From: Spongospora subterranea f. sp. subterranea
Taxonomy: Eukaryota
Direction: 5' to 3'
Assembly (NCBI GenBank): GCA_049724395.1
Contig: JAUGWO010000107.1
Span: forward strand, 62,001 to 126,000
DNA: 64,000 bases
Of the stretch, positions 1 through 64,000 are shown one piece after another. Each line of letters begins with the position of its first letter. The stretch's first letter is position 1. The notes under the pieces were generated by a model. That model saw only the letters and a program-made list of their open reading frames with translations, searched no databases and had not been told where the DNA came from. A program made the translations under genes and the position numbers.

Positions 1-263
1 ACCCTTTTCTATTTCGATTATAACTCAATTGCTCAGCTGGCCCATCATACACCATTACCAAATGTCGTGATGATTCTAAAAACGGACCTACATGGAGTAA
101 AGGGATGGATTTCGTGTGGACTATTGGCCGGGCGGACTTGGCGATAAACTATAAACTCCAGTCCCATTTGACCAAGGCGGTTGCAAACGCCAAGTGCAAC
201 TAGCAATACCTATTCCAGGGCTAAGCCAGATATAGGATCAACAGGATCGCCCTTGTTGATCAT

Positions 264-1354
264 ATGACCACTATTCGAACATCATGGAACCAATCAGTTC
301 ACGCTTTGGGGCGCCCTCATTGGTTTGAGCCAGGGATGAATGAGTGTATCAAACAGATGAAAGAAGCTGCTCATAAAGGGACTCGAGCTATGTTTGAGGT
401 ACGGGACGCCCGAATACCTTGCTTATCCCATCCTTCAATTGAGGCATTAACTTGTCCACCTTATTCCTACCGTCGTATGATTTGTTATACGCATTGTGAT
501 CTTCTTCACGATCGTGATCTCCCGCGCATTACCGATTATGCCAAGTCAATTTCCTCTGGTGTATCGCCTCTATTATTGAAGTTGGCTGATCATAAACACG
601 GTCCAGAGCCAAGGACTAGCGTGATTAGAAGCTCTATGATCTCCTTCCTTTTCCATGCATATGATGGCAAATATGACCCACTATATCCATTACGCTCATT
701 CGCTGTTGGGTTCCCAAATGTTGGCAAATCCACATTTCTATACGTTAGCACACAGGCTCAGGTAGGTTCAGAAAAGCGGATGTTGTCGATTGTCAGGAAT
801 TGCACTAAGTTGTTTTCCAACAGACCCGTATTATGCGAAAAAAACAGGATTACCATCTTCCCAAAGTGGCCAATATTCCTGGGTATACAACCGTGCTGAA
901 GCCTCATTGGCTTTCTATTAAGGATCCACCTGCTAGAATAATGGATACTCCTGGTATCAATCTTCCAAGAGGCTCATTCGTAAAGTATTTTACTGCAAAC
1001 CTTTGGTTGGAACTGCTTGTTTTCATATTCATTGTCAGAGATCGAGAGTCGTTCTATAAATTGTCGCTGATCGGCTGTCTCCAAGAGAAATTCTACATTC
1101 AGGAAGTCGAAGATGTCCTTGATTATCTTCTGTTCAAGCTCAATCGTTCTGGTCATCTTGATTATGTTCAGTATCTGAATATATCCGATGCAACAGATGA
1201 TGTTGAACAGCTGATTCAGACGTTACTTGATGATGGAGCGACACAAACGGATAGAACTACTTTGGCCTTGCGAATTATCAATCAATGGCGACGAGGGGAA
1301 TTCGGCAGAATGTGTCTTGATCAAATTCCAAACTCGCAGTCGTCACAACTGTGA
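264..1354 (+). CDS. MTG1: Circularly permuted YlqF/RbgA-family GTPase (mitochondrial GTPase 1-like), spliced
   Basis: HWFEPGM..K N-terminal motif, EVRDAR, G1 GFPNVGKS, G2 PGYT, G3 DTPG and C-terminal WRRGEFGRMCLD. Probable introns at ~762-823 and ~980-1038 (GT..AG). Confidence 0.8.
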
Positions 1355-1807
1355 TTTCGCTTCAATTTAGCTCAACAATTCTCTTATTTTTATACGTAAA
1401 CATACATATCTATAAACAACGTGCAATTTATCATATTTGTGCTCCATATTCTTAAGATGAACCCAGATATAATACATCGCCCCATTCAAGTTGTTGACAG
1501 ACTCTCGACTGGTGTGCTCCAAACTCTACCTCAAGAATGCGACATGGAGCTATCACCGTTGCTTTTGGGGAAATCTCACTTCTATATGATGAAACAAGGT
1601 CATATTTGGCTACCAAAGCTCATGCCGAGAATCAACCGAGGATCAATCACAATCGCTTCACCTGCCTAATAACATTGCTGTGTGATTAACCAAATCAGTC
1701 GCACCGGAAGAAATCAACAACCCCATTAACACCTGCTCTCGTTCCAACCACCTCTTCAGGGATCATAAAGCTTTTAACCCTCGGATGGGTCCAGTTTTTC
1801 AATTAGC

Positions 1808-1956
1808 GATTGGGGTAAGCTTTGCTTACTTGATGTTAGCACAAGAGCGATGGAAGGAATCCGATCCTTAGTTTATTGTAAAAACGATTGTAGAAATGTT
1901 CGGGTACGAGCCCGTTGAATCCTTGCACGCGTCGCGTACGGTATCATGCGATACGA
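1808..1956 (-). repeat. 3' LTR of the copia element (degenerate)
   Basis: Shares gcttact..tgttagcaca, ccgatccttagtttattg and tcatgcg with 4588-4680. The adjacent ccttcctc reads as a polypurine tract (gaggaagg) on the minus strand. Confidence 0.6.
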
Positions 1957-4587
1957 CCTTCCTCGGGCGAGTGATCCATAGCTGCACATAGGAAATGTGA
2001 TCCTTTCGATTGAAATCGATCGCACCGAGGAGCTTGGTTAGTTGATTTGCGATCATATCAGCTGTCGAGCACGGTAGTAGAATAACCCGAGCTAGAACGA
2101 AGTCCCGAATGAATCCGATACAAGTAGCGATATGGCGTGTGTTCGCCGGTGTTCGTGAACCGTTCACGAGCGTTAAACATCCTGCATTGTCCTCATATAT
2201 GTCGATCGTCGCGTCGTCTTGGAGTAACTTCATCTTCGATAATAAACCTAGCAGTCTTCGTCGCATCCAATATCGCATTTATCTCGGCTTCAGTAGTAAC
2301 TAAGGCTGTCAGTTGCTGTCGCCTGGAGCTCCAAATAATTGGCCCGTTCGTACTGAATAAGAATCTGGTTGTTGAGTTCGGTTCATACTTGCAATCGTGT
2401 GCGAAGTCGATAATGCATACCCAATTAGAGTGTACTCGCCCTTTTTTCAAATGTGGGTCCAGTGTGCCCTGAACCCTTTAGCAATCGACGGATGCGCTTG
2501 ACGGCGAGGACGTTCGCGTGATTGAGAGTCGTTACGAATCGTGCGGCGTGATGGACTGGTTGTGCAATGTCAGGTCTGGTGCTATTGGCGATGTATAACA
2601 GGCTTCCTATTGCCTCGCGATTAGGAAAGTCTTCGTCTTGACCTGTTTCATCTTGCTGAATTTATTCCTCCTTAATCGCGGGCGTCTTGACTGGGTGACA
2701 GTCGCTCATGTCGAACTTCTGCAGAATACTGGTAAGGTATGCGCCTTGAGATATGACAGCGGTGTCGTTGGTTGCGGTTATTCGCCATCCGACGATGTAT
2801 TTGACTTCGCCCAGAATCTTGACTCGAAGGCTGCTGGACATCTGGGTTTCGAAATTGACGATCTGTTCGAATGAAGTAGAAGCCAACCAAAATATCATCG
2901 ACGTATGTCGCCACAAGAATAATGTCAGCACCATCGTCGTTAATTACTAGGCATGTGTCGTTATTGCTCTTTCTCAAACACATATTAAATGCAAGTGTTG
3001 ACAGGTGATTATACCAAGCGAGACCGGCCTGTTTTAGGCCATAGATCGCCTTGTGGTGTCGGAATACGACAGCAGGTTGTGTGAGATATAGCTCTGCATC
3101 AAGTTCTGCGTTGAGATAACCTGTGTCGACGTCCATCTGTCGGACATGCCATCCTTGCGCCTTAAGGCCAATCAGTGTCCTGATAGTTGCAGCTAGTGAG
3201 AATGTCTCGACGTAATCAACACCTATTCGTAGCGAGAACCCTTGGGCGACCAGGCGTGCCTTATGTCTTTCAACGGTCCCGTCGCTGTTCGTCTTACCTT
3301 TGTACACCCATTTCGACTTAAGCGCCTTTCGACCTGGAGGGAGCTTGCACAACGATCATGTGCCGTTTGTGGTCAGGGATTCAAACTCCCGCTGCATGGC
3401 CTGTTGCCATTGGTGACTGTCGTGGCGATGGATTGCGTCGTCATAGGTGCTGGTTCAACACCCGACCGTGCCGTATGTGTCGGTGGGTTGCCAGCGTAAG
3501 ATCGTTTGTGTGCATCCTCTTCCTCTTGAATACATCATGAGATAGTCGTGTATGTTTGTGCTGTGATCCTGGTTAAGGTTCTTTTGAGTCGAGCGGCCTT
3601 TAGTAAAAGTCGAAAATGACTTGCGCCGCTGATGGCTGGATGTAGTCGATCCTTTTGTCGGTGTAGGAGCGAGCGTTATTGGTTGATCAGTGGTTGGAAC
3701 ATCGGGGGTCAATGGTGTTGGCGTTGGCACCTTCGGCTCTGGTTCCTCAACAGGTGTTTCCGAGGATGCAGCTGCTGTTGGTGTTGGTTCTTCGACCTTC
3801 GGGAGATCGTGTCTTGGATTGACTGTCCTAATGATGGTTGAAAATAACTTACGTCTGAAATTGGAGCACCAGCGTTGGCTAGTGCACTTTGACAATTCGA
3901 ACACTATTTTTATAAACTCGAGTATATCATCGATTCCACCTAGCCTTAACTGCTCTAGTTGATCTTCTGCTGCGATGGCGTCCGCAGCTAATTTACTGTC
4001 GAAGTGGTTCGTCAATGATCACCACGTAAATGCCAGTCAGGACATTCGAACGTTAGTTTATTTATACGTGTCGGAAAGGGACATCTGCAGAAACCGGTGT
4101 GCTAGGTCATGTCGTCGATCGAAGTCGGTGCTTTTCGATTGGTCAATAGGCGTATATGTAGTCGGGATGGGCTTTGTCCCTGCTGCTGCGCGAGCGTAGG
4201 CGATGTAGACCTTCTCGAGATCTTGTTGCGCCTGCTGGAGTTGCTGTCGGTGGGAGACGTTTTCTGGGTCTTCTAGTGCCAACGGCTTGGCGTTGTTTTG
4301 CGCGAGGGCGGCGTCTGTAAGTCGTGAGCGCGCGTCTTTCTGTTCTGTGTTCGAGTCTTGTTGAGGGGCCCTCGTGGTGTTCGAGTGCGGTGGCATCTCG
4401 ATCCCAGTCATGATGTTGTATGCGTTGATGAATTTCATGCCCATGACTGCTTCCTTTCTCCACAAGAAGCAAGTTCTGTGCGGTCAGCGGTTGGGATGAC
4501 AATCTGCTGGATGGAAACCTTTTGATCGCTCATTGCTGGAGCAAAGCGTGTGTTTCAACGAAGAACTCTGCGGTGTGCGAATTGGGC

Positions 4588-4680
4588 TGTTGGAGCGAGC
4601 TTGGCTTACTCGGTGTTAGCACAGCCGATCCTTAGTTTATTGCAAAGATCGATTAGAATCGATTGGATCATGCGTTAACA
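4588..4680 (-). repeat. 5' LTR of the copia element (shortened by deletions)
   Basis: TGTTGG...TTAACA ends; collinear similarity to 1808-1956 with gaps. Confidence 0.6.
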
Positions 4681-4741
4681 GAATTTCTCAGTCTGCCCAA
4701 AAATATTGCAAGTACAATCAAACGATCACTAATTACCAAAT

Positions 4742-5336
4742 ATGAAAAGGCAGTCATCTAGTCGGAAACCTGGTCACGCACCGGCTACTACCGGTAGGCG
4801 AAAACCCTCTGATGATAAAGCGAAGGGACCATATCCAGTCCAGAAAGCGCAACTTCAACAGGCTTTCGACTTCTTTGACGCCACCAAAAAAGGCTATTTA
4901 ACGATAGATGACCTGAAGGCGCGCCTTCCGATTTTCTATAAGAACTTACCCAATAGAGAACTCAAATTTCTCATGAACAACAAAACCGAATTAACGTTTG
5001 ACGATCTGCATGAACTGTTATCTGATAACCTATTGAATAATTTTGATCCTGCAGCTGAAGCATTCAAGGTAAGCAACTTACTCTCCAGTAAAGTATAATC
5101 GTACTTACTATTAGAAATACATACAGATTTATGACCCGAAAGGTACAGGATTCGTCAACGTTGGCATTTTACGAGATATTTTCGGACAATTGGGGTTTGG
5201 GGAAGTTACAGACGAGGATATGAAGATCGTAATCGAGACTGCTGATAGCGATAAAGACGGGAAAATTGGGTTAGACGACTTCAAAAACATTCTCAACCAA
5301 AAAGTGGATCTAGGAGTCTTCAACACGCAGTCGTGA
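4742..5336 (+). CDS. Calmodulin/centrin-like EF-hand protein, 2 exons
   Basis: EF loops FDATKKGYLTIDDL, YDPKGTGFVNVGIL and ADSDKDGKIGLDDF. Intron 5069-5126 (gtaagc..atacag) joins the frames; TGA at 5334-5336. Confidence 0.88.
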
Positions 5337-6068
5337 AGCCAATTTCATAGACAGGGTGGTAAGAGATAGCATCAACATTATGGTACACTGACTTCCTTTT
5401 TGTTTATGTAAAGTTTGATAAAATGAAAAACGAGTCCTTAAACCGAAATCCGGTATTAGTAAGAACGTGAGATTTTATATGTCGTCAAAACACACATCTT
5501 CGGACCTCGTGAACGGCTGCATGGAGTATCAAGGCAACCCTTAATATATTTCAACTATGAAGGATTTCGAATCTGCATGGTATCCCGAACCCGATTCAAA
5601 AATATCAATAACATTAATACTAAGATCAGGTCTTCGTTTTTGAGGAATTGATGAAATTTGACAACTTGAATAGTGACAATTTGGATCGAGATAGCTAATG
5701 AAAAATACCCTGTGAAGATTCAATCCTTCGTAAAGCGAGCTTCTCGACAAACGAATAAGGTCGCAGAGAGTGATTTGGTCTGCGCAGAAACAATGAATGC
5801 GGGTGGTAAACTTTAAGTTTTCCATTCTTCGCGTTTATAGATTACTTGAACCACTATCGTATGAAACATGATGGTTTGGCTGCATTAGCCGAACACTATG
5901 GAGTAATGTTTATCGTATCGACCATATACTCTTGACCCTTCGCTTAATGCACCTTTACAATCGGATTAAGCGCACCAACACAATAAACCCTTGCTGAGAT
6001 ACGCCCGCAACGTTCGATTATTCCACGAAATCATTCAAAATATACGTGGCCCTGTACCTGCACTTGCA

Positions 6069-7280
6069 ATGACGCCTGAGGAGATCGAGATGAGGCTGCG
6101 AACTCTACTCCCAGCCCAGGAGAGATCAAGACCCGTGGAACTTCAAGCTATACCAAGAGGGATGGAGGCACTTCCGAGAAGCATAGATAGATCCCAAGCA
6201 GCCATCGATGAATTTCTAAGCAATCTTTCAGCAATTAAAGGGGATCAGTGCCAAATTCATCAAGATACCTGATTTCATTGATGGAACCCGCAAAGTGACA
6301 TACGATTTCAAGGATGATCAAATGCTATCAAGCCCTGCAATCAACCTCACAGAGATGCCAAATGATGATATAGTGGCGCTGGGAAGACTCGTCATGCCTA
6401 TGTTTGCATTAGGATTCTCCCAGTCCGAAATAGCTGCTCTGTTTGTGTTAGCGTACAACCTGAAGAATCCATCTGGAGACCGCTCCAATGTGTTGACCGG
6501 AACAGACGACATAGAGCTTGACTCTGACAAACCATATGACGAACTTGATGACACTATTTTTTATATAATGGCCACCGAACATGTGAGAACGACCGGAACA
6601 ACTGATGTTGTACAGGAGTCTGCAGCATTTTCTTATCTTGCTGCCTCTGCTCGGCTCTTCACCAAGTCTGAGGAAAACTACATAAAGGCATTCATTTTTC
6701 GCGATTTTATGGATCTCCTATGATCATCCATCCTCCTGTTCCCAATAAAGAAGCGCTGAAGACATTGACGCATGGGTTCCGGAGACTCTCTGAAAGCATT
6801 CGGACTCAGAAGATTCCTTTATGAGTTACATCTTGCCAATACGGGGATGCACATTGTGAGTATATTTGCAAAGATCTGTGGTGTTATGATCTGCTCGCGA
6901 GATTGTTGTTGATGGTGATAGACTCAAAAGAGCATTCTCGCCAGGTTGAGGCTCTCTGTGCAATGATAGAGCTAATTATGTCTGCAGATGACATGCACAA
7001 AAAGAAAATGTGGGGGTATGGAAGACTTTTTGATGAAACGTTCATGTCACCACTTAAAAAAAAATCCTGTCCCCTCCCACATACTCCCTTTGCATCTGCC
7101 TTGAAAAGCGAAGCTGCTCAATCTAACCAGAACATCTTGGACATAGCGCAGTTGTCATATGTCAGCCAGAATAGGAAGTACGGTGATGCATCTGGACTGG
7201 CTATAATAAAGTCGATCAGGAAGTTCCACCATGAGGAGGACCAGTTTCGCCAGAACAGGATGCGATTTGACAAAAAAATC
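6069..7280 (+). pseudogene. Endogenous viral element: plant-type rhabdovirus (varicosavirus-like) nucleoprotein/coat protein, frameshifted
   Basis: Joining frames gives AAFSYLAASARLFTKSEENYIKA, F.DFYGSP, GLRRFLYELHLANTGMHIVSIFAKICG (6800-6885), MWGYGRLFDETFMSPL(K/Q)..KSC and NQNILDIAQL. These match, from memory, the conserved motifs of plant rhabdovirus N proteins in the correct order. Intronless, with several indels. Confidence 0.8.
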
Positions 7281-8237
7281 CAGTTGGGCGGCATGCAATG
7301 TGGCAGTACAACCATGTTAACAAAGGGAATATACTTCCGCCATCAATTGATACTGTAGATCAGTCCCGATTGATTGTTGTGGTTTTGGTCAATAAATAGC
7401 GACAGTGTCAAGACTCTAACACTGATCCTTTCCTTTGTCATAGACCTTAATTCGCTTTTTTTGGCCTGAGGTATTCGACGTCACTGACCTATGTTGCAGT
7501 TGATGATAAGATGGCAAGTAAAGCTCGAGTCATCCCCATTTGAAATTTGGGACCGCGTACCAACATGGTGACCGATTTTTAATATCAACAGATGATGAAG
7601 GATTCTCTAAGTTAGCGCTAATTCTGCTGCCACAATGCATGATTTTGCCGTCACCGATCACAGACCGAAACGGCCGATTTTGTTTCCCAAACCTCAGCCC
7701 GTTCTGGGCAAATCTGATCCTACCGTGTCTCTTAGCTAAGTTACTTCACAGGCTGATTCTGAAGGATCCGAATTTGGTTTCAATCGGTCGTCCAAACAAT
7801 CCGTCTGGCTCCGCCGGAGGTTTGCAGAACCCTTGAAATGCACGATGCCACATCTGACGAACTAACCAAAGGCAATTGTAGTGATAAGCGATTTCACAAA
7901 AACAACTATTGCAGTGTAGCAAACAAAAAACTATCACTAACCGATGATTGCGCCCATTTCCATTGGCAAGAGTCAAAATCTGCAGTTGTTCTCTGTACGG
8001 TTTCGAGTGTTCTTGTTCCTGATACTTTGGCCATATGTTCGAGCAAACCTTTCTGCAACAAATGCCATCAATTGCCAAGGATTCTTGATGCAGCGAGAAG
8101 AGGTGATGATCTACCATCACGACATATCCAGATTGTTATCACTTATGATTAATATCATCGATCTTTCTCTCACGTGTTCAAATTCGACTGGGACCAGTGC
8201 CGATACGTCTGATTGCGTTACCGCTATTCGTGATCAT

Positions 8238-8515
8238 ACATTGCTGTTAACCACTGTGATACAGGGACTCACTCTGCAATGACTAGCGGTACCGTTGTCA
8301 CATTGCTGTTAACCACTGTGTAATAGGGGCTCACTCTGCAATAACTAGCGAAACCGTTGTCATTTTGCTGTTACCCACTGTGTAGCAGGGACCCACTCTG
8401 CAATGACCAGCGAAACCGTTGTCATATTGCCCACTTGGGTAACAGGGACTCACAAAATCGTTGTCATATTGCTATTACCCACTGTGCTACAGGGACTCAC
8501 TCTGCAATGACTAAC
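8238..8515. repeat. Degenerate ~62-bp tandem repeat, about 5 copies
   Basis: Recurrent cattgctgttaaccactgtg..agggactcactctgcaatgactagcg..accgttgtca. Confidence 0.8.
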
Positions 8516-9291
8516 AAAACAGCACCCTGTAGGGCTCATATGCTCACCCTTGACTTTTACAAGCGAATCAAGTTAAGATACCTTGTTTAGAACACTATAG
8601 AGACATGTAGAAGTGCCAAATGACTTGAATTGAAATTGACGGCACATAGCGCAACAGAGGTTGGCGATGACAGAAAACAATCTCTCTTGGAAAGGATGAG
8701 CTGGGCCCGGTGAGCAAACATCCTAATGATTGAATCGGATTTTGAATTTTTAGCGCTTGTGCTATGCTGCGATCTATGGCATCAAGATGGTAAACATTGA
8801 TGCAGAGTTGAACTGCCGCAAATGATAGTGAAGTGCATATGCCGAAATAAAAACTGTTGAAGTTATTTTGGTATTACTGGATATTCTCATCCTAAAAATA
8901 GCAAATTAACCATGATGTTGTTGCTCACAAGGTGGTAATGGATGGGTTCTCTGTTTACTGCCATCCAGCTCATAATCATCTCTGACATCCTCATTTTCAA
9001 TTAAGCATTTGAGATCAGATTCGAACGACCTGTCGGGTCAAAAACAGGAATACTTTGAAATTTACCGAACCAATGCGAGTTTGAAAAGAGATATTTGCAA
9101 TTAACAGCAGGTTCTTGATTCACTGCCTATGGTCTTTATTATCAAAAGGCAAAAATTAAACGCTGACTTGAGTCGACCTGTTTTGCGTCCTTTTTTGTTA
9201 CACTTTCAAATCAAAGGCAGAGTGCGGACCGCGGATTTGCGGACCTATCGTGACTTTGAAGAAACCGCGCAACAGTATAGCTGAAAATTCC

Positions 9292-11986
9292 ATGATGACA
9301 GAAGGTAATCCCGATAATACCCATAAACCATTGGGATTATCTAATTCAACCTCCTTTGTCTCTGCTGAACACATGTTGGATCTGAATTCATGGCTGGTTT
9401 CGCAAGGGTTCATTTTCCCAGAACACGTTTGTGTTCTGCCTTCGGGCGGTAAAGGAAATGGCCTTTATCTCACCGCCGATATCGGTCCTGAACTGCCGGT
9501 CATCGAAATCCCATTCCGATTCGCTCTCACTATTGAATCTGCCAAATCTTCACCGGTACCACAAAACCTGTGATTTGAAAAGTTCCGCGACTTTCTCGTT
9601 TAAACTATTGAGTTTTTAGATAGGAAAAGTGCTGTTGGGGATGGGAGCCAGCCAAAAAACAGTAATGAGAATCTGGTTGATCAGCGAACGGATGATAGAC
9701 GGTTCAAATTTTGGTCCCTATTTGCGTTCACTACCTGAGACGTATTCGGATCCATTATGGTGGAACGACAACGATATCAACGCTCTTCGGGGAACGAATT
9801 TATTCATGGCCGTCTCATCTAGGTATGCCACCAAGACCGTAATCGTTCATGGAATATAATGACCCACAGGCGACAAGAAATTCAAACTGAGTTTAGCCAG
9901 TTCTTAGAGCCGATTGGTCGCCTTCATCCTGAGCTTATTCCAGCTCAAGGTTGTTGTCTAGAACGGTTGATCTGGGCACACTCTCTGTTGAATTCCAGGG
10001 GGTTCCCCTCGTCTTTGGGCGGGGTTCCCGACGCTTCTGTCGGCTGTTTATTGCCATTTGCCGATCTGTTCAATCATCGCAACAGCGGCCGGACAACGTG
10101 CCAGGAATGGCACATCACTGCTAATTCTGTTGTCTTCCGCGGACTGAGAGATTTTGATGCCAAATCAGGTGAAGAGATCTTCACAAACTATGGCGCCAAA
10201 TCGGTATGGAGTCATTAGCAACTTCAAAGTTTCGTTTGTAATTTGGGTTATTGTCTTAGCAATCAAACATTAAGATTGGATTTTCTGAATTCTAGTTTCC
10301 CCAAATGAGAATTATGGTATAATGAAGTAGTTCGTTAATGGCGTTCTTCTTCTCTTCAAACTGAACGAAGTTTCGCAAACCACGCAAATTCAATTTTCGC
10401 TGCGACAAATACGGTTTATTCTTGACTCAATAACTTATTCTTGCCTGGTTTAGAACGAAGAATTTCTGTTGGGATACGGGTTTACGATAGCCGATAATCC
10501 ACACGATCATCTAACTGTCATGTTATCGTCAATTGATATGAACGAACCACACAGCTCTTTCCAGATGTCGCTCCTCAACAAAGTTCCGTCTGTCCATTAC
10601 CTCACTCGGACCTCAATTCCATCCTCTTTCATGCAAGCATTGCGCATCAGCGTTTTGACCCCGGTTGAGGCGTATTCTCTTCCGCTTCATAGCGACTTAT
10701 CAACTTCTGTGAGCGTTGAAAATGAACTCGCCGTTTTCGATCTAGTCCTTGCACTTCTTCGCCGATATCGTCGCAGAATTGAACTCGTTCTCGAAGAGGA
10801 AAAGGAAAAGCCCCTTGTGAATGTCAATGTTCAAAACGCTGCTAATTACCGTCAAGGTCAACATGAAATCATCATCGCCTGCATCAAAAAGTTCACCGAA
10901 ATGCACAATGAGTTCGTCGACACGAATTGTAAGATGCCGGTGCCTGTGAAAGTCGAGTCCATGTTTAGTTCCGTTCACGGCGTCGTTGCTCGCAAAACTA
11001 TTGAGCGTTGGGAAACGATTCTATCAATTCCTGGGGATCATTTGCTGGTTCCCAAATCTGTTTGTTTAGCCTGGCCGGCTCTGTCATTGCTGAGGGACCT
11101 AGGCGAGAACGTCATCTTGGCGTTATACCTTTTCCGAGAGATTTCCTCTGGACGTGAACCATTTGTCTCGATGATTACTCCAAATTCTCCCATCCTTTGG
11201 TCAGATTGTGATCTGCAGCTTCTGGGACCGAGCACAGTTCCGGCCGTTGCCCTGGCGATGGATGATCTGTTTGAGTGGCAGTCTATTCACGAGCATTTGA
11301 TCAATCTAGAGGAGCCGCTATTTCCCACCAATGATTTCACTCAATCTGAATTTATTCGCTGTCTGTTGATTGTGGAATCGCATTCATTATATCTGGAAAT
11401 TGACGGCGTCACAACTCTTTGTCTTCTCCCGATTCCTTGCTTGCCCATCCATAGTGCTTCCTCCCCCAACGCCGTCTTCACGCTGGAAGGTGATGAATTA
11501 CTGTTAACTGCACGAACTACTATCTTTTGCGGAACTCCAATTCTCGTGATTCGCGGACGATCGCTGGCAAACGATGAACTTTTGGTGCATCACGGTCAGG
11601 TCCTCGAAGACGATAATCCTCCAGTCTTGATCGATTTAGACTCTATTGCCACGATGGCGTTTGGCGAAGGACGAGTGAATATGCGCTGTGAAGAATTGGG
11701 TGGTATGCCACATTTGTTCATTGGGCGGTATGGGGTTCCAGAGCGACTTCATCACGATCCGGAATTCCTTTCTAAGATGTTGAAGGCGACGGCAGAACTG
11801 TTTGGCTATGACATTGATGACTTAGCAGTTGTCAAGCGACCATCAGACGTTCTCGCTGGCATTGAATCACCAGAGGACATCGCGATCTCTTACCGAAATG
11901 CGATCCTTAGTCTGATTCATAAGGTGCAGAACACGTTGGATCCCATTGAGGATCGGCGAAACAATATTAATCAAACGGTGAACTAG
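9292..11986 (+). CDS. SET-domain lysine methyltransferase (SETD3/SETD4/LSMT class) with a second, degenerate SET module
   Basis: GKGNGLY, FGPYLRSLP..PLWW, WAHSLLNSRGF, LLPFADLFNH, EEIFTNYG and LLGYGF. The second module has HGVVARKTI..ILSIP, SPILWS and NDELLVHHG. Introns lie near 9556, 9823 and 10204-10453. Confidence 0.82.
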
Positions 11987-12772
11987 CAACAGTTCCTATA
12001 TCATTTTGCCGTCGATTTTTATGTATTGCGACGGTCAGTTAATTTCACTTTCATAAACACCATTTATCCAGTTTCTAATTGCGAATCTTGACGCCTTTCG
12101 GTTAAATACTCTATTCGGTCGTATTTCGAACCCCATTCGCATGTTATCCAATGGTAAAAGGCCAGGTATTTTCCGGGTGGGAGAAATGATTCAGAGGCAA
12201 TGAGAATGCGAAAACGCGGAATAAGGAAAAAAATCAAAAGGGTATCAACGAGCAAAGCGAAATAAAAATTACGCTTAAAGCTCTATCAAAGGAAGGGGTT
12301 AGCGAGTTTGATTCTGCGCCGTAAATCGTACTTTGACTGGTAAAACCAAACCTCGCATGCAATTAGCGAACCCGCAGGCAGCAACAATATTTGTGATAGG
12401 AATATCTGCAGAAGAACAGGAATATGCATGAAGAGATGGGAATATATAGGAACTTGACCATACTTGCATTCCTTGACGAAGTTGTCAATAGCAGCAACGG
12501 CAGTCGTGAAGTACCATCGTCAATTCCACCCCCAAGTTTAGAAACGATACGATCGCAATCGACGCCAGGTGCTCATTAACAATTAATGACAACTGAAAGT
12601 TATGTAATAATATTCCTTACACAATACCAATAGCTATACATCGCGTTCTGCAAAGGTGAGCGGAAGTTTTGTTCACCGTATTGAGTATTGACATACCTAC
12701 ACCTACACAACCCTTCCTGACACGCGGACACCGTCGCCGCACAAGGACAAGTACCGCCATCAAGTTGTCAAC

Positions 12773-15594
12773 ATGGTCGTCAAATTGGGGCCAATTTATG
12801 TAGGATTAGCATTGTATATCTCTGAAAATTGTTTTTCGTCTTACGTGAGACATACAGGACGCAATTGACAGTGGTAACTACAAGGCTGCTTTGAAGCTGA
12901 TTCGGAATGGGGAATCGCGCCATGGCAATGACCCAGTTCTTTCATCGTTAAAGGCTCTGGCTCTTGAGCGTTGCGATCGTGTTGAAGAAGCCTTGGATGC
13001 TTGCCAAGAGTTTTTGAAACAGAATCCTGTCGATCCTGCGGTGCTGGAAATGTCCCTGGTCGTGTTCAAGGATTTGAATCGTTTCGATCTAAATCGGCAA
13101 GCGTATGAAAATGCCTGCAAGCTGTCACCCAACAGGGAACCGCTACTCAACGGATTGTTTTTCGCACATCTACGCGAGTTTTCATTCCTCAAACAACAAC
13201 AGGTCGCCATGACACTTTATCGCACATTCTCCTCAGATAGATATCTGCATTGGGTCGCGCTGTGTATTGAGCTCCAGAATGGTGCTCTACATGATGACAG
13301 CCTCATTGCCTCTGTCCATCAAGTTCCCATCGCGCCACCGTCATCAAGTCGGTTGCTCAACTTGGCCGAAATGCTGTTAGTCAAACATTCAGCGGACCAG
13401 CCAATGCCGGTCAACCGTCTTCGCCAATATCTCCGAATTTTGCGTCGCCAAGGCAAGCATGCAACGATGATCATAGATGCCTTGGATGGAGTAATCGGCC
13501 AGCAATATCCGGATACTGATCCTGAGCGCCAACTATTGCTTTCAGACTGTTTATTCTCCACAGAGCAATTTGATCGGTGTGCTATCGTTACTGGTCAGCT
13601 GTTAAAGTTACACAATGCCGACGATTGGCGATATCTAACCCGTTACGTGGACGTGCAATGCGCTCTAAACCTGTCCCCCATCGAGTTTCTGACAAATTTA
13701 CAGCGGCGAAACCCGCGCCTGCGTGGACCGATTCTGGCAGAGATTGCATTCTATCACCGAGTTGGCGCCGTTACTGAACTTGTTAGTGCTGTTCAGCGAC
13801 ATTTTACCAGTTTTGGAGCGCATCGATGTTTCTTTTCTGACGTTGCACCATACCTGACAATTATTACTGATCGCGATTCGTTCCTCGAAGGGTTGGGCTG
13901 CAAATCCGATGCCGATGACACATCGCCGACGGGGATCGAAAACCGCATCCGTCGCCAAGTTTCCTATGAAATGTGCTGGCGGGCGCTAGAACAAGGGTCA
14001 ACTTTTTCTGTTGATGCGCTGCCCGACGGAGAAAGCTCATGATTTGTTCCGACGTTATCTTACCTCAGTCAATGCAGGGACATCGCTGGAGCCAACCGAG
14101 TTTGGTCCGGGGGACGATTTATGCCTTCTATGTGCTCACACCTTCATCGACTTATTTGAAAAATCGATGCAGGAATCTTTCCTATTTGATGCCATCTGTG
14201 CCCTGGAAACTGGTGTTAAATCATCCCCGTCGAATTTCCAGTTCCGTCTTTTACTGTGTCGCTTGTATTGTCACCCCCAGATTGGCGCGTTTCTGTCTGG
14301 GTTCAAGCATTACGCCGCACTCGACACTAAATCAATTCAACTGGAGACGTTGTCTCACCTTGTCCAAGAGGATGCGATTAGATTCGGATTTTTCACACAT
14401 GCATTCGCCGTTGCCTCCGCAATTGTCTCTTTCCACGAGCATCATAATTCGCAAGTCGCCGACACCATAATATTGTCATTTCGTCATAACCATCTTGACC
14501 AAGCGTTAGATTTTGTGAAATTCAACGAACGTCTGCGTCGGTCGCATCGTCTTTCCGATTCTTACGCCATCCAAACGTTCTATAAATGTATAGATTTGCC
14601 TGATATCACGTTAGCTCAGCTCAGCGATTGTTTAAGCAAATGTTCAACGGGTCCAACGGCGACGTCTCACATAATCAACGACGATTACTCGCTAATCGCC
14701 GTAATTGGCGATAAACGACACGCCGTACTCAGCACCCCTGCGCCGTTCGTTTTTCCGTCTTCATGGATGCCGCCTTCACCTGAACATCGAGCAGCTACCT
14801 TATCGTTGCACTCATCACTGATAGCAATGGGCAAAGCCAGTCTAACATCGGACCCAAAACTGATTCGAGAAACGCTCCAGGTTCTGGTCGGCGACCTATC
14901 TGCACTCGGTTTTGACGTTGCAACCGGGAAATCTTCAGCTCCCAACGGTGATGGCATAGCCAGGCAGTGGCAATATTGCTTCACATTGATGGAGGTGTCA
15001 GCCTGTGTGGTGGAGGCATGGCTTGGGGCGAATGCGTATCTATTCTCGAAAGACAACAGCGACGATAATGCAATTCGATGGAAATCCGTCCAGCGCCAGA
15101 TTCAGGTCTTGGGAATGTTTTTCACGGATTTGGTAAAGTCGGAAACAGCAACACCCATTGCATCGACCGCCATTCCTAGTCTTGTCATGTTCGGGCTTTT
15201 CGCATCCCGGTGGACAACGTTGGCGTGTGAATCCTGGTCGATGTTGATTCCCTCAAAACGCGCATTCGACAAGTCGCGAAAGACGTCGCCACAGATGGCC
15301 AGCAGTCCCGAGGTCGAGCAAGAAGTTGGCAGCGTTTTTGCAGAGACACGCGTCGTCCTTCGGGCGTTCGCCTTATCGGTGACAGAATCGCTTCAAAAAC
15401 TGCTGGCGTTCGTGCGCGAATCTAGGGAGAATGGTGTTCGTGTTCAGTTAGGAGAAGCTTCTAACCTATTCGATGATTCCGAACTATTGTTTTCGGTAGC
15501 CGACTCGGTGGTTGTGAGCCGTCAAAAATCGCTCGCCGCCGCAGCTGAGTCTTTTGAGCTGAGTTTGCGCTCTTTAGGACGAATGAAATTCTGA
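12773..15594 (+). CDS. NAA25: N-terminal acetyltransferase B auxiliary subunit (NAA25/MDM20), with an apparent +1 frameshift near 14022
   Basis: LGPIY|DAIDSGNYKAA across intron 12800-12857; QQQVAMTLY, DDWRY, RGPILAEI, FG..CFFSDV, TEFGPGDD, SPSNFQFRLLL and LDTKSIQLETLSH. Confidence 0.9.
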
Positions 15595-16763
15595 TATATT
15601 GCTATAATTATCCCTATAATTTTATAAATTCATAGCTCAAACATCAAAATCGGGTTTGCGAGGTGAATCGCCTTTCCGGAAGTCCCAAAAGATTACGGTT
15701 TTAAGTTTGTCAACTAATTGAAAGCTTTGTTTTGAGTTTGGGCATTACATCTCAGAAACGGGTGTCTTTTGCCTTTCAAAGTCTCTCATGTTTAGCAGCA
15801 AAGGATAGACCCTGTACCTGTTTGCCACACCTTCGTGCTTGACACAATTGGTTGTGGAGAAACAAAAATGAGTGAAACTGCTTCGAACTTTTCTATTGGC
15901 TCTGTAAGCTCAACTCAGCAGATACAGAGTACAACAATATTTACAAAGAGTCGATAGCCCTGCCCCGCCAAGTCGAGCCAAACAAAGTTCGAATCCTATC
16001 AAACACGATCCAGAAACCTTCATATCTGTACTTGAACACTTGATTAAAGTCCCAGAATCCCAATGGTTTCTTGTACATTTGTCCTCCAGGCGGATTCGAG
16101 AATCTCAGTTCTCTTGAGCTGTGAAATTTCATCACTGTATATAGCTCAATTTCGTTGTTGCTCCAAGTATGTGTGAAAAATCATCAGCATTCAAGCGAGT
16201 TGACACAGTTCAAGGCAGTGGCGTCGTTCACGAGACGCACAATGGATTGACTCGAACGTGTTCTTAGTCGTTTGGACAGCTAACATACATTTTTCCAGCT
16301 GAAGTTTGCGTGTTGCAAGTCTCGCTCTTCGCTTGAAAGATGTCATTGGCAGATAAACATCTATGCTATAGTTGTTTGATTATGTGCAGCTGTTGCCGCT
16401 TGAAGGTTGTCATTGGCAGAGATAGCCGAGGCTGTGCTATAGTTGTTTGATTATCTGGAGACGATCGATATATCACACCTCTGCCACCATCTCACAAAAA
16501 ACACCAGATCAAAAAGACACCAATCTAATGTACACTTGTTCAACGTGGGAGAACACTGGGAGAACATATCAAGACGAGACGTCTTCCGTAACGTGCACCA
16601 AGTCGTGCGCAACCTTTACCTGTTATCCCTTGGCCCCACAACTGTAGTGTAGATACTCAAATAAGTTCAGCCAAGTGCGAACCTCATTTCAGAGCTCGTT
16701 TTATCTGTATTGGGGGTTCCAATGATCTCTTGGCATAGGTCGTCGATCAAACGCTATAGAGTC

Positions 16764-18062
16764 ATGTTCGCTCTAATTACTTTTGTTATGACTCTTACAT
16801 GTTCTGTTTGTGCAAACATGTCTGCTCCGAGAACGCTAATTGTTATCGACGGTCCTCAATCAAACTTCGCCGGTTTTATGGAGGGCTTAAGGCGGGATTT
16901 GCATCACAATATCTCCGTTATTGACAAATCAGTGCCGCTTATCGATTTCGGTGAACGCGTTTATGACAACGTTGCGCTCCTGGGAACTATTGATGGAGTA
17001 TTTTCTACTCAAAACCTTCTTGATTTTGTCGATCTCGGTGGTAATTTACTGGTTGCCAATTCGGATCCCGGGAAGACTACCAGAAACTTGTCATCAAAGT
17101 GCGGTTTTACCTTTGACAGTGAAAGGGTGAGAAACATCCCTGTATGAATTCAACAGTTGTTTATTTTTCACACCACTTAGAGTGCTGTCATTGATGACGA
17201 CAATTCTTTGGACTCATTTCGCAAAATTTATGGAGTTGATTGTGCCAATAATGGCGGGATAAATATCAAAAACAGTTCGATTGCGTACAGAGGAATCGGG
17301 CAAGTTCAGAGTCTGATGTCGTCCACCGAGAAGTCATTTGCGTTTTTACCTGGAGACGTCTCTACCTATTCTATCGCTGCAGATGGATCGATCATTTCAG
17401 CTGGACAAGAGCTAGTTTTGATATCTGCATTTCAAGCTGGCAATAATGCGCGAATTTTGGTCTCGGGCTCTTCAGATATGTTCACCGATCAATTTTTTGC
17501 CATCAAATCATGTGAAAATCGTAGATTCGCGCTTGAAGCTGCTGCGTGGACCTTTGGACAAAAGGGTATTCTCAGAGCATCGAATATCCATCATCACCGC
17601 ATCGATCACGCTGATGACCACACACCTCCTAAACAGTATACTGTGAACGATACCGTTGTATATCATGTTGATATTGAAGAGTTTGACGGGTTTTCCAATC
17701 GCTGGAAACCGTTTATTGCAAAAAAAAACGATATGCAGCTCGAGTTTGTAATGATGAGCCCGTATATTCGTGTCCCTCTTAAATCATCCAAATCGGGCCA
17801 CTACTCGTCGACGTTCACGGTTCCGGATGTTTATGGCGTGTTCAAGTTCAAGGTCGAATATGATCGTCTAGGACTGTCCAAGCTAGTGTTGTCCACAACG
17901 GTTCCTGTCCATCCGAAACGCCACGACGAGTTTGAGCGCTTTATTGTTAGCGCATTTCCTTATTATGTCTCTGAGTTCACAATGATCATAAGCTTCCTAC
18001 TTTTCTCAGTAGTCTATTTGCATCACACAGACAATGAATGTAATCGGGCAGTTTCAACGTAA
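16764..18062 (+). CDS. DDOST: Oligosaccharyltransferase 48-kDa subunit (OST48/WBP1/DDOST)
   Basis: Signal peptide; FVDLGGNLLVA, QAGNNARILVSGS, QLEFVMMSPYIR, PDVYGVFKFKVEY, RHDEFERFIVSAFPYY and a C-terminal TM helix. Intron at ~17127-17180. Confidence 0.95.
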
Positions 18063-18352
18063 TAAAACCGGTCGAAAAGGGTAGTCATCCATTTTGTTCT
18101 TCTCATGTTCTTGTTGGGATGCGTTGATTAACACAAAAAATCATGTTCGTGGCCAAAATTCAGTTATGACGACACAGGAAGCATTTTACCGCGCCACACT
18201 CGGTGTTTTTCTTTTTCTGTACTCAGTGTACGAAATCTGTTACACCAGTGTCTGAGTGAGAGATTGTAGAGACGGAGTGATGTGGTTGCGACCGTGTCTC
18301 CGTGATAACCCTTCTTCCTTATCGCTCGTCCCCGTTATCTCTATTACGTCCA

Positions 18353-19086
18353 ATGGAATTTACAGGTCTTCTAGGAAATAATCCTGAACCAGAACAAGAA
18401 GGGTGGTTCTCTGAGATACTCCATCTTACATGGATTCAGCGTCTTTGGGGATTTGTAATTTGCTTCTTTCTTGGAATGCTCTTTGGATTCATGTCTTCAT
18501 TCGCTGTCGGATCTATCATCGTAGGTTAGTTGAGAGTTATCTTTCTTTCCCAATCAACTCAAAACTTTTAGGACGCCCTGCCAAGTTTGCTTTTCCCTAT
18601 ACGCTCTCAAACCTATTATCCCTTGGAAGGTAATATGACTGGTTTTTCGATTTTTTTTTTAAGATTGTTTTAGCACAACATTCTTGATGGGACCAAAAGT
18701 AAGGATCTCGTCTTTGGTCTTTATTCGTTCCTTTACTATGCTGATTGCAGAGCCAATTTAAGGCAATGTTTTCAAAGACCAGAATAGGTATGCTGGATGA
18801 TGCCAAAACTATCAATATTTGTGATAACTTGTTGATAGTGGCTACAACAGTATATCTGTTCTTTTTGGTCCTCACTTTAGTCCTCGCTTTCAACGTTCGT
18901 CAATCATTGTTGACAACATTCCAGTTACTGACTTATTATTCATTGCAGCATGCCAAGCCGATCCTTGTTTTGATATCCATCATCATCCAGATGCTCGCTC
19001 TGGCATGGTATTCGTTATCATATATTCCATTTGCTCGCAATGCAGCATCGTCTTGCCTCCGTCGGACATTCTCTACATTATGTTGA
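18353..19086 (+). CDS. SFT2: SFT2/Got1-family vesicle transport membrane protein, multi-exon
   Basis: LTWIQRLWGF..C, KFAFPYTLSNLLSL, FLMGP, QFKAMFSKTRI and WYSLSYIPFAR; several short introns. Confidence 0.92.
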
Positions 19087-19134
19087 TAATAAATCTATCA
19101 CATTACGATAAGAAGCATTGGTTATTGCTAAATT

Positions 19135-21548
19135 TTACTGTATTGCGGGAGCTGGCGTTGGTGGAGGTTTCTTCAATCGTCCAAACTGATCTACGTTTGA
19201 ATTCGGATCAGTAGATTCTTCGGAGATATCAACTTCCTTATTGGGTCTGATTTGTGGGGTTCTCATCCCTCCACGATGTTGGCCTCTAGCCCTTCCTCGC
19301 TTGAACGGTCCAGGGCCACCTTTATTCACTGCGGAAGCATCATGAAGATATGGGCATGTGTCGCCCAATGTACAGCCGCGAGGCATGATAAAGAACTTGC
19401 ATATTCGGTTGGCGACACCAGGTCTCCGGTCTGCTTCAGGAATTGGTCGAGGAGATGCCCGACGATCATTATCAGGACGGAAATGAGGTGGCGGCTGGAC
19501 ACTTCGGTAGGGGCCTCTTGGTGGTGGCGCATCAGTAAAGCGCCGGTCGTCGTACCGATCATTTGGGTGTCTTTCGTACATGTCGGGGGGATAAGGTCGC
19601 CTTTCAGGAGGATACACAAAATGACGGTCATCTTCACGAAAAGATGGTGGATAGCGAGGAGGTGGCTCATTGCCAACGGCTCTACAACCATCAAAATTCG
19701 GGTCACGAAACTGAGACCGATGTACATAAGGGCGCCCGTCTCGATCCGGCCCGAATCTCATTGGAGATCTTCGCATATCAATATCAGGCCCATAAGGGAC
19801 ATTTTGTCTTCTCTCGTATTCGCTCCACTGTGATCGTGATGGTGGATTTACCCGGTCTTCAACACGAGGTCGAGGATACTCTTCTATGAACCGTCGTTGC
19901 ATGAGCGCATGTTCCTGTGATCGCGAGTGGTCCAAAGGTATGCGTCGTTCCGGAAAACCTGCCGGCTCAAACTCAGGAGAATACGGGTTCAGATACGGAT
20001 ATGGCTCATGTGAAGGAAACCCGCGTTCGAATTCTTCCCTCCTGTCGTCGCGGCGTTGGCCCACCGTTGCTGATTGAACTGCCGGAATTGACGGAGGCAA
20101 AGGAAGACCGAAGTGATCTCTATTAACTGGTGGTGGTGGCGAACGAGGACGTTCACGACGAACTGGAGGCGGGGACCTTATCCTAATGGAGCTGAAATGG
20201 TTCGACTCAGGAAAATTGAAGTCATTATTCGATTCCTGGTATTGAGGGTCCTCAGTCTCAAGAAAAAGATCAGACATCAACGATGGATCAGCGGATATAA
20301 GTTCATCCAATGCCAATGAATTCTCGTGAGAGTCCAGTAAAACAACAGGATCGGACAGCATACCGCCAACAGGTGCTGGGAGATCCTGATTACCAAGGTC
20401 AACATGTTGACTAGCGATTGGTGCATTGATGTACCTTTAAATCCTTGTAAAATGGATTGGCAGTGGAAACAGATTGCGCCTCGTCAGATGTGGGTTCAGG
20501 ATTCGGTGGGACTTGATCTTTTTTGAAATAAACAAGTTCCATTACGCTGGCAACTCGATTCGCTTGAACAGATTTCTCAGTACTGTTCACGCCCTTTTGA
20601 GAAAATTTGCAATCCTCGGGAATCATTAACCGGTGTGGTGTCTGCCAGACGGTTTGCGGTAAAATGATATAGGATGGATTAGATTGAACAACGGCTTCTT
20701 GACCAGATTGCAACATTTCTTCAATGGGATCGTGAAATATCTTGACCATCTCCAATTTGTGCTCAGGAGCCCACTGAAGGGACTTGGAATGTTCTGAGCG
20801 TTTCTTCTTTCGAGCTGGTTCGTCCGAGCAAGCGTCGCTGAAGTATTCAGGATCGCGTTCAAATATTACCTTCCTATCGGTCCTGCCTACCACTATTGAG
20901 TAATGCTCTACATTTGGTTTCTCGCTTTGCCATTGTGTTAAAGCGTATTTTGCCTGTTCTCGGACACTACGGTCACCACATTTTAACGCCAACTCAGAAA
21001 CCAATGCTTCTAGCGAAGTAGCCATGTTTCCGGAAATCGGAAGCCTAGCAGCCAGTTTCAACAGAGCCAACTGGGAAAGTCGATCAGTCCCTGGACTCAA
21101 TTACTATGGCGATGTTGATACAGACCTGTAATCCCTGGCGACCTTCATCAACAGCTTGTCCCAACCAGTTTGTCAACTGGACATGCCCGTCAATGGCCAT
21201 GAACTTAGCCAACGCGTCTTTCGTCTCGACATTGCATATAGTGTTGACAATAACCAAGCGATCGTCGGGATTAGCTACCCTCATTTCGTTAATCTTCTTG
21301 ACCATTCGTTCAAGGCCGGTAGGCGGGCGACCCCTCCTCTTACGCCTGATGGCATCCTTGGCACCCGACATTGGCCAATCCGGTTGGTCGTCCAGGCGAC
21401 AGGTCCGTGAGCGCATCACAGGATCCGACAGGTGAGGGCCGTGGGGCATCCTACAGTGCACATATGGATCTGTATCATGAGCCGTCCAGCGGGACAGAGG
21501 ACACAAATAGGTACGGTAGGAAGTTGACCTGCTGCTCTGCCGTCCCAT
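19135..21548 (-). CDS. PP1 regulatory subunit 10 (PNUTS)-like protein
   Basis: TFIIS-N-like helical region (FMAIDGHVQLTNWL), RVxF-type KSLQW..LEMVKIF, STEKSVQANR..Y..PPNPEP, a long P/R/D low-complexity region and a C-terminal CCCH finger (CKFFIMPRGCTLGDTCPYLH). Exon limits are approximate. Confidence 0.7.
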
Positions 21549-21781
21549 CGTCACACCATCTGGGTCATATCAATCCCTCATACTGCTCATTCTGTACTCA
21601 TATCCCCCTCAATGTTATATAATGTAAAATTCAACTTTCTTTCGAATCAGTGACCGAACAATAATACTGATAATCATTCGAGTGTAAAGCTCCTCGAAAA
21701 ATGTTCTAAGCAGAAAGGATATATTGGCCAAATGTTTTGCATACCAAGTAAATGGCCGCCAAGTCGTTGTCGTAAGGAATA

Positions 21782-24693
21782 ATGCTCTGTTGGTTTATTT
21801 TCCCATTGACTGCGATTTTGGTTTATGGGGGTGGTGTAGCGTGAGTCTATTCACATGGATACACGGTATTGTGTACCATACATATCGTTATCTCTCAGAT
21901 ATCAGTTCATCTGATTCCATCATTCTTCTGAATATATTAACGCTCGATTTATGCCTCTTTCCCTCTCGCCATATCCCATAGCCAATGCGTTCAGTCATAT
22001 ATCTTGTTGCTATAGGATTTACAGTTAAATCACTCTTTCATTTAACTGCTGAATATCGAGGTCGCCCATACAGGTGTTCCAGCCACAGTTTATTTTCTCT
22101 TTTCGAATATATGATATACCCGTTTTATATTTCAAGCATTGATATTGAACCAGCTTCGCCGGACGACAACTTTTTTGACAATAACGTAGAATTGTCCATA
22201 TCTGGAAGTCATTCGCGCTCCCTTCTTCAAGTTCAATTCGGCAATGAACCTTCTGGCGGGTCGGCATATCAGGTTGATGCTGTTATTGATGGAATAACCG
22301 GCGCCAACATCAGAATAGCAGTTTTGGATTCAGGATCAACCACAAATCATCCTGCACTCTCCAAGGTTGTTGAGAGACTCGATTTCACAAGCGATGGTGA
22401 TCCTGGTGATGTCCTTGGTCATGGGACGTTTGTGGCCTCTGTAATTGCAGGTAATGATCCTCAATGCCTAGGCCTCGCTCCTGACGCTCTTCTTCATATC
22501 TTCCGGATGTTCACGGCTGATCAGACATCCTACACATCATGGTTTATCGATGCATTCAATTACGCCATGTGGGCTGGTGTTGACGTCATAAACCTATCTG
22601 TTGGTGGACCTGATCATTATGACGCCCCTTTCATGGAGAAGATATCAGAGATGTGTGCCTTTGGAATGATTGTCGTATCGGCAAACGGTAATGATGGTCC
22701 ATTATGGGGCACCCATATGAATCCAGCGGATATGTCGTGTGTTATTGGGGTTGGTGGATTATCTGCCGATGGGTCGATTGCCAGTTTCAGCGCCCGAGGC
22801 ATGACTGCTCATGAGCTTCATCATCATGGGTATGGACGAATCAAACCTGATATTGTGACATTGGCTGAAAAAGTCCAGGGTTCTGCGATCAATTCGGGCT
22901 GTAAGACTCTAACAGGAACATCTGTTGCCTCCCCAATTGTGGCTGGGGCGGTTGCCATGCTGCTGTCGTCATTACCGTCTAATTCATTACTCAGGAATCC
23001 TGCTGCTATCAAGCAATCCTTGATCAAGACTGCTGAGCGAATTGCTCACAGCAGTATGTTCGAACAAGGTGCTGGTAAAATGCAGGTTCGAAAAGCCCTA
23101 CAGATGTTATCAAATATGAAGGCCCATGTCAGTGTATTTCCTAGTGCAATCGATTTTACCGATCATGAATATTTCTGGCCTTACTCGTCGCAGCCGATAT
23201 TTGCATCAGCTGAGCCTGTAATCTGTAATCTCACGGTCTTGAACAGTGTTGGAGTTGAAGGTGTCATAGTTCCTGAATCGGTGCTGTTCACACCCGCTCT
23301 GTCGAATCAGCCCGAATTATCATTAGGCTACAGTTATTCCGATCTATTATGGCCATGGAGCGGTTGGTTTGCCGTTCATATCGGCGTAGCTCATGATGTT
23401 GGGGAAGCCATTACAGTGTCTGGTCAGATCGGATTTACTGTCCGATCAGGTCGTGATCTACATCATGTCGATATCCCTTTATCAGTTCCTGTCATCCCAA
23501 AGCCACCTCGCCGGACTCGCCTGCTGTGGGATCAGTTTCACAATGTCCAGTTTCCTCAGATATTCGTCCCCCGTGATAATCTCAATGAGGTTGTTGACAC
23601 TCTCGATTGGCATGGGGATCACCTTCACACCAATTTCCGTACTTTCTACAAAGCATTACGCTCAGCTGGATTTTACATTGATATTTTATATCGAGATTTC
23701 ACATGCATCGACGCGGAACGATATGGGGCGCTATTAATCGTTGACCCAGAGAGAGAAATCTTGAATTTTGAAATCGCACAACTGGCGCAGGACGTAATGC
23801 AAAGCGGATTATCCGTTGTTGTGATTGCTGACTGGTTCAATCTTGATCAAATGTCTAAAACACGGTTCTTCGATAAGGTGCTGGCCTCGTTTATGCATCT
23901 TTGTATGACCTGACTGAATGCACAGAATACTCAAAAATGGTGGGAACCGTTTACTGGTGGTGCAAATATTCCAACCATCAATGATCTTTTGCGCCTGTTT
24001 GATATCGAATTCTCAGATGATGTCGTAGAGGGCGTTTTTAGGATCAATGGCCGTCCCACTATTTTTAACTCGGGGTCATCACTGAGAAGGTTTCCGGCAG
24101 GGGGGAAGGTCCTCAGTTTCGCTTCGCTATCCTCATCGATAGGGGCTTCTGGACCTATTGCTATTGGTGGAATAGTATCTGTCAATGGCAGTCGAATAGC
24201 TGTGTTTGGAGATTCCAACGGTATTGATGATTCGCAATCAGATGCATCTAATCGGGCTGATTGGCTTGTCCTTTTACTGATTGAGTATGCTACATCCGGT
24301 ATCGTTCCAGATCATCTTGCTACAGGGCTAACTCTACTCGAAACTGCTCTGGATAGTAATCGCGATTCACCGGTTCGCCCAACACTTGATTTCTCGCCAT
24401 TTTTATTCGGGTCGAACCCGTTCGCCATGTGCCCTAATAACAAATCAACGTTCGATGTGTCTCGACATCAGACACTGAGGACTGTTCGAAAAGTACCCCT
24501 TCACGTTCAAGAACGATCTGCGATTAATTTACAAATATTTGTTGCCATTATCGTTCTTTCCTCACTCATATACTTGCTGTTCAAGCGTCGCCAAAGGAGG
24601 CGTTCGCCAACAATGCTACCGACTAATATCACTGATTTTGAGGACGACGGCCGGTCTTTTCGACGAAGATCTACCACATTTGCACTATCATAA
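21782..24693 (+). CDS. MBTPS1: Membrane-bound transcription factor site-1 protease (subtilase S1P/SKI-1)
   Basis: Catalytic triad VLDSG, HGTFVA and GTSVASP; S1P-specific SYTSWFIDAFNYA, WPWSG, LLWDQFH and DWHGDHLHTNF; C-terminal TM helix with a basic tail. The 5' exon structure is uncertain (signal peptide-like MLCWFIFPLTAIL at 21782). Intron at ~23878-23925. Confidence 0.92.
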
Positions 24694-24826
24694 TTTTTAC
24701 TCTTAGAACAAGAGTTATTGTTTGAATAACGAAGAATACAGTATAATTTATATCAATGTAAGTTCCATATCTTGATGCACATTGTGTTGATTATCCAGCG
24801 TCCTTCGAAAACTTGCCGGATGACTC

Positions 24827-25945
24827 ATGGCTTTGCCCTTCCCTTCCGAATGTTTGATTAGCACAGAGATATCTGTGGCACCTGTATCACAAATGGTCCA
24901 TGTCGTGTTAAGGGCATTAATCTTGTCGTTCCTGACTTCTGTTGCCACTGTATGTGGAGGCATATTAACCATTTTCATCGACAAGGAGAGCAAAGAGAAG
25001 GTGATCCCGAGGAGCCTGGGAGTTGCCGCCGGAGTGATGGTAAAATAACAATTATGAAAGGGAATGTTTTACTGATGGATTTGTGATAGATATATGTCGC
25101 ATTGCTCGAGCTGATGAGGGAATCTAGTGAATCATTCAATCTTGATCACAATAAAACCCAGTCCTCAATGTGGTCTACCGCATTCTTCTTTTTCGGCATG
25201 ATATTCATCGCTATCGTTGGGGCGATATGCGACAAAGCTACAGCCTATGCACAGTCTTTGAACCAAGATCCGAATTTCGAGGACTTAGAAGACAGAGATT
25301 ATGAAGTCAATACTGCTGCAAGAACCGGTCGCGCTACCAAGAGGCAATCAGTGTTTAAGAATCCACCGATTCTCTCGTCAACGATCACTACCCTAGCGGT
25401 GGCGCTTCATAATATCCCTGAGGGGATCAGCTTGTTTATCGTCGCTGTACAGAATCCTGAACTGGGATTGCCGTTAGCTGTATGTGGTTATGGGTCTGGC
25501 CTCCCTCCTTTATCTGACGGCAATCTCTTTTAGATCGCCATGGCGGTTCACAATGTCCCAGAAGGGGTGTGCATAGCGATGCCTATATACTTCAAGAGTA
25601 ATAGTAAAGTCCAGGCCGTATCTTGGGCTCTGATTGCAGGAGCAGTTGAGTTCGCAGGGTCCTTGATTGCCTTGAGTCTCCCTACTCAATGGTTTACCCC
25701 CTTTTTTATTGGATCCACTACAGCCCGTATGGACTCATTATATCTCTTTAAATTTGTTTCTAACTGTTGCATTAGTGACAGCAGGGATGATGGTTTACGC
25801 CAGCTTTACAGAAGTGTTAGCTCACGCACGTGATCACGATCCCAAGGATCAAAGCACGAGCAAGTTCGTGTTCCTGGGCATGTTTCTTATGGCATTGTCA
25901 TTGATTCTTATTGAGCATGCTCGAGACGTTGGCAGGCTCGTATAG
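24827..25945 (+). CDS. ZIP/ZupT-family metal transporter
   Basis: SLGVAAGVM, ALHNIPEG, AVHNVPEG..IAMPIY and AGMMVYASFTEVL; three short introns. Confidence 0.92.
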
Positions 25946-26126
25946 GGCTCCTATTGAATTAATTCAAACTCTTCGTCTTACATACCAGAGATAAAATGTT
26001 TTATTTTGATTATCACATCCGTTATGGGTCACAATTGACAACTATATCCCAAACGATATGATTATAGTGGTGATGTCGCGATCACTTGACGGCCACAGTT
26101 CACACATAATCGCAATAACAGGCGTT

Positions 26127-27618
26127 CAGTTTATTATTATGACGATATCATCTCGCAGTTTATTATCATTACGATACATCCCTGTCGCAGTTTATTATCA
26201 TGACGATACATCCCTGTTTATTATCATCAATACATCCCTGTCGCAGTTTATTATCATGACGATACATCCCTGTCGCAGTTTATTATCATGACAATACATC
26301 CCTGTCGCAGTTTATTATCATGACGATACATCCCTGTCGCAGTTTATTATCATGACGATACATCCCTGTCGCAGTTTATTATCATGACGATACATCCCTG
26401 TCGCAGTTTATTATCATGACGATACATCCCTGTCGCAGTTTATTATCATGACGATACATCCCTGTCGCAGTTTATTACCATGACGACACATCCATGTTAT
26501 TCATCTCGCAGTTTATTATCATGACGACACATCCCTGTTATCATCTCGCAGTTTATTATCATGACGATACATCCCTGTCGCAGTTTATTATCATGGCGAC
26601 ACATCCCTGTCGCAGTTTATTATCATGACGATACATCCCTGTCGCAGTTTATTATCATGACGATACATCCCTGTCGCAGTTTATTATCATGACGATACAT
26701 CCCTGTCGCAGTTTATTATCATGACGATACATCCCTGTCGCAGTTTATTATCATGACGATACATCCCTGTCGCAGTTTATTATCATGACGATACATCCCT
26801 GTCGCAGTTTATTATCATGACGATACATCCCTGTCGCAGTTTATTATCATGACGATACATCCCTGTCGCAGTTTATTATCATGATACATCTCTGTCGCGT
26901 TTATTATCATGGCGACACATCCCTGTTATCATCTCGCAGTTTATTATCATGACGATACATCCCTGTCGCAGTTTATTATCATGACGATAGATCCCTGTCG
27001 CAGGTTATTATCATGACGATACATCCCTGTCGCAGTGTTTATTATCATGACGATACATCCCTGTCGCAGTTTATTATCATGACGATACATCCCTGTCGCA
27101 GTTTATTATCATGACGATACATCCCTGTCGCAGTTTATTATCATGACGATACATCCCTGTCGCAGTTTATTATCATGACGATACATCCCTGTCGCAGTTT
27201 ATTATCATGACGATACATCCCTGTCGCAGTTTATTATCATGACGATACTGTATCCCTGTCGCAGTTTATTATCATGACGATACATCCCTGTCGCAGTTTA
27301 TTATCATGACGATACATCCCTGTCGCAGTTTATTATCATGACGATACATCCCTGTCGCAGTTTATTATCATGACGATATATCCCTGTCGCAGTTTATTAT
27401 CATGACGATACATCCCTGTCGCAGTTTATTATCATGACGATACATCCCTGTCGCAGTTTATTATCATGACGATACATCCCTGTCGCAGTTTATTATCATG
27501 ACGATACATCCCTGTCGCAGTTTATTATCATGACGATACATCCCTGTCGCAGTTTATTATCATGACGATACATCCCTGTCGCAGTTTATTATCATGACGA
27601 TACATCCCTGTTATCATG
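26127..27618. repeat. 32-bp tandem array, roughly 45 copies (gacgatacatccctgtcgcagtttattatcat)
   Basis: Directly visible period of 32 (e.g. agtttatt at 26341 and 26373). Occasional variant units carry ttatcatctcgcag; the 5' end is degenerate. Confidence 0.97.
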
Positions 27619-29601
27619 GAGGATCACCATGTTCCATATTCGGGTCAGTTCGACCTGAACTGGTCTGATCAAATCCAAGAATATATACAACGTCTGTCGT
27701 TGCTATCATCCAATACGCAGCCTGATCTGTCCATCATCAACGGGCTTGTCAACTTGGCAAATCAATATCGTATATCCGATCGGAACCTAGCTGAAAGACT
27801 TTTTGTGCCAATGCCAATCGTCGTTGGTTTTATACCTTACGATTATCAGTCGATTAGAATCTGATTTTACAGATGCAATTCTGCATGCATTATTAGGTAA
27901 TGATGACGATCAACGAGCAAGAGATCTTTTGCCGCTTTTTCAAGGTGAATATATATGGACAGGTTAGTGTTTTCTGAACCACCAAAGGTCTAGTTTTGAA
28001 CAGTGTTCATTGTAGTTCACGATGCATTTCGCAGATTATCTCCTGATCAGCTTTCGAAGTGCCTCTGGTTCTGTCCACATTTGTACAACGTCTATGCCCT
28101 CGAGCACCTTCCTCTAATTCCAGATAGAATTATTGCTCTGTTCACATTGCCCAAAAATGATTATTTTCCTGCACAGTATCTCTTCGATCGGATTTGCAAT
28201 GCGAATTCCTGTCAAGTCGATATTATTGACGATCTTGTTAAACTAGCAGAAAGTGGGCTTTGCTCCGAATACGATCTGGATAATTCTGTTGACAATGCAT
28301 GTCGATATTTAATCCATCGTTGTATCGGCAAGAATGAGGCCGTAGTTCGTCAAGGGCGACGATTGCTGCTATCTTTTGCTGGCAAGTCATCTCAGCGTAT
28401 TTTGCAGATAATTGTTGAGTTAATGCGAGTTCCTGAGTCACAAGATGCTCTTCATTATATATATAATTGTGTCCGATATTTCCCAAGATGCTCAATCGGT
28501 TATATTATAGCGTCGCCTTCATTCATGTCCGAATTTAATCCTGATACGATCAATTCTGCTCTGAATAACCTCATTCACCTTATCCCATCATCACCAGGAA
28601 CAGATTCAGATATGATTTGGCCTATACTTATTGATTTAGTTGGTTACGATCATGACAAGCTTCAGATCAACTCCTTGTCGGTTTTACGAGATCATCTACC
28701 GGTCCCATCGATCGCCGTCCTCAACTGGCCATTATGCTTTTCACTGATTACGATCTGGGGATCCATTATTGCGAGCCTAAATGAAGATCAGAAATTCACT
28801 GTTTTGAATATGATCAGAGATGTCGTTGTTAAACTGTCGATCGCGTCCGATACTTGCCTATTAAGTCAATCATTAATACTGGACCAAATAACATCTCATT
28901 CTCATGATGATGTTAATGATGACGGTATCCAGCAGTCTCTTCACATTGACATGTTGAAGTCATTGCTAGTCGTTGGTGGTGTTCAAGACCCATCTCGACT
29001 TGAGACGTTGGGTGTTTTAATCCAGAGACATTTTGGTGGGCTTCATGCCCCCAATCCCATAGAGATGAAAACTTTTTTAAAATCGCCTTTACAGCCCTTC
29101 GATCACCGCGTAAATCAGCTCTTTAGTCGTACTCCATCTCTGTTCGAGGTTATATCTCTTGTTGGGGACATCGGTCCTGTTGTTGCTATTGCTAAAAGCC
29201 TATTGCTTTGCCTGATCCGTTCGTTTAACTGCCCATCCGTTCCCCCTCATACTATCTTTTTTAGCCAACGAGCGATTGCAATGCTACGTTCGTTATCGGG
29301 CGGGTTACCAACCGTTCTGACTCATATCGATATTTGCCCCATGCTCGGATTGATTCACTCAAGTGAAACGGTTGCCATATTGGCCAGGGTACTTGAGCAC
29401 TTAATCGCTCCAAATCCATACATTGCCGATATGATGGCGGATGAGATTGAAAGAATCTCATTGAATAACATATTTCATCCTAGTATCGCTCATATCTACT
29501 CTCAGATCATCGAACTTAATGAATCTACGACAACTTCCGAATTAATGCCCTCATCTTCCACAGTAATGTCAGATTCTACCACTATTTCTTCTCAGACTTA
29601 A
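27616..29601 (+). CDS. Alpha-helical protein, possibly Integrator complex subunit 5-like
   Basis: A 532-aa exon plus upstream exons. C-terminal FDHRVNQLFSRTPSLFEVISLV...KSLLLCLI...GGLPTVL...ETVAILARV resembles the INTS5 C-terminal domain as remembered. Confidence 0.5.
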
Positions 29602-29641
29602 ATAAATTATACCTACGTGGACTGTTCTTTTCCTCGATTTG

Positions 29642-31123
29642 CTAATCGAATGCCGGTTTACTATACGATAAATTCCTGTTTGGAAGAACGGTTTCCGTTT
29701 CCAAAGGTGCCAACCCCAGAGCAGTGTGCACTCGAGCTAACGTTCGTTCAGCTTGAACATTAGCTCTGTCAGCATTGCTTGCGAAGATATGATTCAAATA
29801 CGCCTGATCAGCCCTAACTCGATGATACGTATCTCGCATTGGAGTTATCAACTCGATTAGTCGCTCTGTCAGTTGATCCTTAAACTGCACAGTTGTGCAG
29901 CCGTCAAACTTTTCACAGACTTGCTCCGGTGCCTGATCTGTTAACTCAGCCATGATTCGTACAAGATTGCTTATCTCTGGGCGTTGAGATTCGTCATAGG
30001 AAATGTTGCCAATGCTAAGAAACCACCATCAACAATTGCATGATCATTCAATGCTACATGGTATAAGCACCTATCCGTTGTAGCCTTCCGTATCTTCAAC
30101 TTTATTTCATCATTGTTGTCTGTTATGTGGATACGAGACATTGCTGATGGATCCGACTTCGACATCTTCTTCAATCCGTCACGAAGACTCATTACTCGTG
30201 GTATTCGACCTACTCAAAAGGTTCATACATTCATAGCTTCGCAGTTCGAAGACAAGACCTGCAATAGGTTCCGGGACAGTAAAGAGTTGGCCATCAACGA
30301 GGTGGTTGAAAGAGGTGGCAATTTGTCTAGACTATACCACAGTAAAATCAGGGTCTGTATATTGTGAAAGTATAACACTAACCAGTTCAAGATGTTGGAG
30401 TTGGTCATGTCCAACAGGTACACCTTCAGTATTATAGAGGAGGATATCAGCAGCTTGAAGGACTGGATAAGAGAATATACCCAACGACAGGCCATTGTTG
30501 CCCCCTCTTGACTATTCATACCAGAACATGAATATGGATTCCAAAAACATTAAAACCCAGCAAACCTTAAACTGAGTCATTCGTTTTAGGTGGCCAATTG
30601 GGGCGTAATTTGATAGGATCCAGTGTAGTTGAGAATGAGCCGCGACAGATGATTGCCTAAAAATAATGGCTTTATCCGGTGATAAACCAATTGCCATGAA
30701 CTGAGCCATCATATCCACAGTGTGGATATTCACTATAATATGGATAAAAAGCATGAATTGCTATATAGGAATACGCCACTAATAACTTACACTGCAATCT
30801 AGTGTGTGTATTGAGTGAACTCAACGCATGAAGGTCAGCAATAGCGAATATACATTGGTTAGATGGTATCTGATGTAATTTTACCCATGGTAGAAGAGCC
30901 CCATACAGATTCCTATCAATGCAACGGATTACGGATTAGGCTCAGAATCAAATCAACACTGACGTCTCATATACCCTAAATGAACCTGTCCTGTGGGTTG
31001 AATAGCTGAAAAGATTCTCATTGAATAAAAGCCGGACGCCAGATCCGTTATCGGCAAGGGATCACGCCGCGCGGTCTCAAGTCTTCCCGGACTACGGGAC
31101 GGGAAATTCTGGGATGGCGCCAT
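29642..31123 (-). CDS. WARS2: Organellar (bacterial-type) tryptophanyl-tRNA synthetase, many introns
   Basis: [58 protein letters not shown] and [11 protein letters not shown] at 31021, or an in-frame upstream ATG at 31123 adding 34 aa. Confidence 0.92.
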
Positions 31124-31143
31124 AACTCAGGATGACAGCCAGA

Positions 31144-32141
31144 TTTACATCGTCGCCACCCCCTCTTTTCCTTGGTGGCTGAACTGCCACTCGCAAGGGA
31201 AACTTTTTCTGGGTGTCAGCTTCAGGTCCTGGTAGGATAAACTCACTGCTCCCTTCGCCATGAATACTTTGTTTGAACGTCAGTACATTTAAAAGTCAAC
31301 AACCTATAGTGATGGGCATTGCTTATTGCGATCGGTTCGATTGTTTTGATTGGTTATTGAGGTTCGTGTAGCGGATATCCCGTTAATTGGTACCATTTTT
31401 ATCTCGTATGCGGTTTTAGATGATGTTGTGCAATACACGGAATACCGGTTTGGAGGAGATGAGAGTTTCGTCAGTGGCAGCCGATCTTAGATTTGATTTC
31501 GCGAGAGCTTTATCAAACAAAGGGTGCGAACTAATTCTTCAACGGAATACAAATTACACACGTCAAAGAGTTGTTTTCCTGGCAAACGACAAAGCGCAGC
31601 ACATATTCCAGCGCAGGGAATTGAACTCGACGAGTTCAATCAAATTAACTCATGATTAACCTGTGAATGTCCTGCAAATTTTTTCCTTGGATTTGACAAG
31701 CTTATTTATACATTCGATTGCAGCTGAATTTGCCGTTTGTTAGGAAAACAACTCTTCGACGTGTCTAATTTGCATCCCGTTGAAGAATTAGTTCGCACCC
31801 CCTGTTTGATAATCTCTCGCGAGATCAAATCTAAGATCGGCTGCCACTGACGAAACCCCTGATCGCCTCCAAACCGATATTCCGTGTATTGCACAACATC
31901 ATCTAAATATGGGACTAAACGGGATATCCGCTACACGAAACCTCAAGAACCGATCGCAATAAGCAATGCCCATCACTACAGGTTGTTGAAGTTGAAATGG
32001 ACTGACGTTCAAACAAAGTATTCACGGCGAAGGCAGCAGTGAATTTATCCTACCAGGACCTGATGACACCCCAGAAAAGAGTTTCCCTTTGCGAGTGACA
32101 GTTCAGCCACAAAGGAAAAGAGGGGGTGGCGACGATGTAAA
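31144..32141. mobile_element. Foldback / MITE-like element with ~450-bp inverted arms
   Basis: 31144-~31600 is the diverged reverse complement of ~31722-32141 (tttacatcgtcgccaccccctc... / ...gagggggtggcgacgatgtaaa). The spacer contains a perfect hairpin attgaactcg-a-cgagttcaat. No coding capacity and no clear TSD. Confidence 0.8.
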
Positions 32142-33255
32142 CAGGTCGTTGTTGTCGTCTGGCAAGAGGTTGTGTTCAGCGTACATCAAACCCGGTTTGA
32201 TGCCGACCGATAGTCACGGGACTACCAGGAGTTCCAAATGTCCACCTTTGAACGCTCAGATACCGCAAGTCGAATATATTGTTTTTTAATGATCAACGCA
32301 CACTCATGTTGTTTCTGGCACTTGATACCAACAACCATAAAATCAGCCTTCGTCGCTGAAAGACGTGGAGTTAATAAGCTGGAATTGCTTTTCAAAAGCG
32401 ACGAAAGTATAACGATGCAATTGACAGGTTCGACACACTTGATAAGACTTTAATGCCAATTGCAATTGTAGTTTTATAGCTGAGTCGGGCAGAATCTGAC
32501 ACCGTATTGACTTTGCTGAGTCCCCTTTATCAGCCGCTACCTATGTTGGGTCTGTGTATTTAACTGAGTTTGTCCAATGGGCACTTATTTTGAGGACTAT
32601 CCACGCGTGGACAAAAGACACTTGCGAACTAAGAAATGGCGATGTGAACGGGTCGGGAAAGGGGGCTCTCTGAGGTCTTGAGTAGCAGAACCTGAACCTC
32701 GACAGAAATGTCGATTCCCAGAAGCCAGAATGTTAGGGAATGACGGCTCTGATGCAACTGTTGACCAACATGCCATATGTGTTGACCTTGTATATCAACT
32801 ATAATGGTTAGAAATTGACCCAGTAGAAAAAGATGTCCGACTTTGACCGATAGCCTTTACATTAATTCAAGGTTCATGGTCGGTGTTCTTCACTTGATTG
32901 GGTCTACTTCCTGCTTCAGTGTTGCTTTATTCCACTATTCATTTGGAAATGACATTGCCATCACTGGCAATTCCCTTGAGACGGCTTGTCAAAAACGAGC
33001 ACAAGTTACAATATATTCAATAGTAGGTCAGGATTAGCTGCATTGGTCAAAACCAATTGTTGTTCGAGTAGCGTACAGTATGTGAAAACATGCAAAGTTG
33101 GTCGATCGTTTGAGCGCGGATCGGTCAACGAGATATATGGGCAAAGTGGATGTGGGTCGGCCATTCGGGGAGACACATTGAAGTCGTCGGCAATAGCCGC
33201 AAATGTGTCGGTCAGAAGCCATGTTGGCAAATGGCCCATTATCATATTGAAGCAA

Positions 33256-34017
33256 ATGTCGTCAAGCGCAGATAATGACGAAGCTCAAGGCCAAGAAGAA
33301 GGTACCCGCTCTCGGAATCGAGGTGCCTCAAGTTCGCGACGAGGACAGTTTAATCAGAACGACCTCAGAGCTGTGCAGAATCTGTGCACGCTGCGTCGAG
33401 GTGGCAACAGATCGGGTCGATCTCTACCAGGGACTCCTCCCAACTCGCGCTCGGAAACACCTCCACCGCAGACTCCTCCCTCCATCATTTTACCACCGCA
33501 AACTCTTCCCTCCATCATTTCTGATCCATCACCGCAAATTCTTTACCCTTTCCAAGACCAGATTCCCGACAACGATTCGGCGACAACTTTAACTGATCCA
33601 ATGGCAGTCGACCCGCCGGTTGAAGTAGAAATAAGGGATTGTATCCAATGGACGACTCCTGGTCCCTTGCCCATCGAACCATCCGCTGAAGAAGTTCCCC
33701 AGCGACAGAAGACAGTTCGCGAGTACATATGTGACATTTGCGGAAAACGATTTGGTAGATCGTTTGGCGTGCGAATGCATTTACGGAGCCATACCGGGGA
33801 GAAACCGTTTGAGTGCGAGAAGTGCCTTAAACGGTTTGCCCACCGATCACATCTAACTCGACATCATCGTGTGCACACTGGAGAGCAGCCTTTCGGATGC
33901 GGTATTTGTAAGAAGCGGTTTACTGAAAAAGGGAGTCTAAAGCGGCACATGAGGCGAGCACATCCACCAGGTCATGCTTGGGCTAGAACACATCGTACGC
34001 GATCACCTTCTATATAA
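33256..34017 (+). CDS. C2H2 zinc-finger protein (3 Kruppel-type fingers)
   Basis: CDIC..H..H, CEKC..H..H and CGIC..H..H with TGEKPF/TGEQPF linkers. The ORF is open from 32986, so the start is uncertain. Confidence 0.9.
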
Positions 34018-34674
34018 TAATGAATACTATTACTTCCATTGAACGACAGGCCAATGAACGAGGAGCAGCTTGACTGATATTTTCAAAGTATTTTGGCTTA
34101 TATCCAAATTTGAGGCCAATACAGGACGGATTAAGAGTAAACAGGAATACAAGCACGGTTCAAGCAATCCTAATGTTAATGTTTGGGATGTGCCACAGAC
34201 TAGTATCACAATGATTAACGGATGATAGCGAATGTGAATGGCACCATTGGAGGGGCTAATCACAAACCCCATTGCAAAAAGGTTCAGTTATTGCTAGGCA
34301 ACAGTCTAACACAAGCGATGTATTGCAGAAGATCATAAAAGAATGGCGCTACATAATTGGCGAATCGGCCTCACGGATAATGCAAATTGTATTAGCGTTG
34401 AAGTGAGACTTCCTCAAGGAACATATAAACACACATATGTTTATATTGGGCATCGCTTGGCGATTGGCGTTAGTGACAGAAATAGAATATGAAAAATACA
34501 TCGGTGTTTTGTTCTAAATCGTTCAACCAGTTGAGTTGCGACCGTTGTAGATTTGGATTCCAGGTACTGGCGGTAGATATATGGAAGTTGGGTTCATATA
34601 TTGCTGCAGAGATGGATGATCATGTCCAAGTATTTCGACTGAAAACCCAAAAATGCTTGTTGGATTTCAGCGAC

Positions 34675-35486
34675 CCAAGGAGGAATGGTAGAATGTTCGT
34701 CACGAATGTGCTGACGAACAGATCGAGGATTGGGGTTGAGCGCGAACTGGCATTTTCTACAAACCAAGATGGAAAATTCAGAATTTTGAAAGCAATTTCA
34801 TAGGAAGTGACCAGGAGGGTGGCGTGGAGTTGATTTGATCATGGGCTTGAAGCGGGTTGGGTGTGCGAGGTTAATCGGCAGCAAGGGATGACGTGTCTGT
34901 GAACCGATCTTAGGATGTTCAATAATTACGAAGACGGTGTCGACAGCTCCCTTAACCCTCATAGACCTGGTCCTCATGCCCATCCGACCCCAACCATGTT
35001 TTGGGGCGCCAACTCAAGTGGTGGACGGTCATCGCCACAGGTATCAATAAAAACCTCTTAAAAAACCTGATGCAACGGAATTATCAGCAGCTCTTCAAAC
35101 CATTTTCGCCTTAAGATCCCAATTCCAATATCCTGAGTTCATAAATTAAAGGATCGTCTCAGAAAGTTTTCATTTTCTCCGTCGAAGCTGCTCTCTCTCT
35201 CTCTATCCGGACCGTGTGTTCTCGTCATGAGTGTAAGTCTTGAAGGGATGTGGTGTGTTGGTAAAGCATCAAGAACCTTAACATGAGTTTCTGTGAACAG
35301 TGCTTGAAAGATTTCCCAAATGACAAAGATCGCATCAATCACATGCGCCACCCACCTTCTTCACTTCCAATGAAATTGCTTTGAATTCTGAATTTTTCCA
35401 TCTTGGTTTGTAGGACATGCCAGTACCCCAATTCGATCTGTTCGTCAGCACATTCGTGACAAACATTCTACCATTCCTCCTTCGGG
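34675..35486. repeat. Inverted repeat, ~150-bp arms (34675-34826 / 35345-35486)
   Basis: aaggaggaatggtagaatgttcgtcacgaatgtgctgacgaacagatcga is the reverse complement of tcgatctgttcgtcagcacattcgtgacaaacattctaccattcctcctt. Confidence 0.85.
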
Positions 35487-37589
35487 CGTGGGGGGTAGGC
35501 GTCTCATAGCCCGCGGTCTACAAAAAACGGGCCAACTCATTTTCCCCTCGGTCTGAGATCTACCCGCTGCGGTCGTTTCCCTCAGTGATGCGCACGGCGC
35601 GTAGCGCCACAAGGAGATCTTAATTATTGTTGGTCAAAAAGAACCACCGAACCCAAGAGCGCTTCCAACGTAGTGGTTGGACAATCACAAAGTCGGTATG
35701 GAAAAGTTACCCTTGGTCCAGAACTTGCTGTTAAAAGGGTGGTTATTCTTTTGAGGCAATTGCCGCTGCGACTGGTGCCGGAAAACCTGTCGCTGATGCA
35801 GCTCGTCAAAAGGAAATTTCTTACTTTAATGACGCACAACCCGTGCTTAAATCGGGATATCTATCATTGATGTTAATTCTAGAAGCGACAATGAGGCCTT
35901 ATATTCTTGCGTCAAAAGAATAACCGCCCTTCAACAGCAAGTTCTGGACCAAGGGCAACAGGTGGCAAAGCAGGTTGTGGGTTTTGGTTCATGTTATATT
36001 CCACGAACTGCCTCATTGATTCGGCTAGCATATGGCCAGCTGATCTATTTTGACGCGGCGTATTGTCAGGGCAAACAGGTGGAGAGCCGCCGGTTGCTGA
36101 CGATCTTTTCCGTTTTTTCAACGATCGGCGAAGCGTTTGACAAAAATGACTGCGACTCCGATTGTATCGGTTCTGAATCCTTAAACTCCTGTAGCGCTAA
36201 ATTCACCTGTAGCAATGGCCTAATCGAATAGACAGGATAACCGATCGAAAAGAGGACACCGTTTCCCTCGAAACTTCTTTAGGGCCTTGGCAGACTGAGT
36301 ACATAGCATATGAGATATTAAAAAAATAGTTTTCTGGGTTTGAGATATACCTCAATTAATTGGTCCCAGACATCGTCGGGCACAGTAGGGGTCTCTATCT
36401 CAGGATCCCATCTGAACCCCGAAATTCTCTTTATTTTTCATTCATTTTTTATTATTTTATACACGTGTGAGATGTATGATGAACAAAACCTTCATGAACC
36501 GCCTTCTCAACTTCAGCATCGCCTACGAATTGGTATAAGATTGCAGAGGGAGCGCCAACAAGCCAACACTCGTCTTCTTCATCTTCCATTTCTTCCTCAT
36601 CGATGTAGAAACTTGCAATCAAGATGGTTATGGACTTGCAATCAGAACGTTTACTGACTTGACAAACTGGCACACTCTATATCACAGATATGAAATGCAA
36701 ATGAGATCGCAATTTTGTATATATATCATTTTTGTATCTGGAAATCATCAGCGAAGTTCAATGGGTATCTGACGAGGTGTCATACACTGTATAACACGGT
36801 AGGAATAAAAAATACCTGTTCCTATGGTGACGTATTTCAAATGTGTGTCGAAGTGTGTCTTTTGCCAGCAACTGATTTAACGAGGAGAAAGTCGAGTGGC
36901 TCATAAGTTTGTGAGCAATGTCAACATGGGGTACTACAAAACGGACTACTACCACAGGGAACCCCGTTGCCTAGCGTGAATGTCGGATGAACAAAAGCAG
37001 GCGTTATCTTGCTTATAAAACATAGACTGTTTTCATTATGTTGACGTGTGTGACAAGTCTTCATCGTATAGTTTAAGAATCGTTGGTCAATTCGATTGTG
37101 TCGATGTCCAATGCTAATGACGCAGTTTCTGGTATTGGATACTTCTCTACAAAAACGAGCATCGTACGCCTTAACGAGGTTGCCTGCGGTAAGAGTTCGT
37201 CTTGTAGTCCCCCAGTTTTCCATTGCCCAAATACTTATGACCGCGAGCGGTAGAAAAAGCCACCAACGCCTAACGGCGTCTTCAACCCCTGGTTACCAGA
37301 CGGGCTCTCAATCCTTGGTGTCATTCGCCCGTCGAATCCGACGAAAAGAGATCCAATTGCAGGCAATCGTGTTCCTGTGCAAACCGTAATTGATCTATTT
37401 CTCGATCATCCCATCAAAGGTAGACATCAGCAACGCATTGGAAGCGAAATTGCGTCTACCGTCACTGAGACAGATCGAAGACGACGTGTCGAATTGGATC
37501 CATCCCTCCGGTCAAGATGCTCCATCAGAACCTGTTTAAGAGTGCAGGGGAAAATAGTGGTTCATCGCAATGCAATAGAAACTGCTCCA

Positions 37590-37780
37590 TTGCTCAAGGA
37601 AAATGCTTGCTCCCCTTAGCAGAAAAGAAGGTCATTGTGGAGGAGGCTTATGGTTCGCCTGGTTTGATTCGACCGTCGGCATCCAAATACGGTCAAATCA
37701 GGAGCAACAAAATCGGAGATGGTTCGATTCATAACAGCAGGTTCATGGACTGCCCGACGTCTGGCCGACCTCAACACCCT
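37590..37780 (+). mobile_element. Pogo/Tc5-like transposase HTH fragment nested in the Harbinger element
   Basis: LAEKKVIVEEAY..GLIRPSASKYGQIR...SGRPQHPEL resembles pogo N-terminal HTH motifs; short and decayed. Confidence 0.35.
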
Positions 37781-39106
37781 GAATTGTACGAAACCACATA
37801 TCATATGCAATCAAATCTTTGAATGCTGCAGCTTGTTGATGTCTGGCAATCGAACGGATGATCCCTCTGCTGGCTCATGAATGTCGTCAGACTCTTGGGT
37901 GGAAGCCTACCATCACGGTATTATTATCTGAAATTGCAATGAAGGCATTTGCATTCACATCAGATTGTTCGAAGAAATCCTCAACGCCTCCTGAGACTCG
38001 GATAAAATTATGGAGAACGCAGCATGCAATCACAAGCTTCGACTGCATTTCCAGTGAAAAATCAGGAGCTTGAACAATTATCGGAAACCGTTTTTTTCAA
38101 AACCGCGAAAATTCGCTGGATGACGTTCCTTTCCTGAGCATGATGTAGATTATAGAGCTCTTTGTAGTTTTGAGGTCTGTGCTTTTATATCAATTTGATA
38201 CCGACGCGATGCCTCTGCCTGACCGTGATCTCCCTTGTTGCCATTCTCTCAAATGGTATCGAACACCTCGAAAAGGTGTGAACAACCTCATCGATAGACC
38301 GTAGCCAGCATCTCCGAGATCATTTCCTTCGGGGACGGGAAAGGCCTTTTGATTGTGCATCTGCGATAACGGTGCTGTCAGAGGCAGATCCTTCCCATCC
38401 CGCCAACACATATGTGAAGCGCATGTCAAAGGAACAAGCGGCAAGGACGTTCTGGCTCAAAAATCCCTTCCTATTGCGGTACGGTCCTGCAGATGCAGTC
38501 GGAACGAAGGCAGGAAAGCCATTCGGCAATCCTGAAAAATGGGTACAGTTTGGGATTGCATCTGATATCCGGGGGTACTTCATTGCCTGGTAGTATGATA
38601 AACTTTGGTGCTCACCCGCAAATCGCGTCGGTTACCCGGTGTATAACCCTATTGAAGCAATTAGTGATTTGGTTCAGGCCATAACAATGCTTTTACTGTT
38701 AATGGTCTCCCACTTCTTTGAAATCTTTCCTGGGCGTCTCTGTTTTTGACGCTTTGGAATACAGTGACCAGAAAAATAGGCACCTGCTCGTCGACATCCA
38801 TGCACGTAACAATTTCATGCTTGAGATTTGCAAAGATATGTGCTGCCATACGGAGGGTCTTATATAAACGTAGCGGATTACCAGATATAGTTCTCAAACC
38901 CAAGCTGCGCCTGGCAGCGACGATGTTCTTCAAGGAGATTTCAGGCAGTATGTTTCAGCACACCAAGCGCCAACGAGGGCGGCAATTTACCGATCCTGAT
39001 GATCAACTTCAAATTCGCCATCTTCCTCTGAAGAGCTCATGTCTTGTCTTGTTCGGAAGACATAAGCACGCGCAAACCGAATTTTCAAAACCAGGATTTG
39101 CGGTTA

Positions 39107-39232
39107 CCCCAAGGGCCAACCCCAAGGGCCAACCCCAAGGGCCAACCCCAAGGGCCAACCCCAACGGCCAACCCCAACGGCCAACCCCAAAGGCCAACCC
39201 CAACGGCCAACCCCAACGGCCAACCCCAACGG
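39107..39232. repeat. 13-bp tandem repeat (ccaaccccaaSgg), about 9-10 copies, subterminal in the Harbinger element
   Basis: Directly visible. Confidence 0.92.
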
Positions 39233-50059: not shown

Positions 50060-51884
50060 ATGAAAGGTCATTCAGTAGCCTTATTTGTGTTAGTGGGTGC
50101 CCTCGTGTTCGTAAACATCGCTTATGCCCAGTGTGGGCGCGCTCCACGTCCTGACAACCGCTGTGGACCCAGATACGGATTTGCTGACTGCAGACCACGT
50201 CAATGCTGCGATGAGGCGGGAAGGTGACTTCGTTGCTTAGCTAACTGGTCCGGCATCAAATTGTTGAACAGTTGCGGCGCGACGCCTAGACACTGTCGGC
50301 ACAATGAATGCGAAGTCGACACGACGTTTTTGCGCATGCTGCTCGAGAACGATGACGACTCTCGGCGCAATGCTCGAAGGACAGGTCCCAGTAACAGTCA
50401 ACCTCCTAGGCGAACGGATCGTCATGGCGATGGTCGCCGTCCAAGCCGTGACGATGACGACGGTAATGACATTCCTCCTCGGCGAACAACACGCCAAGGC
50501 GATAGTCGCCGCCGTGATCATGCCGATAACACTCCTCCTCGTCGGACGACACGTCAAGGCGATGGCCGACGACCTAACCGTGACGACTCCAACGTTGACG
50601 ACATTCCGAATCGAAACCGTCGGCCACCTTCTCGACCTCCTCGTCAAACAACTCGTCGCGAGGCACAAGCGTCCGACGGATTGGGACCACGCGTTTCGAT
50701 CATGAGCCTAACAGATCGTCAATTACTTGAGCTTCGTGAAGCCATGACTAGGTTCATGGAAGGTGGAGTAAATAGTGATTATGTGAGGCTGGCAGCTGAT
50801 CATGGCCGGCCTAACTATTTCTGCCCGTAAGCTCTCTTTGCCTATCTTGTCTTTTTGCATCATCTAATATCTATTCAGCCACGGTAGTCTCGATTTTGTC
50901 GTATGGCATCGGTGGGCAGCATTTCTATCCCTACATATCTTCAACTGATTTACGGTTGGGTTTGCAGGCGGTATATTGGACGATTTGAGAAGGCTATCGG
51001 CATGGCGCTTCCATATTGGGATTGGACAACTGACCCTCTTCCCGAAGCGTTTACTAATCGGACATACGTCAATAGCAAGGGTAGATTTTTACGTAATCCT
51101 CTGTTTAGTGGAATTATACCCGAACGAGGCCAAACCACCCGATCTGTCAGACCAGATTTACCTATGCGGAGCTTCGGGGCAACAGTCGCACGAGCTCAAG
51201 CTCAAAGTTCTTTCAGAAGATTCAGTTCGACATTAGAATCCGTTCACGATTCGGTATCAATGGATTTGCAATTTCCTTAAGGTCGGGGTCTTATGTACGG
51301 CTTAGATTCATGGTGGTCTGGGCGGGTCTATGGCCATTGTAGGAATTGCTTCATACGATCCGATTTTCTGGTTTCACCACTCGTTCGTTGACATGTTATG
51401 GTGGCGCTGGCAGTTAAGGAACCCAGATGCCGAATACAAAGGGGAGGCAATAGGCGATATTAAAGACTCGGCTGGGGTTGGCAACGGCAGAGCAATCATC
51501 GCCGACACGTCCGCCTGGCGTCGTGGACGTTCGCGAACTCAAGTCCGGCAAGCGGAGAGCAGTTCTGCGAGCGATGCCTTCACTGAACCGCAGCTATTTC
51601 TGATTATTAACAACGTTCCGGCCGTAAAAGAGTCAACGAAGATTGTAGTGACCGTGGACAATATTGAATTAGGGTCTGCGATTGGATTCGGTATGGGCGC
51701 TATGAAGAAACCGATGTCCAAGCAGGTGGTCATTCCAGTCACTGAATCTTATCAAAAAAAGTTCTGGGGAAAATCCACAACAGAACTTACTAAGAGAGCA
51801 AAAGTAACGAGAACAACAACCGACAACAAACATATTGAGAATCTCAATGACATGAGTGTTATTTTGAAATGGGAGACCGTCTAA
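50060..51884 (+). CDS. Secreted tyrosinase/polyphenol oxidase with an N-terminal hevein (CBM18) chitin-binding domain and an R/D-rich linker
   Basis: Signal peptide; DNRCGPRYGFADCRPRQCCDEAG.CGATPRHC; CuA ADHG..CP|HGSLDFVVWHRRY and LPYWDW; CuB ESVHDS|IHGGLGG.M..ASYDPIFWFHHSFVD; four introns. Confidence 0.9.
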
Positions 51885-52196
51885 ATGGTAATCCGTTCAC
51901 TCGATAGAGTAATCAATACTAGCTGATTACTTCGCATAATCATAATAAATGTGAAATATGGATTAACATAAGTCATTGGATCGCGACTTACCGTGCCCAG
52001 ATTGACGGTTGGATTGGCGACAAGTCACTGGATGATGGCGCAGTGTTACGGACTTACCGTACTGTCGAGGGAATCCGCGGAATGGGATCAGGGCAGGTTG
52101 CGCCATTTTGGACCATCTCTGGACTGGACCTGAAGGAATAATTCAGACCTGGCACAGCCCCGAGGGTCCATTCAATCAGGGTGTCTGAGAGGGTCC

Positions 52197-55040
52197 ATGA
52201 CATATCTGGAGATACTGGGTGGGGCGCCCGGCACGCCCTGCTCCGTATATCTGGTCACCGACCATCGCAGATACCTGTTCAATGCCGGTGAGGGAATACA
52301 GGTTCGACCTATGATAACACATCTATACACAAAGGGGGTTCACGCTCTTCGTTCCATATACCATTTTCTCAGATCCGTTAATCGAATAAATCGGTTTTTG
52401 ATCTCGTTATGCTGGACTTCTAACTCAAACCAGATTTTCACAGTTAACACGTTCGGCTTTTATTGAGGTTTGGTTAAACGTTTTTTTTGCTGGCTTCAAC
52501 CCTGTCGATTTCAATTTCGTGTAATTATATAGCTACGTCCCAATTGATTTGTTTTTCGTAGAGGTTCTGCACGAGCCATAAGGTCCGTTTGGTGAAGTTA
52601 AGTGATATATTTATCAGTCGATTATCAATCAGTCAACTTGGTGGTGTCCCTGGTCTCTTTTTAACCCTATCCGATATCGGCATCTCTGATCGGGTTATGG
52701 TTCATGGCCCTGGCAATCTCAACTCTATCATAGCCGCTACCCGCCTTTTCGCCTCCCACGCCACCGCCATTCTCCAAACTAATGAAATCGATACCTCCTC
52801 CTCAAGCATTTTCCCCATTTTCCACGATGACAACATCTCGGTTCGTGCTCTTCCGATCCGTCCTGAGCATTCCCGTAAACGACGCTCAGAGGATATTCCT
52901 TTTCCTGATCCCGATCTTGAGCTTCTCCAGTCGTCCAACGCTAACGATGTGCCTGTTGTTGTTTACATTATTCGCTTGAGCGACACTCCCGGCAAATTCG
53001 ACGCCGCTAAAGGCCGGGCCTTGGGCATGAAACCTGGTCCAGATTTTGCCCGCCTCGTTCTTGGAGAACAGATTACATTGGATGATGGGCGTGTCATCAA
53101 TCCCGAAGATGTTGTTGGCCCATCACGTCCGGGTCAGGTCTTCCGCTATTGTCGATTGCCCATCCGACGCATATATCCCCGGATTATCATTGTTGAACTC
53201 AATCCCCGATTTGATGTTGATTGTGCATTTGTCCCCACGAACCGAACGTTATCGGCAGTGGATGCAATCATTTCCTGCTCGAGTTCAGCATATGGCGTCG
53301 GGCGATCTGTCCAGGACCGCTGCCATCGCAACGTTTGCGTCGTCGGCAGCGCATCAAGTCATGATGAATCGTATTAGTTCAGAATCGTTCCCGATCTGCC
53401 CCTGGTCGGCCGATGGTGAATCTGATGTAGAAATGGCGCCACCATTGACTAAATTTGTTTTTGCCCCGCATAAAAACTGTGGGATTGATCGATCAGAGAC
53501 CAATAATCAACTCGATATTCGACAGGTAGTTTGTTAAACAGTTATCCTTTTCTGTTATCACAAATTGTCGAAGTTGTATTACTGGAACATTTGACGTACT
53601 ACTCGATAACAAACGTTGTCTTTCCAAGAAATTTTTCATTTTTTCTTCGCTTGACATTATCATGTGTTAGTAAGGACCGATTTCTATACAATATTTCAAG
53701 ATGTCTAGTTTTAACTTCAACCCTTTGCATTCAGTTTGCTGAGTTTTTTCTTTAGTTGGAGGCACATATGGAATCGATTCCAGAATTGTCTGTTGCGATT
53801 GCGACCGCTCATCAAGCCCAGCGTTCGCTTCCCGTGGCGCCGTCCATGAGCCCAACGTTGACTTTTTTGGGGACCGGAGCAGCGGCCCCTTCGAAATATC
53901 GCAGCTCGAGCGCCATCGATCTGCTGATTCCCTCCTATGGTGTTCGGTTGCTGATTGATTGTGGCGAAGGGGCCTTGGGGCAGATGCACAGGATTATCCC
54001 AGAGAAAGAATTCCCGTCCTATATGGCCTCATTGCGAGTCGTATGGATTTCGCACAAGCATGCAGATCATCATGTAAAATTACCTTTCGTATTTTGTCAT
54101 TATGTTGTTATGTTTTACCAAAAGTTGAAATAGTTATGCGGATTCGTCATTTTGGGAGTTTCATTCTTTGATGTTTCAAATGTTGCCAGAATGGTTGGTT
54201 GGTTAACGAAGGACTTTTGGCTAATACTGTCAGCATCTTCTGCAGACAGACTTATGGGTTCCTTTTCCATGATAGGTCGGCCTTCTCAACGTTCTTCGTT
54301 CGCGTCGTCAACATACTGCAAATGACGTAACGGTGATCGCTCCTAGCACCGTCCTCGAATGGATGCGGTCCTTTGTCGCCAACGCTGATGATGACATCCG
54401 CTGTCATTTGGTTGACTGCCGAGACGCCCTAGCGTCCACGATTCTGTCGCCATTTGGGATCACGTGTCTGCAATCTGTTCCCGTCCTCCATTGCAGTAAC
54501 TCGTTCGGCCTCGTGCTTGATCATTGTGATGGATGGCGGTTTGTGTACTCTGGTGATACGCGTCCATGCCAGGCGTTGATCGATGCAGGAAGCAACGCAA
54601 CGGTACTTGTACATGAGGCGACATTCGAAGACGATCTTCAGGACGAAGCCATTCTGAAGAAACATTGTACAACAAAGTCTGTTTCTCGAAATGTTTTGAT
54701 TTTGTTCAGATGCTTTGCATCTGTTCGTATTCTGTCTCTGTCTTGATTGCATCAAAAAGATTTATCCCCTCTACAACTCGCTCAACATCGGGCCAGTACT
54801 GAATGTTGTTTTTTTAGGGAGGCTTTGGATGTTGGGAGGCAGATGAATGCGGCAGAGACGATTCTGACCCATTTCTCGCAGCGATATCCCAAGATACCCA
54901 CCGCTACGACTGTGGCGGCCGCCTCTTCCTGTGTGGCGTTCGATCTGATGCGTATCCAGTTTGGTCGCCTGGCAATCCTGCCATCGTTATCCATTGCTCT
55001 GGATCTGCTTTTCTCAAGGCATCTGCCGAGTTCCTCGTAG
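52197..55040 (+). CDS. ELAC2: Long-form tRNase Z (ELAC2/Trz1), with an apparent +1 frameshift near 53143
   Basis: RYLFNAGEGIQR, GGVPGL, GKFD..GP exosite, FLGTGAAAPSKYR, IDCGEG, SHKHADHH, YSGDTRP, HEATF and LTHFSQRYPK. Confidence 0.93.
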
Positions 55041-55614
55041 CTTTTTGTTTTGTCAATCATCTATCTACAACTTAACATTAATTGTTTGCGCGTTTTCTTT
55101 TAATGAATCGATATTTAGCTACACAGTTTATCTCGACATTCATGATAAGGAGTATTCCGGAAATGTTGGCGAATTCAACGGGTTTATAAATGGATACGCC
55201 ATGAGGAAGGTGAGTCTGACAAGATATCCAACATTATTCTTAGTTATGATGAACATCTGGTCTGAAAATCAACCCAAACGCGTTTTTGAGACAATAGTTC
55301 TTAGCCAATTCAAAGGTGTACAGAACCCAAGGTATCAAGTCATGTCTTCCTGTAGTCAAATCTGCTTTCATCATAAACCCTAGTTCCAATAACATCAAAA
55401 ATATGTTTTTGACCACCAACCCCTGCAGGGTTTGGAATTTTGGGCGAGAGATTACAGTCTGGAATATGACGTCTCACACTTTAGCGTGGCAGACCAAAGC
55501 TTTAACTTGGGTGCCAATGGTTGCCCTGAGGATCAAGCCTCGCCTGCACATTATACGATATCTTTTGCCGACTGGCACTTGCACCACCATGTCAGCAACA
55601 GTTTTGACCTGAGT

Positions 55615-56146
55615 AGGTCAATTTCACCCGCGGAATGACGATCGGTCACAATGTCAACTCATCCCGATGTCTGCACTGTCATATCACCAATGATCGTAAA
55701 GTCAATTTACCCGTTTGATAACGTGTTGGCTGCGCTGACATGTCACCATATTGAATTTATAACAACTCGCGTAGTTTTTCAAAATACTTGCCATGTATTC
55801 AACTCAAGAAATGATTGAAGGTTAGGATGGCACCTATTGAACACTTCGATCTTCAGCCAGGTACAACCGAAGGAAGAACGATTGCTGAGGAGTAGTACAG
55901 CCTGCAAATGCAGAGGGAAATTGCTGAGATCAATCAATTGCATCCAGGATACGAAGATTGCTTCCAGGAATTTTGAATACAAATTTGCATAATTGGTTTT
56001 GGTTATCTGCAAAAAGTTGTACACACGACGATACTATTGGGTAAAAGGGGTGATTCTGGCTACTGCCTTGATTTCAGCAATTTCCATCTGGAATTTGTTA
56101 GATGGTATTCTGCTTGTGTTCGTCCTTCATATGTACCTGGCTGAAA
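55615..56146. repeat. ~520-bp dispersed direct repeat, copy 1
   Basis: aggtcaatttcacccgcggaatgacg...catatgtacctggctgaa is nearly identical to 60737-61249 apart from small indels. Confidence 0.93.
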
Positions 56147-56274
56147 GGGTCCAATTGGATCACGATCATGTGCTGTTACATTTGTTCATTATCACATCCC
56201 ACTACGATCACCGGGAATAAAGGGACTTTATCGAGATGGCGCACCCCGGCGCACAACAGACTTTTGATCCTGCA

Positions 56275-56430
56275 GTGGCTCCGTAGTGGCACCCATGTTG
56301 AAGAAATCAATCTCAGCAAAACTCAATGCGGCACTATTGTGCCTCCCGTGGCTCCGTAGTGGCACCCATGTTGAAGAAATCAATCTCAGCAAAACTCAAT
56401 GCGGCACTATTGTGCCTTCCGTGGCTCCGT
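56275..56430. repeat. ~73-bp tandem duplication
   Basis: gtggctccgtagtggcacccatgttgaagaaatcaatctcagcaaaactcaatgcggcactattgtgcct occurs twice. Confidence 0.9.
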
Positions 56431-57239
56431 CACGGGCGTATGAAGGATGAGCAAGTCAGACTGGTTCGGTGATACGGTTCTGCGCACGTCTAGTGGCCGA
56501 TTTCAAGTATTCACATACTATTTGGGCACGTGGATGCATGTTACAACATCGCCTGCATCCATGGGCACGCCAGCTTTGGATCGCAAAGCAGTACAGCTGG
56601 ATCCCCCTGATGTAGAGCAGCTGAAATCAATGACAAGTCGACATCTGTCCCTTTCACGCCCAGTGCGCTCAATTCGGTATAGGTCTTTCTAACGTTTGCA
56701 AACCGGCATTAACAAACGTTGACTAATCGCATGCAAACTGGAACTGACCCAATAAGCAGCCGATGCGTTCATGTAGCGCATTGGATGCATAGTAAGCAGT
56801 CTAGAGTGTCGTCAGATTCGATGGCCGGATCCTGTCGGGCCAGCTCGACCAACAAATGTTACTCCCATGCGGTGCCGCCGAGTCTTATCAATTTATCAAT
56901 GGATTGATGAATGCCCGTGTGGCACACAGAGGCCACACTCACTGTTCCGTCAATCGGTGGAGGGACCGTGTGCCCATGCAGCTGAGTCGTTACTGACCAT
57001 AACCGCAATGGTACATCGTGCGTTTCGCGTTTTCGATTTCGAACTATCTTAGTAATTCGGTTTCGTAGGTAGCGTGCCCGCGGTTTCGTATTACGCGTGG
57101 CTGGCCTAGTGAGGAACCGGCGAAAGCCCTGGTGTCCGAGGGGCACGCCTCTATCGCCGAAATAATGTATCAAAACAATAGGGGACGTTCCTAGTGTTCG
57201 TGCTAAAATTTTTTAGAAACTCGGTTTCATAGGTGAAGT

Positions 57240-57832
57240 GCCCTCATTTCCGCAGGTCGCGGGATTGGGAGAAAGAATCTGATGATAGTGTGAGTCTTTC
57301 GTTTTCTAGGAACTCTGTTACTCTGTTTCGAGAATGATCATTGTAATGGCACATGGGTCTGATGTAGTTTGTAATCGATGATTGCAGAGGGTCGGCCGAT
57401 CCACAAACCGCTAACCCGACGGCGAGTCCCACACGCCCCGAACTGCTCCGACAGAGCGTGCAACCACGCGGCCAGGTTATTTACAACCTCAGGCAGATGA
57501 ATAAGCCCACTTACGAGTATTGAAATAGGGGTTGACGTTAGCGGAAGCCAGTCGAAATGGCGATCGCTGGTGACCGTTCCTTGTGCGCGGTCATCAACCA
57601 TGTTTTGACACTGTTGCCAAATGCAGCGGTGTCATGTAGGTCTACATTGGCAGCGTTCTGGAAGGCTATGACAATGTAAGGCGGCACCTAGGTGCCTCCC
57701 GTGGCTGACATGTGGCACAAAGCCAGTGAAAGCGGGTGTTCGTACAAGTTCGCCTGCAACAAACCAAGCTGTAACCATGTACAACATCATCATGTTATCG
57801 TTCAAACTGAAGGAATAAACGATTTTCGGCAT
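57240..57832 (-). mobile_element. Possible hAT transposase remnant
   Basis: YMVTAWF..GELVR...GFVPHVSHGRHLGAAL resembles the hAT Y..VTAHF...HTG.NLA block; the rest is too decayed to call. Confidence 0.3.
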
Positions 57833-58411
57833 TAAGAAAATAAATAAGGAGTATATTATACCTCTTTCATTGCGCTGTGAGCCTCTCGTGTTCGCACGCT
57901 TGCACGTAGTGTATTATACCTCTTTCATGGCTAAACGACGAGGCACTGTGAGCGGCCTATCCCCTAAACCGCGCGAGATGTTTGGACACTCGCACAACAG
58001 GGTACAATAATGACTGTGACACAGTCTAATAATGCACTGAAAGATATACTCCTACTTTGCACTGAGCGCGGTGGATGAGGGTTGCGGATCACGGCATTTG
58101 CCAGATCGATCGATTGTTAGTTCTGTTCTCTCTTCATCAATTTCCGGATCTATAGTCTGTCCATTCTCCTCTTACTTCTCTTGTGTCTTCTGTTGCAGTT
58201 TCAACAATGTTCCAGGTGGTGATTATATTCAACATATGCAATCATTAACGGTTCAATTAATATCTTTGTTTGTGTTTGTTTAGTCAACTATCGCCTAGCA
58301 CTTATGCTGCCGTCGCTCAGATGGCTGTATGGGAAAGGGTTTTGGCTCTAATCGCATACTGTTCATCACTTTGACTCCTCTATAGCGATTCATCAGTAAT
58401 CGCTGTTTCTC

Positions 58412-58730
58412 CCCGGTTGTCGGATGTATTAGACAGCGCCCCTGTTAATACGATGTATTCTATTAGCTTTGGTGTCATAATCGTTCATCAATACTTGTAA
58501 TTAGTGGTTTTTAATCGCAAATTCGTGCGTCCGGTGATGTTTATCCAGACGATAATGTCTCTGTTAATGCGAGGTATACCAATAGCTGTTGTGTCGTTAA
58601 TGGTTTATCAATACTTGTAATCAGTGGTTGTTAATCGCACATTCGCGCGTCCGGTGATGTTTATCCAGGCAATAATGCCTCTGTTGATGCGAGGTGTACC
58701 AATAGCTTTTGGCGTCATAATCGTTTATCT
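58412..58730. repeat. Degenerate 120-bp tandem repeat, about 2.7 copies
   Basis: ccggtgatgtttatccag at 58531 and 58651; atcaatacttgtaat recurs at the same period. Confidence 0.82.
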
Positions 58731-59497
58731 TGTTCCGTCCCGACACGTCTTTTTCCAAAGCGTCAAAATCGAACGCACTGAGAGTGCATTGAAAATATCA
58801 AAGTACGCAAGTCACTTTATTTTTTAAACGAAGGTATAAATACATTATGTTATTCAAGTGTTTCATTCATTAATTAGCGTGCGTGATTTGAAAAAATATC
58901 GTTTACATGATACATGCTCGAGCAAGTTTGATACAAATGCTGATCCTCCATTTGAACATGAAATAAAATAGAGTAGTTTGCGATGGAGTTCCGAAGAAAT
59001 CACAGGGCATTTGATGTTGACGCTTTCGAAAAGACGTCTCGGCAAATCATAGTTAACCAGTTTCCGAAAGATCCGATACCACAGTATACTGAAGGTCCAT
59101 GGAACGCACTGTGCGATATAGTTTTGCAATGATTTGACTGTGTCACAGTCATTAGTGTACCTTATTGTGCGAGTGTCCAAGCATCTCGCGCGGTAGAAAC
59201 AAGCCACCGCACTGTGAGCCACTTGTGTTCGCACGCGGGCACGTAGTGACTGCCAGACCGCTGGGCCTATCCGAGTTGCCGTAATTGTTGATGACCTAGG
59301 AAAGTATCTCATTCGTCTAATAATGGCAAAAACCAAAAGCACATCGTCGGTCAAGGCAAGCCGGTCCAATCATGCAAGTAAGAAGCGGGGGGTGTCCACC
59401 CCCAACCGTACAGCGCAGGGCCCTCACCCCCGCCAAGCCGGAGAGCGTCACCCCCGCCAAGCCGGAGAGCGTCACCCCCGCCACAGGCGCCCCAGCG

Positions 59498-60622
59498 AGA
59501 CGTTTCCGGAATCACGATGAAATCGATTAAGCAGCGGATTGCGGAATCCAATATGAAATTTACCCGAGATCATCGGTGGGGTATGCCTAAGGTGTGGCAA
59601 AGTTTTTGATCAAGTGCCTGCTATCCCTGTTTTGTGACACTAACCGTGGCATAGTGTCGTGCGTGCGTCACGCCAAGCGGTATTTAGAAAAACATGAATT
59701 ACCGGCAGATGGTAGCCGGCTTCTCAAATCAATCGTGCTCCAAAAGGGTATCGTATTGTTGGATTTCCGAAATCCTAAATGTCACAAAGGAGGTAAAAAC
59801 GTCGGGGATCCTGGCAACGGGCGTTTCTACATCAATTAAGGTTTCGTTAAACAAAGCGCTGGTGGAGATGTTTAAATCTCTAAAGCGGCTCGGTTCCATG
59901 ATACAAGCTGTTGATGAGTGGCAACCGCCAACAGACCGGCGTCGGGCCATAGATTCTCAACAGTGTTGGAATCGCTTTCGGCTGTATAATTTTGTATTGA
60001 TGCAACATTTGGAAATACTCGATTTGAACGAGGCGTTTCAAGCGTTTGACGACGCGCTATACAATGCTGTTACATCAGGTTTGTAAGGACATTCAACGAT
60101 GCGTTGTGGACTATAATGAAACATCCATTAGATCTGGATGCGTTCAAAAATACAGTTTTATCGTTGGCGGGCATTAATTATGCGCGGTTGCAACAAAAAC
60201 GCCAACCTGGCGATCCGGAACCCATGGTTCACTGATGTTTAGGGATTGAACGTCTCCACCAGCGCTTTGTTTAACGAAACCTTAATTGATGTAGCAACGG
60301 GCGTTGCCAGGATCGCCCGACGTTTTTACCTCCTTTGTGACATTAGGTTTCGGAAATCCAACAATACGATACCCTTTTGGAGCGCGATTGATTTGAGAAG
60401 CCGGCTACCATCTGCCGGTAAATCATGTTTTTCTAAATACCGCTTGGCGTGACGCACGCACGACACTATGCCACGGTTAGTGTCACAAAACAGGGATAGC
60501 AGGCACTTGATCAAAAACTTTGCCACACCTTAGGCATACCCCACCGATGATCTCGGGTAAATTTCATATTGGATTCCGCAATCCGCTGCTTAATCGATTT
60601 CATCGTGATTCCGGAAACGTCT
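59498..60622. repeat. Near-identical inverted repeat, ~385-bp arms (59498-59884 / 60238-60622)
   Basis: The arms are reverse complements; mirrored ORFs MAKFLIKCLLSLFCD appear on + (59594) and - (60526). A partial third copy lies at 60642-60736. Confidence 0.95.
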
Positions 60623-60736
60623 AAAAAAATATAAAAAAGTATCACAAAACAGGGATAGCAGGCACTGACTTTGCTTGATCAAAAAGTTTGCCACACCTTA
60701 GGCATACCCCACCGATGATCTCGGTAAATTTCATAT

Positions 60737-61249
60737 AGGTCAATTTCACCCGCGGAATGACGATCGGTCACAATGTCAACTCATCCCGATGTCTGCACTG
60801 TCATATCACCAATGATCGTAAAGTCAATTTACCCGTTTGATAACGTGTTGGCTGCGCTGACATTGTCACCATATTGAATTTATAACAACTCGCGTAGTTT
60901 TTCGAAATAATTGCCATGTATTCAACTCAAGAAATGATTGAAAGTTAGGATGGCACCTATTGAACACTTCGAACTTCAGCCAGGTACAACCGAAGGAAGA
61001 ACGATTGCTGAGGAGTAGTACAGCCTGCAAATGCAGAGGGAAATTGCTGAGATCAATCGATTGCATCCAGGAATTTTGAATACAAATTTGCATAATTGGT
61101 TTTGGTTATCTGCAAAAAGTTGTACACACGACGATACTATTGGGTAAAAGGGGTGATTCTGGCTATATGCCTTGATTTCAGCAATTTCCATCTGGAATTT
61201 GTTAGATGGTATCCTGCTTGTGTTCGTCCTTCATATGTACCTGGCTGAA
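60737..61249. repeat. ~520-bp dispersed direct repeat, copy 2
   Basis: Matches 55615-56146. Confidence 0.93.
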
Positions 61250-61443
61250 GATCCATAGGTTCCGCCTTTTCAAGATCGGAGAGAAGCGCGAAGAAAAAAT
61301 AATACCAGATGTGCCACAGAAATCCAAAGTACATCTCAGAGAAAATTGAACAGACAAATTCTTGACAGATTCTGCCTGTCCTGACCAACAGGAAGCGCAA
61401 AACAATGACCGGGACTCTAAATTTCACAGGATAACTCTATAAT

Positions 61444-63075
61444 CCACTGTTTCCAAACGGATTTGAGGGAAAGACTGACAGCTGTTCCATCACCAGTCGG
61501 ACCCCTCCACTCACACCTGACCACTGCTCCACTGTTTCCAAACGGATTTGAGGGAAAGACTGACAGCTGTTCCATCACCAGTCGGACCCCTCCACTCACA
61601 CCTGACCACTGCTCCACTGTTTCCAAACGGATTTGAGGGAAAGACTGACAGCTGTTCCATCACCAGTCGGACCCCTCCACTCACACCTGACAACTGCTCC
61701 ACTGTTTCCAAACGGATTTGAGGGAAAGACTGACAGCTGTTCCATCACCAGTCGGACCCCTCCACTCACACCTGACCACTGCTCCACTGTTTCCAAACTG
61801 ATTTGAGGGAAAGACTGACAGCTGTTCCATCACCAGTCGGACCCCTCCACTCACACCTGACCACTGCTCCACTGTTTCCAAACGGATTTGAGGGAAAGAC
61901 TGACAGCTGTTCCATCACCAGTCGGACCCCTCCACTCACACCTGACCACTGCTCCACTGTTTCCAAACGGATTTGAGGGAAAGACTGACAGCTGTTCCAT
62001 CACCAGTCGGACCCCTCCACTCACACCTGACAACTGCTCCACTGTTTCCAAACGGATTTGAGGGAAAGACTGACAGCTGTTCCATCACCAGTCGGACCCC
62101 TCCACTCACACCTGACAACTGCTCCACTGTTTCCAAACTGATTTGAGGGAAAGACTGACAGCTGTTCCATCACCAGTCGGACCCCTCCACTCACACCTGA
62201 CAACTGCTCCACTGTTTCCAAACGGATTTGAGGGAAAGACTGACAGCTGTTCCATCACCAGTCGGACCCCTCCACTCACACCTGACAACTGCTCCACTGT
62301 TTCCAAACGGATTTGAGGGAAAGACTGACAGCTGTTCCATCACCAGTCGGACCCCTCCACTCACACCTGACCACTGCTCCACTGTTTCCAAACGGATTTG
62401 AGGGAAAGACTGACAGCTGTTCCATCACCAGTCGGACCCCTCCACTCACACCTGACCACTGCTCCACTGTTTCCAAACGGATTTGAGGGAAAGACTGACA
62501 GCTGTTCCATCACCAGTCGGACCCCTCCACTCACACCTGACCACTGCTCCACTGTTTCCAAACGGATTTGAGGGAAAGACTGACAGCTGTTCCATCACCA
62601 GTCGGACCCCTCCACTCACACCTGACCACTGCTCCACTGTTTCCAAACGGATTTGAGGGAAAGACTGACAGCTGTTCCATCACCAGTCGGACCCCTCCAC
62701 TCACACCTGACCACTGCTCCACTGTTTCCAAACGGATTTGAGGGAAAGACTGACAGCTGTTCCATCACCAGTCGGACCCCTCCACTCACACCTGACAACT
62801 GCTCCACTGTTTCCAAACGGATTTGAGGAAAAGACTGACAGCTGTTCCATCACCTAATCCACGTACACCTGACCTCTGCTTTATTGTTTCCAAAAGGATT
62901 TGAAAAAAAGACTGACAGTGTTCCATCACCTGTCGGACCCCTCCACTCACACCTGACCCCTCCACTCACACCTGACCCCTGCTCCACTGTTTCCAAACGA
63001 GTTTGGGGTGAAATGAAGTGGAGATAAAAGAGACTGACAGCTGTTCCATCACCTGTCGGCCCGCTCCACTCACAA
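61444..63075. repeat. 85-bp satellite, about 16.5 near-identical units plus a degenerate tail
   Basis: ccactgtttccaaacggatttgagggaaagactgacagctgttccatcaccagtcggacccctccactcacacctgaccactgct; the ORF track repeats every 85 nt. Confidence 0.98.
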
Positions 63076-64000
63076 CTCTTCAATTGGAACGGACTGTTGT
63101 TCCGTGACTGGAGGCGCTAACGTTTTACTCACTAGAACTAATCCGGAGCGATTAGTTTGGTGTTACGGCGCTGCCCAAACCACGATTGATCGTTGGGCAA
63201 TGGTTCAGACATGAAGCGGAATAATCAATAGGGCAATCGATATTCCAAGCCTAGATACATGACCAGGGATCTAGATGACTGCTCTCTGACCTGGCTCAGA
63301 TGCACAATTCTCCTGACGGTCATCTCGATCGTAATCATTCCAACTTCGACGGTGGAGTTCGCCCAGAAGACCATATTCGGGTGCACGGGATGCCTGACAT
63401 TGATGGACCTTAGGGAAAATCAACAGCAAAAATCTCGATATTCGATTGGCCAGAACGTTATCAAGTATTTGGCGAACAATGGGCACTTTTTGGCACAGAA
63501 TATTGTGAAATATTATGGTGTAAGGTCGAAAGACGATGGCTTAATCAAAGATTTTCACGATTTTGAATCGAAATGCAAGAAACCGTTCTCGATGGATGAA
63601 GCCAAGCAGGTTGCACGGGAATTTGAGGCACATATGCAAATCCTGACAGCTCTTCAATGGTTTATTGAGGACAATGAAAGAAAACCCAGTGGTGACCTTA
63701 GGCAGCTTCATGCTGCCGTGAATTGCCATTCAATGATTGCCAGATCTTTAGAAATTCTGCCAAAACCTTTGGTTCAGTATCCTACCACACGTTTAATCGC
63801 ATTCGCGGTTGCCGCCTGGTTATTGATAGCTGTAATTAGCTGGAGGGGTTACGTCGCCGTTCATGCACTCTACCAACAAGAACCGGATCGATTCTTTGAC
63901 GGATATCAATACGCGCTCACGGTCTGGAGCAATTGCACAAATTGGGTTCTACAAACAGCACGAGACAATAATAAGGTCTCAGCCAGCGTTTGGGCGCCAA

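What the first reader, a model, noticed from the sequence alone, without database searches (positions are those of the whole stretch)
6069..7280. Fossil nucleoprotein gene of a plant-type (varicosavirus-like) rhabdovirus in a protist genome
Seen: an intronless ~1.2-kb coding remnant. It is broken by an extra G near 6240, a missing base near 6707, a deletion near 6775 and another shift near 6900. Reassembled, it reads AAFSYLAASARLFTK..FRDFYGSP..GLRRFLYELHLANTGMHIVSIF..MWGYGRLFDETFMSPL..KSC..NILDIAQL. Knowledge: these blocks match the N/coat protein of plant rhabdoviruses, best the varicosaviruses. These negative-strand RNA viruses have no DNA stage, and lettuce big-vein-associated virus is vectored by a zoosporic root parasite. 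Inference: the flanking genes are protist-type with short introns, so viral mRNA was reverse-transcribed and fixed in this organism's own genome. That implies such a virus was transcribed inside a probable plasmodiophorid, suggesting an unrecognised host or vector relationship and possibly EVE-derived antiviral small RNAs.
Basis: partly seen in the sequence, partly recalled or inferred. Interest (0 to 1): 0.88.

Follow-up and report, generated by a model that had tools for sequence, protein, structure and literature searches.

The report
Plant rhabdovirus fossil in root parasite
A broken copy of the coat (nucleoprotein) gene of a varicosavirus-type plant RNA virus sits in the chromosomal DNA of a clubroot-related parasite, likely copied from viral RNA that got into the parasite inside infected plant cells, which hints that such parasites may carry or host a virus group with almost no known vectors.

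Summary
Confirmed: 6069 to about 7280 (+) is an intronless, frame-broken nucleoprotein (N) gene of varicosavirus type. Two fragments pass the cut-off of Pfam PF03216. Of 29 relatives looked up, 11 are varicosavirus N, 13 are plant-genome copies and 5 are unnamed; none carries a protist or fungal name. The insertion is real: one gap-free contig joins it to the spliced SET-domain gene downstream at single-copy depth, and a second study's DNA shows the same lesions and two alleles. The host groups with Plasmodiophora brassicae (OST48, 100/100, 63% identity), so it is probably another plasmodiophorid. The gene looks dead (four breaks; 6 of 8 variants non-synonymous) but has no stop in 373 homologous codons, so decay is modest. 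Not shown: that the virus was transcribed or replicated in the protist. Uptake of viral RNA from infected plant cells, or transfer of a plant's own viral fossil, remain open. No poly(A), target-site duplication, end signals or small-RNA evidence. Such fossils are known in plants; my ten searches found no report from this host group.

The parts
6069..7277 (+). Broken varicosavirus-type nucleoprotein (N/coat protein) gene; endogenous viral element. Right end approximate (homology ends 7223-7277).
   Evidence: Pfam PF03216; phmmer and tblastn to varicosavirus N; CpG observed/expected 0.61 against a window mean of 1.04
6237..6243 (+). Frame break 1
   Evidence: frame change in translation and tblastn; no gap in X1 or X2 contigs
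6694..6701 (+). Frame break 2, with loss of several codons relative to relatives
   Evidence: alignments to P0001 and P0003
6777..6789 (+). Frame break 3, with loss of roughly 12-16 residues relative to relatives
   Evidence: alignments to P0001 and P0003
6892..6899 (+). Frame break 4; lies in the stretch (6840-6955) where run X2 shows two alleles
6844..6852 (+). GMH motif of plant rhabdovirus N and plant N-like fossils
   Evidence: translation; motif named in PMC3136472 passages
7017..7070 (+). C-terminal conserved block matching the published YaRifdxxxfxxLQtkxC motif, two to three positions changed
   Evidence: translation; PMC3136472 passages
5428..5556 (.). Multi-copy host repeat upstream of the element; short-read contigs break here
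   Evidence: depth about 8 times the flanks and loose ends at both borders
7559..7718 (.). Piece of a second dispersed repeat downstream of the element
   Evidence: partial contigs with loose ends at 7559 and 7718
4742..5336 (+). Left host neighbour: EF-hand protein gene, probable 59-nt GT..AG intron at 5069-5127
   Evidence: Pfam EF-hand; intron inferred from sequence
9292..11986 (+). Right host neighbour: SET-domain / Rubisco-LSMT-like methyltransferase gene with 64-, 47- and 250-nt GT..AG introns
1868..4540 (-). Decayed Ty1/copia-type retrotransposon, multi-copy, 1.5 kb upstream; limits approximate
   Evidence: Pfam RVT_2 E 3.7e-35 on 2672-3352; raised depth and divergent copies at about 3950-4540

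Best explanation
This is a broken varicosavirus-type nucleoprotein gene integrated in the chromosomal DNA of a Plasmodiophora-related parasite, likely copied by one of the parasite's own retroelements from viral N messenger RNA that was present in the parasite while it lived in virus-infected plant cells, and now probably an inactive, inherited pseudogene. Shown: identity as N; linkage to a spliced host gene at single-copy depth; four frame breaks; two alleles; an abrupt change from host-like to CpG-poor composition near the start codon. Inferred: the messenger-RNA template (only N is detected, intronless, bounded near the coding frame), reverse transcription by a host retroelement, and inheritance through spores. 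Left open inside this explanation: whether the RNA was made in the parasite (infection, or transcription from an entered nucleocapsid) or swallowed ready-made from the plant cell; I rate these about even.
For: N identity. Relatives: 11 named viruses of 29 looked up, all listed in the varicosavirus survey PMC9608074. Integration: X1 contig 5528-10500, 3 substitutions, 0 gaps, depth 22.9 against 23.7 for the EF-hand contig; X2 contigs 5528-6869 and 6926-8394 with 0 gaps; two alleles at 6840-6955 in X2. Host: OST48 groups with P. brassicae 100/100 at 63% identity, against 39-45% to five plants. N only: none of 51 flanking frames of 32 aa or more reached a Pfam cut-off. Boundary: CpG observed/expected 1.2-1.3 in 5201-6100, 0.46-0.69 in 6101-7300; the 17 of 604 other windows that are as low all overlap one satellite. 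Dead gene: four breaks; 6 of 8 classifiable variants non-synonymous. A copia reverse transcriptase remnant lies 1.5 kb away. Plasmodiophorids hold plant-virus RNA and proteins inside their cells (PMC1866226, PMC11784302; abstracts) and phytomyxids engulf host contents (PMC10953367; abstract).
Against: No poly(A) tail, target-site duplication or varicosavirus end signal at the element's ends; an A7 run at 7272 is only a hint. The copia remnant is separated from the element by a host gene, so it is no direct evidence of the copying enzyme. The tree gives the element no supported sister and cannot tell a viral from a plant-genome donor; the highest identity in the tree (46% over 321 columns) is to a Kalanchoe genome copy. 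Plant N fossils are CpG-poor too (0.35-0.55 in four related loci), so composition does not separate the routes. Varicosavirus P2/P3 have no recognised domains (PMC9608074, passage), so the blank Pfam scan of the flanks is weak. The upstream link to the EF-hand gene is not bridged by any one contig (break in the repeat at 5428-5556). Host placement rests on one gene 10 kb away.
Confidence: 0.72

Rival explanations
1. A plant's own varicosavirus N fossil (RNLS) was transferred to the parasite, as DNA or as a plant transcript; the parasite never met the virus itself.
For: 13 of 29 looked-up relatives are plant-genome copies, several of full N length; nearest row by path and identity is a Kalanchoe copy; phytomyxids engulf host contents (PMC10953367, abstract).
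Against: No supported grouping with any plant copy; Chamaemelum virus 1 is equally near by path (1.51 against 1.50). Composition is host-like (CpG 1.2-1.3) up to about the start codon, so no plant-like flank is seen upstream.
Confidence: 0.2
2. The element was kept by selection, as a source of antiviral RNA or for a time as a protein-coding gene.
For: No stop in 373 homologous codons; low-depth contigs over 6687-7245 and 5952-6103 in runs guessed to be RNA, one sample.
Against: Four frame breaks; 6 of 8 variants non-synonymous, as expected without selection on the protein; the runs' RNA status is a guess and contigs give no strand or level; no stops is also expected if under about 7-10% of sites have changed. 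This reading is compatible with the best explanation and concerns only present function.
Confidence: 0.12
3. Assembly artefact: plant or viral sequence joined wrongly into the protist contig.
For: The upstream junction is not bridged by one contig; one of the two DNA runs may be the window's source.
Against: Gap-free contig from 5528 into the SET gene at the depth of the neighbouring host contig; same lesions in a second DNA study; alleles shared between X2 and X3. A negative-strand RNA virus has no DNA stage (established knowledge).
Confidence: 0.03

Closest known systems
Rhabdovirus N-like sequences (RNLS1) in plant nuclear genomes (Chiba et al. 2011, PMC3136472; passages read)
   Same: Varicosavirus N alone, integrated in nuclear DNA, with the GmH and YaRifd...LQtkxC blocks; N and L rarely found together.
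   Different: Host here groups with Plasmodiophora (Rhizaria), not with plants; no supported sister among the 10 plant-genome rows in the tree.
Varicosavirus N proteins (Chamaemelum virus 1, Zostera-associated varicosavirus 1, Vitis varicosavirus, Melampyrum roseum virus 1; PMC9608074, passages read)
   Same: 35-41% identity over about 340-390 aligned positions, in the range the paper lists between distinct varicosaviruses; same Pfam family.
   Different: DNA copy, four frame breaks, two internal deletions, no gene-junction signal at its ends, no L or other genes detected; donor virus unsampled.
Plant viruses carried inside plasmodiophorids (benyvirus in Polymyxa betae; PMC1866226, PMC11784302 abstracts; PMC5023674 passages)
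   Same: Viral RNA and proteins inside the protist; replication in the vector suggested but unsettled.
   Different: Those are positive-strand viruses; the cited review assigns Varicosavirus to Olpidium vectors; here the trace is a heritable genomic copy of a negative-strand virus gene.

Membership tests
Varicosavirus-type nucleoprotein (PF03216) | Match to the family model above its curated cut-off | tested here: met
   48.3 and 29.9 bits against 25, in 2 of 4 fragments scanned
Varicosavirus-type nucleoprotein (PF03216) | Nearest named viruses are varicosaviruses rather than cyto- or nucleorhabdoviruses | tested here: met
   11 of 11 named viruses among 29 of 52 hits looked up occur in PMC9608074 (7 seen in Table 2, 1 more in Table 1, 3 by occurrence count only); 23 hits not looked up
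Varicosavirus-type nucleoprotein (PF03216) | Conserved blocks GmH and YaRifdxxxfxxLQtkxC | tested here: met
   6844-6852 and 7017-7070, the second with changes
Varicosavirus-type nucleoprotein (PF03216) | Supported placement inside the genus against other plant rhabdovirus genera | tested here: inconclusive
   Sits in an unresolved 21-row group (85/94); no starred set holds it; no cyto- or nucleorhabdovirus outgroup was available
Genus Varicosavirus (as a virus) | Gene junction 3'-AU(N)5UUUUU G CUCU-5' at gene ends | tested here: not met
   No match at the element's ends; one match at 5419-5435 lies 634 nt upstream and straddles the edge of a host repeat
Genus Varicosavirus (as a virus) | L polymerase, further genes, mostly two-segment RNA genome | not testable with these tools
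   No whole genome held; only the 64-kb window was searched
Non-retroviral endogenous viral element | Continuous with host chromosomal genes at host depth | tested here: met
   Downstream side bridged by one contig at depth 22.9 against 23.7; upstream side by the assembly only
Non-retroviral endogenous viral element | Inherited, with decay and allelic variation | tested here: met
   Four breaks in two DNA studies; two alleles in X2; variants shared with X3
Non-retroviral endogenous viral element | Marks of retroposition (poly(A), target-site duplication, fused retroelement) | tested here: inconclusive
   Only 8-10-nt chance-length repeats across the flanks; an A7 run at 7272; repeats 510 nt upstream and 280 nt downstream
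Non-retroviral endogenous viral element | Empty orthologous site in related species or isolates | not testable with these tools
   No eukaryotic relatives' genomes are held

The most novel reading that the evidence does not exclude
Plasmodiophorids are, or were, true hosts and vectors of a lineage of varicosaviruses: the virus entered, was transcribed and multiplied in the parasite, and this fossil is its genomic record. That would supply a missing vector class for a genus with one known vector and give the first heritable evidence that a plant virus is expressed inside a plasmodiophorid.
Probability: 0.35. Interest if true: 0.85.

Novelty: new variant of a known kind. Interest (0 to 1): 0.66.

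Why it matters
Two open questions meet here. Only one varicosavirus has a known vector (Olpidium), and a survey of public data found no varicosavirus in fungi or arthropods and suggested vectors may be rare or absent (PMC9608074, passages). Whether plant viruses multiply in plasmodiophorid vectors is still argued (PMC1866226, PMC11784302; abstracts), and those known are positive-strand. A varicosavirus gene inherited in a plasmodiophorid-type genome shows that sequence of this virus group reached the parasite's nucleus at least once, and names a concrete place to look for live virus. The limit: it is a single dead gene, and an indirect route through a plant's own fossil is not excluded.

Tried and rejected
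No whole genome was held, so other copies or an L fossil elsewhere in this genome could not be sought. Word-based protein searches with the two fragments found nothing (0 of 140 and 0 of 948 candidates); the full HMMER search did. No solved structure matched the fragments or the 26-row profile, so no fold was attempted. Viral contigs: 3 pattern matches, none confirmed. Metagenome contigs: 4 of 110 matches confirmed (L001-L004), AT-rich, 28-44% identical to the element, none closer than the named relatives, none with a second viral gene evident; they were left out of the trees. Junction-like motif at 5419-5435: matches the published consensus in the BrV1 form, but its last 8 bases belong to a multi-copy host repeat and it lies 634 nt before the start codon; treated as probable chance. 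GAGA at 5996 as a messenger start: rejected, 195 such words on the + strand of the window and host-like CpG there. The low-CpG stretch at 60.7-62.6 kb as a second viral insert: it is an 85-bp satellite. Expression: no RNA holder is listed as such; contigs from runs guessed to be RNA cover parts of the element at depth 2-12 and carry its lesions, so they come from the locus and not from an intact virus, but they cannot show strand or level. The first tree (33 rows) returned only its quick form and was replaced (26 rows; the repetitive P0051, hits under 340 aa and six unlooked-up long hits left out, and named cluster members used for four rows). The protein atlas could not read the host query. 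Three look-ups of earlier scan findings gave nothing relevant. The host species was not determined.

Full report
Observation. The window holds an intronless coding remnant on the + strand from an ATG at 6069 to about 7223-7277. Two of four stop-free fragments scanned pass the curated cut-off of Pfam PF03216, rhabdovirus nucleoprotein: 6220-6720 at 48.3 bits (E 1.3e-12) and 6825-7355 at 29.9 bits (E 4.9e-07). phmmer of the first fragment against 1.84 billion proteins returned 52 hits at E <= 0.001, 28 at <= 1e-10. tblastn of these relatives against the window shows homology in two alternating frames and four breaks, near 6237-6243, 6694-6701, 6777-6789 and 6892-6899. The second and third also remove several codons. 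Read through with X at each break, the element matches 53 of 54 fetched proteins, the best at 38-41% identity over about 350-390 positions.

What the relatives are. I looked up 29 of the 52 hits. Eleven are N proteins of named viruses (Melampyrum roseum, Chamaemelum, Vitis, Zostera, Apera, Lupinus, Guizotia, Linum, Ophrys, Didymochlaena, Caladenia); all occur in the varicosavirus survey PMC9608074 (7 seen in its Table 2, 1 more in Table 1, 3 by occurrence count only). Thirteen are plant-genome proteins or cluster with them (Kalanchoe, Stephania, Rhodiola, Lotus, Trifolium, Drosera, Lactuca, Phaseolus, Spatholobus, Quercus, Penstemon, Cuscuta, Vigna). Five are unnamed. None carries a protist, fungal, cytorhabdovirus or nucleorhabdovirus name; 23 hits were not looked up. 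The two motifs described for plant N fossils (PMC3136472, passages) are present at 6844-6852 and 7017-7070. In a 26-row tree the element has an end branch of 0.84 (median 0.77), no supported sister, and lies in an unresolved group that mixes viruses and plant copies; its nearest rows by path are a Kalanchoe copy (1.50) and Chamaemelum virus 1 (1.51). The donor is therefore unsampled, and the tree cannot tell virus from plant copy.

Is it integrated? Eleven runs were listed, 8 holding part of the stretch, from 5 studies. In X1 one contig runs from 5528 through the element to the end of the laid stretch at 10500, inside the SET-domain gene, with 3 substitutions, no gap and depth 22.9; the EF-hand contig beside it has 23.7. 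X2, from another study, gives contigs 5528-6869 and 6926-8394 without gaps, and two alleles over 6840-6955: one equal to the window (depth 14.6), one with 3 substitutions and 1 gap (depth 20.7), whose substitutions recur in X3. One of the two DNA runs may be the window's source. The SET gene is spliced at GT..AG introns of 64, 47 and 250 nt in X3 and X4. The upstream link to the EF-hand gene is not bridged by a single contig: both runs break in a multi-copy repeat at 5428-5556. The breaks are real and a chimeric join is very unlikely.

Host. OST48 at 17181-18059 has its best match in a cluster containing Plasmodiophora brassicae PBRA_002973 (63% identity, E 1.8e-111; next hit E 1.9e-56, all others at or under 47%) and groups with it at 100/100 in a 21-row tree, while five plants are 39-45% identical to it and 69-79% to Nicotiana. 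The host is thus a phytomyxid, probably a plasmodiophorid, and not P. brassicae. This rests on one gene about 10 kb from the element; the species was not determined.

Anatomy and age. CpG observed/expected is 1.2-1.3 from 5201 to 6100, falls to 0.46-0.69 across the element and is 0.79-1.03 in 7301-7900; the 17 of 604 other 1.2-kb windows that are as low all overlap one satellite. The left border therefore lies near the start codon. None of 51 flanking frames reached a Pfam cut-off, a weak test because other varicosavirus proteins have no recognised domains. No viral end signal, poly(A) tail or target-site duplication was found; an A7 run at 7272 (one of 10 on the + strand of the window) is only a hint. 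A copia remnant lies at about 1868-4540, beyond the EF-hand gene. The 373 homologous codons hold no stop; if changes were neutral this caps substitution since loss of function at about 7-10% of sites, so most of the 55-65% distance to known N proteins belongs to the donor lineage. Of 9 variants seen between runs, 8 could be classed: 6 non-synonymous, 2 synonymous, as expected without selection on the protein. Contigs from runs guessed to be RNA (one sample) cover 6687-7245 and 5952-6103 at low depth and carry the lesions; they come from the locus, but show neither strand nor level.

How it most likely arose. An N-only, intronless copy bounded near its coding frame is what reverse transcription of N messenger RNA would leave; N-only fossils are the rule in plants (PMC3136472, passages). 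The parasite's plasmodium gives rise directly to spores (my own knowledge), so an insertion in any nucleus can be inherited. I put 0.72 on copying of viral RNA inside the parasite, about evenly split between RNA made there and RNA taken from the infected plant cell; phytomyxids do engulf host contents (PMC10953367, abstract). Transfer of a plant's own fossil takes 0.2.

Against what is known. Varicosavirus N fossils are known in over nine plant families (PMC3136472, abstract and passages). Plasmodiophorids are listed as vectors of positive-strand viruses, Varicosavirus under Olpidium (PMC5023674, passages; PMC1866226, abstract). The varicosavirus survey found none in fungal or arthropod libraries (PMC9608074, passage); it does not mention protists in the passages I saw. 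Ten full-text searches showed no report of such a fossil in a plasmodiophorid; most hits were seen only as listings, PMC11356395 as passages, and subscription journals and supplements of genome papers were not seen, so a prior mention is possible.

Verdict. A real endogenous viral element of a known kind in a new kind of host. It works like, and meets the tested features of, a non-retroviral N fossil; it is not shown to be functional. Interest 0.66; 0.85 if the parasite proves to be a true host or vector (probability about 0.35).

Noticed in passing
window 5428-5556: Short multi-copy repeat with sharp borders; related copies reach depth 225-365 in runs guessed to be RNA. Could be a small mobile element or part of an abundant transcript; only one copy of its first 18 bases in the window.
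   Followed up: partly
window 5419-5435: Exact varicosavirus-like gene-junction motif (BrV1 form) straddling the left edge of that repeat, 634 nt before the N start; treated as probable chance but unexplained.
   Followed up: partly
window 8528-8929: Low-depth contigs in X4 skip 8529-8590 (GT..AG, + strand) and 8774-8928 (CT..AC, - strand) in an intergenic stretch beside a 62-bp tandem repeat at 8238-8430: possible spliced non-coding RNAs on both strands.
   Followed up: no
window 7846-7876: A contig of X3 skips 31 bases without intron ends; strain deletion or artefact.
   Followed up: no
window 61443-62958: Satellite of 17.9 copies of an 85-bp unit, 97% matches.
   Followed up: partly
window 26127-27611: Tandem array of 45.9 copies of a 32-bp unit.
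   Followed up: no
window 59570-60730: Locally duplicated segments: the same short frames recur at 59591/60326 and 59382/60511.
   Followed up: no
window 63232-64000: Open frame of 256 codons or more running off the window, with two hydrophobic stretches; not scanned.
   Followed up: no
window about 50050-51884: Tyrosinase gene (Pfam hit on 51306-51881) apparently preceded by a signal-like stretch, a cysteine-rich module and an Arg/Asp-rich repeat region; possibly secreted.
   Followed up: no
L001 1122-2072; L003 4627-5666; L004 5839-7076; L002 3-1214: Further varicosavirus-like N copies in AT-rich metagenome contigs; L003 has a retrotransposon-like frame just downstream by eye; hosts not determined.
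   Followed up: partly
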